IMG/VR virus record: IMGVR_UViG_2823670853_000002
Origin: a virus
Lineage: Duplodnaviria > Heunggongvirae > Uroviricota > Caudoviricetes
Direction: 5' to 3' (one strand)
Length of the DNA stretch: 64,000 nucleotides
This document shows, piece after piece, positions 1-64,000 of the stretch. Numbering within the stretch: the stretch's first letter is position 1; each line of letters starts with the position of its first letter. The position numbers were made by a program, and so were the translations under genes. Under the pieces are notes generated by a model, which made no database searches, was not told where the DNA came from, and saw only the letters and a program-made list of their open reading frames with translations.

Positions 1-368
1 GTTTCTGTCAGAACAAAATAATCAGCAAGCCATGGGAAACGGCTGGTGGCAGTAGCCCAGTTTATCTTGATGTACTTGAATATACCGGTCATTACCTGCT
101 GAATTTTGTTCGCAACGATAATGGCACGGGCACCTGGATACATGATTATGAACAACATGATCATGATAGAAGTCATGTCTGATTTCCCGGTACCGTGACC
201 AGACGAAACAGATGTCTTGCTACCCTGTTCCTGCACAGACTCAATAATCAGATCCTGCTGCCAGGTAGGTGTTTTGCCGAACAAAACATCAGCGGCCGCA
301 ATCCAGTCATAACGATATAGCGCCACCAGCTCGCGCCAACGTGGATCCGTTACGCAACTTCTGGCCAT
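1..368 (-). CDS. pacB: Terminase large subunit PacB, N-terminal ~122 codons (gene runs off window start)
   Basis: Not in ORF track (no stop in window). Minus-strand ATG 368-366 overlaps pacA stop (TAATG). Hand translation [63 protein letters not shown] has Walker-A-like GHGTGKS. pacA-pacB synteny as in P1. Confidence 0.8.
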
Positions 369-1561
369 TAATCATCATCCCCGTATAGCTTGCGGGTAAC
401 TTCTTCGTCTTCCTCCTCGTCTTCGTCCAGGTCTTGTTCCAGCCATGGGTCGTTTGATACACCTTCAGTATCAACATCTCCATAACCGCCTGTATCAACG
501 ATATCGGCGATTTCTTCCCTACGCTGCTCAATCCACAATGCGGCATCGGCGCGGCGGTTGGCGGCCCGTTCTCGCGCAACTTTGTCCAGATCTTCAAGAG
601 AAGGGCCACCGACGGCTGTTTGCCTTTCCTCATCATCGGTATTGGTCTTAGGAGCACGCAGATCGGCTTTGATTTGCTCCAGCATCAGGGGCGGCACTTT
701 CCCGCCATGCGCCTCGATGAATTCAGCTGCTTCCAGCACTGACCAGTTATTTTCACGCTTTCGTTCGTATGCCAGCTTAACAATGCCAGCTTGCCCCATA
801 GACAAAGCGTGCTTTTCCGCCTCCCGGCTTTCTTTTCGATAGTTATTCCGGATGCTGTAAATGGTGTTGATCAGGCTGCTTATCTGCGCGGAACAGCTGT
901 TTAGCATGCTCGCGATACGGTATTCAGGCGGAGTACCTTCATCATCGTCTTTTTGCTGATCGCGCATTTCCTGCACCAGGCGAATACACGTATCCCTGGC
1001 GTTCTCCAGCATAAGGAGATGAGAAAGAGACTTTTCCAGAAGAGTGGTTTCCAGAACATCGGCCCCGGACCGACGCAACATAGCGCGCGCGGCCTTCCGC
1101 GCTTCAACGTTATCTATCAGGTAATCGCCAGCTTCGAATTCAAAGCGTTCACCATCATCATCCAGGGTGTCGCGTTCCAGGCGATCACGTAAGGTCCGGT
1201 GGGCGCGGGTGATCACGTCATGATCATCAGAACGATCATTTATGCGCTTATTCTGGCGCTTCGCGTTCTCGACTGCGGCACTGACAACAGCATTAACTCT
1301 TTGTTTTTCAGCCATTTCAGCCACAATGTGATCACCTGCACGTTGATCATTAGCGTGATCAATGATCATGCTTTTTAGTGGTTTTCTGACAGGCTTATTT
1401 GGCTTACGGCTGTCCGCTGTTCCGGTGTCTTCTTTGAATGCACGGAGATAACGACGTGCGGTGTTTGGGTTGAGATTAAACTCGGCGGCATATTGTGCGA
1501 TGGTGTAACCACCATCTCGCGCCAGGCGAGCAAAATTCTTCTTGTGATCGTCCCAGGTCAC
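368..1561 (-). CDS. pacA: Terminase small/recognition subunit PacA
   Basis: 397 aa; HTH-like N-terminus ([22 protein letters not shown]), acidic C-terminus; contains the 3+4 TGATCA hexamer clusters typical of the P1 pac site; followed by pacB. Confidence 0.8.
1210..1368. other. pac packaging site (Dam-methylatable hexamer clusters)
   Basis: Three T/CGATCA elements at 1210, 1221, 1233 and four TGATCA elements at 1329, 1344, 1356, 1363. This matches the known P1 pac architecture of 7 hexamers over ~160 bp inside pacA. Confidence 0.75.
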
Positions 1562-1597
1562 TTATGCTTCCTTTCGTATAAAACTCTTTTTGACGCG

Positions 1598-1621
1598 AGG
1601 GTAACGAAAGTCACATGTCAA
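1598..1621 (-). promoter_or_regulatory. Late-promoter-like motif upstream of pacA
   Basis: Minus strand TTGACATGTGACTTTCGTTACCCT shares the ACAnGTGACT-N6-TAnnnT pattern seen before four other late operons in this window. Confidence 0.45.
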
Positions 1622-1647
1622 AAGGCCCGGAACGGGCAAGCAATCAA

Positions 1648-2100
1648 TCAGATACGTGCGGATGTGGCATTACCGTAATGACGGTGCTGACGGACCACCT
1701 TATTGAAAAGTTGACGCGCCATCACCCAAGGCTGGTGCTCCCGGCGTTCCTTTTCGTCCTGCGTCATATAGAGTTCGTTCTGGAGTTTTTCATCAAACCG
1801 GCGCGGAGCGCGGCTGCGGCGAAAGAATTCAGGATTCAGAGAGTGGATCTGAAATCTACGTGGGCGTGTACTGTCATCAATCAAAACAGACGAATACTTA
1901 GACACAGCGATAGCCTTTAAGCGCAGATAAACATCGCGCTTATCGACATCCAGATGCGGGTATTCCTTTTCAAGAATTGCTGCGAGTTCTTTCGCTGATA
2001 GAAGAGATTTAGTGCGGATCATGTAATCCGCAATCTCGTACGATGTTATTCGTGAGTGATTTATTTCCATGAAGTGGCGTCCCTGCCAGTTAAGTAACAT
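1648..2100 (-). CDS. lpa: Late promoter activator Lpa (gp10)
   Basis: 150-aa ORF immediately upstream of pacA and downstream of tandem C1-operator matches, as described for P1 gene 10. Confidence 0.7.
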   Translation of the reverse strand: MLLNWQGRHFMEINHSRITSYEIADYMIRTKSLLSAKELAAILEKEYPHLDVDKRDVYLRLKAIAVSKYSSVLIDDSTRPRRFQIHSLNPEFFRRSRAPRRFDEKLQNELYMTQDEKERREHQPWVMARQLFNKVVRQHRHYGNATSARI

Positions 2101-2157
2101 CCTGTCACCTACTGATTAGCCCATGTCAACTAATCAACGTCGAATATAATACCCTCG

Positions 2158-2187
2158 ATTAAATAAATAGCAATACATTAGAGCAAT
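2158..2187 (-). promoter_or_regulatory. Tandem C1-operator-like sites at the lpa promoter
   Basis: Minus strand ATTGCTCTAATGTATTG (2171-2187) and ATTGCTATTTATTTAAT (2158-2174), compared with the C1 consensus ATTGCTCTAATAAATTT; an ATTATATT -10-like sequence follows. Confidence 0.55.
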
Positions 2188-2188
2188 T

Positions 2189-3232
2189 TTATCTAACGCT
2201 CGACGAATGACTTGTGATAGCGCCGACTCCAAGCGCGTAATCAAAGAACAATCGTTGATGCATCGCCAGCCTACCGTGCGTCTTCTCCCAATTATCGCGG
2301 TCACGCTCAATATCACGCTGGCATGACTGGCACAGAGGAATAGCATAAATGTCATGCGCGCATAATCGACTATGACGAACGATATAAGGCGTAATGTGAG
2401 CGCCAGCTCCCGCAGCTCCACAGCCACAGCATGGACGGGAAGCCACAAAATCCATGTACTCGGGCAATTTTAGCGATTGAAGTTTTGGTATTTTGAAATG
2501 CGCCATGCCAGGGTCGGAGTCAACATCCACAGGGCATACTTTTGCACGCATCGGCGCGGCGCGTTCTTCCATCATCTGAACATATGCTGTAGCGCGATCG
2601 TCATACGGGCGAATATCCGCCTCTTTCAGAGTTCCGCTATCCTGCGTTGCGGCTTTCATCTTATTTATTGATATACGGCAAACTTCTTCCGGCATCAGGT
2701 GCATCATGTTGCGCATGAAAGCCCACCAGCACAGTTCCTGAATACTTAAATCATGGCCATCTGAAAGCCCCATTTCCTGACGGGCGACATCCAGTATCCA
2801 GTTAACGCGATTATTATGCAGCGTTTCTTTCAGCTCATTAAAACCACGCATCCGGTAATGGTTATCGTGATGCCAGCACAACAACACCGCGCTATTGTCT
2901 CGTTCAGCGTGGACAATATGGTTGTCACACCAACTACGATCTGCGGCCTGGCATTGCCCCTCTTTCCTGCGCAACCACGCCACCAGCGAGTCAATTCCAC
3001 CAATACGGCGAAACAGTTCATCGCTGTTAAAAAACGGCTGCAACGCCTCATTTGTTGCCATAGTTTGCTCGGAAACAACGAGGCCGTCGTCCATGTGCTC
3101 GATTAACTCACGCGGCACCGGCTCCATAATAAATTTACGGCCAGCCTCCACAAGCTTTCTGACCTCCTGATCCACTTTGAAAGTGGCGAGGCCAAGCTCT
3201 TTCTGTACAAATGGAGTAATTACGGCTTTCAC
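2189..3232 (-). CDS. pdcB: Post-doc protein, Cys-rich C-terminus (CCGCG...CAH...CQSC), function unknown
   Basis: 347-aa ORF between pdcA and lpa; Zn-ribbon/HNH-like Cys/His spacing in the last ~70 aa. Confidence 0.5.
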
Positions 3233-3259
3233 ATCACACCTTTAATCACTGATTGGGCT

Positions 3260-3439
3260 TTATCTGCTGCCCGGCATTCTCTGTTTAAGCACAACCATTT
3301 CCTGACGGCATAACACAGCAATAGCTGTCCTGGCACCAATTTGCTTACCAACCAGGTATTGCTTTACCTTGCGGCGACTCACGCCATCAAGAAGCATCTT
3401 TAACGCTTCACGGGACAACTTGTTGTATTTACGTGCCAT
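3260..3439 (-). CDS. pdcA: Small basic protein downstream of doc
   Basis: Likely start MARKYNKLSREALK (ATG 3439), 5 nt after the doc stop; 59 aa. Confidence 0.45.
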   Translation of the reverse strand: MARKYNKLSREALKMLLDGVSRRKVKQYLVGKQIGARTAIAVLCRQEMVVLKQRMPGSR

Positions 3440-3443
3440 TAAT

Positions 3444-3824
3444 CTACTCCGCAGAACCATACAATCTACGTAACGTGTCGGCGACAGAAGATACAGATAT
3501 CTCGCCAGTCGCAGCGCCTACGGTAAGGTCTGCCAGTTCAGGTGAATCAAATACCTGCACCCCGTTACGGCGTAGAAATAGAAGCGCACTGTTTAGCGCG
3601 GTACGCTTATTGGCATCATTGAATATATGCCCTCTCGCTGTAGCCACCAGGTAGGTGGCGGAGACTTCGAAAAGGTCGGTGATCTCTTCGTAGGCAACTC
3701 TGGCCTGAACTCTCCCGATAATGGCCTCTGCCCTACCCGGATCAGACATTCCCGGCAGGCCGCCGTAGCGGCTTATATTCGCATCATGAAGCGCAATAAG
3801 TTCTTCCGGTGATATATGCCTCAT
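3444..3824 (-). CDS. doc: Doc toxin (Fic-fold kinase) of the phd-doc addiction module
   Basis: 126 aa, [39 protein letters not shown]...[12 protein letters not shown] matches my recollection of P1 Doc, including the Fic-like HxFxDANKR motif. Confidence 0.95.
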
Positions 3825-4045
3825 TATCGGTTAACCAGTTCCTTGTTGGTGGAGTCCAGGGTGTCAAACAGGGATGCAAATTCAGCATCCAGCGCCGCTT
3901 TTTTGTAGGCTTCGAAAGTAGCCTTGCTGACAATTACTGCTGGCTCACGGCCTCTGCGGGTGATTTCAACCTCTTCCCCGGCTTCAACATTGTTGAGCAC
4001 TTCAGAAAGGTTGCCGCGCGCGGTACGGAAGTTAATGGATTGCAT
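3824..4045 (-). CDS. phd: Phd antitoxin
   Basis: Start at [39 protein letters not shown] (73 aa) with GAGG RBS; stop overlaps the doc ATG. Confidence 0.95.
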
Positions 4046-4053
4046 AAACACCT

Positions 4054-4082
4054 CGTGTACTCGTTATGTGTACACAATTATA
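4054..4082 (-). promoter_or_regulatory. phd-doc promoter/operator
   Basis: Minus strand TATAAT followed by TGTGTACACATAACGAGTACACGAGG, i.e. two GTACAC-centred palindromic half-operators directly upstream of phd. Confidence 0.6.
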
Positions 4083-4117
4083 AACTTCACAGGCATAAAG
4101 CACCAGCACTTTGCAGC

Positions 4118-4507
4118 TTAAATGACCGGACAATCATCAAACTCCCCACTCCGGGCATCATTGATGACATGAGTGATCACACCAAAAACAGCATTACTGC
4201 CCGTGTATCCATCGTCATCTACTGGTAACGCCTCTTTCTTCCCGGTGCTTAAATCCTCCAGGTGCTGGCGCGGATACTTCCTGTATCTCTTTATGCGATA
4301 TTCACCCTCCATAGCGCACACAAGCAGAGAACCATCAACCGGAGTAAGCGAGGAATCAACCACCAGCAAAGCACCCTGCAATATTCCCTCACGGTGATGG
4401 CTGTCTGCCGCCCGCATGAAGTAGGTCGCTGATGGATGCCTGATTAGTTGCTGATCAAGAGAAATTCTGCTTTCAACATAATCCGCCGCAGGAGAAGGGA
4501 AGCCCAT
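4118..4507 (-). CDS. humD: UmuD'-like SOS mutagenesis protein HumD
   Basis: 129 aa lacking the LexA-type cleavage N-terminus; S24 peptidase-like core; LexA box directly upstream. Confidence 0.85.
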   Translation of the reverse strand: MGFPSPAADYVESRISLDQQLIRHPSATYFMRAADSHHREGILQGALLVVDSSLTPVDGSLLVCAMEGEYRIKRYRKYPRQHLEDLSTGKKEALPVDDDGYTGSNAVFGVITHVINDARSGEFDDCPVI

Positions 4508-4526
4508 AGCGTTTTCACCTCAATAA

Positions 4527-4546
4527 TACTGTTCATTTATACAGTA
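4527..4546. promoter_or_regulatory. LexA (SOS) box between divergent humD and lxr
   Basis: TACTGTTCATTTATACAGTA fits CTG-N10-CAG with TA-rich spacer. Confidence 0.8.
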
Positions 4547-4681
4547 TACATTAAAGAGACACCTTTGGTGCAAACGCGTTACGTACATCAACCACCGCTG
4601 ATGATTTTGTGCTCTTTGCTACTATTCATCACCAACGGATCAGCGTAACCTCGTTGCCAATCAGTTAATAAGGAATTAGCT

Positions 4682-5254
4682 ATGCCTAATCGCATTCCTC
4701 TCGATCCTGTATTGCCCAAAAATTTTGACTGCACTCCTAACGAGAAACGCTCTAAAGCTCAGCTGGACGCCTGGTGGGACCATCCCTATGGGGTTACAGA
4801 ACATGACGGGAAAATTGTTGTTTATTGTCTGAATGGTGGCGCGTGGGACCGTCCATCCGTGCTTGGTTTGGCAAATAACTATGATGAAGCCTGTGAACTT
4901 GCCGAAAGACAGCAGGCTAGATGGGTGAAAACACGGTCACAGCCGACATTCATGTTTTCAAAAGAACCGCCATTTATACTGGCGAGGATGCCGCAGCGAC
5001 CGGATCATCAACAAGAAATTGTTGCTGAATTTTCCTCAAGGGATGAGATGAATCTCTTCTCATTAAAGCAGGAAGAAAGGGAGCGCGTCGAAGTGTCTCC
5101 AACTCTCGACCACAACCGGATGAACCTGGCCCAACTCGCCTGGTACAGCAAAGAATTAGAGATGTCTATTGCCCGACTTGAAAACGAAAAAGCCGCTATC
5201 CAAGCCCAGCATGAAGCTGTCATTGCCAGGATACGAGAAGTTCAAAACGGTTAA
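4682..5254 (+). CDS. lxr: LexA-regulated protein, function unknown, coiled-coil C-terminus
   Basis: 190-aa ORF divergent from humD across the SOS box; P1 map position of lxr by recollection. Confidence 0.5.
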   Translation: MPNRIPLDPVLPKNFDCTPNEKRSKAQLDAWWDHPYGVTEHDGKIVVYCLNGGAWDRPSVLGLANNYDEACELAERQQARWVKTRSQPTFMFSKEPPFILARMPQRPDHQQEIVAEFSSRDEMNLFSLKQEERERVEVSPTLDHNRMNLAQLAWYSKELEMSIARLENEKAAIQAQHEAVIARIREVQNG

Positions 5255-5260
5255 CTACCG

Positions 5261-5512
5261 CTATTTCTTTACGGCATCATCTTTCTGATATGCCGGATCG
5301 CTCCCTTTTGGCAACTGGAGGCTTAACTGCCGGTAGTGCCGTAGCCGTTCCATGAAATAGGTGCGCAGATTCTCTGGTTGCTCGCGGGCTACCTGTTCAG
5401 CTATGACAGGTATGTTCAATCGCTCTTTGTACGCCACACCGCTGGCAGCCAGATCAACGTTAACCTTATCCCGTTCTTCCTGACTTTTAGCTGCAATATT
5501 CCAATCGTACAT
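5261..5512 (-). CDS. hot: Hot, homolog of DNA polymerase III theta subunit (HolE)
   Basis: [39 protein letters not shown] parallels E. coli theta [39 protein letters not shown]; start taken at MYDWN (83 aa). Confidence 0.85.
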
Positions 5513-5961
5513 ATCAAATCCCATCCAGAATAATTGAGTAACGACTATTATTTAACCAGCAAAGTAACTTTTAATTTTTTTTCTTCTCCCATTGATTTTT
5601 GTGCACAGCTTATCTGCCTTGCCGTGCGCAGAATCAACTTTTTTCTTCCTGATTTATCCACAAAGTTATGCACTTGCAAGAGGGCCATTTTCTAAATATT
5701 GTGATGTTTCACAAATGAAATGAATTTTGATTAATGAAGATAAGGAGAAAATTTGAGATGCAATCATGACGTTAATAGATAGGGTCTGCATTACAGACCC
5801 CATCCGCATCAAGGAATTAGCCGTTCCCTGATGTTGTTCCGAAAACATGTGCCGTAAGCTCACGTTAACGACTTTCTTTCACCGAATCCAACTATATAGG
5901 GGTTGGGTTTCTACGTCAACGTGAGCAAGTGCTCCTTTACATTTGACAAGGAACCACCTTA

Positions 5962-6099
5962 ATGACTGCTTTTTTTCAGTTCCTGAGTGCATTTTTAGAT
6001 GCGCCTGTTATTAGCCAGATTCTGGCGATCATCCTCATCATCGTTTTGATATTGCTTTTAAGGTCAGTAAAAAATGGAATTATGCACTGGCTTACTTAA
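5962..6099 (+). CDS. Candidate 45-aa hydrophobic peptide (below ORF-track cutoff)
   Basis: Hand translation MTAFFQFLSAFLDAPVISQILAIILIIVLILLLRSVKNGIMHWLT; AAGGAA 8-9 nt upstream; single TM segment then a basic tail. Confidence 0.3.
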   Translation: MTAFFQFLSAFLDAPVISQILAIILIIVLILLLRSVKNGIMHWLT

Positions 6100-6173
6100 T
6101 GTTCAGTGAAACATTAAAATCTCCTTGATGTGGAAACAATCATTTTCTGTATGTGCTGGTGGGTACCTGTAGT

Positions 6174-6536
6174 TCAGCTTTCGTTGGCATTTAACTTCGT
6201 CTTTGCTTTCTCCACCAGCAACTTCCAGATGCCTATTTCATTAGCAGCCGCCTTGATGGCGGCATAAAAAGCATCTTGCTGATCGTAACGCTGAATCTGT
6301 TTTTTCAGTTTTACCTCCACCAATTTAATTTCATTACGTGCTTTCTGAAGCCGCAGCGCCGCCCGGTTACGTCTGTTCTTGTATAGCGCGTTAATCTCTG
6401 ACAATTGCTTTAATTTACCAGCCTGACTGCGGATTATCGCCTCTCTGACTTCTGCCGTGCGTCTCATCTGATCTCTTAAGAGTTCACCGTTTTCGATAAT
6501 TCTTTCAAGGTGTTTGATGTGATCTGCAACTCTCAT
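6174..6536 (-). CDS. Hypothetical coiled-coil protein
   Basis: 120-aa ORF; stop/start overlap with upstream gene; heptad-rich K/E/R sequence. Confidence 0.6.
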   Translation of the reverse strand: MRVADHIKHLERIIENGELLRDQMRRTAEVREAIIRSQAGKLKQLSEINALYKNRRNRAALRLQKARNEIKLVEVKLKKQIQRYDQQDAFYAAIKAAANEIGIWKLLVEKAKTKLNANES

Positions 6537-7177
6537 ACTTCACCCTCGCTTGTATCGCCAGCATCCACCAGCGGCAATAAAGCCCTGGCCATCTTATGAA
6601 CCAATAGTGCATCAATAATGCCAAGCGTATGCCCCGGCTTAATGTTTAATGCCGCCTCAAGGTGACACCTTTCCAAGCCACTTTTCTCGGCTTGTTTATG
6701 ATGATCTGGCGTAATAACGTCGCCCAAAACACGGCTAATTCTTTCTCGTAATTGCTGGGTGCCCGCACACTTGATCGCTGTATCGTGGAGACGGTTAACC
6801 AGTTCGCGATAAACATGCGGTTTAATGCGGATACGTTCACCGGTGACGCCCTTTCCTGGCCCTGGCACCGAACTATCCGGAATATCCGGATAGTTGCCAG
6901 CCTCGTAAGCTACCCGCAGCCAGTGCATGAATGTTTCAGTGGACACACAACCACAGTCCACATCGATTTTCCCGCGTTGCTGTTCCAGCCACTGCTCAAA
7001 ATTCAATCTACACGTATTACTTTCATGTTGCTCTTTTTGTCTCAAGGCCAGCATCTGCTGGGCTATTTCCAATACTTCATCTGCCGTATATCCAGCACCG
7101 TGACCATACATTTCGATACGGGAAATAATCTCTGATATACGCTCTTCAGTGATTCTGGTCATTTCTTTTTGCGCCAT
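6533..7177 (-). CDS. Hypothetical protein
   Basis: 214-aa ORF in tightly coupled minus-strand operon. Confidence 0.6.
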   Translation of the reverse strand: MAQKEMTRITEERISEIISRIEMYGHGAGYTADEVLEIAQQMLALRQKEQHESNTCRLNFEQWLEQQRGKIDVDCGCVSTETFMHWLRVAYEAGNYPDIPDSSVPGPGKGVTGERIRIKPHVYRELVNRLHDTAIKCAGTQQLRERISRVLGDVITPDHHKQAEKSGLERCHLEAALNIKPGHTLGIIDALLVHKMARALLPLVDAGDTSEGEV

Positions 7178-7533
7178 TTCTTTTCACATTCCTTAATCCA
7201 TTTTTCAATGTTCATTTTGGCAATATCAGTCATTCCATCACCTAAGAAATACTTTTTCCGGTATGTCTTGCACTTAAACCACACTACAACAGCCACCAGC
7301 CAGAAAATAAAAGGCCATACAGCAATACCAACGACAGCCGCGATAAAGCCCAATAGCCATAAATGAAGCTCTCCAACTTCTGTTTCCGGCAATATTCTTA
7401 AAGAATTAAACAGCAGGCTGAACGAATGGTCGTATGCATTGGCAGTATAAGACATGCAATCCATATAATTAAAGTCATAGCCTGCGGCTGCCGCCCATAA
7501 TGGGCGGTCAAGAAAATGTTTTAGTGTCATCAT
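7159..7533 (-). CDS. Hypothetical membrane protein (2 TM)
   Basis: 124 aa; LHLWLLGFIAAVVGIAVWPFIFWLVAVVVWF hydrophobic hairpin. Confidence 0.6.
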   Translation of the reverse strand: MMTLKHFLDRPLWAAAAGYDFNYMDCMSYTANAYDHSFSLLFNSLRILPETEVGELHLWLLGFIAAVVGIAVWPFIFWLVAVVVWFKCKTYRKKYFLGDGMTDIAKMNIEKWIKECEKKWRKKK

Positions 7534-7539
7534 ATAAAT

Positions 7540-7833
7540 TTAAGGTTCAGACCAGTTATCTTCAATAGCAATGCTTAATCTTTGTAGCCATTCTGCTAAT
7601 TTCAGCATTGCTTCTCTTTCGCTTAAACCACGAGGAAAATCATCAAGCGAAATTGTTGGCTTGAAGCCCCCGTAATTATCCATTTCAACTGTCAGATTTT
7701 GTTCCAGCACGGTATTTCTTACGCGGCTATTGTGCCGGAGCAAATATACTGAGCGTGATTTATTGGTTTTGTGGTCTAGCTTATATTCGGTAAGTATCAT
7801 CTGGCTTTTGCCATGATTATTACCTCTCCACAT
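7540..7833 (-). CDS. Hypothetical protein (start revised to MWRGNNHGK)
   Basis: GAGG RBS before the internal ATG at 7833; the longer track ORF overlaps a better small ORF upstream. Confidence 0.5.
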   Translation of the reverse strand: MWRGNNHGKSQMILTEYKLDHKTNKSRSVYLLRHNSRVRNTVLEQNLTVEMDNYGGFKPTISLDDFPRGLSEREAMLKLAEWLQRLSIAIEDNWSEP

Positions 7834-7840
7834 ACTTACC

Positions 7841-7963
7841 TCACTTAATAAAACAACTCCATGCGTAGTTGATGATTTTTTCCCACGTAATATAAATCTG
7901 CACTCCGGCAGTAAAACCAAAGCCAACAATTGCTGAAAAAATCAAAACATTTACTTTTGACAT
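7841..7963 (-). CDS. Candidate 40-aa membrane peptide
   Basis: Hand translation MSKVNVLIFSAIVGFGFTAGVQIYITWEKIINYAWSCFIK; ends 5 nt before the next gene start. Confidence 0.35.
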   Translation of the reverse strand: MSKVNVLIFSAIVGFGFTAGVQIYITWEKIINYAWSCFIK

Positions 7964-8011
7964 TATAAATTTTCTCTCGGTGTCGTAGGTGATAGCACCA
8001 TAATTGATAAT

Positions 8012-8245
8012 TTAGTGAGTTAGCAGTTCCATTTTTTGGATGATTTCCGCATGAGCATCATCGTTATCAACACTTAACTCGTTTAATGCCTCTCGCACTA
8101 CATCAACTTCTTCTGGTTGGAAGAAGTCATCTCGGTAGTCACCAAATAGAACCGAAACAAGCCTGCCACCAGCAACATCAAGATTGGCGCTAACAGGTGG
8201 CTCTTTACCATCCTCAAATTCGACTACAAAAGTTAATTTTCCCAT
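8012..8245 (-). CDS. Hypothetical acidic protein
   Basis: Start taken at MGKLTFVVEFEDG, just after the stop of the 27-aa peptide. Confidence 0.55.
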   Translation of the reverse strand: MGKLTFVVEFEDGKEPPVSANLDVAGGRLVSVLFGDYRDDFFQPEEVDVVREALNELSVDNDDAHAEIIQKMELLTH

Positions 8246-8247
8246 CG

Positions 8248-8331
8248 TTACCACCAGCGACAAATTGAATACAAACCCAGTGCTGCCGCCATCACAATTC
8301 CTACCGTTGCGAATGCTTCAGGCCAGCTCAT
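8248..8331 (-). CDS. Candidate 27-aa membrane peptide
   Basis: MSWPEAFATVGIVMAAALGLYSICRWW; ATG overlaps upstream stop (TAATG). Confidence 0.3.
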   Translation of the reverse strand: MSWPEAFATVGIVMAAALGLYSICRWW

Positions 8332-8591
8332 TATCTCACCTCCAGTCTCCATACCGCCTGACCAATCCGGCTGGCATGGGTATCTTTGGATACTGTTCCA
8401 TCTTTAGCCATCTCCATAAGAATTTTGCGCAAATCTGCCGAACGCCATTCTTCATCAGGAAATTCCTTCTCCATTGCCAACCGCAGATTCCAGGTTGCCA
8501 TCCTGAATGGATATTCCCCGCCGAGAGCTTTATCTTGCAGGGCAGCCCGGGAACGCATCACCTGCAAAACCTTCTCTTTTACATCCATCAT
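8331..8591 (-). CDS. Hypothetical protein
   Basis: Start at MMDVKEKVLQ with AGGAGG RBS and ATGA overlap with upstream gene; 86 aa. Confidence 0.55.
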   Translation of the reverse strand: MMDVKEKVLQVMRSRAALQDKALGGEYPFRMATWNLRLAMEKEFPDEEWRSADLRKILMEMAKDGTVSKDTHASRIGQAVWRLEVR

Positions 8592-9391
8592 TTCGCCTCC
8601 TGCGGCGGTTCTGGTAGCGGCATCCAGTACAAGGCGTTCCCTAACCACGATAAAGTGCCGTCGCTCAACTCCACGTATTCCCCTTGTACCTGTCCTGCCA
8701 TATACTCGCCGTGCTTTGAATAAATTAAAATCCAATCATCTTGAGCGGGCATTCGCTCACTACAGCTTATCCAACCATCCGGAGTTACCGGATAGTTGCC
8801 ATTCACAAGGTCAGCTCGAACATATAGCGTGTCATCATGGTGCTGATTGTGGCTGCACCACGTTAATTCGCTTAACTCGCCATCTTCTGGCCATACTCCA
8901 GCTGTTTGCAGCCAGATATGGGCTGGCGCATCTTGGCAAGGTGTATTAACTGGCAACTTGTAAGTTTGGCTTACAGGTTGGCTACCCTGAAGCATGGCAG
9001 CGTGGCAGGCATCCTCAACGTTCTTCACTGCATCTGCGCAGTAGTTATAGCGATTGCATTCCACTAATTTCTGCTTGAGGTTTTCAATTGCTAACTCGAT
9101 TTCATCCGGCACTACCGGCTCTGGTTGGATAGTGACGTTGGCAAAGGCAGCACGCAAACCGGCCTTAATTTCCTCTACTTCATCAGCGCCTAGCGATGAA
9201 TCTGACAATGCGTGATGGAATGCGTAAGCCATGTCGTCGTTTACTGCAACCGGTTCTGCTTCCAGCGATGCCAGAGCAATTCGTGCCAGTTCTTCCGCTT
9301 CTTCTGCTGGCAGTACAACGTTGCTACCAGGTCCGTATGTTTCGCGCCACTGCTTGATTGTCAGCAGTCGCTCTTTGGTAATAGTGATCAT
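8588..9391 (-). CDS. DUF551-like C-terminal domain protein
   Basis: 267 aa; C-terminus WISCSERMPAQDDWILIYSKHGEYMAGQ...ALYWMPLPEPP resembles the prophage DUF551 pattern. Confidence 0.55.
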   Translation of the reverse strand: MITITKERLLTIKQWRETYGPGSNVVLPAEEAEELARIALASLEAEPVAVNDDMAYAFHHALSDSSLGADEVEEIKAGLRAAFANVTIQPEPVVPDEIELAIENLKQKLVECNRYNYCADAVKNVEDACHAAMLQGSQPVSQTYKLPVNTPCQDAPAHIWLQTAGVWPEDGELSELTWCSHNQHHDDTLYVRADLVNGNYPVTPDGWISCSERMPAQDDWILIYSKHGEYMAGQVQGEYVELSDGTLSWLGNALYWMPLPEPPQEAK

Positions 9392-9903
9392 GCCGCGTTT
9401 CCTTCTTTCTTATTAACAATTACACCGTCATATATTTCATTAAGGTGCCCTCTCAACTCCATGCGCCTTAATGCAGATAACATGTAATCGCATTCAACCT
9501 GCTTATTTCCAGTAAATGGCTTATCGTCAGGATTACCCCAACAGCAATTACCCTTGGGCCACCCATGTACTTTCCGTACTCTTCCGTTAACAACGTGAAG
9601 TAATCCCCAGCCAGGTGGTAAATCCTCAACTGAAATAATTCCCGGCTCACTAATAAAGAATCGCCAGTCGCCCATTCCAAGAGATGGATTTTTACGAAAA
9701 CGCTTTTTCCTATCTGCCAACAAGTCAGCACGAGAACACTTCGCCTCTATCAGGCATGATGCTGAATTTCTGAATCCCATAGCATCTGGCTGTTCTCCGG
9801 TACTGGTTACAGCTATAAAGCGGTCATGAAAACAAACCTTGAACCCGTTGCGCTTAAGGAACTTATACGCAATCTGACAGAGTTCGCGGTGTGTTAACGC
9901 CAT
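9388..9903 (-). CDS. PD-(D/E)xK nuclease-like protein
   Basis: Start MALTHRELCQIAYKFLK; PDAMGF...CLIEAKCSRAD fits a D...ExK restriction-endonuclease-like core. Confidence 0.45.
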   Translation of the reverse strand: MALTHRELCQIAYKFLKRNGFKVCFHDRFIAVTSTGEQPDAMGFRNSASCLIEAKCSRADLLADRKKRFRKNPSLGMGDWRFFISEPGIISVEDLPPGWGLLHVVNGRVRKVHGWPKGNCCWGNPDDKPFTGNKQVECDYMLSALRRMELRGHLNEIYDGVIVNKKEGNAA

Positions 9904-9904
9904 A

Positions 9905-10093
9905 TCACTCTCCTTTAGTGCGCAAGTGGTTTTTCCAGCGGTTTTGCGCCGCGCTGGGCTTTTTGCAAAAACCACAATCCATCATCCCGTAATATTTCAT
10001 CAACCCCATCCGTCGGTTGCTGAGTCTCACCCACTGCCAGACGCCAGGAGCGTTTCTACGAACTAACAGAATCTTTGCTTTACGGTTTTTCAT
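9905..10093 (-). CDS. Small basic protein (MKNRKAK paralog 2)
   Basis: 62 aa; ATGA-coupled to the upstream paralog. Confidence 0.4.
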   Translation of the reverse strand: MKNRKAKILLVRRNAPGVWQWVRLSNRRMGLMKYYGMMDCGFCKKPSAAQNRWKNHLRTKGE

Positions 10094-10266
10094 CTTACAG
10101 CGTACCCTTTCTTCCGCCTGTTCTGTGACGCAGTAGGCTTACGCTTTGCGGCAAAAGCCACCTGACCAAATGGATGGAGTACCGCTATCTTATGGTTGCT
10201 AATAACCAGCTCCACCACACGCACAGGTCGCTGTAAAAAAAGTCGTTTTGCCTTACGGTTTTTCAT
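10090..10266 (-). CDS. Small basic protein (MKNRKAK paralog 1), below ORF-track cutoff
   Basis: Hand translation MKNRKAKRLFLQRPVRVVELVISNHKIAVLHPFGQVAFAAKRKPTASQNRRKKGYAVR; ATGA overlaps at both ends. Confidence 0.4.
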   Translation of the reverse strand: MKNRKAKRLFLQRPVRVVELVISNHKIAVLHPFGQVAFAAKRKPTASQNRRKKGYAVR

Positions 10267-10439
10267 CGCTTTGCTCTCCTGCGTCTCTTTGCTGCTCGTC
10301 GTGCCGCTGCAATACCGGTATGGCGGCGCTTTGGTGCCGGGATGATGTTGTCAGCCATCAGGACATACGGCTTTGCAATTAGCGCAGAAGCCCAAAAACG
10401 AGTCGGGTACGGTAACAAGCCGATACATGCCACACGCAT
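10263..10439 (-). CDS. Small Arg-rich protein, below ORF-track cutoff
   Basis: Hand translation MRVACIGLLPYPTRFWASALIAKPYVLMADNIIPAPKRRHTGIAAARRAAKRRRRAKR; TAATG and ATGA coupling. Confidence 0.35.
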   Translation of the reverse strand: MRVACIGLLPYPTRFWASALIAKPYVLMADNIIPAPKRRHTGIAAARRAAKRRRRAKR

Positions 10440-11191
10440 TACTCACCTCCTTTGATGCGAATGCCTGCGGCGCGGATTGCAGCGATGACTTCAGAAACTT
10501 TGTATGCCATTACCGTTTGGTAATCATCGTGAAAATCTGTTCGATGAAGCATGCTGCTACGTTCCGGGAGCGATATTTCCCGAGCATCCAGTTCCTTAAC
10601 GCGTTCCTCCAGTTCGTAGACCCTGCATTGTTCTCTATCATCAATCAGATATACCCCAAGACATTCGCTTTCTACCCAACCGCCAAAATCATGATCGTAA
10701 CGCTCACATGAAAACTCACCGTCACCGTCCTTTGTTGGAATGGTGTAACTATCTAATGGGCCACCATATGTCGGCACATTTCCCAATGTTGGATGCTCAA
10801 TCCACATGAAAAATGCACGTCCGGTTATTGGGCAAATATCTGGCCGCCATTGGTTACGAACAGCCTTGGTTTCGGATAATTCTTCAGCGTGTTGTTTTAC
10901 TTCCTCAAGCTCAACTCTCAGCTTCCCTACCGTTAGCGCAATATCCTCGTTCTCCTGATCGCGGCGTTTTATGTATTGCTGGTTTCTTTCCCGTTCATCC
11001 AGCAGCGCCAGCACGGTTTCTGGTCCGGTCAGAAATTTGAAGGCGTTGAGCGCATCAATATCCACGCCGTAATCTTTAAGTTCCTGTTCGCTTATCAGAT
11101 CATCATCAACTGGCAACATTAACAGGCGTTCCATTGCCGGAATTGCACGCTCTGCCGCCTCACGCAGTGCCTGATAGTCAATCTTGCTCAC
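10439..11191 (-). CDS. Ead/Ea22-like prophage protein (paralog B)
   Basis: MSKIDYQALREAAERA N-terminus plus central coiled coil; N-terminus shared with the neighbouring gene. Confidence 0.5.
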   Translation of the reverse strand: MSKIDYQALREAAERAIPAMERLLMLPVDDDLISEQELKDYGVDIDALNAFKFLTGPETVLALLDERERNQQYIKRRDQENEDIALTVGKLRVELEEVKQHAEELSETKAVRNQWRPDICPITGRAFFMWIEHPTLGNVPTYGGPLDSYTIPTKDGDGEFSCERYDHDFGGWVESECLGVYLIDDREQCRVYELEERVKELDAREISLPERSSMLHRTDFHDDYQTVMAYKVSEVIAAIRAAGIRIKGGE

Positions 11192-11919
11192 TGGTTGCCT
11201 CCTTTTCGAAGCTCTGCGGCAAAGTCAGTGGCATGTTCACCGAGTAGTTTCCAGTTATCGCGTATATCAGATGCAAATGACTGTTCGGATTTTGAGTTAC
11301 ATTTCTGTGCAAACATCTCCAATCCCTGCGCCCGCACTTCAGCCAGGCATTTGCGAAACTCGGAAACGTACTGTTCGACGCTCATTCCCCAGCTAAGTGG
11401 ACATTCATTGAATGTTTCGCCTTCGTGCTCTTCATCAGGTAGCTCTTTGGTAAAGAACTCACGCTCAATGGCGTGGAGTGTGTCAGCAAAACGACGTAAG
11501 TTACTCAAACCTACCGTAATGGAGAATTCAGGAGCATCACATCCGACGCCCATCTGCTGATAAACGGCGGTTTTGAAGGCCTTAAGCCCCGCATTCTCCG
11601 CCACCAGCGCCGCGAGATTAGTCTCAAGCTCTGCAATTCGACACATAGCATCAATATTTGTGTCCTCCAGGCGCTTAATTTCACCAAGCAGCTCCAGTGC
11701 AACCTTTGGGTTGAACGCGGCAACATAACGAGCGTTATTCTCTGCGTTTTCCTGTCCATCAAAGCCGGGCCATTTGATAACGTCTCCACATCGTTTATCA
11801 CCGGGTGTATGCACCGCATATGTACCAGTACCCGGCGAAATAAATGCGACCCATTCGTCTGGTGTTGCCTTTTCTGCCGCCTCACGCAGTACCTGATAGT
11901 CAATTGTCATTCTCGCCAT
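11188..11919 (-). CDS. Ead/Ea22-like prophage protein (paralog A)
   Basis: MARMTIDYQVLREAAEKATPDEW N-terminus; coiled coil (RIAELETNLAALVAENAGLKA). Confidence 0.5.
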   Translation of the reverse strand: MARMTIDYQVLREAAEKATPDEWVAFISPGTGTYAVHTPGDKRCGDVIKWPGFDGQENAENNARYVAAFNPKVALELLGEIKRLEDTNIDAMCRIAELETNLAALVAENAGLKAFKTAVYQQMGVGCDAPEFSITVGLSNLRRFADTLHAIEREFFTKELPDEEHEGETFNECPLSWGMSVEQYVSEFRKCLAEVRAQGLEMFAQKCNSKSEQSFASDIRDNWKLLGEHATDFAAELRKGGNQ

Positions 11920-12533
11920 CCTTCACAGTTGTAATCACGACAGCCTTCAAAATCATATGGGCTGTACTGCCAGGTGATTTTTCCGCAATGCGGACAATTC
12001 CAACGCACCTTCCCGCTTCGCGACTTCTTTCTTCTGTTCTGCTTTTTCAACCAGTCAGGCATGACCAAACCTGCGCCCTGAACCATTGTTCTGCGGTTAA
12101 ATTTATTGATATTGAACGTCCGGCGCTTTGCTGCATCAGCAATGGAAAATGGCAACCAAACTATTCCTGGTTCGTTTTTGTTGGCGACGCTAAAGATGGT
12201 CGCTTTACTGAAGTCATCTGTTGGCAATCCACCGTGTTGAAGCCAGTAAACATCGTTGCCGTTCCAGCTACCTTTTTTGTAGGCCACATACGCAGTGCAA
12301 TCTGACTCAATCAGGCTTTCTGTAGGGATGTACTGGCAATCAACGTGCCACACAGCCATTGCATCCACACTATCGGCACAAACAGGCTGATCGATATCTC
12401 GCCCACAATTCCAGGCTTTTTGGGCTTCTTCCAGCGTGTAAACATGAGCGCGATCGATATCAGAACTGTAACCATTGCCGTTATGGCAATGGAATGAGGC
12501 GTTATTACCCACAGTTTCACGCAAGCACATCAT
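11907..12533 (-). CDS. Hypothetical protein with C-terminal Zn-ribbon-like CPHC...C..C
   Basis: Start taken at MMCLRETV; C-terminus WNCPHCGKITWQYSPYDFEGCRDYNCEGW. Confidence 0.5.
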   Translation of the reverse strand: MMCLRETVGNNASFHCHNGNGYSSDIDRAHVYTLEEAQKAWNCGRDIDQPVCADSVDAMAVWHVDCQYIPTESLIESDCTAYVAYKKGSWNGNDVYWLQHGGLPTDDFSKATIFSVANKNEPGIVWLPFSIADAAKRRTFNINKFNRRTMVQGAGLVMPDWLKKQNRRKKSRSGKVRWNCPHCGKITWQYSPYDFEGCRDYNCEGWRE

Positions 12534-12547
12534 GTAAAAACGGTTAC

Positions 12548-12787
12548 TCACTGGATGCCTCCTTGGTGAAGTTGCGCTGCGATGCACGAAAAAAAAGACT
12601 CCCGAGTATGACTGTTAAGAGCTGGTGCGAACGCCTCGTTAAGAACGGCGGCATCACAGCCGTCATCAATATAGAGCGCAATTTTTTTCTCCAGGCGCGC
12701 TTTGGCTTCCTGCAACTGCATACCCCGGCACGCACGCGGGATATAATCAGCAATTTGAGCGATAGCTTTTTCGTTCTGTTTAAACAT
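12548..12787 (-). CDS. Hypothetical protein
   Basis: 79-aa ORF in operon context. Confidence 0.5.
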   Translation of the reverse strand: MFKQNEKAIAQIADYIPRACRGMQLQEAKARLEKKIALYIDDGCDAAVLNEAFAPALNSHTRESFFSCIAAQLHQGGIQ

Positions 12788-12983
12788 GCTTCACCTCGAT
12801 AGGCTTGATGGTGTCTAACAGCAGTCGGCGGCGCGTATTTTCTGCAAAATGGCGGCGTCCAGTTTCTTTGTGGTAAAACTCGTTTTTGCCAACGACCCAC
12901 ATCCGCTCTGTTTGGTGCAGTTTTTTTACCTGCGGGCCATCTTTGGTGATCACGGTACCGGTATGGGTTTTTACGATTGTCAT
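12780..12983 (-). CDS. Hypothetical protein
   Basis: 67-aa ORF; overlaps neighbours by 4-8 nt. Confidence 0.5.
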   Translation of the reverse strand: MTIVKTHTGTVITKDGPQVKKLHQTERMWVVGKNEFYHKETGRRHFAENTRRRLLLDTIKPIEVKHV

Positions 12984-13858
12984 GCCACTACCTCTTCGAA
13001 TTTCAACTCCAATTGGTCACCCCAGATTTCACATGATTCGGAACACGAACCAGTATCAAACCGCTTGGCCTGCACCATCGCCTGATACAAATTTCTGTAG
13101 TCGCTGTCGGCATACATTCTGGCAATCCCGTCAAGCGTCAGGTGACCACGGTACATAACGTCTTTACCTGTTCTGCGATGACCATCCCTGACGTGTTTGC
13201 CTGTAACCAGTTCGTTAAAAACCCGCATCAGACCTGGTTCGTCTTTACATGCAAGCCCCAGCTTTTGCGTTGACTTTTTGATGCAAAAAACACAGTTCCC
13301 GAGGTGCTCCGGGATTTGCAAATCAAAAGGTTGTTTTCGCCACCACCGGATAACATCCGACTTATCAAAATCTGACAGCTCGGCAAGATACCGGACGCCC
13401 GGTTTCGGTTTCAGCCTACGGGGTTCGTCCGCACGAATACCGAGCCATGTGATGTAATTCCCTCGCCCAAAATGGTCATCGCAATATTTCGTGAAAGGGG
13501 TGAGTTTTAGCCTGTCAGTACAGAACGCGCCGCCGATGTATGGCGTACCGTACTTTTTAACCATGTCCATAAACGGTTTAAGCACCGGCGTTCGCGTCTG
13601 AATATCCTTTGGTCCCCATTCCGTATAACCATTTGGCTGCCCAAGTTCTGGATTTATATCGACCTGCAACACCGTTAGCGGTACGTTCCAGAACTTCACA
13701 ACCTCACGAATAAAGCGATACGTCAGAGGATGTTCACAGCCGGTATCCATAAAAATGAAATGGACGCTAGCGCCAGCTTTTCGCTGTGCTTCCATCAGAT
13801 GAACGAGATAAGCCGATGTTCGTCCACCTGAAAAGCTGACGACTTGATGCATACTCAC
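12980..13858 (-). CDS. pap: PAPS reductase / PP-loop ATPase family protein
   Basis: N-terminal SFSGGRTSAYL PP-loop (SGGxxS) motif; 292 aa; P1 pap position by recollection. Confidence 0.75.
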   Translation of the reverse strand: MSMHQVVSFSGGRTSAYLVHLMEAQRKAGASVHFIFMDTGCEHPLTYRFIREVVKFWNVPLTVLQVDINPELGQPNGYTEWGPKDIQTRTPVLKPFMDMVKKYGTPYIGGAFCTDRLKLTPFTKYCDDHFGRGNYITWLGIRADEPRRLKPKPGVRYLAELSDFDKSDVIRWWRKQPFDLQIPEHLGNCVFCIKKSTQKLGLACKDEPGLMRVFNELVTGKHVRDGHRRTGKDVMYRGHLTLDGIARMYADSDYRNLYQAMVQAKRFDTGSCSESCEIWGDQLELKFEEVVA

Positions 13859-13861
13859 GGT

Positions 13862-14590
13862 TTATTCCTGAATGCGCTTAAACTCAATTACCCATACCCA
13901 GGGATTAGCGTTCCAGCTTTCTTCACCATAGATGGATTCCCACAGACGCTGGAACGCAACCTTGGCCATTGCGAAATCCCCCTTGGGAGTAAGGAATGTT
14001 TCCGGGTAATCAGGAAGCAAACTTCCAGCAGGCGGAACGCCCTCAGCCCCTGCATCGCATTCGCTGATATCGTTCAACCGCTCAACGCGCACGTTGGTAA
14101 TTTCCAACAGAATGCGTGATGCCCATCGCGGCATGTGAATTGATGGACGCCACCCACCATCAAACTTTTCATTCACAGTGTGAGGTTTCCAGTCGGCATC
14201 ATCGGGTATCGACCATAAGCCGTAATCACCAGGCTTTTGCTCACAACTGGCCCGATAAATCCTTGCTGCGTTCTTCTCATCACCACGACAAAGGTTGTCG
14301 TTCCAGTCCACACTACAACCATCCTCATTGCCTAATATCGCCCATGTTTCACGAACCCAAATTCGATCGCCGACGATACCAAAGGGGCAATTGAAGACAC
14401 TGCTTACACCATCAGCCCCGTACCACTGAAAACCTGCACCAATTTTTCTAACCATCACTGGTGCTTCTGGACCAACTTCCGCAGGCTGATTTTTCATTAT
14501 CCGCCGCGTCTGCGTTTTCCTTCCTTCGATGATGGCCCGGACCATCTCATCGTTGAAAATCATGCCGCGCTCTTTCACTTCGCCTTTCAT
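13862..14590 (-). CDS. ASCH-like domain protein
   Basis: N-terminal IFNDEMVRAIIEGRKTQTRR is the typical ASCH-type opening motif; 242 aa. Confidence 0.45.
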   Translation of the reverse strand: MKGEVKERGMIFNDEMVRAIIEGRKTQTRRIMKNQPAEVGPEAPVMVRKIGAGFQWYGADGVSSVFNCPFGIVGDRIWVRETWAILGNEDGCSVDWNDNLCRGDEKNAARIYRASCEQKPGDYGLWSIPDDADWKPHTVNEKFDGGWRPSIHMPRWASRILLEITNVRVERLNDISECDAGAEGVPPAGSLLPDYPETFLTPKGDFAMAKVAFQRLWESIYGEESWNANPWVWVIEFKRIQE

Positions 14591-14599
14591 GCATCCCCC

Positions 14600-14686
14600 T
14601 TACCCATGTGCGACGATGCCGCCAAAAGTGATAGAGAACAGCCAGAAATAGATCGCGGCCATAATGATTTTGAATGCCGTGTTCAT
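14600..14686 (-). CDS. Candidate 28-aa membrane peptide
   Basis: MNTAFKIIMAAIYFWLFSITFGGIVAHG with AGGAG RBS 8 nt upstream. Confidence 0.35.
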   Translation of the reverse strand: MNTAFKIIMAAIYFWLFSITFGGIVAHG

Positions 14687-14768
14687 ATTTTCAGCTCCTG
14701 TGATTGATTGGATACATGCCGCGCCTTGCGGCATGTTTTTATTTTCACTTTCTCTGTTTTAAAAATCA

Positions 14769-14785
14769 AGATTTATTAGAGCAAT
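14769..14785 (-). promoter_or_regulatory. C1 operator match
   Basis: Minus strand ATTGCTCTAATAAATCT (16/17 to consensus). Confidence 0.6.
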
Positions 14786-15291
14786 TATTGTTGATGGAGA
14801 AGCGCGTTTTCATACTCCCTGACCATTAACGTAAGTACGCCGTGACTCCTGAAAACACGCGCCACTTCAATCTTATCTTCCAGCGCGAACGCGATTTTAC
14901 TTAGACCAATTTTCTTAAGGAGATCAATCTTTGCTGGGCCGTCATTTCTGTCATCGGTGGCAGGACGCATAGATAGCAAAGGCTCAGCCCCGTTTGTTAC
15001 GTGCTTACGCAACCAGGCTCGTGTTTTATCCCTGGCTATCTCACAGCGCCCGGTTACAAACCAGAGGGTGTAAATGCCGGACAACTGGCGCACCATATCA
15101 ATAACTGGAGTGATGGGAGCATCAGTGTCACAGGCAAGATTAAACTCGTTCCAGTGCTCTGTTAATGCACCTTTGCCCGGTGGTGGAAGTAAATGCAGCC
15201 TGTCTTCCGTTGCCTCTGATATCGTCCCATCAATATCTACTATGACGATGTACGGACGTTCCTGGTGTGCGTGTTTATTGAAAATACTCAA
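14785..15291 (-). CDS. HAD-superfamily phosphatase-like protein
   Basis: IVIVDIDGTISE (DxDGT motif I); later FVTGR; 168 aa. Confidence 0.6.
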   Translation of the reverse strand: MSIFNKHAHQERPYIVIVDIDGTISEATEDRLHLLPPPGKGALTEHWNEFNLACDTDAPITPVIDMVRQLSGIYTLWFVTGRCEIARDKTRAWLRKHVTNGAEPLLSMRPATDDRNDGPAKIDLLKKIGLSKIAFALEDKIEVARVFRSHGVLTLMVREYENALLHQQ

Positions 15292-15363
15292 ATGCCCTCC
15301 TCATTGGACGAAAAAAATGCTGGTGGGCGCACTCCACCAGCATTAAAAGTGACACTGTAACTA

Positions 15364-16626
15364 TCAGCGAACGTAAATAGTGCCGCCGTTCTCTTTTTCC
15401 CATGCATCGCTACGTGCATAGCAAACATCGAGAAGTCTTCTTGCCGCTGTTTCCTCTAAACCCAATTCGACAACCAACTGCTCATGACGGCGGGTAACCA
15501 CATCAAACAGGGTATGCAACCCTTTAGTTGCCAGATCATCAATGAATTCCGGTTCGAACGGCAGCTCTGCATCTGCCAACATAACCTCTTGCGCCCACTC
15601 AACTCGACGGACCAATTCCGGGCGGCGGCTTTCCATCTCTTTACAGATTAATTCATGGAAGAACTCTACCCAACCTTCCGGCTGGAACTCGCGGAAAATT
15701 GCCAACGGCTGGAAGTTTGGCATCAACCATTCGTTGATTCGGATATCAATGGCATAGCCCATGTCGCAGCAGAACTGATAAGCAAAGTCCAGCTTAGAAA
15801 CGATATAAGGACGCTCGTTATTGAACTCTTTAGGCGATGAGATCCCATAAGCCAGGAGGCGCGGGAAGAAGGAGATTTGCCCTAACGTCGGATGAAGTTT
15901 GCTTGCAGGGAAACGGCGCTCAGTAATGCCATACATTTCCTTCTTGAGCGTCGCAAATTTGGCATTCTCATTAACCAGCGCGGTAACCTCTGCTTTTTTA
16001 TTAGCAAATGCCACGCGCGCCTCGCTTGCATCTTTAATAGTTTTTTTGAGCTGTTGGTTAAGGTCGGCGACCTGCTTACGCAGTTCCTGTCGCTCGCTTT
16101 TAGCTTTGTTATAGCGTTTCTCAAGGTTAAAAGGATCAAGTTTCATGATCTCTTTATATTGAGATTTTAGAGTTGAAATCTGTGAGTTCCGCAGTTCAAC
16201 CATCGCGGTCATTTCATTGAGTTTTGTTTCCAGCTCAATGCTTATACGTTCGGCATTATCAGCACGCTGGTTGGCGTCATGCGTCGCATCGTCGATCGCG
16301 TCCTGTTGCTGGCGTTTCAAATGTTCAATTTGCAGCTGAAGCTCTTCAATTTCTTTACCCTTCAGACCGAGATCCAACTGCATATTTTCAGCTGCATCTA
16401 CCAGGGAGTTATGGCTATCAGCTTCTGCGTTATAAACATCAATAAGCTGTGCGTGAAGCATCTCCGCTGACTGAACCGCATTATCAAAAAAACGTGCTGT
16501 GAGGTCATCACAACTAACGCGGCGTTGCGCGGCCCGGATGTTCTGGATAATGGCCGGGATACCGGCATTCAGGACGTCAGGGATAGATACATTTTCGATT
16601 GATTGGTTTTGTGCTGAAGTGCTCAT
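15364..16626 (-). CDS. Hypothetical long coiled-coil protein
   Basis: 420 aa; ~200 aa of heptad-rich sequence followed by a globular C-terminus. Confidence 0.6.
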   Translation of the reverse strand: MSTSAQNQSIENVSIPDVLNAGIPAIIQNIRAAQRRVSCDDLTARFFDNAVQSAEMLHAQLIDVYNAEADSHNSLVDAAENMQLDLGLKGKEIEELQLQIEHLKRQQQDAIDDATHDANQRADNAERISIELETKLNEMTAMVELRNSQISTLKSQYKEIMKLDPFNLEKRYNKAKSERQELRKQVADLNQQLKKTIKDASEARVAFANKKAEVTALVNENAKFATLKKEMYGITERRFPASKLHPTLGQISFFPRLLAYGISSPKEFNNERPYIVSKLDFAYQFCCDMGYAIDIRINEWLMPNFQPLAIFREFQPEGWVEFFHELICKEMESRRPELVRRVEWAQEVMLADAELPFEPEFIDDLATKGLHTLFDVVTRRHEQLVVELGLEETAARRLLDVCYARSDAWEKENGGTIYVR

Positions 16627-16627
16627 T

Positions 16628-16846
16628 TCAAAGTTCCGTATTAGCTTGTGCTTCGGTCATTTTTCCTAAGTATGAAGGTGGAAGGACTACGCAATTTGTA
16701 TCCAGTCCCTCACCTATGGCAGCCTGTAAAATTCTGGCTAAGGTGAGTCTCTTGTTGCGATACCTGGTGATGACATGCCTGATACCGCCGGTCGGCGTAA
16801 CAAAGGCGATCAGCCAGTAGTGATATTTCCGTCGGAATGGCCACAT
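16628..16846 (-). CDS. Hypothetical protein
   Basis: 72-aa ORF; stop adjacent to downstream start. Confidence 0.5.
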   Translation of the reverse strand: MWPFRRKYHYWLIAFVTPTGGIRHVITRYRNKRLTLARILQAAIGEGLDTNCVVLPPSYLGKMTEAQANTEL

Positions 16847-16860
16847 AGTGCACCTTATGG

Positions 16861-16926
16861 ATTGCTCTAATAAAAAACGTGATGAGTGTACATCACGTTT
16901 TAAAAATATGGAATTATTAGAGCAAT
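16861..16926. promoter_or_regulatory. Inverted pair of C1-operator matches flanking a hairpin
   Basis: Plus ATTGCTCTAATAAAAAA (16861-16877). Hairpin ACGTGATG-agtgta-CATCACGT (16877-16898). Minus ATTGCTCTAATAATTCC (16910-16926). Confidence 0.55.
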
Positions 16927-16927
16927 A

Positions 16928-17629
16928 TTATTCTGATTCTCGCTCAAAAAACGAGCTAATGAGGGGAAGCCAATCCTCTGACACTTCGCGAGGCCGCGGT
17001 TTGCCGTGGAAAAAGATTATTCGGCAGTCCTTTGGTAATGTCCCATTCCCCCTGGAGTAACGCGCGCTCGCATATTTTGAACCAGGTTCCACAACATCGG
17101 CCTTGTAACTTACAAACCATCCTGGATACAGATCCTGAAATGCTGGTGTATCATCACCCATAACCTTCCGCAAAAACCCCTGATCACCCCAGCATTCAGT
17201 AGTAACACAACGAGCAATCCAACCTTCCGGATCTTGCCAGAATGCACTCCAGATATGCGCTTTTACACTATTTGGTATCCACAGGGCACCGCTACCACGA
17301 TATTGTGGATGGTAAAAATCCCTAAGCATGGTGAAGCTGGTTGGTGGATTCTCAAGGATTGGGCGTATATCACCGGCAATAACTGTGTCCAAATCCAGAT
17401 AGAACAGATCATCGGTTATATCCGGTCGGAACAACTCGATTTTCGCCCACCAGCCACGGCACTTTTGCCACTGGTTGATCAATGGGATAACTTTGACGCC
17501 AGGTACATGTAAACGCTTCAGGTCTGTCAGGCAAATAATTTCATAGCCTTTTGGCAGTTGATTAACCAGCCACTGCACATCGGAAGCGTTATAGTCACCA
17601 CCAGAGCGAAAAACTAAAGCAATCTTCAT
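16928..17629 (-). CDS. GT-A-like glycosyltransferase candidate (DxD)
   Basis: 233 aa; FYLDLDTVI DxD-like motif after an N-terminal Rossmann-like strand [11 protein letters not shown]. Confidence 0.4.
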
Positions 17630-18318
17630 GCTGCACCATCACCTTTCACTTTCATCAATGTCAGGTTTCCGCAAAATACGGCACCAGTGTCGATATACTG
17701 CTGATTCCAGAATGTCTTCGGGCTTTTCACCGGAGTGTGACCAAAGATAAAACGATCTGCGCCCGAAATTTCGCCACCAATATCATCCATCGAATCACTG
17801 ATACGCTCGCGCGCCCAGACAACGTTGAAAAGCGGCACCTCCTTACCGAATTGGTATTCATTATCCGGATAGTCGGCATGGGCTATAACGATAGTTTCTT
17901 GCCCGGTGTTCAACTCAATGATATAGGGCAGACGCTTTACCAGCTCCACCAGCGCCCAGGCTAATATTTCCTGATCAGTGTCCAGCATGAAGAACCATTG
18001 TCCGCCATTCATTAGCCAGTTATTCACGTTGCCATCTGGACTTAACGCATCAATCATCAGCCGCTCATGGTTCCCCATCACTGCCCTGAACCAGGGCATC
18101 TGCAATAGTTCCAGACATTCGACATTTTCAGTACCGCGATCGATAAGGTCGCCGACCGATATCAGTAAATCCTGCGCCGGGTCAAAATCCACACGATGGA
18201 GTTCGGACATCAGTCTGGTGTAGCAACCATGCAGATCACCAACAACCCAGACATTCCTGTATTTGGTACCGTCGATACGGTGATAAATTGTGGGTGCCAT
18301 CATGTATTCTTCAGCCAT
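17626..18318 (-). CDS. ppp: Lambda-type Ser/Thr protein phosphatase
   Basis: GDLHGC, GDLIDRG, GNHE metallophosphatase motifs all present. Confidence 0.9.
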
Positions 18319-18926
18319 TCTTTAAGAGTCATCTGCGGAATACCTCCCATTTTCCCGCATGAAACAACGTCAATCTGTTCACGCGCAGACTGGAATAACA
18401 AAGGCAGGTGACTTAGATTTTTTGGCGTGCCGCCGGAGTGAACGCGTGGTTCTTGTGTAGCGTCAACGCCCACCAGGGCGACATGTTTGAATCCGATATG
18501 GAAAGCCAGGTTCAGAGCGCCATATGCACTATTGCCGCTGGCAATTTCATTCTCATCTTCGCAAAGTCCGAAATGTGCGGACCAGCGCCACGCCCACCAC
18601 TCGGGAGAATTCGTATTTTTTGGCTCCATGCCACGTTCAGCCACACGACGGAAGCACAGAACGCCGTCTCTGACTTCACGTTCTTTAACATCGGGTAGTG
18701 CCATGCAATAACAAACACCACGGCGACGGCGGCCACGACCAACGCGCCGCATATTGTCTAGCGATGGATCAAGTGTGAAAAAATAAGAAGCGCGGTTCAG
18801 CCAGTCGATGGCCCCATTGACCGCTATAATCGGCACTCCGCGCGGCGCAACAAAGTTTGCGGCGCTTGGGCCACTGCCGACGATAATAACGCGATCACTG
18901 CCTCTAAATTTATTCTTGGGAAACAT
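18300..18926 (-). CDS. Rossmann-like GSGPS-motif protein (DUF115/MptE-like), paralog 2
   Basis: [11 protein letters not shown]...IIAVNGA...[24 protein letters not shown]. Confidence 0.45.
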
Positions 18927-30588: not shown

Positions 30589-30616
30589 ATTACACTAATA
30601 AATTTATTAGAGCAAT
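30589..30616. promoter_or_regulatory. Bivalent (overlapping inverted) C1 operator, ban-operon type
   Basis: Minus ATTGCTCTAATAAATTT (30600-30616, 17/17) overlapping plus ATTACACTAATAAATTT (30589-30605, 15/17). Minus-strand -10 TAATAT at 30592-30587. Confidence 0.7.
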
Positions 30617-32625
30617 ATACCTAAAACGTCATGAGCAACACCTCGAGTGTCCCCCTTACAAGACACAGAACGTCTGGCAAAAAGAGGTTCCACTCTGAAG
30701 CCATTGTCATGATAAAGCTCTCTGATGTTTGGCGCGCCACTGTTAGTAATGAGAACCTTTGCACCTCGGCGATGAGCATCCGTCAACAGAGACACCAGGC
30801 GTTTTTGCTCTTCAAACTTAAAGTCATGACCGGAATAGTTCGTGAATCCCTCTGTATTTGGAAGCGGTTCATATGGCGGATCGCAAAAAATGACATCTCC
30901 TTCTCCGGCAGCTTCAATCACCGCAGCAAAATCACCACATACAAACTCAGAACGACCTTCCGCACCGAGGAAGGCTTCCATCTCCTGTAATGGGAAATAC
31001 GGAGTTTTATACTTCCCATAACCGACATTGAACTCACCGGCCTGGTTGTAACGCGTCAATCCGTTAAAACAATGTCGGTTCAGGAACAAAAACGCCGCTG
31101 CGCGATGTAAATCATCATAGACTTGTTTGTTAAACGCATTCCGTACTGCCAGGTATCCTTCCTGTGTGTTGTAGTCCTGGAAAAACTGATGCGCCAGTGT
31201 GATAAGTGAATGCGCCTCGCGTTGCAGAGTCTTGTAAAAGTTAATCAGGTCAGCATTCACATCATTTAGCAGATTTTCCTGGTATCCGGCATTCATGAAG
31301 ACAGCTCCACCACCGACGAAAGGTTCAATCAGGCGCTTCCCTTCTGGCAAATAGCGAAAGATTTGTTCCAGAACACCAAATTTTCCACCAGCCCATTTGA
31401 ATATGGACCGTTCGAATTCTGCCGCTGGTTTAACTTTTCGCTCTTTTGTTTCACGCCCTTCATTCTGCCGACATGCAGCCTTGGTTATCCGCTCGCCAAT
31501 CCAGCGCATTACTGGTATCGCCATACTATTGCCGATCGCTTTGTAACGCGGTCCGTCAGCTGCAAGCATTGCGGCCTCTTCTTCGCTTAAATCTGGATAG
31601 TGATTGTGCAGATATGCCAGTTCATCTGAATTAACTTTTTTACGCTTTTCCGTAGGGATCAACGTATGCCAATCAGGAAAACCTTGCAGCCTTTCACATT
31701 CGACAGGGGTAAGACGGCGCATTCTACCGTCGCCGAGCAATACAATTGGTGCTTCATGGTTACATGTCAAAGTTGGTGCCGAATTATCGGTTTTTATCTC
31801 AGCCCCTCCTTGCCCATGTGCCATGGCAATTATGTTTGTATCATCGCAAGTTCTGATAGCGATGTTTGAAGTATATCTGGTAGTTTCCTTCCCCTCGCCT
31901 CTGCTCGGCGCAATATTCCGGCGCACGCCTTCGAACTCAAAAAGTACCGTTGCGGGATCGAGGTCTGTTCGAGCACTTGCGACAACAAACACGCGTCGGC
32001 GTCGTTGTGCCACTCCGAAGTATTGGGCATCAAGGATTCTCCAGGCCACCTTTCGCTGCGGTCCATAAATACAACCACACTGCGGCCACTTTGGAGCATG
32101 GCAACCGGTTTTGACATCCCACCGCCAGAACGTGTTACTTTTTCGTGATTCAGGTCGATCACCAGGTTCGAATGGCGCATCTTCTCCAGCCAATCCGGCA
32201 AGGAAACATCCGAACGCGTTGTCTGCTGATGACAGGACTCCTGGGACATTTTCCCAGACGATAACTGTCGGTTTGAGGAAGGACTCAGACCGTTTGTCGT
32301 CAATTGCATTTGCAAGCTCCACATACTTCAAAGTTAGCGCGCCGCGTTCATCATCAAGCCCACCACGTAAGCCCGCGATACTGAATGCCTGACAAGGCGT
32401 ACCCCCGACGAGCACATCAGGGGCTTCAATTTCTCCAGCCTGGACTTTTTGGGCGAGTTTTGTCATGTCGCCAAGGTTCGCGACATGGGGCCAGCGGTGC
32501 GCAAGAACGGCAGATGGAAAAGACTCGATTTCAGCAAACCACGCCGGACGCATACCCAACGGTTCCCAGGCAATACTCGCGGCTTCAATTCCACTGCAAA
32601 CAGATCCATAGCACAGCTCTTTCAC
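30607..32625 (-). CDS. dmt: Bifunctional DNA methyltransferase: N-terminal C5-cytosine MTase fused to C-terminal Dam-like N6-adenine MTase
   Basis: N-terminal half has [27 protein letters not shown]-terminal half has [22 protein letters not shown]. Confidence 0.9.
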
Positions 32626-33527
32626 TGCTTAGCCTCTCCACCAAGGGCATTTACCAGAGCATCAACCAGGCACGAAATTTCACTGGTCAACAGGAAGAAA
32701 TCTGCGTCCAGTCGCTGCGCAACATCTTCACTATCAATATCAGAGTTCTGCTCAAGCAATTCATCCGCAAATTTGACGCTGGTAAGGCTGAAGTTATGGT
32801 CCAGTGTAAATTTAATGCGGTTCTGCCAGTCGAGTGCCAACTTAGTGACGAGCTTGCCAGCTTCCAGGTGTGTGGAAATTTCATCGCTTCCCAAATCCTG
32901 CTTTTTCACTCGGGCAATACCGCCATCCTCAAGCACTGCCTTAAGTTCTGCCGCATCCCCCATTTGAAATCCCTGTGGAGCACTACCATCACGTACCCAG
33001 TCGGTCAGCGTTAATTCAATGGGATTTTCAACACTCAGGGGAACAACAGGAAGAGAACCCAGAGACTTACGCATAAGCGCGAGCATATCCTCTGCCTGCC
33101 GCGCGCTGGCATTGATATAGATACGTTTAGTTGAACCGTCGTAGATCGCCTGGATAACAGAAAACTTTGAAAAAGCCCGTGGCAGAAGAGAATGCAGAAC
33201 TTCGTCTTTCAGGGAGTCCTTCTCTGTTTTCTTAAGTTTACGCGCTTGTTCTTGCTCAAGTTTTTCAATTTTTTCTTGAATAGCTCGCTGGATAACCGGC
33301 GGGGGAAGAATTTTTGTTTCGCGCTTTGCTTCAACAAGGATAAAACCATTTCCATGCATAGCGATAACTTCGGAATTATCACCAAATGGCGATACAAAAC
33401 CGAACTTGGCCATATCCTGACTACCGCATGGCGTGAAAAGGATCATTTTCTTTTTATCTTCTAAGTCGGTCAGATCCGCCTCACGAGAAAGTTTATAAAT
33501 AGTAATGTTTTTCCAGTGCTTAAACAT
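32622..33527 (-). CDS. hrdC: RdgC-like recombination-associated protein
   Basis: Start taken at [16 protein letters not shown] (compare RdgC MLWFKNLMVYRL); 301 aa. Confidence 0.75.
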
Positions 33528-33804
33528 GTTGTAACCCTTGAATATCAACCACAGAAAGCTCGTCTTTGTAGAAAAAGGCCAGGTTGTGGCACCCCCTCGT
33601 TTGAGCGTATGAGCTGGGACCAATTTCGTTCTTCCAGACAAATGGCTTCAAATCCGTACGGCGAAGCATAAAAACGCGATTTGTTCCGCTCTGATTCCCA
33701 ATGAGGCAAAAGCCTTCTTTCACCTTGATAGCCTGCAAGTTGTCGAGTTCACCGCTGGTTACACGGCTATCGAACTCCTTGCGGCTTATTAGCTCCATCT
33801 GCAT
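33520..33804 (-). CDS. uhr: Hypothetical protein upstream of hrdC
   Basis: Start moved to [11 protein letters not shown] because the track start overlaps the promoter/operator; 94 aa. Confidence 0.45.
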
Positions 33805-33875
33805 CTGACGACTCCAAACAAATGCCCATTGAAGGGCGATGGCTGAATGGTACCGAAAACACGACATAAAAAACA

Positions 33876-33892
33876 ATATTTATTAGAGCAAT
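33876..33892 (-). promoter_or_regulatory. C1 operator match (uhr-hrdC-dmt operon), with a plus-strand TATAAT at 33895-33900
   Basis: Minus ATTGCTCTAATAAATAT (16/17). Confidence 0.6.
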
Positions 33893-33973
33893 TTTATAAT
33901 GAGTAAACGCCATGTAGACCACAAACAACCTAAGTTAAAATAACGAAAATCAGAGCAAATCATTGGTGATAAC

Positions 33974-34258
33974 GTGGCAAGTATTGCAACAAAAGACAGC
34001 ATTTGTTCGGGGCACGGAGGATTCCCATCCAGGCCTCCTGTAGAGAGTGAACCACTACTTAAAGTCAACGGAGTAGAAGTGTTAGTTGATGGTAAGCAAT
34101 ATGCACAGCATACCGATGGAAACAGTACGCACGGTGGGCAAGCTATATCAACCAGGGCATGGTTTACCGTCAATGGTAAAGGGGTCGTATGCGTTGGTGA
34201 CCCTGTTTCATGCGGCTCTACCGTAGCATCAGGAGACGGCCTGGTTCAGGTAAGTTAG
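33974..34258 (+). CDS. PAAR-like spike-tip protein
   Basis: 94 aa, GTG start; CSGHGGFPSRPPV...THGGQAIS...VGDPVSCGSTVASGDGLVQV fits small PAAR-repeat proteins. Confidence 0.6.
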   Translation: MASIATKDSICSGHGGFPSRPPVESEPLLKVNGVEVLVDGKQYAQHTDGNSTHGGQAISTRAWFTVNGKGVVCVGDPVSCGSTVASGDGLVQVS

Positions 34259-34266
34259 GAGATATC

Positions 34267-35037
34267 ATGCTGGAAAAAGACTACCAGTTATCCGCATATA
34301 AAAAATTGGCCGCAGCCGGTGGGATGAAAACACCTGGTGCCATAACATCAGCACGAAACAGTGCTAACACGGCAAAACAGCTTGCAGAAGAATTGACGGG
34401 ATTAATTCTGGATACAATTGTCTATCCCGACACTATTACCAGCTATGTTTCAACGATCAGAACAACCACAACCGGCTTAACGAACATTGGAGAACTGGCA
34501 ACTAAGCACGCGGACCTGTTGGCTGATTATGCAGATCTGTCAATGCTGCTTCAACTCGATATTGGTTGGGATGTTTACTGCCGTGCTAATGAGCGAGAAG
34601 TTTCAGAACTGCCGATCTCTATTGCCATTGGTGATGTGAATATTACTAAATCGCTTGAGGACGCTGTTAATGCGCTTAATACATCAAGTTTAGTCGCTGC
34701 TATGGGGGAGATTAACCAGACCCTTAACACTGGCTCAGGAAGCTCGTCAGGCTCTGGTTCAGGCGGCGGAACTGCCACTCCCCCACCAGCACTAACAGAA
34801 GAACAAATTGAATCTCTGAAAGTAGCAACTGAACAGTTTGGGGTTGTTTTCAACCAGACAACAGCGCCCACAACTGCGTTACAACAGCAGTATGAACGAG
34901 CGAATGAAAGCGCCAACGTAGCCATAACTGCTTATAACCATGCTATCGGTACCGCGCTTGCGGAAGCATCAGCAAAGAACCACGGCAGCCTGGCGGCTGC
35001 AAATCGTGGTGTGGCAGAATATGAGCTTTCAGAGTAA
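34267..35037 (+). CDS. Hypothetical protein with Gly/Ser linker, co-transcribed with PAAR gene
   Basis: AGGAG RBS before the ATG at 34267; 256 aa; central GSGSSSGSGSGGGTATPPP linker. Confidence 0.55.
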   Translation: MLEKDYQLSAYKKLAAAGGMKTPGAITSARNSANTAKQLAEELTGLILDTIVYPDTITSYVSTIRTTTTGLTNIGELATKHADLLADYADLSMLLQLDIGWDVYCRANEREVSELPISIAIGDVNITKSLEDAVNALNTSSLVAAMGEINQTLNTGSGSSSGSGSGGGTATPPPALTEEQIESLKVATEQFGVVFNQTTAPTTALQQQYERANESANVAITAYNHAIGTALAEASAKNHGSLAAANRGVAEYELSE

Positions 35038-35056
35038 CCATCCAGAATGAGTTCCC

Positions 35057-35329
35057 ATGTCACACAACCTGGAGCACCAGAAAGTCCACACCAGAATGGT
35101 GAAAGAGGTTCTGAAAGCCGTCGCCAGGGCCAATAATCACCCTTATCAGTCTGTATTTACAGACTTTATCGCCGGTCATCCCTCCTGTACGGTCTGTTTC
35201 TGGGAAACCTTCCACAAAATGTACCCGGATTCACCGTACGAATACGTCACGTTCTGCCATACCTGCCGTCGTTTTGATTTATACGAAACTGAAGCGGAGA
35301 TGAAGGCGGATGACCCGAAGTGGTGGTGA
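35057..35329 (+). CDS. Small Cys/His-rich ORF preceding and overlapping the transposase
   Basis: 90 aa; overlaps the tnp start by 20 nt, as for the small upstream ORFs of IS91-family elements. Confidence 0.4.
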   Translation: MSHNLEHQKVHTRMVKEVLKAVARANNHPYQSVFTDFIAGHPSCTVCFWETFHKMYPDSPYEYVTFCHTCRRFDLYETEAEMKADDPKWW

Positions 35330-36518
35330 TTTTCAGCCCCGACCGCTGAAACGCCTGTTCACAGCCAACCAGTGCTGGACATCCTTCCTGGATGCGGGCG
35401 GCCTGCGCGATATCGAGGTTGAGGCTGTCACAAAAATGCTGGCCTGCGGCACGCGGATACTGGGTGTGAAGGAATACAACTGCGATAAACCTGAGTGCCC
35501 CCACGTCAGATACGTCACTAACTCATGTGGCAGCCGTGCCTGCCCGTCCTGCGGAAAAAAGGCCACAGACCTGTGGATAGCGACACAGCTGAATCGTCTT
35601 CCTGACTGCGACTGGGTGCACCTGGTCTTCACCCTGCCGGACACGCTGTGGCCGGTGTTCGAAAGCAACCGCTGGCTGCTGAATGACGTGTGCCGTCTGG
35701 CGGTGGAGAATCTGCTGTATGCAGCCCGGAAACGGGGTCTGGAACCCGGTATCTTCTGCGCCATCCATACGTATGGCCGTCGTCTCAACTGGCATCCGCA
35801 TGTGCATGTGTCAGTGACCTGCGGAGGTCTGAATAAACACGGACACTGGAAAAAGCTGAGCTTCCTGAAAGACGCGATGCGTTCGCGGTGGATGTGGAAT
35901 ATGCGGCAGCTGCTTCTGAAAGCGTGGTCAGAAGGTCTGGCGATGCCGGAATCGTTGTCACATATCACGACGGAATCACAGTGGAGAAGCCTGGTGCTGA
36001 AAGCCGGCGGAAAATACTGGCATGTGTACATGTCGAAGAAGACAGCCGGAGGGCGGAATACGGCACGCTACCTGGGTCGTTATCTGAAGAAGCCACCAAT
36101 AGCGGCTTCCCGGCTGGCGCATTACAACGGAGGAGCGAGTCTGAGCTTCCGTTACCTGGACCACAAAACGGGAGAAACGGCGACGGAAACGCTGACACAG
36201 CGGGAGCTGGTCGCGAGGCTGAAACAGCACATCCCGGAGAAGTTTTTTAAGATGGTGAGATACTTCGGGTTCCTTGCCAACCGGGTGTGTGGAGAGAAGC
36301 TGCCGCAGGTGTACCGTGCTCTGGGGATGGATAAGCCGGAACCAGTGGCGAAAGTGTGCTATGCACAAATGGTGAAACAGTTCCTGAGTCGTGACCCGTT
36401 CGAATGCGTGCTGTGTGGCGGCCGGATGGTATACCGCCGGGCCATTGCGGGGCTGAATGTATCAGGGCTGAAGAAAAACGCGCGGGATATCAGTCTGCTG
36501 AGGTATATGCCGGCCTGA
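35310..36518 (+). CDS. IS91-family HUH/Y2 transposase
   Basis: N-terminal Zn-binding SCGSRACPSCGKK, HUH motif NWHPHVHV, Y2 motif ARYLGRYLKKPPI; 402 aa. Confidence 0.85.
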   Translation: MTRSGGDFQPRPLKRLFTANQCWTSFLDAGGLRDIEVEAVTKMLACGTRILGVKEYNCDKPECPHVRYVTNSCGSRACPSCGKKATDLWIATQLNRLPDCDWVHLVFTLPDTLWPVFESNRWLLNDVCRLAVENLLYAARKRGLEPGIFCAIHTYGRRLNWHPHVHVSVTCGGLNKHGHWKKLSFLKDAMRSRWMWNMRQLLLKAWSEGLAMPESLSHITTESQWRSLVLKAGGKYWHVYMSKKTAGGRNTARYLGRYLKKPPIAASRLAHYNGGASLSFRYLDHKTGETATETLTQRELVARLKQHIPEKFFKMVRYFGFLANRVCGEKLPQVYRALGMDKPEPVAKVCYAQMVKQFLSRDPFECVLCGGRMVYRRAIAGLNVSGLKKNARDISLLRYMPA

Positions 36519-36807
36519 CACAGGCTAAGTGTGCCCGGGAATCGGTGCAGGTATAAAAAACAGCCTGTTACGGTATAAAAATCGACCATGCAGAGAGAGA
36601 AACCACCGGAGTGGAGGGAAAAGCAGAAAGGCTCACGTGGCATAAGGCGTGGACAGCGGTATCGTCTGGTTTTTCAATTTCCTATACGTCAAGGCCAGCA
36701 CAGCCAGCGCAGTCGCCGCTTTGGTTCCTGATTCTGTTCTTGATGAATTAAACAAAGCGGCACAGTAACAAAGGACTTCATTGATAATTTTTCTTCAGGA
36801 GGAAGAC

Positions 36808-37230
36808 ATGTCATTCTTTTCTACGTTAAAAACAGCTTTGTCTTTGAAGGAGAAACTTGCTGCTACTGGTGTTCTTGTTCTGATTTGCGCACTTGTTGGT
36901 GCTGGGTTTGTATGGGAACGTCATCAGCTAAAGCAAGCCATGGAGAAAATTGGCAGTCTTGATCAGGCTGTTAAGGAACGTGATAAGTCAATAATGGATC
37001 TTAACCAGACCATTGAGACGATGAACAAAGCAGAGCAACATTTTCACAGCCAGGAAGTGAAAAATGAATCAGAACAAGCCAAATATGCTGACAGGCAAAT
37101 GGAACGAAAAGCTGAAGTTCAGAAACAACTGGTTGCGGCGGGTAATGTTCGCCAGCGCATTCCTGCTGACACTCAGCGGTTGCTCCGGGAGTCGATCAGC
37201 GAATTTAACGCCGACGCCGATAAAGGTTAA
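36808..37230 (+). CDS. ppfA: i-spanin-like (Rz-like) type II membrane protein
   Basis: ATG 36808 with GGAGG RBS; N-terminal TM (ATGVLVLICALVGAGFVW) then a periplasmic coiled coil. Confidence 0.55.
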   Translation: MSFFSTLKTALSLKEKLAATGVLVLICALVGAGFVWERHQLKQAMEKIGSLDQAVKERDKSIMDLNQTIETMNKAEQHFHSQEVKNESEQAKYADRQMERKAEVQKQLVAAGNVRQRIPADTQRLLRESISEFNADADKG

Positions 37231-37396
37231 CCACCCTGCCCCCAAAAGTGCATTTATGTGCAGGATGCCAGAGTTTAGCAGTGAATATTTTGATGATCTG
37301 CCAGCCTATATCCTTGATACAGAAACGATGCTGATGGGGATTAACAGGAAGAATCGCAACGTTAATGATTACAACCGCGCTATCAGCGGTAACTAA
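37064..37396 (+). CDS. mlp: o-spanin-like lipoprotein, overlapped in +1 frame with ppfA
   Basis: Lipobox LLTLSGC; starts inside ppfA and extends beyond it (overlapped spanin architecture). Confidence 0.55.
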   Translation: MNQNKPNMLTGKWNEKLKFRNNWLRRVMFASAFLLTLSGCSGSRSANLTPTPIKVNHPAPKSAFMCRMPEFSSEYFDDLPAYILDTETMLMGINRKNRNVNDYNRAISGN

Positions 37397-37407
37397 AAGG
37401 GATTTTT

Positions 37408-37800
37408 ATGTCTGATAAAGTAACAGTAAAGCAAACTATCAACAAAGCGACTTCAATCTACAAAATTGAGCACATCACTGTTGGCAAGCCAGGATCTGAA
37501 CAATACCGTCATGCTTTCGAGCTTGCCGATCAGCTTGGTTTAAAACACCCGGATTGCATCGAGCATGTATTTCCGACCTATGCTGATGAGCAATGTACTC
37601 ATGTTCTTACCGAAGAGGATTTTTTCAGCACTGAAGAACGAGAAGGCGTTGATCGCTGCATTGGTGTGATTTGCTCTTCAGTGAGTTATGAGTTATTCCC
37701 TAATGTCCATGAAAATGGTGGTATTGGATACCAATTCCTGTACGAAGGCGATGAGCTTAAATGTTATGAACATGGCCTTCTCATCGAAAGCGTAGAATAA
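37408..37800 (+). CDS. Hypothetical protein adjacent to oriR
   Basis: 130-aa ORF followed by a hairpin terminator. Confidence 0.55.
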   Translation: MSDKVTVKQTINKATSIYKIEHITVGKPGSEQYRHAFELADQLGLKHPDCIEHVFPTYADEQCTHVLTEEDFFSTEEREGVDRCIGVICSSVSYELFPNVHENGGIGYQFLYEGDELKCYEHGLLIESVE

Positions 37801-37813
37801 TACCCTTCCTTCT

Positions 37814-37834
37814 AACCGGCTATGTTGGCCGGTT
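37814..37834 (+). terminator. Hairpin terminator
   Basis: AACCGGCTATGTTGGCCGGTT followed by TATT. Confidence 0.55.
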
Positions 37835-37842
37835 TATTCAAC

Positions 37843-38054
37843 TTATCCACAGCATAGATCCAATAAACAGATCCTAAAGAGAACCTAGTAAGATCCAAAG
37901 AAGATCCCGGATCGCTGTAAGCCGCGTCATTTCTGGCCTGAAATGGGATCAACATTGACTATACGCGATTTTATGTTGACTGTGCACGATTTATTGTTGA
38001 CTGCACGCGATTTATTGTTGACTATACGCGACAGAAACATTGACTGTACGCGAT
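37843..38054 (+). other. Plasmid origin oriR: DnaA box, five GATC sites, five 21-bp-spaced iterons (incC-like)
   Basis: TTATCCACA at 37843-37851. GATC at 37857, 37870, 37892, 37903, 37910. Iterons TTGACT(A/G)(T/C)(A/G)C(A/G)CGA(T/C) at 37955, 37976, 37997, 38018, 38040. Confidence 0.8.
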
Positions 38055-38134
38055 TTTAGAGTCTGAATATTCACAGCTGTTGATAACAGCCATCCAAATT
38101 GACGTCAGGCCGCGCCACACATGGAGAAACCACG

Positions 38135-39019
38135 ATGCCGGAAGAAAGTAAAGGCTTCCTTAGCGTTGAAGAAGTTGCAGGAAATACAGGAGAAATCCAC
38201 AGCCTGAAGCCCAATAACAACAGCACTATACAACCCATCGCTTTGTTGCGTTTAGGTGTGTTTGTGCCAACCTTAAAATCTACCAATGTGGCGCTACGTC
38301 GCGGATCGTCAGTTACAACAAACACAACGAACGCAACTGAAGAACTATCAAGCCTCAAAATTGTTGAGCAGGAAGGCTATGAGGGAATTGAAATTCATGG
38401 TCCACGCCTGGATATGGATACTGATTTTAAGGTGTGGGTGGGCATAACCTCCGCGTTGTTTGACTATGCACCTGATGATGACGGTATAATCACCCTGCCA
38501 TTCTCCGAGTTTGCCGATCGATGCGGCTATCCACGTAAGCGCCTTTCAAAGGCGTTCCGTAAAAGTATTGATGACTCTCTGACACGCATTCAGCAGACAG
38601 TTGTCAAATTCCGCTTCCCGGCGGCAAAAGGTCATCTCAATAACATTAACGTCAACTTGTTGGCATATAGCAGCCTGAATACCGAGCTTGATGTTATCGA
38701 GATCCAGCCGCAGAAACAGCTATCTGAACTTTACTATGTTGACTATAAGCGAATCCTGAAGCTGAAGATGCTGGATAAACTAGGGCGCAAAGAGACGGCC
38801 AAGGTACTGTATACATTCTTTGAGGCTCTACCCGCCAACCCGGCACCTGTCAGCATTGAGCGCCTTAGGGCGAGGCTTAATCTCAAATCATCCGTTAGCG
38901 TGCAAAATAGCGTTATCAGAAAAGCCATGAAAGATTTAGAAGCTATTGAATATCTTAAATTTTCAGAGATAAAAAACGGCAGGAAAATCGGCTTCCAGAT
39001 CCATAAGCGCAATCCATAA
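38135..39019 (+). CDS. repA: Iteron-binding replication initiator RepA (P1/RepFIB family, diverged from my recollection of P1 RepA)
   Basis: ATG 38135 with GGAGA RBS. IQPIALLRLGVFVP, GPRLDMDTDFKVWVG, and YTFFEALPANPAPVSIERLRARL parallel P1 RepA blocks, but overall identity is clearly partial. Confidence 0.8.
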   Translation: MPEESKGFLSVEEVAGNTGEIHSLKPNNNSTIQPIALLRLGVFVPTLKSTNVALRRGSSVTTNTTNATEELSSLKIVEQEGYEGIEIHGPRLDMDTDFKVWVGITSALFDYAPDDDGIITLPFSEFADRCGYPRKRLSKAFRKSIDDSLTRIQQTVVKFRFPAAKGHLNNINVNLLAYSSLNTELDVIEIQPQKQLSELYYVDYKRILKLKMLDKLGRKETAKVLYTFFEALPANPAPVSIERLRARLNLKSSVSVQNSVIRKAMKDLEAIEYLKFSEIKNGRKIGFQIHKRNP

Positions 39020-39021
39020 TA

Positions 39022-39276
39022 TTGACTATATGCGATAGCGAGAAGTTGACTATAGGCGACATTCGTTGACGCTGGTGGATTTTTGCTGGCGTCAATATTC
39101 TGCAAGTCTCTATTGAGATGGCTTTTAGGGCCATTTCATCGCGTATAGTCAACGTTTCTCCCGACAATATCTTACATAGTCGATCTTTGGTGGAGTTAAA
39201 TCGACTACAGTCAACTTTTGACTGTAGTCACATCGCGCATAGTCAACTATTCACATTAACCTTCGCGCATAGTCAA
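39022..39276. repeat. incA-like copy-control iteron cluster (8-9 copies, both orientations)
   Basis: Plus-orientation TTGACTATATGCGAT 39022 and TTGACTATAGGCGAC 39046. Reverse ATCGCGTATAGTCAA 39138. TCGACTACAGTCAA 39201, TTGACTGTAGTCACA 39218, ATCGCGCATAGTCAA 39232, TTCGCGCATAGTCAA 39262, plus degenerate copies. Confidence 0.8.
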
Positions 39277-39311
39277 CATTTGCGCGGTTCTCATCAAGCA
39301 GTGGTATTGAT

Positions 39312-40121
39312 ATGCAAGAAGAAAAACAATACTACCTCTACGTTCTGGTGCCGGAGAACGGAGATACTTTTAAAATCGGCATTTCATGTGGTCCATTGGC
39401 ACGGTTTAAAGGGCTACAAGTGAGTCCCGATTTTGCGCTTTCACGGGTCTATCGTGGTACGCGTTTGGCAATGGTTAATCTTGAGCGAGCTTTACACGCA
39501 ACCTTTTTCCCCTGGAATGCGCCGTGGGAGAAAAGCGCCGGTGGCGGGCATACTGAATGGTTTACACGAGAGTGTCTTGATAAGGTTTTGGCTCATATCG
39601 AATATCTAAATGATATGTGGGGAGGGATTCTCGAGCGCATTAAGTCGAATGATTTACTTCAGCGTCCAGTAGATGCTGCTTGCTCTTTCGAAAAAGAGCT
39701 GGATGTTACTTCTATCGTGACTTTCAAAGATGACGCAGGAATGAGGGACGTGGCTTATGTCTCCATATCTGGCTATGAACCGGACGCGATCCGCGCTCAA
39801 TGTGAATTGCTGAAAGCAATGTTTATGCTTCGGACTAAATATCCCTGGGAGACAGGGCGGGTGTGCTTCCCTATGGAAGAGTTAACCGCCACCATTGATT
39901 CCCAGCTTTACCACGATAATCCAGAGAAGTTTTTTAGCCTTTTAGCCGGTAATGGGCTTAACTGTGTGTCCGGGCTGGGGCGAAGTAGAATCCAACATGC
40001 CTCGCTCTTCGGTCCCTTCTTTTACGATCGACACGGGTACTTTGAGGCTGAACTTCCGGCGCTTACGCGTGCTATAGATACTATCGATTTCGAACGATTA
40101 TTCGCTGCTCTTAGCAAATAA
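39312..40121 (+). CDS. T5orf172 / GIY-YIG-like N-terminal domain protein with unknown C-terminal domain
   Basis: YYLYVLVPENGDTFKIGIS..GPLARFKGLQ...LERALHATF...GGHTEWF matches the T5orf172 pattern (hydrophobic strand, KIG, R..L, E..LH, EWF); 269 aa; own terminator. Confidence 0.55.
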   Translation: MQEEKQYYLYVLVPENGDTFKIGISCGPLARFKGLQVSPDFALSRVYRGTRLAMVNLERALHATFFPWNAPWEKSAGGGHTEWFTRECLDKVLAHIEYLNDMWGGILERIKSNDLLQRPVDAACSFEKELDVTSIVTFKDDAGMRDVAYVSISGYEPDAIRAQCELLKAMFMLRTKYPWETGRVCFPMEELTATIDSQLYHDNPEKFFSLLAGNGLNCVSGLGRSRIQHASLFGPFFYDRHGYFEAELPALTRAIDTIDFERLFAALSK

Positions 40122-40128
40122 CACTGAT

Positions 40129-40149
40129 GCCCCTGAACGGGGCTTTTTT
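40129..40149 (+). terminator. Rho-independent terminator
   Basis: GCCCCTGAACGGGGC followed by TTTTTT. Confidence 0.8.
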
Positions 40150-40236
40150 GTGCCCTCCTTGTAACTCTCAATCGTGCAAAATGAACCAAACATGCAGAGA
40201 ATGCTATGTACAAGCATCTGTGCATACATTATTATT

Positions 40237-40276
40237 TTATGCAGCATTTTTAAGTAAATTCAAAAATACAGCATAA
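40237..40276. promoter_or_regulatory. parOP: large imperfect palindrome at the par promoter
   Basis: TTATGCAGCATTTTTAAGTAAATTCAAAAATACAGCATAA, ~40-bp inverted repeat 14 nt upstream of parA. Confidence 0.65.
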
Positions 40277-40289
40277 AGGATGACTTTCG

Positions 40290-41486
40290 ATGAGTGATTC
40301 CAGCCAGCTTCACAAGGTTGCTCAAAGAGCAAATAGAATGCTCAATGTTCTGACTGAACAAGTACAGTTGCAAAAGGATGAGCTACACGCGAACGAGTTT
40401 TACCAGGTCTATGCGAAAGCGGCACTGGCAAAATTGCCTCTACTGACTCGAGCGAACGTTGACTATGCCGTAAGTGAAATGGAAGAAAAGGGCTATGTTT
40501 TCGATAAACGCCCTGCTGGCTCTTCAATGAAATATGCGATGTCAATTCAGAACATCATTGACATATATGAACATCGCGGAGTGCCAAAATACCGGGATCG
40601 CTACAGCGAAGCGTATGTGATTTTCATCTCCAATCTTAAAGGCGGTGTGTCAAAAACTGTATCGACGGTTTCTCTGGCGCATGCAATGCGTGCCCACCCT
40701 CATCTTCTGATGGAAGATTTAAGGATTCTGGTTATTGACCTTGATCCGCAATCTTCAGCAACGATGTTTTTAAGCCATAAACACTCTATTGGTATCGTAA
40801 ACGCAACATCTGCACAGGCTATGTTGCAGAATGTAAGCCGTGAAGAGCTGTTAGAGGAGTTTATTGTTCCTTCTGTTGTACCTGGGGTTGACGTTATGCC
40901 TGCGTCGATTGACGATGCCTTTATTGCATCCGATTGGAGAGAGCTGTGCAATGAGCATCTACCGGGTCAGAACATCCATGCTGTCCTGAAAGAAAATGTG
41001 ATTGATAAGCTGAAGAGCGATTATGACTTTATCCTCGTTGATAGTGGTCCTCACCTTGACGCCTTCCTGAAAAATGCTTTGGCCTCGGCCAATATACTGT
41101 TTACACCTCTGCCGCCAGCAACTGTCGATTTCCACTCATCGCTTAAATACGTTGCCCGCCTTCCTGAGTTGGTGAAACTCATTTCGGATGAAGGCTGCGA
41201 GTGCCAGCTTGCGACTAACATTGGTTTTATGTCCAAGTTGAGTAACAAGGCAGATCATAAGTATTGCCATAGCTTGGCTAAAGAAGTGTTCGGTGGGGAT
41301 ATGCTCGATGTCGTCCTCCCTCGCCTTGACGGTTTTGAACGCTGCGGCGAGTCTTTTGACACTGTTATTTCAGCTAACCCGGCAACGTATGTTGGTAGTG
41401 CTGATGCATTGAAGAACGCGCGAATTGCTGCGGAAGATTTTGCTAAAGCAGTTTTTGACCGTATTGAATTTATCAGATCTAACTGA
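40290..41486 (+). CDS. parA: Partition ATPase ParA (type Ia)
   Basis: 398 aa; deviant Walker A NLKGGVSKT; N-terminal HTH region; sequence matches my recollection of P1 ParA. Confidence 0.95.
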   Translation: MSDSSQLHKVAQRANRMLNVLTEQVQLQKDELHANEFYQVYAKAALAKLPLLTRANVDYAVSEMEEKGYVFDKRPAGSSMKYAMSIQNIIDIYEHRGVPKYRDRYSEAYVIFISNLKGGVSKTVSTVSLAHAMRAHPHLLMEDLRILVIDLDPQSSATMFLSHKHSIGIVNATSAQAMLQNVSREELLEEFIVPSVVPGVDVMPASIDDAFIASDWRELCNEHLPGQNIHAVLKENVIDKLKSDYDFILVDSGPHLDAFLKNALASANILFTPLPPATVDFHSSLKYVARLPELVKLISDEGCECQLATNIGFMSKLSNKADHKYCHSLAKEVFGGDMLDVVLPRLDGFERCGESFDTVISANPATYVGSADALKNARIAAEDFAKAVFDRIEFIRSN

Positions 41487-41502
41487 GGAGTAAGAAACCC
41501 CC

Positions 41503-42504
41503 ATGTCAAAGAAAAACAGACCAACAATTGGGCGAACCCTTAATCCTTCAATATTAAGCGGATTTGATAGTTCTTCAGCCTCTGGCGATCGAGTCGAGCA
41601 GGTATTCAAGTTATCAACTGGTCGCCAGGCCACATTTATTGAAGAGGTAATACCTCCGAACCAGGTAGAAAGCGATACCTTTGTTGATCAGCATAACAAC
41701 GGGCGTGACCAGGCATCTCTTACGCCAAAATCATTAAAAAGTATCCGAAGCACTATTAAGCATCAGCAATTTTACCCTGCAATAGGTGTTAGACGGGCTA
41801 CAGGGAAAATTGAAATTTTGGATGGTTCCCGGCGTCGAGCTTCTGCCATCTTAGAGAACGTAGGGTTGCGGGTTTTAGTCACGGACCAGGAGATCAGCGT
41901 TCAGGAAGCGCAAAATTTAGCGAAAGACGTTCAGACAGCATTGCAGCACAGCATTCGAGAAATAGGTCTGCGTTTGATGCGAATGAAAAATGATGGGATG
42001 AGTCAGAAGGATATTGCAGCCAAAGAAGGGCTGTCTCAGGCGAAGGTCACGCGTGCTCTCCAGGCAGCGAGTGCTCCGGAAGAATTAGTCGCCCTTTTCC
42101 CTGTGCAGTCGGAATTAACCTTTTCGGACTACAAAACACTTTGTGCTGTTGGCGACGAAATGGGGAACAAGAATTTAGAGTTTGATCAGCTTATTCAAAA
42201 CATATCCCCGGAAATAAACGACATCTTATCCATTGAAGAAATGGCCGAAGATGAAGTTAAAAATAAAATCCTGCGCTTGATAACAAAGGAAGCCTCACTA
42301 CTCACGGATAAAGGTTCTAAAGATAAGTCCGTAGTTACTGAATTATGGAAATTTGAGGACAAGGATCGCTTTGCAAGGAAGCGCGTGAAAGGCCGTGCAT
42401 TTTCTTATGAGTTTAATCGACTTTCAAAAGAGCTACAGGAAGAACTCGACAGGATGATTGGGCATATCCTTAGAAAGAGCCTCGATAAAAAGCCGAAGCC
42501 TTAA
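41503..42504 (+). CDS. parB: Centromere-binding protein ParB
   Basis: 333 aa; ParB box ILDGSRRRAS and HTH region; followed by parS. Confidence 0.95.
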   Translation: MSKKNRPTIGRTLNPSILSGFDSSSASGDRVEQVFKLSTGRQATFIEEVIPPNQVESDTFVDQHNNGRDQASLTPKSLKSIRSTIKHQQFYPAIGVRRATGKIEILDGSRRRASAILENVGLRVLVTDQEISVQEAQNLAKDVQTALQHSIREIGLRLMRMKNDGMSQKDIAAKEGLSQAKVTRALQAASAPEELVALFPVQSELTFSDYKTLCAVGDEMGNKNLEFDQLIQNISPEINDILSIEEMAEDEVKNKILRLITKEASLLTDKGSKDKSVVTELWKFEDKDRFARKRVKGRAFSYEFNRLSKELQEELDRMIGHILRKSLDKKPKP

Positions 42505-42508
42505 ACTT

Positions 42509-42596
42509 TCGCCATTCAAATTTCACTATTAAACTACTGTTTTTAAAGTAAATCCCTCTAAAATTTCAAGGTGAAATCGCCACGATTTCACCTTGG
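42509..42596 (+). other. parS centromere
   Basis: Box B TCGCCA (42509, 42577). Box A ATTTCAC/ATTTCAA (42520, 42563, inverted 42571, 42585). The boxes flank an AT-rich IHF-type spacer, as in P1 parS. Confidence 0.85.
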
Positions 42597-42650
42597 ATTT
42601 TACCTTCCTCCCCTACTCCCGAAAAAAATAAAAAAATTGCTTGTCACGAG

Positions 42651-42678
42651 AAAGTCAACAAGTGACTTTCAATAAAAT
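42651..42678 (+). promoter_or_regulatory. Late promoter upstream of head gene 23
   Basis: AAAGTCA-ACAAG-TGACTTT inverted repeat followed by CAATAAAAT (-10 TAAAAT). Confidence 0.6.
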
Positions 42679-42729
42679 CTCTTCCGAAAAGGGATTCACA
42701 CAAGTGCCTTGTGTTTAAGGAAGAGTAAA

Positions 42730-44436
42730 TTGAGTAACTTACGCGAATACCAGAATCGTATTGCAGATATCGCAAAACGCTCTAAAGCTGTGCTTGGCTG
42801 GGCAAGCACTGCGCAGTTCGGTACTGATAACCAATTCATTAAAGATGATGCCGCGCGTGCCGCATCTATCCTTGAAGCTGCACGTAAAGACCCGGTTTTT
42901 GCGGGTATCTCTGATAATGCCACCGCTCAAATCGCTACAGCGTGGGCAAGTGCACTGGCTGACTACGCCGCAGCACATAAATCTATGCCGCGTCCGGAAA
43001 TTCTGGCCTCCTGCCACCAGACGCTGGAAAACTGCCTGATTGAGTCCACCCGCAATAGCATGGATGCCACTAATAAAGCGATGCTGGAATCCGTCGCAGC
43101 AGAGATGATGAGCGTTTCTGACGGTGTTATGCGTCTGCCTTTATTCCTCGCGATGATCCTGCCTGTTCAGTTGGGGGCAGCTACCGCTGATGCGTGTACC
43201 TTCATTCCGGTTACGCGTGACCAGTCCGACATCTATGAAGTCTTTAACGTGGCAGGTTCCTCTTTTGGTTCTTATGCTGCTGGTGATGTTCTGGACATGC
43301 AATCCGTCGGTGTGTACAGCCAGTTACGTCGCCGCTATGTGCTGGTGGCAAGCTCCGATGGCACCAGCAAAACCGCAACCTTCAAGATGGAAGACTTCGA
43401 AGGCCAGAATGTACCAATCCGAAAAGGTCGCACTAACATCTACGTTAACCGTATTAAGTCTGTTGTTGATAACGGTTCCGGCAGCCTACTTCACTCGTTT
43501 ACTAATGCTGCTGGTGAGCAAATCACTGTTACCTGCTCTCTGAACTACAACATTGGTCAGATTGCCCTGTCGTTCTCCAAAGCGCCGGATAAAGGCACTG
43601 AGATCGCAATTGAGACGGAAATCAATATTGAAGCCGCTCCTGAGCTGATCCCGCTGATCAACCACGAAATGAAGAAATACACCCTGTTCCCAAGTCAGTT
43701 CGTTATCGCGGCTGAGCACACGGTACAGGCGGCGTATGAAGCACAGCGTGAATTTGGTCTGGACCTGGGTTCCCTACAGTTCCGCACCCTGAAGGAATAC
43801 CTGTCTCATGAACAGGATATGCTGCGTCTTCGCATCATGATCTGGCGCACTCTTGCGACCGACACCTTTGACATCGCTCTGCCGGTTAACCAGTCCTTTG
43901 ATGTATGGGCAACCATTATTCGTGGCAAATTCCAGACTGTATATCGCGACATTATTGAGCGCGTTAAATCTTCTGGTGCGATGGGGATGTTTGCTGGTGC
44001 TGATGCAGCATCTTTCTTCAAACAGTTGCCGAAGGATTTCTTCCAGCCAGCCGAAGACTATATCCAGACTCCGTATGTTCACTACATCGGTACCCTGTTC
44101 GGTAACGTGAAAGTGTACGAAGTACCTGCTGGTATTTGTAAGAACTTAACGACAGAGAACATTCAGTTCAGCTCGATGGATGTGCTGTGCTACGTCCGTG
44201 ATGAAAATCCGGGTAAAGCAGGCTTCGTGACTGGTGATGCTGTCCCGGCGATCCCGTTCCAGCATCCGACCACTCCGGCGCTGGTCAACCGTACCACACT
44301 GTGGGGTTCGGCTATCAACGATATGCACCCACGCAACGGCGCTGATTACTTCACTCGTGTAACGCTGACAATGGCCAAAAAAGGCGGGCTTAACTTCATA
44401 AGCGGCGACACGATTGATGCCGGTGACTCTGAGTAA
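42730..44436 (+). CDS. 23: Major head protein (gene 23); TTG start at 42730 preferred
   Basis: ~62 kDa ORF after parS as in P1; TAAGGAAGAG RBS ahead of the TTG at 42730 (track start 42709 is also a TTG). Confidence 0.65.
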   Translation: MSNLREYQNRIADIAKRSKAVLGWASTAQFGTDNQFIKDDAARAASILEAARKDPVFAGISDNATAQIATAWASALADYAAAHKSMPRPEILASCHQTLENCLIESTRNSMDATNKAMLESVAAEMMSVSDGVMRLPLFLAMILPVQLGAATADACTFIPVTRDQSDIYEVFNVAGSSFGSYAAGDVLDMQSVGVYSQLRRRYVLVASSDGTSKTATFKMEDFEGQNVPIRKGRTNIYVNRIKSVVDNGSGSLLHSFTNAAGEQITVTCSLNYNIGQIALSFSKAPDKGTEIAIETEINIEAAPELIPLINHEMKKYTLFPSQFVIAAEHTVQAAYEAQREFGLDLGSLQFRTLKEYLSHEQDMLRLRIMIWRTLATDTFDIALPVNQSFDVWATIIRGKFQTVYRDIIERVKSSGAMGMFAGADAASFFKQLPKDFFQPAEDYIQTPYVHYIGTLFGNVKVYEVPAGICKNLTTENIQFSSMDVLCYVRDENPGKAGFVTGDAVPAIPFQHPTTPALVNRTTLWGSAINDMHPRNGADYFTRVTLTMAKKGGLNFISGDTIDAGDSE

Positions 44437-44496
44437 TCAGGGGAAGTTCTCCGTTTAACATAGCGCCCCCGTGCGGGGCGCATAACAGGGAAAGTT

Positions 44497-46086
44497 ATGT
44501 CTCAATATTCAATTCAACAGTCATTAGGTAATGCATCCGGCGTCGCGGTTAGCCCGATCAATGCCGATGCGACGTTATCTACCGGTGTTGCATTAAATAG
44601 CAGCTTGTGGGCTGGTATTGGCGTATTTGCGCGTGGCAAGCCGTTTACTGTTCTCGCTGTTACTGAGTCCAATTACGAAGATGTTCTCGGCGAACCGCTG
44701 AAACCGTCTTCCGGCTCACAGTTCGAACCAATTCGTCATGTGTACGAAGCTATTCAGCAAACGTCTGGTTATGTTGTTCGTGCTGTTCCGGATGATGCGA
44801 AATTCCCGATTATTATGTTCGATGAATCAGGCGAACCAGCTTACAGTGCGTTGCCATACGGTTCTGAAATTGAACTTGATAGCGGCGAAGCCTTTGCTAT
44901 CTACGTTGATGATGGTGATCCGTGTATTTCACCTACCCGTGAGTTAACCATCGAAACGGCAACAGCGGACAGCGCGGGTAATGAACGCTTCCTCTTAAAA
45001 CTGACCCAGACGACTTCGCTCGGCGTGGTAACGACCCTGGAGACACACACTGTGTCTTTGGCGGAAGAAGCGAAAGATGACATGGGCCGCTTGTGTTATC
45101 TGCCTACGGCTCTGGAAGCCCGTTCTAAATATCTGCGCGCGGTTGTTAATGAAGAGCTGATTTCGACAGCGAAAGTAACAAACAAAAAATCGTTGGCGTT
45201 CACTGGCGGTACCAACGGCGATCAGTCGAAAATCTCAACCGCTGCGTACCTGCGTGCGGTTAAAGTGCTGAATAATGCGCCGTACATGTACACCGCTGTT
45301 CTTGGCCTGGGCTGCTATGACAATGCGGCTATCACCGCATTAGGTAAAATCTGTGCAGATCGCCTGATTGATGGCTTCTTTGATGTCAAACCGACATTGA
45401 CGTACACGGAAGCGATCTCTGCTGTTGAAGATACCGGTTTACTTGGTACCGATTATGTAAGCTGTGCTGTCTATCACTACCCGTTCTCCTGCAAAGACAA
45501 ATGGACCCAATCCCGTGTGGTCTTTGGTCTGTCTGGCGTGGCGTATGCGGCGAAAGCTCGTGGCGTCAAGAAAAACTCTGATGTCGGCGGTTGGCATTAC
45601 TCACCGGCTGGTGAAGAACGTGCCGTCATTGCTCGTGCGTCAATTCAACCGCTGTATCCGGAAGATACCCCGGACGAAGAAGCAATGGTCAAGGGCCGTC
45701 TCAATAAAGTATCTGTTGGCACCTCTGGCCAGATGATCATCGACGATGCTTTAACTTGCTGCACGCAGGATAACTATCTGCACTTCCAGCACGTCCCATC
45801 CCTGATGAATGCAATCAGCCGTTTCTTTGTCCAGTTAGCCCGACAGATGAAGCATAGCCCGGACGGTATTACTGCGGCTGGCCTGACTAAAGGGATGACC
45901 AAACTTTTAGATCGCTTTGTCGCCTCCGGCGCTCTGGTGGCTCCTCGTGATCCTGATGCTGACGGTACAGAACCGTATGTGCTGAAAGTTACGCAGGCGG
46001 AATTCGATAAATGGGAAGTAGTCTGGGCCTGCTGCCCGACTGGCGTAGCCCGTCGTATCCAGGGCGTACCGCTGCTTATTAAGTAA
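44497..46086 (+). CDS. 22: Contractile tail sheath protein (gene 22)
   Basis: 529 aa (~57 kDa) following gene 23; size and position as recalled for P1 gp22. Confidence 0.6.
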   Translation: MSQYSIQQSLGNASGVAVSPINADATLSTGVALNSSLWAGIGVFARGKPFTVLAVTESNYEDVLGEPLKPSSGSQFEPIRHVYEAIQQTSGYVVRAVPDDAKFPIIMFDESGEPAYSALPYGSEIELDSGEAFAIYVDDGDPCISPTRELTIETATADSAGNERFLLKLTQTTSLGVVTTLETHTVSLAEEAKDDMGRLCYLPTALEARSKYLRAVVNEELISTAKVTNKKSLAFTGGTNGDQSKISTAAYLRAVKVLNNAPYMYTAVLGLGCYDNAAITALGKICADRLIDGFFDVKPTLTYTEAISAVEDTGLLGTDYVSCAVYHYPFSCKDKWTQSRVVFGLSGVAYAAKARGVKKNSDVGGWHYSPAGEERAVIARASIQPLYPEDTPDEEAMVKGRLNKVSVGTSGQMIIDDALTCCTQDNYLHFQHVPSLMNAISRFFVQLARQMKHSPDGITAAGLTKGMTKLLDRFVASGALVAPRDPDADGTEPYVLKVTQAEFDKWEVVWACCPTGVARRIQGVPLLIK

Positions 46087-46095
46087 GGGAATACA

Positions 46096-46911
46096 ATGAG
46101 CAAAAACTTTTTTCAATCCGGGGCATTTTTGGGGAATGGACTGTCTCGTTTCGCTTTGAACTCTGATCCTGTGCAGCTGATGGAGTCTGCCCGAGCAAGC
46201 GCTGAACCGCCAACAGATCCGGTTATTAATAATAATCCGGAACCGGCGGCACAGACTAACGATAACGTTCCATCTGCCCAGGCTCCTGAGCAAATCCTGG
46301 AAGGGAAAGACGGTAAAGAATGGACCGTCGAACAGGCGCACCAGATGATTCTGGAAGCTGCAAATCGAAGTGCTATGCAAAATGCGTTGAGTGATGCGGC
46401 CGACGCCGTTTTCGCCTGGGCTGATAGCGGTGATCTGACTTTCGACTCCCTTGATGGTTTCGTTCAGGCTATCGCTGGTATCTCTGATGACGACGACTCC
46501 GAAGTTACAGAAGAACAGGACGATGCCTATAACGAAGCATGGGCAAATGTTGCTGACTTCCTCGCAGCATGCGGTGTAGATGATGACCTGATCGAAGCAC
46601 TGGCTGACGATGAAGACGACGACGCAGCTGCTGATGTTGGTGCCTCTATCGCTGGTTTAGATAGCGACGACCGCGACGAACTGGAAGCGGCGTTTGTTGT
46701 TGCTGGCACTTCTGATGAAATGCTGACTGAAGCATTTAAGAAGGTTGTTCGTAACGGTGAGATCAAACTCATCCGTAAACGCCTGCGTAAAAAACGTCTG
46801 ACTGCGGCTCAAAAATCGGCGCTGAAAAAAGCGCGTCGAAAAGCCCAGACCGGCGCGGCAAAACTTGCCCGCAAAAAGTCAATGAAACTGCGCCGTAAGC
46901 GCCTTGGCTAA
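46096..46911 (+). CDS. Late protein with hyper-acidic core and poly-basic C-terminal tail
   Basis: 271 aa; D/E runs (DDDDSEVTEEQDD, DDEDDDAAAD) then KLIRKRLRKKRLTAAQKSALKKARRKAQ...KLRRKRLG. Confidence 0.55.
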   Translation: MSKNFFQSGAFLGNGLSRFALNSDPVQLMESARASAEPPTDPVINNNPEPAAQTNDNVPSAQAPEQILEGKDGKEWTVEQAHQMILEAANRSAMQNALSDAADAVFAWADSGDLTFDSLDGFVQAIAGISDDDDSEVTEEQDDAYNEAWANVADFLAACGVDDDLIEALADDEDDDAAADVGASIAGLDSDDRDELEAAFVVAGTSDEMLTEAFKKVVRNGEIKLIRKRLRKKRLTAAQKSALKKARRKAQTGAAKLARKKSMKLRRKRLG

Positions 46912-46946
46912 AGGAGGAGGCCGGGGAACTCCGGCCTTTAACTTGA

Positions 46947-47528
46947 ATGGCTCCTATAGCTTATGGGGTTTACAGCCAGGCTGACGGTGTATCGCCATAT
47001 CTGAAAGTTACTTTAACGAACTCTCAGTACCAGGTTACCGGATATATCAGCCAGGGAGCGGCAATGAACATGGCCCAGAATTGGGAAGCGCCGTTTACCG
47101 GTATGTCCATGGGATCTGTTTCTGGTGCTCTGGGTGGTTTTGTGCAAGTAGGTACTGAAACAACGTCGGTTGCCCGTTGGAATAGCTTAATGGTTTGGGA
47201 AGGGGGGACTCCGCCGACGTTCACGCTGCCTGTAACTTTCATTGCTTTGAACAATCCATTCATTGAAGTTTCAGGCGCTATCGCCGCGTTGACAGCCATG
47301 ATTAGCCCGGAACTAAAAGCGGCCAATGTTGGTGGTCGAATCCCGGAGCGCGTGACGCTAAACATTGGTCGCCGGATCAACATCACCGATGTCGCTATCC
47401 AGGACTTAAGTTTTGATCTCGATGCGCCAAGGGACAGTAATGGATATTTCCTGAAAAACACCGTCAACCTCCAGTTGACCGGTTCTTCGATATATAACAG
47501 CTCCGATATTGTTCGGGCGTTCCAGTAA
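46947..47528 (+). CDS. Late structural protein (tail/baseplate, unassigned)
   Basis: 193-aa ORF in late operon after a hairpin GGCCGGGGAACTCCGGCC. Confidence 0.5.
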   Translation: MAPIAYGVYSQADGVSPYLKVTLTNSQYQVTGYISQGAAMNMAQNWEAPFTGMSMGSVSGALGGFVQVGTETTSVARWNSLMVWEGGTPPTFTLPVTFIALNNPFIEVSGAIAALTAMISPELKAANVGGRIPERVTLNIGRRINITDVAIQDLSFDLDAPRDSNGYFLKNTVNLQLTGSSIYNSSDIVRAFQ

Positions 47529-47539
47529 AAGGATTTTAT

Positions 47540-48049
47540 ATGGGGCACAATAACACTAAGGGAAACCGTAAATTTATTAAGGGCCGCTATACTGCCAACG
47601 CGGCCAAAGGCGAACGACTGGTATCTTCTGAATTCCAGCTCACTTTTGCAGGCCATGAAGATATCAGCGTACTGGTTCGCACGTCGCAAATCCCTGAAAT
47701 GACTCGCGAGGATGTGGAGGACTATGGTCCGAATGGTGTGAAGTTCAACCAGCACGGACCAATTCGAAACTCTGGGGAAATCCAGGTCCAGTGCGTGGAG
47801 ACTATCGAAGGCGATATTCTTCAGTTCATCAAGGATCGCATTGCGGCGAAGGACTATGTTGATATCACGATGGCTGCGACCCCTGAATCCAAATCTTCCG
47901 GGGTTAACGCTGTGACAAAAGCTGCTACAACAATTGAAATGTTGGACTGCAAAATCTACAGTGATGCAATCGACTTTAGTACCGAAGATGTGACTGCCGC
48001 TGTGCGCCCGTCACTTCGTATCGTCTACAACTGGATTGAGTGGGATTAA
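47540..48049 (+). CDS. Late structural protein (tail/baseplate, unassigned)
   Basis: 169-aa ORF, last in operon before the terminator. Confidence 0.5.
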   Translation: MGHNNTKGNRKFIKGRYTANAAKGERLVSSEFQLTFAGHEDISVLVRTSQIPEMTREDVEDYGPNGVKFNQHGPIRNSGEIQVQCVETIEGDILQFIKDRIAAKDYVDITMAATPESKSSGVNAVTKAATTIEMLDCKIYSDAIDFSTEDVTAAVRPSLRIVYNWIEWD

Positions 48050-48068
48050 GAGTCATCCCTTGTATTTT

Positions 48069-48095
48069 AAAGCTCCTTCGGGAGCTTTTTTATTT
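48069..48095. terminator. Bidirectional rho-independent terminator
   Basis: AAAGCTCCTTCGGGAGCTTTTTTATTT between the convergent late operon and hok. Confidence 0.8.
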
Positions 48096-48165
48096 GGAGA
48101 GGAAAGGGTGCATTGAGGATACCTGACACACGAAGAGTGACGGGGATCTCTCCCCGCCAGGTCTC

Positions 48166-48321
48166 TTACCTTTCAGATTCGTAGGCTGTGAAGACAGTGA
48201 CCTCCGTCTGGCCGGTTCGGATTCGTACCTCGCAGAGGTCTTTCCTCGTTACCAGTGCCGTCACAATGACGGTTAAACAGATGACGATCAGAGCGATTAA
48301 CATCGCTTTTTGCTGCTTCAT
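48166..48321 (-). CDS. hok: Hok/Gef-family type I toxin (51 aa; absent from ORF track)
   Basis: Hand translation MKQQKAMLIALIVICLTVIVTALVTRKDLCEVRIRTGQTEVTVFTAYESER. Compare R1 Hok ...[46 protein letters not shown] RBS. Confidence 0.85.
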   Translation of the reverse strand: MKQQKAMLIALIVICLTVIVTALVTRKDLCEVRIRTGQTEVTVFTAYESER

Positions 48322-48379
48322 AGCCTGCTTCTCCTTGACCTTTTGGTCGGTAAGAGGCTAATCTACGTATGCTAAGCAT
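48173..48379 (-). CDS. mok: mok-like overlapping reading frame
   Basis: 68-aa ORF starting upstream of hok and overlapping it in another frame, as in hok/mok/sok loci. Confidence 0.55.
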   Translation of the reverse strand: MLSIRRLASYRPKGQGEAGYEAAKSDVNRSDRHLFNRHCDGTGNEERPLRGTNPNRPDGGHCLHSLRI

Positions 48380-48399
48380 AGATATGGCCTCAGATTAAT

Positions 48400-48480
48400 G
48401 TTAAGCGTCTTGCAGGACGCGTAATGTTATCTGGGGCTTTCTTCTATCTGCTTTTCGGGTAATGCCTGAAGCAGATAGCC
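48400..48480 (+). ncRNA. sok: Sok-like antisense RNA region (ends approximate)
   Basis: Plus-strand hairpin CTATCTGCTT...AAGCAGATAG antisense to the hok mRNA leader. hok mRNA 5' GGTGCTTGAGGCTATCTGC resembles the R1 tac element, and a CCTCAATGCACC fbi-like complement lies 3' of hok. Confidence 0.35.
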
Positions 48481-48502
48481 TCAAGCACCCGCAACGATTG
48501 TA

Positions 48503-48748
48503 TCAATGTCTGGCTTTTTTTCTATAGAAATCACCAGGAAGGGTGAATATCCACATCAGAAGAAATGTTGCAGCAAACATGATCCCTAATGGCCAGACCG
48601 CGCCAAAGAAAATCCATACTAAGATCTCCTCTGCTCGTTCTTTGCGGTCGATATCGACAAGCATTTTTCGGCTGATCATGTATACACAGAAGCCAATACA
48701 AACATATCCTGCAAAAGCGATCGCTAACTGTAAAAAATCAGATTGCAT
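48503..48748 (-). CDS. Hypothetical membrane protein (3 TM) downstream of repL
   Basis: Start taken at MQSDFLQLAIAFAGYV; hydrophobic segments throughout. Confidence 0.45.
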   Translation of the reverse strand: MQSDFLQLAIAFAGYVCIGFCVYMISRKMLVDIDRKERAEEILVWIFFGAVWPLGIMFAATFLLMWIFTLPGDFYRKKARH

Positions 48749-48798
48749 CTCCGACCTCAAACTGAAAACGCCAGGTGACTCCAGATTAGAGCAATCTA

Positions 48799-49644
48799 TC
48801 ACCCTCTGAATCCTGCCGGTATACCCCATTGTTCGTTATCTTTATTTTTGGCTAAAACCGCATTAAGAGCTTCGTTTACCGTCATGCAATGCGGCAGATT
48901 ATCGAAGTTTGATATCCCGCCAATATCAGGAGAACGCTTGTTCTTCAGGTAAGCATATTTCCGCGCTGTCGCCTCTACTTTCTGCTTGAACTCATGTTTT
49001 TGAGCGCGTTTTTTGGATAACCGCAGATTGTCAGCCTTTGCTTTTGCCTCAGCGATCCATGAAGTCAGTTTTTTGAGGCTGCTCGTTCCGGCACCGCCGG
49101 AAACTGATCTTTTTGTTTTTTTAATTTGTGACTTCTTATTCTTTATTGCCACGTCATCCTGACAGGGGGAGGGGGTATCATTTTGACATGGGGGTGTGGA
49201 TAAAAAATCAAATAAAGCCAATGTCTTAGCGAGAACAGCTTTAACCTTGGTTGCGGCTGAAGAGATCTTTAATTTGCTTTCAATTAGCGCATTTTTGGCT
49301 TGTTGAGCAAAGGCTAAAAAGGATGGTGTAAACCGGTACAGGTTAGCGCGGCGTTCACGGTGATCGCCGATAACAATCTCTACAGACAGGATTCCTTTGT
49401 TTACAGCTTCACGGAATGCACGAACGACGGTTGATTGGCTATAACCAGTTTCTGCCGCGATCAGGCGGTGAGGCTTGTGAATGAAGTATTCACAGGTTGT
49501 TGCCGCGAGATTTGCACATTGCGATAGGATATGCCCGGCGCTACGGGATAGACCGGAGTGTGTTACAAAGCAGGCCAATTCATAGCCAGAAAAAGTAAAA
49601 TCGCTCATCGTTATACAGCTCAGGAAAGTGACTTTAGCCAGCAT
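48799..49644 (-). CDS. repL: Lytic replication initiator RepL (contains oriL)
   Basis: 281 aa, downstream of kilA under the same operator; wHTH-like TGYSQSTVVRAFREAVNKGIL; P1 synteny. Confidence 0.8.
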   Translation of the reverse strand: MLAKVTFLSCITMSDFTFSGYELACFVTHSGLSRSAGHILSQCANLAATTCEYFIHKPHRLIAAETGYSQSTVVRAFREAVNKGILSVEIVIGDHRERRANLYRFTPSFLAFAQQAKNALIESKLKISSAATKVKAVLAKTLALFDFLSTPPCQNDTPSPCQDDVAIKNKKSQIKKTKRSVSGGAGTSSLKKLTSWIAEAKAKADNLRLSKKRAQKHEFKQKVEATARKYAYLKNKRSPDIGGISNFDNLPHCMTVNEALNAVLAKNKDNEQWGIPAGFRG

Positions 49645-49673
49645 TACAATGCTGGTGGTTCTTACTACGTCTG

Positions 49674-50474
49674 TTAGCGCGTAGCCGCGACAGGTACCAG
49701 CACACCAGCATCAAGCAATCGCTTCATTAGCCACTGCTGACCTTTGCCGGTTATACGAGTCGTGAAAGAAATCCTGCTTCCGTTGCTTGTATCGATCACG
49801 GTTTCTTTGAGGGTGAAGTACCCACGGGATATGTATTCTTGTTTGGGGACGTTCCTGCGTTCACCGGTTGCGATCAGAATTCCGTTATCACGCAACCAGG
49901 TGAAGAGATAGTTTTGGCCCAGGCCGAGCACTTTGGCATAGTTGCCGATTAGAACCCCGCTGGCGGTAGCAACGCGTTCGGCGAATTCGACTTTAGGTGC
50001 ATCCATAAGCATTTTTTGCTCCAGCCGTTGCTTTTGCTCTGCCAGGTCGGCAGCCAAACGGAGAGCTTCTGGGAGGCTCTTCGGAATAGCAGGTTGTAAT
50101 CTTCCAGCTCGATAGTCGATAAATGTCTGGTTTACCTTCAGCCGAAACGCGGGAGAAATCCAGCCTGCGTACTCCACAGCGAGCAATTCATGGGCAAAAG
50201 TGCCGCCGCCACGGCCTTCGAACGAAACTATGCAATTCTGCATAGTTTCTTTTTCAAGCTCTTCGATGAGCTGTTTGGCTGACAGCGTTCTTAGCCATTG
50301 AGCTGGCGCTTTATGGGCACCGAGTCCGCTCGCTCTGTGTAGAGCATTAAGGTTGTAACGGCCAGCGCGGTCGGTCGTAATTTCAACACCACAAATAACA
50401 GGCAGAGTGGTTGAAGGATCGACATTTTGATGAAGGTTTGATATATTCATATCCGCATTGAATGTTTGTTGCAT
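49674..50474 (-). CDS. kilA: KilA (KilA-N domain plus KilAC/ANT C-terminal domain)
   Basis: 266 aa; C-terminal LPEALRLAADLAEQK...GKGQQWL is shared with the Ant C-terminus. Confidence 0.8.
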   Translation of the reverse strand: MQQTFNADMNISNLHQNVDPSTTLPVICGVEITTDRAGRYNLNALHRASGLGAHKAPAQWLRTLSAKQLIEELEKETMQNCIVSFEGRGGGTFAHELLAVEYAGWISPAFRLKVNQTFIDYRAGRLQPAIPKSLPEALRLAADLAEQKQRLEQKMLMDAPKVEFAERVATASGVLIGNYAKVLGLGQNYLFTWLRDNGILIATGERRNVPKQEYISRGYFTLKETVIDTSNGSRISFTTRITGKGQQWLMKRLLDAGVLVPVAATR

Positions 50475-50543
50475 TTTTTCTCCAAATTTGCATCAACCTT
50501 CAATCACCAGCTCGAAATGGTGATTCTTTGCACTTAGAAAACG

Positions 50544-50560
50544 AAATTTATTAGAGCAAA
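50544..50560 (-). promoter_or_regulatory. C1 operator match upstream of kilA-repL (Op53-like)
   Basis: Minus TTTGCTCTAATAAATTT (16/17). Confidence 0.65.
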
Positions 50561-50637
50561 TTTTTCTGACTCGATCCAGATCGGGTTGGTCGATCTGCTC
50601 AGAAACCTGCCAGTTTGCTGGCAGGTTTTTTCTTTTG

Positions 50638-51681
50638 TTAACCTATTGCTACTGGTTTTAACAAACCAGCATCAAGTAGCTTGCGAGTTAACCACTGCTG
50701 GCCTTTACCCGTTAATTGGGGCGTCAGCCGTATCTGGTAGCCATTTTCATCATCCAGCACCACTTCTTTCACCGTGAAATACCCGGCGTTAATGTACTGC
50801 TGGCGCGGTACGTTTTTGCGCGCACCAAAAGCCATGAGAATGCCGTTCTGGCGCAACCATGAGAAAAGGGCGTTTTGCTTAAGTCCAACGACCTTTGCAA
50901 AGTTCCCGATCAGGATTCCATTAGCCACTGATACCCGGTCGGCAAAATCGACTTTAGGGGCTGCGGCCACCAGCTGTTGTTCCAGCTGCAATTTCTGTTC
51001 TGCCAACTCGGCAGCCAGGCGTAGGGCTTCTGGTAATGTTTGGGGGATCGATGGGGTAGGGGAGTTTGCCTGCTGCAATTCTTCCAGTTTGTCGATCAGC
51101 GAACGGCGGACCGCTTTCGATTCGCGCGCGGCGACTCGCAGGGCTTGTTTGTAGGTCATGGTTATGACAACCATAGGCGTACCGCCACCTGGCGGCACGG
51201 TTGCACTTTTTGTGTAACCGTCCTCACCTTCTAATTCGTCGAGTATTTTTTCGATGAATTTGTTGTTCCGAACCTCTGGTTCCCCACATAACTTACGCGC
51301 TTCATTGACCATCTTTAACAGTGTCAGGCTGTCGATTGTGTCTCCGGTGGTGGGGATGACATTCACGGCTGGTGCTGGCGTTGCTGAAGCAACAGGTGCT
51401 GGTTTTTTAACATTCAAATTATTACTGGTCATTCTATGTGCCTCCTTTCTCATTTCTGCTGCCACCGTTGCGTAACGTAGACGTCCTTGTTCAATCAAAT
51501 AATCCCTGATCTCGGCTATCAGTAGCCTGTTGATCACAGCCTTATCTGTTCGGGTATAAAAACGCCTGGTTATCATGAAATAGTTAGCAATTGCGCCGGG
51601 GATCTCCCGTGTCGGCATACAGGCAGTATGCAGGGCGATCGCTTCGGCTATGTCATTACGGGTGACGAGAGGTTTTTTCAT
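50638..51681 (-). CDS. ant1: Antirepressor Ant1 (Ant2 from internal in-frame start)
   Basis: 347 aa; KilAC domain at the C-terminus; start overlaps the icd stop. Confidence 0.8.
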   Translation of the reverse strand: MKKPLVTRNDIAEAIALHTACMPTREIPGAIANYFMITRRFYTRTDKAVINRLLIAEIRDYLIEQGRLRYATVAAEMRKEAHRMTSNNLNVKKPAPVASATPAPAVNVIPTTGDTIDSLTLLKMVNEARKLCGEPEVRNNKFIEKILDELEGEDGYTKSATVPPGGGTPMVVITMTYKQALRVAARESKAVRRSLIDKLEELQQANSPTPSIPQTLPEALRLAAELAEQKLQLEQQLVAAAPKVDFADRVSVANGILIGNFAKVVGLKQNALFSWLRQNGILMAFGARKNVPRQQYINAGYFTVKEVVLDDENGYQIRLTPQLTGKGQQWLTRKLLDAGLLKPVAIG

Positions 51682-51899
51682 AAACCCCCCTGAACGTCGG
51701 CAGAGAAGGGGAGGCTCCAGTAACTAAGTGAATTGCGCGAGTTAGTTGAAAAACGGGCAGTAAAAATGCAGGGGCCATCAGGCAATTGAGAGCGTGCTTC
51801 GTCTTCAGTTGCTGCGATAACGAAGTGATAGTGGTGTTTTTTACAGGAATAGAAACGCCAGATGAATTCTGGGCGTGCGCAAGGATTGGCATTAACCAT
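51678..51899 (-). CDS. icd: Icd (interference with cell division), translationally coupled to ant
   Basis: 73-aa ORF overlapping the ant1 start by 4 nt, downstream of the c4 region. Confidence 0.7.
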   Translation of the reverse strand: MVNANPCARPEFIWRFYSCKKHHYHFVIAATEDEARSQLPDGPCIFTARFSTNSRNSLSYWSLPFSADVQGGL

Positions 51900-51949
51900 A
51901 GTTACGGCCTCACAATCAGGTTTAACAACCTGCTACCCGCTGCTAAACA

Positions 51950-52026
51950 GGTGGCAGGACGTGACGGGGTTAGCAGACTGGCGATTGTGAAACCAGCAGG
52001 CCGAAGCCTCCCCATCACGCCCCACC
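51950..52026 (-). ncRNA. c4: c4 antisense repressor RNA (77 nt; ends inferred from structure)
   Basis: Minus GGTGGGGCGTGATGGGG...CCCCGTCACGTCCTGCCACC forms a long closing stem with an internal GGCTTCGGCC hairpin. TCTGCTAACC is complementary to the GGTTTAGCAG / TGTTTAGCAG boxes flanking it in the transcript. Confidence 0.5.
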
Positions 52027-52213
52027 ATAATTTGGGCGTAACGCGGTTTTACGGACACAAAAATACCGCAATATCGGATATCTGCGGCTGTCCGCACAAT
52101 CATTCAGGCTGCTAAACCCGGTCGCAGAATTTGCTACGACGGCGGAACTATAAGCCTGAACGATTAAAAGGTCAATATGATGCGAAAAGATAGCATTCGT
52201 GACTTAAAAATAC

Positions 52214-52230
52214 AAATTTATTAGAGCATT
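52214..52230 (-). promoter_or_regulatory. C1 operator match upstream of c4-icd-ant (Op51-like)
   Basis: Minus AATGCTCTAATAAATTT (16/17). Confidence 0.65.
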
Positions 52231-52326
52231 ATCTGCTTAATAAATACACAATTGGGTCTAATAACCTCTTTTTTTTAAAGGCGAAAATATGTACCCTAAA
52301 TGGGTTATAAGGCAGGTGAGGTTATA

Positions 52327-52458
52327 ATGAGAAAACTATTACTATCGTTATTATTTATGGCTGGGACTGTTAATGCAGCATCAAGCGTAAAGGAGATTTG
52401 TACCGATTATACGAAATACCTTTGGCAAGTTTACGCCTTTGCGATCAATGACTATTAA
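52327..52458 (+). CDS. 43-aa exported peptide (below ORF-track cutoff)
   Basis: MRKLLLSLLFMAGTVNA/ASSVKEICTDYTKYLWQVYAFAINDY; GGTGAGG RBS; signal peptide. Confidence 0.45.
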   Translation: MRKLLLSLLFMAGTVNAASSVKEICTDYTKYLWQVYAFAINDY

Positions 52459-52479
52459 TCCATGCGTAGGAGTGGATTT

Positions 52480-52797
52480 ATGCTGATTCGTTTGTTTTTA
52501 GTGCTTTCCTTTTTAACATTTAATGTTTTTGCTGATGAAGTTGACTTTTCGAAGGTAGATTGTAATTCAGTGGAAACAAGAAAAGCTCTTATTGAAGAAT
52601 ATAACGAAATATTATCGTCATATGGAATAACAGTGGTTGATTCTTATAATCAAAAAACTATTCAGAAAGGAATAAATAAACTGGTCTGTTATGGGGTTTA
52701 CCAATATTCAGATGGCTCTTCGGAGTATGTTATTTATAAAGCATACCCAAATAGTCTTGGTGAATTAATTAGTGAGTTTAAACCGATTAATGAGTGA
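52480..52797 (+). CDS. Exported protein (signal peptide), sim-locus position
   Basis: MLIRLFLVLSFLTFNVFA/DE; AGGAG RBS before the ATG at 52480; AT-rich. Confidence 0.55.
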   Translation: MLIRLFLVLSFLTFNVFADEVDFSKVDCNSVETRKALIEEYNEILSSYGITVVDSYNQKTIQKGINKLVCYGVYQYSDGSSEYVIYKAYPNSLGELISEFKPINE

Positions 52798-52804
52798 ATG
52801 GAAA

Positions 52805-53584
52805 ATGAAATTATTTAATGTAATAACATTTTGTTGTGCTATTTTTGCTGGAAGCGCGATAGCTGATAATAAATTGCCAGATTGGCTTTCTACCTCAAAG
52901 AAAGATTATGATTTAGTAAGGGCATTCTATTTGTCTGGATTTGCTTCGAAAGCAATGAACAATCAATTTGGTTATCATTTGCCATCTGAGTTGGTTAATG
53001 ATTTTAAAGATAATGAATTTGCTGCTCAGGAAAAATGGAACACAATTCCAATTGTGTATGGTGAAATAAAATCCATAAGAATGGTGAATAATAAACCAAT
53101 TGTAGAGTTATTTACTCCAGGGGAAAATGCAACGCCACTAAATTATATCAAATTGAAAATATTGGATTCAAAGCAAGACTCTCTGTTAAAACTAAAAAAA
53201 GGGGATGATATATATGCAGTGTGCTCAGGTGCTAATTTTAGCTTAGTGCCAATTCTGAGCAACTGCACTCCAGCAACAGACGTCATTGATGCTGCACTCT
53301 CTTTTTCTGGTGAATATATGTTCCCTGCTTTTGATTCTTTTTCACCTACTAAGCAAAACGTCAAATATATATTCACAAATCAAGATCCTGTTCAGATGAT
53401 GAATTTTATAGGGTACCTATCCTTAGTCGATACAACGAAGGATAAGAAAAAAATGGATATGGTTCGTAAGTGTACGCCTTGGAAGCCGGAATGTTCACAA
53501 CAATTCGTTGATGTAATGGAAGGATTTGATAGCATCATGTATAAATATGAGAGAGAATTTAAAAATTACATAGAATTAAAATAG
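52805..53584 (+). CDS. Exported protein (signal peptide), candidate superinfection-exclusion (Sim-like) protein
   Basis: MKLFNVITFCCAIFAGSAIA/DN; 259 aa; lies between immI and the tail operon, where P1 carries sim. Confidence 0.5.
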   Translation: MKLFNVITFCCAIFAGSAIADNKLPDWLSTSKKDYDLVRAFYLSGFASKAMNNQFGYHLPSELVNDFKDNEFAAQEKWNTIPIVYGEIKSIRMVNNKPIVELFTPGENATPLNYIKLKILDSKQDSLLKLKKGDDIYAVCSGANFSLVPILSNCTPATDVIDAALSFSGEYMFPAFDSFSPTKQNVKYIFTNQDPVQMMNFIGYLSLVDTTKDKKKMDMVRKCTPWKPECSQQFVDVMEGFDSIMYKYEREFKNYIELK

Positions 53585-53616
53585 TATTTGAAAGGATGGT
53601 CAATTTAAGTTTTAAA

Positions 53617-53640
53617 AAAACGCCCATTAAAGGGCGTTTT
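53617..53640 (+). terminator. Rho-independent terminator
   Basis: AAAACGCCCATTAAAGGGCGTTTTATT. Confidence 0.8.
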
Positions 53641-53739
53641 ATTGTTTTACTCAAAACAACCTGATTATGTGATAACCATATCATATCCCTCATTCCACCT
53701 ACACTGATTACCCCCCAGACAACAATATTCCTACTCAAT

Positions 53740-53762
53740 GAACAAATGACTACTCGTAGAAT
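53740..53762 (+). promoter_or_regulatory. Late promoter of the sit/tail operon
   Basis: GAACAAATGACTACTCGTAGAAT, near-identical to the motif at 20572. Confidence 0.6.
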
Positions 53763-53769
53763 CGGTTAA

Positions 53770-54360
<591 letters not shown>

Positions 54361-54370
54361 GAGGGCTGAT

Positions 54371-54982
54371 ATGGGGTTTAATGTTGCTTCAGTAAAGTCT
54401 TATGTATCTTCGGCATTAACGACGACATTATTTGGCTCCGGCGTTGGTGAACGGGAAGTTGGTAAGCTGACGTCAATCATCATGAACAAAATGCTGTTCG
54501 CGCAAGGATGGCAGTTCTCTGTCGAAGTTGATGGACTGGAGGGGGCAGACTTCTTTGCCAAAGACATTACCTACCACGATTACAGCATCGAATATGAAAC
54601 GATTAAAATCGGCGGAGGGAATATCCTTCAACCAACGGAGCGTTCGCCTGGGCAGATAACAATGATGGTCAGGGATACCGTTGATGGCCTCGTTTTGGAC
54701 TGGTTTAAGACGGCAAAAAGTCGGGTGATCAATCCGGACGGTACCGGGAATATACCGTCTAAATATTTGCTCAATGTGCGTATTTATCGGTTGCTGTCTT
54801 CCGGCTTAACCAAACTGGAAAATGAGATGACGGTATTCCCGGTCACTACCGGCGATGTCACCTATGCACGAGATCAGGTTACTGAATTTAAGTCATTCCC
54901 AATGACCTTCGCATTGCACAGCACGTTTAACCAATCCTCAAGTTCTTTGGCTTCCCTTCTGGGCTTTAGCTTTTCTCTTTGA
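54371..54982 (+). CDS. tub: Tail tube protein (tentative)
   Basis: 203 aa (~22 kDa); position upstream of the tape-measure-like sit. Confidence 0.45.
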   Translation: MGFNVASVKSYVSSALTTTLFGSGVGEREVGKLTSIIMNKMLFAQGWQFSVEVDGLEGADFFAKDITYHDYSIEYETIKIGGGNILQPTERSPGQITMMVRDTVDGLVLDWFKTAKSRVINPDGTGNIPSKYLLNVRIYRLLSSGLTKLENEMTVFPVTTGDVTYARDQVTEFKSFPMTFALHSTFNQSSSSLASLLGFSFSL

Positions 54983-54996
54983 ATTAAGGAGCAAGG

Positions 54997-55878
54997 ATGC
55001 TTTTACCTCTTTTCCCGCTACCATCGCGGCCAACTGAATTGATCCAGTTCCGTCAGCCAAATATTGCTGATGCGATGCGTTTCAACTCGATAACACCGGA
55101 GGAACAAGAACAACAGACAACGGCGTATTTAAAAGCCTTGCTGGCTGAACCCGCGAAACATGATCCCCTGACATGGACGGCGCAGGACCGGATTACCGCG
55201 TTATGGTGGATATTTACCGGCTCCCGTGAAACACCGGTCGAGACATTCACCTACACCTGTAAACATTGCGGTAAAGAGCATTATTACGATTGCGATATGA
55301 ATGCTCTGGCTGAAGATATCCAGGTCCTGGAAGTGGAACCTTTCATTGACGATATTGAGGTGTCTGTAGAGGGAGTACCTTATCAATGGCGTATCGTGCC
55401 GCTTGATGGTTGGGCAATGGAAATGCTGGAGATGCGCCGTGCAGCATTGCCACCTGAAGACGACGCGGAATTCAAAGAAGCGATCGTTGATTTGCGTTTT
55501 TGGGAATTCGCTTATCAGTGTGAGCTTTATAACGATGTTAGCGGTACTCGTGAAGATCAGGCCGAGCGTCGTTATGAAACGATTAAACGGATGGCCATTG
55601 ATACTGAATTTATGAAGCTGGCGGCACACATCCGACTGGCTCATGAAAAGCTCGAACATGGTTTACCGTGCTACATCGATAAAGGTGAAATGCGTCTTCG
55701 TCTCCCGCCGCATAAATGCCCAAACCAAGATAAAAAGGAGTCCACAGAGGGTGCGTATACCCGTCTGTGGGTGCCCTTTCGGGCTTCCGACTTCATTCCA
55801 CAGGTGGGGATTGAAAAGCTATCAGACCTTAGTGTCCAACCTGGTTTTGTATGGGGGTATACCGATTCAGGACGCTGA
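54997..55878 (+). CDS. pmgB: Late morphogenetic protein with CxxC...C..C cluster
   Basis: 293-aa ORF; YTCKHCGKEHYYDC. Confidence 0.45.
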   Translation: MLLPLFPLPSRPTELIQFRQPNIADAMRFNSITPEEQEQQTTAYLKALLAEPAKHDPLTWTAQDRITALWWIFTGSRETPVETFTYTCKHCGKEHYYDCDMNALAEDIQVLEVEPFIDDIEVSVEGVPYQWRIVPLDGWAMEMLEMRRAALPPEDDAEFKEAIVDLRFWEFAYQCELYNDVSGTREDQAERRYETIKRMAIDTEFMKLAAHIRLAHEKLEHGLPCYIDKGEMRLRLPPHKCPNQDKKESTEGAYTRLWVPFRASDFIPQVGIEKLSDLSVQPGFVWGYTDSGR

Positions 55879-55959
55879 AAGGCTCACTGAATCCTATGCG
55901 TTTTTCCTGTTGGAGAAACTGGAAGAAAAACTTAAACCGAAGCGGTAGGCGATAAGATC

Positions 55960-58900
55960 ATGGAAAGAAAAAACGCCAACATTGACGATGTGATAAGGAC
56001 GGTTGAAACCGCCAGCGCAAAAGAGCTGGAAGAGCTTGCAGGTATCCGGGAAGCTGTTGAAGATTTGAAAGGGGGGCGAGTTGCTACTGTTGATCCTGTC
56101 TCTCGCAGCGTGTCGGCATTAAATCGCACAATCGAAAATTCCCGGCCTGACTTTGTGGCCAAAGCGCCATCCGTAGACCCTATTGTTGACGCAATGAAAC
56201 GGCTTAATTTAGGGGACGTTTCTCGTGTAGTTCAGGAAGATGTTGCTCAACAGGAACAGCGGGCCAAATCAACCACACCAAAGGGTAAAAAACGACGCAG
56301 GAAGGCTATACCAGAGGATGTAAAGGCACAACGGACCGAAGCAGCCGAACACGCTCGCGAAATGTTCGGTCAAAAAGGCGGTGCGCAAAAAAGCCAAAAC
56401 CAACGCGATGCGCGTGGTCGTTTTATTGGAAAGTCAGGGAGTAAGGCCGCAGCGGAAGATGCCCGTGCTGAACGTGCTGAAAAGGCCAGGCGCAAAGAGG
56501 ATGATGAGCGTCTAAATGCTGAATCAGGTTTATTAAAAAAACTGTCAAAAGTAGCTGAAGGCATAGGTAACCCTTCAGAGACTCGTGCCGTCGATGCGTT
56601 AGGTTATGCCGTTGCTGGTCCATTGTGGGCAGCAGGGAAGGAGCTTGGCGGGATATCAAAAGAAGTTGGTGGATCGCTTAATGGTGCCAGAAAGTCTATT
56701 GCCGATGTGATTCGTGGCAATGACGATAACAGCCGTAGAAAAGGTTTTTTTAGGCGTAAATCGCAAAATAGTGCCGATGTCGTTCAGGTTAACACCCAAA
56801 AACGGACGGTTCAGGAACTTCAGGAGCAGACCAGCGAAATTAAAGAGGGCAATGACAAGATTCTCAGCGCCCTTGATCAGATAGCCAAAAACACCGGGAA
56901 AAAGAAGGGCGGCTTGCTGTCCAAACTATTTAGCCTGTTAGGGAAGGGGGCCGGTGGCGTCGCGTCGTTGTTAATGGGGCGTGGCATGCTGAAAAAAGCT
57001 GGAGCACTCGCTTTTGGCGCTCTGGGGGCAAAGAAACTTGTAGGAATGCTACGCGGTGGTGGCAAGAAGACTCTCGCCCATGAAGGCGGAGATTTGGCTG
57101 CCCGGGCAGCAGGTAAACTTGGATTAAAGGCAGTTGGTAAAGGGGCGTTACGCGCAATTCCCCTGGTCGGCACAGTGGCTGGAGGTATTTATGATGCGGT
57201 AACCGGTTGGAATGATACAGAAGCGCAACGTCGAGCGTTTGGGCTTAAATCAGGACAAGATCCATCATTCCAGCAAAAAGCCGCTTATACGTTAGCTAAT
57301 GTTCTTGATATGGGGGGACTGGTATCTGGTATTAGCAGCGCCATTGGTGAGGTTCTCAAATCACTTGGATTTGAGGATATCGGCAATATGTTGCAATCAT
57401 TTTCGACGGAAAGTATTGCCCAGGCCATTGATAGTGGGATTACCAACTTAGAAACATATATTTCTAACCTTGGCGACACCATTTCTACCAAGTTCGATGA
57501 TTACACAGCAAAGATTGGTGATGCTGTTTCAGCATGGTTTAGCGATACATCTAATAAGCTGCTTGAAAAGCTGGATGCCATCAAAGACTTCTTTACTGTC
57601 GATAACCTGAAACAGGTTTTCAGTGATGCAATTGATAGTGCAATTGATTTCATTAAGAACCCAGGGAAACACATTAAAGAGGCGGCTGGTAATATTTGGG
57701 ATGGGGTTAAAAATTTACCCGGTAAAGCATTAGATGCAGCGTTTGATGCCGTTAAAAATACCCCTGCGGCAATGATTGTATCAAAAATACCCAATCCGAT
57801 CGGCGAGGCTAATGCGAAAGAAATCACTCCAGAGTTAAAAGCTCCGGTTAATAGCCACCAGGAGACGTCTGATTCTAAAACTGAATCCGATGCCAAACAG
57901 AGTAATATTGCTACCCGCGTGATAAATGCGGCACTGGACACGGCGAAAGATAGCAATAAAACAGTTAAACAAACTGCCAATCAGATTATCAATGCAAATG
58001 CAGTAGAAACGGGCAATAGCGCGTTGCAGAAAATTGATAAAGCTATTGGTCAAAATAGCTCGTCATCATCGTCGCTTAATACCACTGGCACCAGGAATGA
58101 CATTCAGAAAGCTGCGGATACCTACAATAATGGCAACTTGGATGTAAAAGTCGGAAGTCTTGGCGCTGAAGGTAAGGCAAATCTCGATAAGTTGGCTCCG
58201 TATTTTGCTGAACTAGAGAATAAATATGGCCTTCCTGAAGGTACTCTTTACGCGATCGCTGCAACTGAATCTGGTGGTAATCCTAACGCAAAATCTACGC
58301 TTACAAGATCACCAAATGGAAAGCTAAGTGGTGGCGCTCTCGGAATGTTCCAGTTTACGAGCGTTGCTCGTGAGGAAACTGGATTATCCCGGGAAGATTC
58401 TTTTAATCCGGAAAAATCGGCAGAAGCTGCGGCTCTTCTCATGAGCAAGTATCTGAAGCAAGCCAATGGAGACTTAAACGAGGCCATCACTGCATATAAC
58501 GCAGGGTTTGGCACTATCAATAAGTGGAAAAAAGGCACAGGTGACTTATCGAAAGAAAACCGTGAGTACGCGATCAAGGTCAATACTCATCGTGCTCGCT
58601 ATTTAGGTGGTGAAATCTATACACCTGGGGCAGGAGCACAGGGTGGGGCGCAATATGGAGTGAGGGGACCACTGCCTGATAACGCCGTTATCGATCAGTC
58701 TACTGGTCTGGCGTTTACCCCTGGTGATAGCCCGTTTGAGAAAGGCGGTCTGGTAGACAAAATCGGCAATGCTGTTGGCGTTAACGATCTGGTCAACAAA
58801 TTCATGAATGGCCGGGGGATGCGTCGGGAAGTCGTCCAGGGAACCCTCGAAGAACGTGCACGAGGAAGGGGAACCGCAACGGCAGCTGGCAATGTGTATG

Positions 58901-59382
58901 TTGATACACCTATGCCAGTTGAAGAGGCACGTCCGGTGGCCAACAACTCAAGTTACTTTGACCAGCTCGGCGCACAAATGGGGATTGATGGTCTGTATGA
59001 CAAACTCATTAATGCCCGGGGAATGCGCTCAAATAATTCTCCTCAACCAGCTTCCACGTCCCAGATGACGACTGTCGCCAACGATTTGCAGCAACCAACC
59101 GGTCGTATGCAGATAGACGGGCAGGTTATTAGTGACCTTGGCGGTTCCGGTGCCAAGCCGACAATGCAGTTGGCTGATAATACCGTTTCACTTGATGGTG
59201 AAACGAAGCGGCTGTTTGCGCAGATGACCTCATTGCTTGCCAGGATTGAAGAGCACACCAAAGACTCGGCGAAAGGCCAGGGAACTGTCGTAAAGGTCAG
59301 CACGCCTCAGCCGGGCGTTATGCGCACGGTACCACTGTCAATTGATGATCCGTTGATGAATGACTACGCGAGAGTTGATTGA
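55960..59382 (+). CDS. sit: Sit: tape-measure-like structural injection transglycosylase
   Basis: 1140 aa; Gly/Ala/Lys-rich and helical N-terminal two-thirds. SLT domain AIAATESGGNP...GALGMFQFT...AYNAG at about nt 58240-58520. Confidence 0.85.
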   Translation: MERKNANIDDVIRTVETASAKELEELAGIREAVEDLKGGRVATVDPVSRSVSALNRTIENSRPDFVAKAPSVDPIVDAMKRLNLGDVSRVVQEDVAQQEQRAKSTTPKGKKRRRKAIPEDVKAQRTEAAEHAREMFGQKGGAQKSQNQRDARGRFIGKSGSKAAAEDARAERAEKARRKEDDERLNAESGLLKKLSKVAEGIGNPSETRAVDALGYAVAGPLWAAGKELGGISKEVGGSLNGARKSIADVIRGNDDNSRRKGFFRRKSQNSADVVQVNTQKRTVQELQEQTSEIKEGNDKILSALDQIAKNTGKKKGGLLSKLFSLLGKGAGGVASLLMGRGMLKKAGALAFGALGAKKLVGMLRGGGKKTLAHEGGDLAARAAGKLGLKAVGKGALRAIPLVGTVAGGIYDAVTGWNDTEAQRRAFGLKSGQDPSFQQKAAYTLANVLDMGGLVSGISSAIGEVLKSLGFEDIGNMLQSFSTESIAQAIDSGITNLETYISNLGDTISTKFDDYTAKIGDAVSAWFSDTSNKLLEKLDAIKDFFTVDNLKQVFSDAIDSAIDFIKNPGKHIKEAAGNIWDGVKNLPGKALDAAFDAVKNTPAAMIVSKIPNPIGEANAKEITPELKAPVNSHQETSDSKTESDAKQSNIATRVINAALDTAKDSNKTVKQTANQIINANAVETGNSALQKIDKAIGQNSSSSSSLNTTGTRNDIQKAADTYNNGNLDVKVGSLGAEGKANLDKLAPYFAELENKYGLPEGTLYAIAATESGGNPNAKSTLTRSPNGKLSGGALGMFQFTSVAREETGLSREDSFNPEKSAEAAALLMSKYLKQANGDLNEAITAYNAGFGTINKWKKGTGDLSKENREYAIKVNTHRARYLGGEIYTPGAGAQGGAQYGVRGPLPDNAVIDQSTGLAFTPGDSPFEKGGLVDKIGNAVGVNDLVNKFMNGRGMRREVVQGTLEERARGRGTATAAGNVYVDTPMPVEEARPVANNSSYFDQLGAQMGIDGLYDKLINARGMRSNNSPQPASTSQMTTVANDLQQPTGRMQIDGQVISDLGGSGAKPTMQLADNTVSLDGETKRLFAQMTSLLARIEEHTKDSAKGQGTVVKVSTPQPGVMRTVPLSIDDPLMNDYARVD

Positions 59383-59738
59383 TGGCCAACAATAACGAAA
59401 TTGATCCTTTGCTGACGCTGGAGTTATCCGGCGTAAAAACGTATGAGTCCCAGGAGGAGGCCTGGGGCGCTCGTTTATATGAGTGGCTAAACACTTATCA
59501 GGGTGAGGTATACGGAGATCCGTCATGGGGCAATGTTTTACCGCAGTTTAAACACGAACCGACCAACTTGTCGCATGTTCAAATTGCGGTTGAGGCAATG
59601 CTGTTGCAAAAACTGACGGTAGATTTACCTGACATACCGATTTCTGGCTTGTCAGTAGCCGAGGGAGATGCTTTTGATAAGTTGAAAATATCCATTCGTA
59701 TCAGGGATATAACTATCACACAGGACGTGGTGCTATGA
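59379..59738 (+). CDS. pmgA: Baseplate wedge protein, gpW/gp25-like
   Basis: 119 aa; GEVYGDPSWGNVLPQFKHEP resembles the GPW/gp25 motif. Confidence 0.55.
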   Translation: MMANNNEIDPLLTLELSGVKTYESQEEAWGARLYEWLNTYQGEVYGDPSWGNVLPQFKHEPTNLSHVQIAVEAMLLQKLTVDLPDIPISGLSVAEGDAFDKLKISIRIRDITITQDVVL

Positions 59739-61168
59739 GTAAAACAACACCGACTAAAGACAGTATTCGTGCAGAGTTTGAAGAGCTTGTCGAGAAAGAT
59801 TCATTCTGGTCGAAGTTTGTCGGCTCTCAATTTGTCTCGATGCTGACATTGTTTATTACCCAGATTGTCTACAGGTGCTTTCAGTATGCCGATGCGGCAC
59901 TGGCTGAAGGCTTTATATCGACCGCGACGCGGCGTTCCTCTATCCTGGCAGCGGCAGAAACGAATAGTTACGTTGGTACCAAGCCAACACCGTCATCCGG
60001 GATGGTTGAGATCACAGCCACAAGTGAAGATGCTCCAGCGGTAATCCCCAAAAACACGCCTTTAATATCTGACGACCAGTACCCTTACATGACTATGGAT
60101 GTATGCAGGTTGGTTGACGGCACCGGTACGGTAGAAGTGGCACAGTTGGAAATCCAGGAGGTGACATATACCGTTACGGCAGCCAAAGAATTTCTGGAAG
60201 TCGTGTTATCAAAGGCTCTCACTGCTGTCTGCTATAAGCTGGAAGTATTCGTGACGACCGATGGTAAGACCACGCAGTGGTCTTCCAGCACAATGTTCCG
60301 GTTAGCTGGTAGTAAAAGCCAGGTCTACGTTGAGTTTTATAAACCATCCGAACAGTTGGGTGTTCGATTCGGCGATGGGCTAATTGGGCAAATACCGCCA
60401 GAAGGCTCGACAATTACGCTTAAGGTATGGTGCACCAACGGCGATATAACCCTGGTTGCTGGCCAAAACCTGACGCCTGTCGATTCTGCGGCTAATTTAG
60501 CTAATTTGATTTCAGTTAAGACAACGACACCTATAACCGCAGGTACCGATGCTGAAACAACGGAGATCACACGTAACCGTGCACAATATTACCTTGCCTA
60601 TGATGATCAGGTTGTATGGGGCGGGGACTATACGTATTTTCTGGTTCGTAACATCCCGGGGCTGTCCTGGGTAAAGGCATGGGGCGAAGGCCAGCAAGAG
60701 AAATTAGATGGTGCTTATAATGTTCAGAATATCAATAAGATATTTATTTCAGGATGGCATCCAAATAAAAGCCAGTCAGAGCTTGAAGAAATGATCCTGA
60801 CTGCCTTTAAGAAGGTACCGAATGAACTGAACAAGAAATTCTCTTATAAAGAGGTCAGAAAACTACCATTTAAGATAACCATCACCGGACGGATATCGGC
60901 AAGCCTGACCATTGAGAACGTGACCGATGAGCTGAAGTCGGCACTGGAAACAAAATTTGGGCGCGACTCAACTTTCTTTGATCCGAACCGCGTCGGAAAG
61001 TACATCCTGATTAAGAAAAAAGACGTTTGGGCGTTTATCGAAACGTTGGGCTATTTCCGCGACTTTTATCTGGAGTTTGTCGAGTGGAATGAGTCCAACG
61101 GCTTTTACGATTTCGTTTATCTGGATACAGGAAACTCCACCTTCAATATTTCGTATGAGGAGGAGTGA
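59735..61168 (+). CDS. bplA: Baseplate protein, gpJ/gp6-like
   Basis: 477 aa directly after the gp25-like gene (W-J-I order). Confidence 0.55.
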   Translation: MSKTTPTKDSIRAEFEELVEKDSFWSKFVGSQFVSMLTLFITQIVYRCFQYADAALAEGFISTATRRSSILAAAETNSYVGTKPTPSSGMVEITATSEDAPAVIPKNTPLISDDQYPYMTMDVCRLVDGTGTVEVAQLEIQEVTYTVTAAKEFLEVVLSKALTAVCYKLEVFVTTDGKTTQWSSSTMFRLAGSKSQVYVEFYKPSEQLGVRFGDGLIGQIPPEGSTITLKVWCTNGDITLVAGQNLTPVDSAANLANLISVKTTTPITAGTDAETTEITRNRAQYYLAYDDQVVWGGDYTYFLVRNIPGLSWVKAWGEGQQEKLDGAYNVQNINKIFISGWHPNKSQSELEEMILTAFKKVPNELNKKFSYKEVRKLPFKITITGRISASLTIENVTDELKSALETKFGRDSTFFDPNRVGKYILIKKKDVWAFIETLGYFRDFYLEFVEWNESNGFYDFVYLDTGNSTFNISYEEE

Positions 61169-62004
61169 TGCAACGTTCCTGGTTTAATAACCGGCTTACA
61201 TCAGCTAAGCAAAAGTCATTGCTCTATAAATCATTGGCTGATTTGGTTCAGTCAATGATGGACACCTTTGTTGACCCATGGTTGGAGCGAATTACCAACC
61301 GGAAGTCTATTTTCTCCATGAGCAAGGAGGATCTGGAGACCAGGACAAATGAACTTGGCCAGTTTTTTACTATCAGAACGTCGAATTCATCTTCCGTTCC
61401 GATGTTGTTACAACAGCGGTTTGATGAGATCCATTTTAAGGGTACTGAACGCCCTATAAACCAGACAATTTATCGCGAATTTAACGGTATATCGGTTTTA
61501 TGGGATCCCATATATGCTCCGGTGGACTTTGAACGTCATCCCTATGGCACGGTCCTGATTCCAGAAAGCACACTGGAAACCACCGGCGGCACATTCGGTG
61601 AGATGTTTCTGACTTCCAGAGGAATGATCAGTATTCCCATAAACGACCTGGCCCGGACAATGGGTATTACTGGAACGATAGATCAGTCCGCAATTACAGA
61701 AGAAATTCTCAGAAAGTTTAATCAGTTCGTAAAGCCTCTACTGCCACTGCATATAGTGTTTGATGGGCTTACGCTCTATTTGTCGGTTGTTGTAAATGAA
61801 CAGGCCGACATGATCACTTTGAATGAGATTTCTGATACCGAAAAAGCATTCTGCTGGTTTGAAACTTCGGATACAACTTCGCTTACTGAAGTTACGTCGA
61901 TTAACGCCCCGATCACTGCAACGCCGGGCGGCACTATTGTGAAAGCAACGCCTACGTTTGATCGCACCCGCGCAGATGATTTGCTGTTGGATAGCGATGC
62001 GTGA
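61165..62004 (+). CDS. 16: Baseplate/tail-fibre attachment protein (gene 16)
   Basis: 279-aa ORF completing the W-J-I-like trio; followed by hairpin CCCCGTCCGCAGGGCGGGG. Confidence 0.5.
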   Translation: MMQRSWFNNRLTSAKQKSLLYKSLADLVQSMMDTFVDPWLERITNRKSIFSMSKEDLETRTNELGQFFTIRTSNSSSVPMLLQQRFDEIHFKGTERPINQTIYREFNGISVLWDPIYAPVDFERHPYGTVLIPESTLETTGGTFGEMFLTSRGMISIPINDLARTMGITGTIDQSAITEEILRKFNQFVKPLLPLHIVFDGLTLYLSVVVNEQADMITLNEISDTEKAFCWFETSDTTSLTEVTSINAPITATPGGTIVKATPTFDRTRADDLLLDSDA

Positions 62005-62029
62005 CAATCACCCCGTCCGCAGGGCGGGG

Positions 62030-62052
62030 TGACAAGTTACTTATCTTACAAT
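62030..62052 (+). promoter_or_regulatory. Late promoter upstream of R-S tail fibre genes
   Basis: TGACAAGTTACTTATCTTACAAT fits the shared late motif. Confidence 0.5.
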
Positions 62053-62082
62053 GAGGCTTCACAACATTGATTAGGGAAAATC

Positions 62083-62517
62083 ATGTCTGACGTCTCAACA
62101 AACCTCTATAAGAGTCAGTTGTTGGACTATTACTATCAGCGGCGCGCTGAATCGTCCATTAACAAAGGCTCTCGATTTTTAATCAGCAAGGCCGTTTTCG
62201 GTACCAGTTCACTGGTTACTAAGAAAGGAGATGGCACTTATGAGATTGGAGAACTGCCAAAGGCTTTCGATCTGGCAGAACTGACCAGTCAATTTTGCAC
62301 CATCAACCTCGTTCCAACCTACTCAGGCGGGATAATTACTGTCCGAATGGACCTTGATCAAAGTCAGTTGCAGGAAGGGAAAAACTACCCATTCAACACT
62401 CTGGTTGTTCTGGATAACGAGAATAAGCCAATCGCCATTATTTGTGTCCAAGAAGACTCGCTGTATGTGGGCAAAACATATACCGCAGTTATGGCCATAA
62501 ACTCGACTACAGCATAA
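62083..62517 (+). CDS. R: Tail fibre-associated protein R
   Basis: 144-aa ORF immediately upstream of S. Confidence 0.6.
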   Translation: MSDVSTNLYKSQLLDYYYQRRAESSINKGSRFLISKAVFGTSSLVTKKGDGTYEIGELPKAFDLAELTSQFCTINLVPTYSGGIITVRMDLDQSQLQEGKNYPFNTLVVLDNENKPIAIICVQEDSLYVGKTYTAVMAINSTTA

Positions 62518-62528
62518 GGATATGCTTG

Positions 62529-64000
62529 ATGAATGACGTTACAGTTGTTACATCGGTTACTTACCCATCACCCGAGTCGTTGGCTCTGGTGGCTGATGTG
62601 CAATACCACGAACCATATCTGTCAGCCGCTCTAAACCGAAAATTCAGGGGAATTGTTGACCCAGGATTTTATGCTGGTTTCTTGCCTAAGCCTGGCGGTG
62701 GAATGAACCTGTTAATCACCTCAGTGGATGGAGATAAAACCGCTGGCGCGGCGTCAGTGGATATTGGTGAATTCTACCAGGTAACTATTCAGCATCGTAA
62801 GGATATCTCTCTTGCACTTAACGCAGGCAAGAAATATGCAATTGTGCTGAAGGGAAGATACCTTCTTGGAGAAGATACCTATCAGGTGAATACCGCGTCA
62901 CATATTCATGCAGCTGAATTTGTTGCCAGAACCTATACCGATTCATATCAGTTAGGTGATGGGGAACTGCTGGTTTGTACGGTGAATATCCCTGCTGGCG
63001 TATCTACCATTACTCAAGAGATGATTGATACATCCGAGCGTATCAACCGCACGATCGGCATTGATATTTCAGACTCTGTAACCAGTACCAGAAGTGATGT
63101 TGCTGCGAGTTCGCTGGCAGTTAAAAAAGCCTACGATCTGGCGAAAAGCAAGTATACGGCGCAGGATGCAAGCACAACGCAAAAGGGATTAGTTCAGCTC
63201 AGTAGTGCCACTAACAGTACGTCTGAAGTGCTGGCCGCCACACCGAAAGCTGTCAAGGCTGCATATGACCTGGCTAACGGGAAGTATACAGCCCAGGATG
63301 CAACCACGACACAAAAAGGGATAGTTCAGCTCAGTAGCGACACCAACAGCACTTCTGAAACATTAGCTGCAACTCCAAAAGCGGTTAAAGCTGCATACGA
63401 TCTAGCAGCCGGAAAGGCACCATCCAGTCATACACATCCCTGGAATCAGATCACTGGTGTGCCAACAGCTTCATTGACAGCGAAAGGCATCACTCAGCTC
63501 AGTAGTGCCACTAACAGTACGTCTGAAGTGCTGGCCGCCACACCGAAAGCTGTCAAGGCTGCATATGACCTGGCTAACGGGAAGTATACAGCCCAGGATG
63601 CAACCACGGCTCAAAAAGGGATAGTCCAACTCAGCAGTGCTACCAATAGCACGTCCGAAGTGCTGGCCGCCACACCGAAAGCTGTCAAGGCTGCATATGA
63701 TTTGGCTAATGGAAAGCAAGCGGCAGACGCTACGCTCACTGCTCTAGCGGCACTAGCTACAGCAGCAGATAAACTCCCTTATTTCACAGGTGTTGATCGT
63801 GCCGCGTTAACTGCATTGACAAGTGTTGGACGCGCCATTCTTGGTAAGACCAGTATTCAGAGCGTTCTTGATTACCTTGGTTTGGGAGAAGGCTCTGCAT
63901 TACCTGTTGGTGTCCCTGTTCCGTGGCCTTCCGCCACTCCGCCAACAGGCTGGCTGAAATGCAACGGTGCGGTTTTTTCTGCTGAAGAATACCCGGAACT
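62529..64000 (+). CDS. S: Tail fibre protein S, constant N-terminal part (runs off window end)
   Basis: Not in ORF track (no stop). ATG 62529 after AAGGA. MNDVTVVTSVTYPSPESLALVADVQYHEPYLSAALNRKF... then four TQKG(I/L)VQLSSxTNSTSExLAATPKAVKAAYDLA repeats. Confidence 0.85.
   Translation, partial: MNDVTVVTSVTYPSPESLALVADVQYHEPYLSAALNRKFRGIVDPGFYAGFLPKPGGGMNLLITSVDGDKTAGAASVDIGEFYQVTIQHRKDISLALNAGKKYAIVLKGRYLLGEDTYQVNTASHIHAAEFVARTYTDSYQLGDGELLVCTVNIPAGVSTITQEMIDTSERINRTIGIDISDSVTSTRSDVAASSLAVKKAYDLAKSKYTAQDASTTQKGLVQLSSATNSTSEVLAATPKAVKAAYDLANGKYTAQDATTTQKGIVQLSSDTNSTSETLAATPKAVKAAYDLAAGKAPSSHTHPWNQITGVPTASLTAKGITQLSSATNSTSEVLAATPKAVKAAYDLANGKYTAQDATTAQKGIVQLSSATNSTSEVLAATPKAVKAAYDLANGKQAADATLTALAALATAADKLPYFTGVDRAALTALTSVGRAILGKTSIQSVLDYLGLGEGSALPVGVPVPWPSATPPTGWLKCNGAVFSAEEYPE
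63194..63608 (+). repeat. Exact 115-bp direct repeat (63194-63308 and 63494-63608) within ~120-bp periodic coding repeats of S
   Basis: The two segments are identical base for base at a 300-bp offset; diverged copies lie at 63309-63420 and 63609-63720. Confidence 0.85.

What the first reader, a model, noticed from the sequence alone, without database searches (positions are those of the whole stretch)
39312..40149. T5orf172/GIY-YIG-like gene with its own terminator inserted between incA and the par promoter
In P1 as I recall it, the incA iterons are followed closely by parOP-parA. Here an 810-bp ORF plus a strong terminator occupies that junction.

- Its N-terminal ~100 aa carry the T5orf172 signature: YLYVL, FKIGIS, R..L, LERALH, GHTEWF. 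This is a GIY-YIG-superfamily nuclease-like fold seen in phage homing-type genes and in several anti-phage systems.
- The C-terminal ~165 aa have no motif I recognise.
- Its ATG lies only 36 bp after the last iteron, so RepA occupancy of incA could influence its expression.

It is a candidate accessory module (exclusion, defence or selfish nuclease) riding in the plasmid-maintenance core.
Basis: partly seen in the sequence, partly recalled or inferred. Interest (0 to 1): 0.55.

Follow-up and report, generated by a model that had tools for sequence, protein, structure and literature searches.

The report
Nuclease gene riding a swappable replicon cassette
A non-essential, often broken gene for a probable site-specific DNA-cutting enzyme sits at the right edge of the exchangeable plasmid-replication cassette of P1-like phage-plasmids, where it most likely behaves as a selfish homing-type nuclease, not a maintenance gene.

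Summary

The "insertion into P1 incA-parA" reading is only partly right. This window is an SJ46/p0111-type P1-like phage-plasmid. Its whole iteron-repA-iteron block (37938-40187) replaces P1's IncY replicon, and the nuclease gene is the right end of that cassette.

Divergent alleles (25-44% identity) occupy the same slot, 20-35 bp after the last control iteron. They occur in P1-like elements with three iteron types, including an IncY-like one. Canonical P1 and P7-par IncY elements have no gene there.

The gene is dispensable. It carries three independent nonsense alleles (one in phage SJ46), IS insertions and frameshifts. Its nonsynonymous/synonymous ratio is about 0.3, against 0.01-0.06 for repA, parA and parB.

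Best reading: a free-standing homing-endonuclease-like nuclease at the rep|par module joint. The main rival is an Odn-like nuclease aimed at rival replicons. No biochemistry is available.

The parts
37938..40187 (+). Swapped replicon cassette (origin iterons, repA, control iterons, nuclease gene, terminator). It replaces P1's incC-repA-incA block.
   Evidence: Homology to P1 (L001) runs up to window 37937 (91.6% identity) and resumes at 40188 (98.5%). The same kind of breakpoints separates L003 from L052.
37953..38053 (+). Five origin iterons, 21-22 bp spacing, core TTGACTATACGCGA
   Evidence: the repeat finder family D1
38135..39019 (+). repA, a Rep3/RepFIB-like initiator (294 aa from the ATG at 38135; the mechanical ORF starts at a TTG at 38099)
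   Evidence: Pfam Rep3_C and Rep3_N. It is 44-49% identical to RepFIB initiators, and about 398 PLSDB records hold it at >=80%. It is 42% identical to P1 RepA. PGAP annotates an 885-nt gene in L051.
39020..39059 (+). Two direct control iterons immediately after the repA stop
   Evidence: the repeat finder D1/D3
39139..39281 (-). Four control iterons in inverted orientation (an incA-like cluster). The last one ends 30-36 nt before the nuclease ATG.
   Evidence: the repeat finder D4 and inverted pairs I1-I12
39312..40121 (+). Gene for a 269-aa two-domain protein: T5orf172/GIY-YIG nuclease plus a winged-helix domain
   Evidence: ORF. phrog_2876 over the full length. PGAP name 'GIY-YIG nuclease family protein'. 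AF2 model with mean pLDDT 81.
39312..39626 (+). N-terminal nuclease domain (aa 1-105)
39663..40118 (+). C-terminal domain (aa ~118-269) after a low-confidence linker (aa 123-126). Predicted winged helix, weakly Rep-WH1-like.
40129..40152 (+). Intrinsic-terminator-like hairpin plus T-run, 8 nt after the stop codon
   Evidence: A comparable terminator follows the L054 allele but not the L003 or L052 alleles.
40207..40235 (+). par promoter (the P1 Ppar equivalent), the first conserved P1 backbone element after the cassette
   Evidence: Promoter-like site TGTACA-17-TATTAT. It aligns with the annotated P1 Ppar at L001 4017-4045.
40290..42504 (+). parA (40290-41486) and parB (41503-42504), both 100% identical in protein to P1's

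Best explanation
The gene encodes a modular site-specific DNA endonuclease of the free-standing homing-endonuclease type. It has an N-terminal T5orf172/GIY-YIG catalytic domain, a short flexible linker and a C-terminal winged-helix DNA-binding domain.

It is not part of the replication or partition machinery. It is a selfish passenger at the joint between the replicon module and the par module of P1-like phage-plasmids.

Inferred mechanism: when two P1-like genomes meet in one cell, the enzyme cuts the genome that lacks it, or that carries a different allele, near this joint. Repair from the nuclease-carrying genome copies in the gene. The sequence to its left is a non-homologous replicon, so the conversion tract must run to the next shared sequence, which is the DnaA-box/AT-rich part of oriR. 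The whole iteron-repA-iteron cassette is therefore co-converted. Once fixed in a cassette lineage the gene is no longer selected, and it decays.

It is probably transcribed by read-through from the RepA-autoregulated repA promoter across the control iterons. Its own terminator then insulates Ppar.

Shown here: the domain composition, conservation of catalytic-type residues, position, linkage to the cassette, dispensability and relaxed selection. Inferred: nuclease activity, the target, homing and the transcription pattern.
For: (1) Nuclease domain.
- Pfam T5orf172 is above its cut-off, and phrog_681 'endonuclease' matches at 9e-9.
- Y10, R31, E58, H62 and E82 are invariant in 20 relatives.
- E58 aligns with Odn E180. 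The Odn authors predicted E180A to abolish catalysis and used that mutant as their catalytically inactive control (PMC8263062).

(2) I-TevI-like modular layout. The order is catalytic domain, low-pLDDT linker (aa 123-126), then a separate winged-helix domain.

(3) Presence/absence polymorphism at one locus.
- The gene is present in p0111-type elements (401 plasmids), in L003, in L052/L053 (IncY-like RepA, 83% to P1) and in L054.
- It is absent from P1 and from IncY elements with P7-type par.

(4) It lies at a recombination joint.
- Cassette breakpoints fall at the first origin iteron and 40-85 bp after the gene's stop.
- ParA and ParB are 100% identical between the window and P1, and 100%/98% between L003 and L052, while RepA is 41-42% identical. 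The cassette has therefore moved between backbones at least twice.

(5) The pattern expected of a homing endonuclease that decays once fixed.
- In the window-type allele sampled in 45 loci there are 35 nonsynonymous, 3 nonsense and 31 synonymous variants.
- The per-site ratio is 0.33, against 0.02 for repA, 0.01 for parA and 0.06 for parB.
- Independent nonsense alleles W68*, S112* and Q228* exist, the last in phage SJ46.
- There is an IS200/IS605 insertion with deletion, an IS1 truncation and frameshifted copies.

(6) Rapid divergence. The protein is 44% identical between the window and L003, while the flanking RepA is 84% and ParA 89% identical.

(7) Family behaviour. More distant T5orf172 relatives sit in varied phage and island contexts, one near an intein-bearing ribonucleotide reductase. 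The ICP1 T5orf172 family is regarded as putative homing endonucleases (PMC8263062).

(8) Restricted to phage-plasmids. F-type RepFIB plasmids, which have related RepA proteins, carry no detectable homologue.
Against: No cleavage activity, target site or homing event has been demonstrated, here or in the papers I could search.

No 'empty' p0111-type cassette was found among about 400 plasmids. The gene-less alleles available (P1, P7-par IncY) belong to another replicon type, so the classic filled-versus-empty comparison within one allele class is missing.

The ratio of 0.33 is below 1, so some purifying selection persists. That fits any weakly selected accessory function as well as a homing endonuclease.

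The gene is co-inherited with the replicon over long divergence: four alleles, all in exactly the same slot. That could equally mean a replicon-linked function.

The right flank (Ppar-parA) is 98.5% identical between the window and P1. If the target lay there, it is unclear how the carrier protects itself.
Confidence: 0.45

Rival explanations
1. A nuclease aimed at rival replicons, an analogue of ICP1 Odn. The C-terminal Rep-WH1-like domain would bind the iterons or origin of a competing P1-like replicon, or dock on its RepA. The T5orf172 domain would then cut. That would destroy or displace a co-resident element that shares the same par system and immunity but has another replicon type.
Confidence: 0.2
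2. A domesticated DNA-binding or RepA-binding regulator. The protein would modulate replication control or par expression, either by binding near the control iterons or Ppar, or by pairing its WH1-like domain with RepA. Nuclease activity would be irrelevant.
For: The position between the control iterons and Ppar is fixed in four divergent elements. Co-transcription with repA is possible, since no intervening promoter or terminator was found. In Rep initiators WH1 is the dimerisation domain (established knowledge; structures 1hkq and 2z9o appear among the hits). There is a precedent in PLE CapR, a T5orf172 protein that acts as a repressor (listed).
Against: The catalytic-type residues are invariant across all alleles and distant relatives, which is not expected after domestication. 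The gene is dispensable in many natural elements, SJ46 among them. Canonical P1/P7 replicons and F-type RepFIB replicons work without it. Its ratio is more than five times that of repA, parA and parB.
Confidence: 0.1
3. An anti-phage defence or exclusion effector carried as cargo by the phage-plasmid.
For: From my own knowledge, not checked here, T5orf172/GIY-YIG domains occur in some defence systems. Phage-plasmids exchange many defence systems (PMC10879196). Fast evolution and presence/absence variation fit arms-race genes.
Against: No PADLOC model matches even at E <= 1. The gene stands alone with no partner genes: its flanks are repA and parA in every case. It is tied to one fixed slot instead of the known variable cargo regions. 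It carries many loss-of-function alleles.
Confidence: 0.1
4. A remnant with no present function, hitch-hiking with the essential replicon.
For: The ratio is 0.33 and there are at least five independent inactivating events in about 50 sampled copies.
Against: The ratio is clearly below 1. Most copies are intact over 269 codons. Four alleles at 25-44% identity all keep the open frame, the two-domain layout and the catalytic residues. That requires long-term selection.
Confidence: 0.1

Closest known systems
Free-standing GIY-YIG homing endonucleases (I-TevI / Seg type), and the putative T5orf172 homing endonucleases of phage ICP1
   Same: The catalytic domain is N-terminal and belongs to the GIY-YIG superfamily, followed by a linker and a separate C-terminal DNA-binding domain. 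The gene lies between conserved modules. It shows presence/absence polymorphism among close relatives, rapid divergence and recurrent decay.
   Different: The DNA-binding domain is a winged helix with no sequence relatives, not the zinc-finger/helix-turn-helix module of I-TevI. The gene sits in a plasmid replicon cassette of a phage-plasmid, not in a lytic-phage gene cluster or an intron. Cleavage and homing are undemonstrated.
Odn (ICP1 gp88), the origin-directed nuclease (PMC8263062)
   Same: A T5orf172 nuclease domain is combined with a domain resembling that of an iteron-binding replication initiator. The Glu mutated in the inactive Odn* (E180) aligns with E58 here. Both are embedded in conflicts between mobile elements over replicons.
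SLX1 / UvrC-type GIY-YIG nuclease domains
   Different: Sequence identity is only 11-18%. There is no RING/PHD partner domain and no Slx4-like partner. The T5orf172-specific motifs (E..LH, EWF) are present.
RepFIB / Rep_3 iteron replicons (F and P307 RepFIB; P1 oriR-repA-incA)
   Same: The surrounding cassette has the classical layout: origin iterons, an autoregulated repA and a downstream control-iteron cluster in mixed orientation.
   Different: The classical RepFIB and P1/P7 IncY replicons carry no gene between the control iterons and the next module. The nuclease gene is an add-on found only in P1-like phage-plasmid cassettes.

Membership tests
T5orf172 (PF10544) / GIY-YIG superfamily | Match to the family profile above the curated threshold | tested here: met
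   PF10544 at 27.4 bits against a cut-off of 20, E = 5.1e-6, aa 8-85. The related MUG113 model is below its cut-off (15.3 against 22.3).
T5orf172 (PF10544) / GIY-YIG superfamily | GIY-YIG alpha/beta fold | tested here: met
T5orf172 (PF10544) / GIY-YIG superfamily | Conserved catalytic-type residues (Tyr of the first strand, Arg, Glu) | tested here: met
   Y10, K21, G23, R31, E58, H62, E82, W83 and F84 are invariant in 20 relatives and in the four slot alleles plus Odn. E58 aligns with Odn E180.
T5orf172 (PF10544) / GIY-YIG superfamily | Endonuclease activity | not testable with these tools
   Needs purified protein and E58A/E82A/R31A controls.
Homing endonuclease gene (free-standing) | Presence/absence polymorphism at a fixed locus between otherwise homologous genomes | tested here: met
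   The window and P1 share flanks at 91.6% and 98.5% identity and identical ParA/ParB, and differ in the cassette that carries the gene. An IncY-like replicon occurs with the gene (L052) and without it (P1, L061, L062).
Homing endonuclease gene (free-standing) | An empty site in the same allele class, differing only by the gene | tested here: not met
   No p0111-type cassette without the gene was found: 401 records carry the gene against about 398 with the RepA. The P1 spacer holds no remnant of the gene.
Homing endonuclease gene (free-standing) | Cleavage of the gene-less allele, followed by gene conversion | not testable with these tools
   Requires in vitro cleavage mapping and mixed-infection crosses.
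Homing endonuclease gene (free-standing) | Relaxed selection and degeneration after fixation | tested here: met
   Ratio 0.33 against 0.01-0.06 in the neighbouring genes. Three nonsense alleles, IS insertions and frameshifts.
Odn-like origin-directed nuclease | DNA-binding domain homologous to a replication initiator's DNA-binding domain | tested here: inconclusive
Odn-like origin-directed nuclease | Iteron-dependent cleavage of a replication origin | not testable with these tools
   One indirect argument against recognition of its own iterons: C-terminal divergence does not follow iteron type.
Known anti-phage defence systems (PADLOC-DB v2) | Match to any defence-protein model | tested here: not met
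   No families at E <= 1 for either the window protein or P0004.
Core plasmid-maintenance gene of the replicon | Indispensable, and under purifying selection like repA and parAB | tested here: not met
   Nonsense alleles occur in 8 of 45 loci, including the phage SJ46 record, alongside intact repA, parA and parB. The ratio is 5- to 30-fold higher than in the neighbours.

The most novel reading that the evidence does not exclude
The nuclease acts as a drive for whole-replicon exchange. It would cut gene-less or rival P1-like genomes at or near the rep|par joint, or at their iterons through its Rep-WH1-like domain. That would force co-conversion or elimination of the rival replicon. If so, it would explain why P1-like phage-plasmids fall into discrete IncY and p0111 replicon types on near-identical backbones.
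Probability: 0.2. Interest if true: 0.8.

Novelty: new variant of a known kind. Interest (0 to 1): 0.5.

Why it matters
P1-like phage-plasmids are important carriers of resistance genes. They are typed by two replicons, IncY and p0111. [quoted passage not shown] No paper in the searchable library links GIY-YIG to P1-like elements.

This work shows four things about that gene:
- It is a conserved but dispensable two-domain nuclease.
- It sits at the edge of the exchangeable replicon cassette.
- It occurs with three iteron specificities.
- It carries an initiator-like winged helix.

That gives a concrete, testable candidate for what promotes replicon switching and competition between co-infecting phage-plasmids. 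If the homing or origin-directed reading is right, it would extend the Odn principle, a nuclease that borrows initiator-like DNA recognition, from the Vibrio ICP1/PLE conflict to enterobacterial plasmid biology. If it is wrong, the gene is an ordinary decaying selfish nuclease.

Tried and rejected
- Sequence relatives of the C-terminal half. Exhaustive HMMER over 1.84 billion representatives found only P0004 and fragments. Pfam at E <= 10 gave nothing. A PDB sequence search gave nothing meaningful. NCBIfam gave nothing.
- A chimeric origin from RepA, as in Odn. BLASTP against the element's own RepA and against P1 RepA was negative, and so was hhalign against a five-member RepA alignment. Rejected at sequence level.
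- Defence system. PADLOC was negative.
- A remnant of the gene in P1's 190-bp incA-Ppar spacer. tblastn and blastn-short found only chance matches, so loss cannot be told from never-present.
- The module outside P1-like elements. Large or conjugative plasmids that carry the gene still show P1 backbone genes around it. Genome and viral contig scans returned only near-identical copies. The P0010-type allele is absent from PLSDB and INPHARED.
- A dedicated sigma-70 promoter between the iterons and the ATG. None passed the scan. My manual inspection found only 3/6-type hexamers, not conserved in L003.
- A known RNA family in 37500-40500: none.
- Compositional anomaly: none, GC 0.47-0.49 against 0.42-0.48 in the flanks.
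- Context of more distant T5orf172 relatives (P0081-P0083). They are not next to rep or par genes, so the replicon association is specific to the P1-like subfamily.

Full report
**Observation**

Eight nucleotides after its stop lies a GC-only 5-bp hairpin followed by T6 (40129-40143 plus tail). It folds at -11.9 kcal/mol, z = -2.85 against shuffles.

The region carries a classical iteron replicon:
- five direct repeats at 21-bp spacing upstream of repA (37953-38053);
- two direct copies just after the repA stop (39020-39059);
- four inverted copies (39139-39281), the last ending 30-36 nt before the ATG.

**What the surroundings are**

The window is 99% identical over this stretch to Salmonella phage SJ46, Escherichia phages RCS47, JL22 and phi456, and other P1-like phage-plasmids. 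Similarity to canonical P1 begins only at window ~40188, about 19 bp before the position of P1's Ppar -35 box.

On the left, similarity to P1 (91.6%) stops at 37937, which is the start of the origin iterons. The block 37938-40187 therefore replaces P1's incC-repA-incA block.

The RepA here is a Rep3/RepFIB-like initiator (Pfam Rep3_C and Rep3_N). It is 42% identical to P1 RepA and 44-49% identical to F-type RepFIB initiators. The literature calls this replicon type 'p0111' as opposed to IncY. [quoted passage not shown]

In canonical P1 the incA-to-Ppar interval is about 190 bp and holds no gene. In IncY elements with P7-type par it is 116 bp and also empty. The gene, however, is not an insertion into P1's replicon. 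It is the right-hand end of a different, swapped-in replicon cassette.

**Distribution and linkage**

- tblastn finds the protein in 401 PLSDB plasmids, all at >=90% identity, and in 12 phage records.
- The cognate RepA (>=80% identity) is in about 398 plasmids. Linkage is therefore essentially complete.
- In large or conjugative plasmids the gene is still flanked by P1 backbone genes.
- F-type RepFIB plasmids have no detectable homologue.

An exhaustive HMMER scan of 1.84 billion representative proteins found one full-length relative, P0004 (45%). It also found many proteins that match only the N-terminal ~100 residues. Two of those, P0010 and P0011, align weakly over their full length (25-27%).

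Their genomic contexts are the key result:

| Locus | Source | Allele | Position |
|---|---|---|---|
| L003 | 95.7-kb contig | P0004 | between repA and parA |
| L052/L053 | 90-93-kb Salmonella contigs | P0010 | between repA and parA |
| L054 | faecal metagenome | P0011 | between repA and parA |

All three are P1-like elements. In each, the gene starts about 20-26 bp after the last inverted control iteron.

These elements carry three different iteron types:
- TTGACTATACGCGA in the window and L003;
- P1-type ATGTGTGCTGGAGGG in L052, whose RepA is 83% identical to P1's;
- GGCTACTGTATGCTAC in L054.

The partition genes do not follow the replicon. ParA and ParB are 100% identical between the window and P1, and 100%/98% between L003 and L052, while RepA is 41-42% identical in both pairs. 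The L003/L052 breakpoints again fall at the first origin iteron and 63-85 bp after the nuclease stop. The unit [origin iterons - repA - control iterons - nuclease gene] has thus been exchanged between backbones at least twice, and the nuclease gene marks its right edge.

**The protein**

*N-terminal domain*
- Pfam T5orf172 is above its gathering score, and PHROG 'endonuclease' phrog_681 matches at 9e-9.
- Y10, K21, G23, R31, E58, L61, H62, E82, W83 and F84 are invariant across 20 relatives.
- Aligned with ICP1 Odn, E58 (in LERALH) corresponds to Odn E180. The E180A mutant is that paper's catalytically inactive control (PMC8263062).

*Linker and C-terminal domain*
- Residues 123-126 have pLDDT below 50.
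- The C-terminal ~150 residues were modelled alone at pLDDT 76.5 and pTM 0.77. They form a winged-helix-type alpha/beta domain.
- Foldseek against BFVD puts a COG5527 'initiation of plasmid replication' protein first (E = 7.9e-3, prob 0.99).
- At sequence level there is no relation to the neighbouring RepA family or to P1 RepA.

I therefore treat 'winged-helix DNA-binding-like domain' as well supported. 'Derived from a Rep WH1 domain' is a weak lead.

*Relationships among the four alleles*
- The C-terminal halves are related through intermediates. Shuffle z-scores are 23 (window/L003), 14 (L052/L054) and 6.6 (L003/L052).
- They evolve about twice as fast as the N-terminal halves: 17-31% identity against 34-64%.
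- Their divergence does not follow iteron type.

**Selection and dispensability**

Across 45 loci with the window-type allele:

| Gene | Synonymous | Nonsynonymous | Nonsense | Per-site ratio |
|---|---|---|---|---|
| nuclease gene | 31 | 35 | 3 | 0.33 |
| repA | 48 | 4 | 0 | 0.02 |
| parA | 50 | 2 | 0 | 0.01 |
| parB | 50 | 11 | 0 | 0.06 |

Independent inactivating events include:
- W68* in one locus, S112* in five loci and Q228* in phage SJ46 and one IMG/VR copy. The SJ46 stop explains its shorter annotated CDS.
- An IS200/IS605 insertion with an internal deletion (L046).
- An IS1 truncation (L050).
- Frameshifted copies (H55 and ON470615).

The gene is therefore not needed for maintenance, yet it is not evolving neutrally.

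**Expression (inference)**

No promoter-like site lies on the + strand between the repA stop and the ATG, and no terminator-like site lies between repA and the gene. The short leader keeps only an AGTGGT element 8-10 nt before the ATG in both the window and L003.

Read-through from the RepA-autoregulated repA promoter across the control iterons is the simplest model. The terminator would then shield Ppar. A terminator follows the gene in the window and in L054, but not clearly in L003 or L052.

**Interpretation**

The features that together fit a free-standing homing-type endonuclease best are:
- the I-TevI-like modular layout;
- intact catalytic residues;
- a fixed intergenic slot at a recombination joint;
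- presence/absence among close relatives;
- fast divergence;
- recurrent decay;
- varied phage and island contexts for the wider family.

Because the left flank is a non-homologous replicon, any conversion event started near this gene would have to carry the whole replicon cassette. That matches the observed cassette boundaries (inference). I give this reading 0.45.

The main rival (0.2) is an Odn-like nuclease aimed at rival replicons. The initiator-like winged helix and the position beside the iterons suggest it. The missing sequence relation to any RepA, the lack of co-variation with iteron type and the frequency of natural knock-outs weaken it.

The other readings are less likely:
- a regulator or RepA partner (0.1);
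- a defence effector (0.1; PADLOC negative);
- pure junk (0.1; contradicted by four open, two-domain alleles at 25-44% identity).

**Novelty**

The gene is annotated ('GIY-YIG nuclease family protein' by PGAP; phrog_2876, unknown function), and JL22 workers noticed it as an unknown gene. Its existence is not new.

Four points I did not find in the searchable literature:
- It is the conserved right edge of exchangeable replicon cassettes of three specificities.
- It has a two-domain architecture with an initiator-like winged helix.
- It is dispensable and under relaxed selection.
- It parallels Odn.

I class it as a new variant of a known kind (T5orf172 homing-type nucleases) and rate interest at about 0.5.

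Noticed in passing
window 35310-36518 (and roughly 35000-36750): A 402-aa IS91-family transposase (Pfam Y2_Tnp at 2.8e-57 plus Zn_Tnp_IS91). It lies in an insertion of about 1.7 kb in the upfC/upfB region that none of the P1-like phage records share: megablast covers only 56% of 33500-37400, in two pieces.
   Followed up: partly
window 39330-39332 (codon 7 of the nuclease gene): The window has Tyr at residue 7, where 43 of 44 other sampled copies have His. The significance of this private variant is unknown.
   Followed up: no
L002 (phage SJ46, NC_031129) 4324-5133: The SJ46 reference copy carries a Q228* nonsense codon, which explains its shorter annotated CDS (4324..5007).
   Followed up: yes
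OR339795.1 (phage phi456) 39982-40788: The same gene is annotated there as 'terminase small subunit'. This is almost certainly a misannotation.
   Followed up: no
L046 6294-8058; L050 about 4291-5000: An IS200/IS605 element (TnpA plus TnpB) replaces codons ~99-174 of the gene in one IMG/VR contig. An IS1 copy truncates the replicon and the gene in the 231-kb plasmid pLR-46_1.
   Followed up: yes
L061 and L062 (IncY plasmids NZ_CP062890, NZ_CP080083) 1145-1261; P1 L001 3826: In IncY elements with P7-type par (ParA 401 aa, ParB 321 aa), similarity to P1 ends exactly at the last incA iteron. The rep|par boundary is therefore a general recombination joint, even without the nuclease gene. L054 also has the 401/321-aa par type.
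   Followed up: partly
window 39025-39052 and 37958-37986, minus strand: Promoter-like hexamers are embedded in the iterons on the minus strand. The TTGACT in the iteron core resembles a -35 box, so the inverted control iterons could point promoter-like elements back toward repA.
   Followed up: no
PMC6906374, Table 1 (pSvP1 48,004-49,273): That paper reports an IncY-type P1-like plasmid with '2 orfs inserted between repA and parA'. This suggests other cargo can occupy the same slot. I did not fetch the sequence.
   Followed up: no
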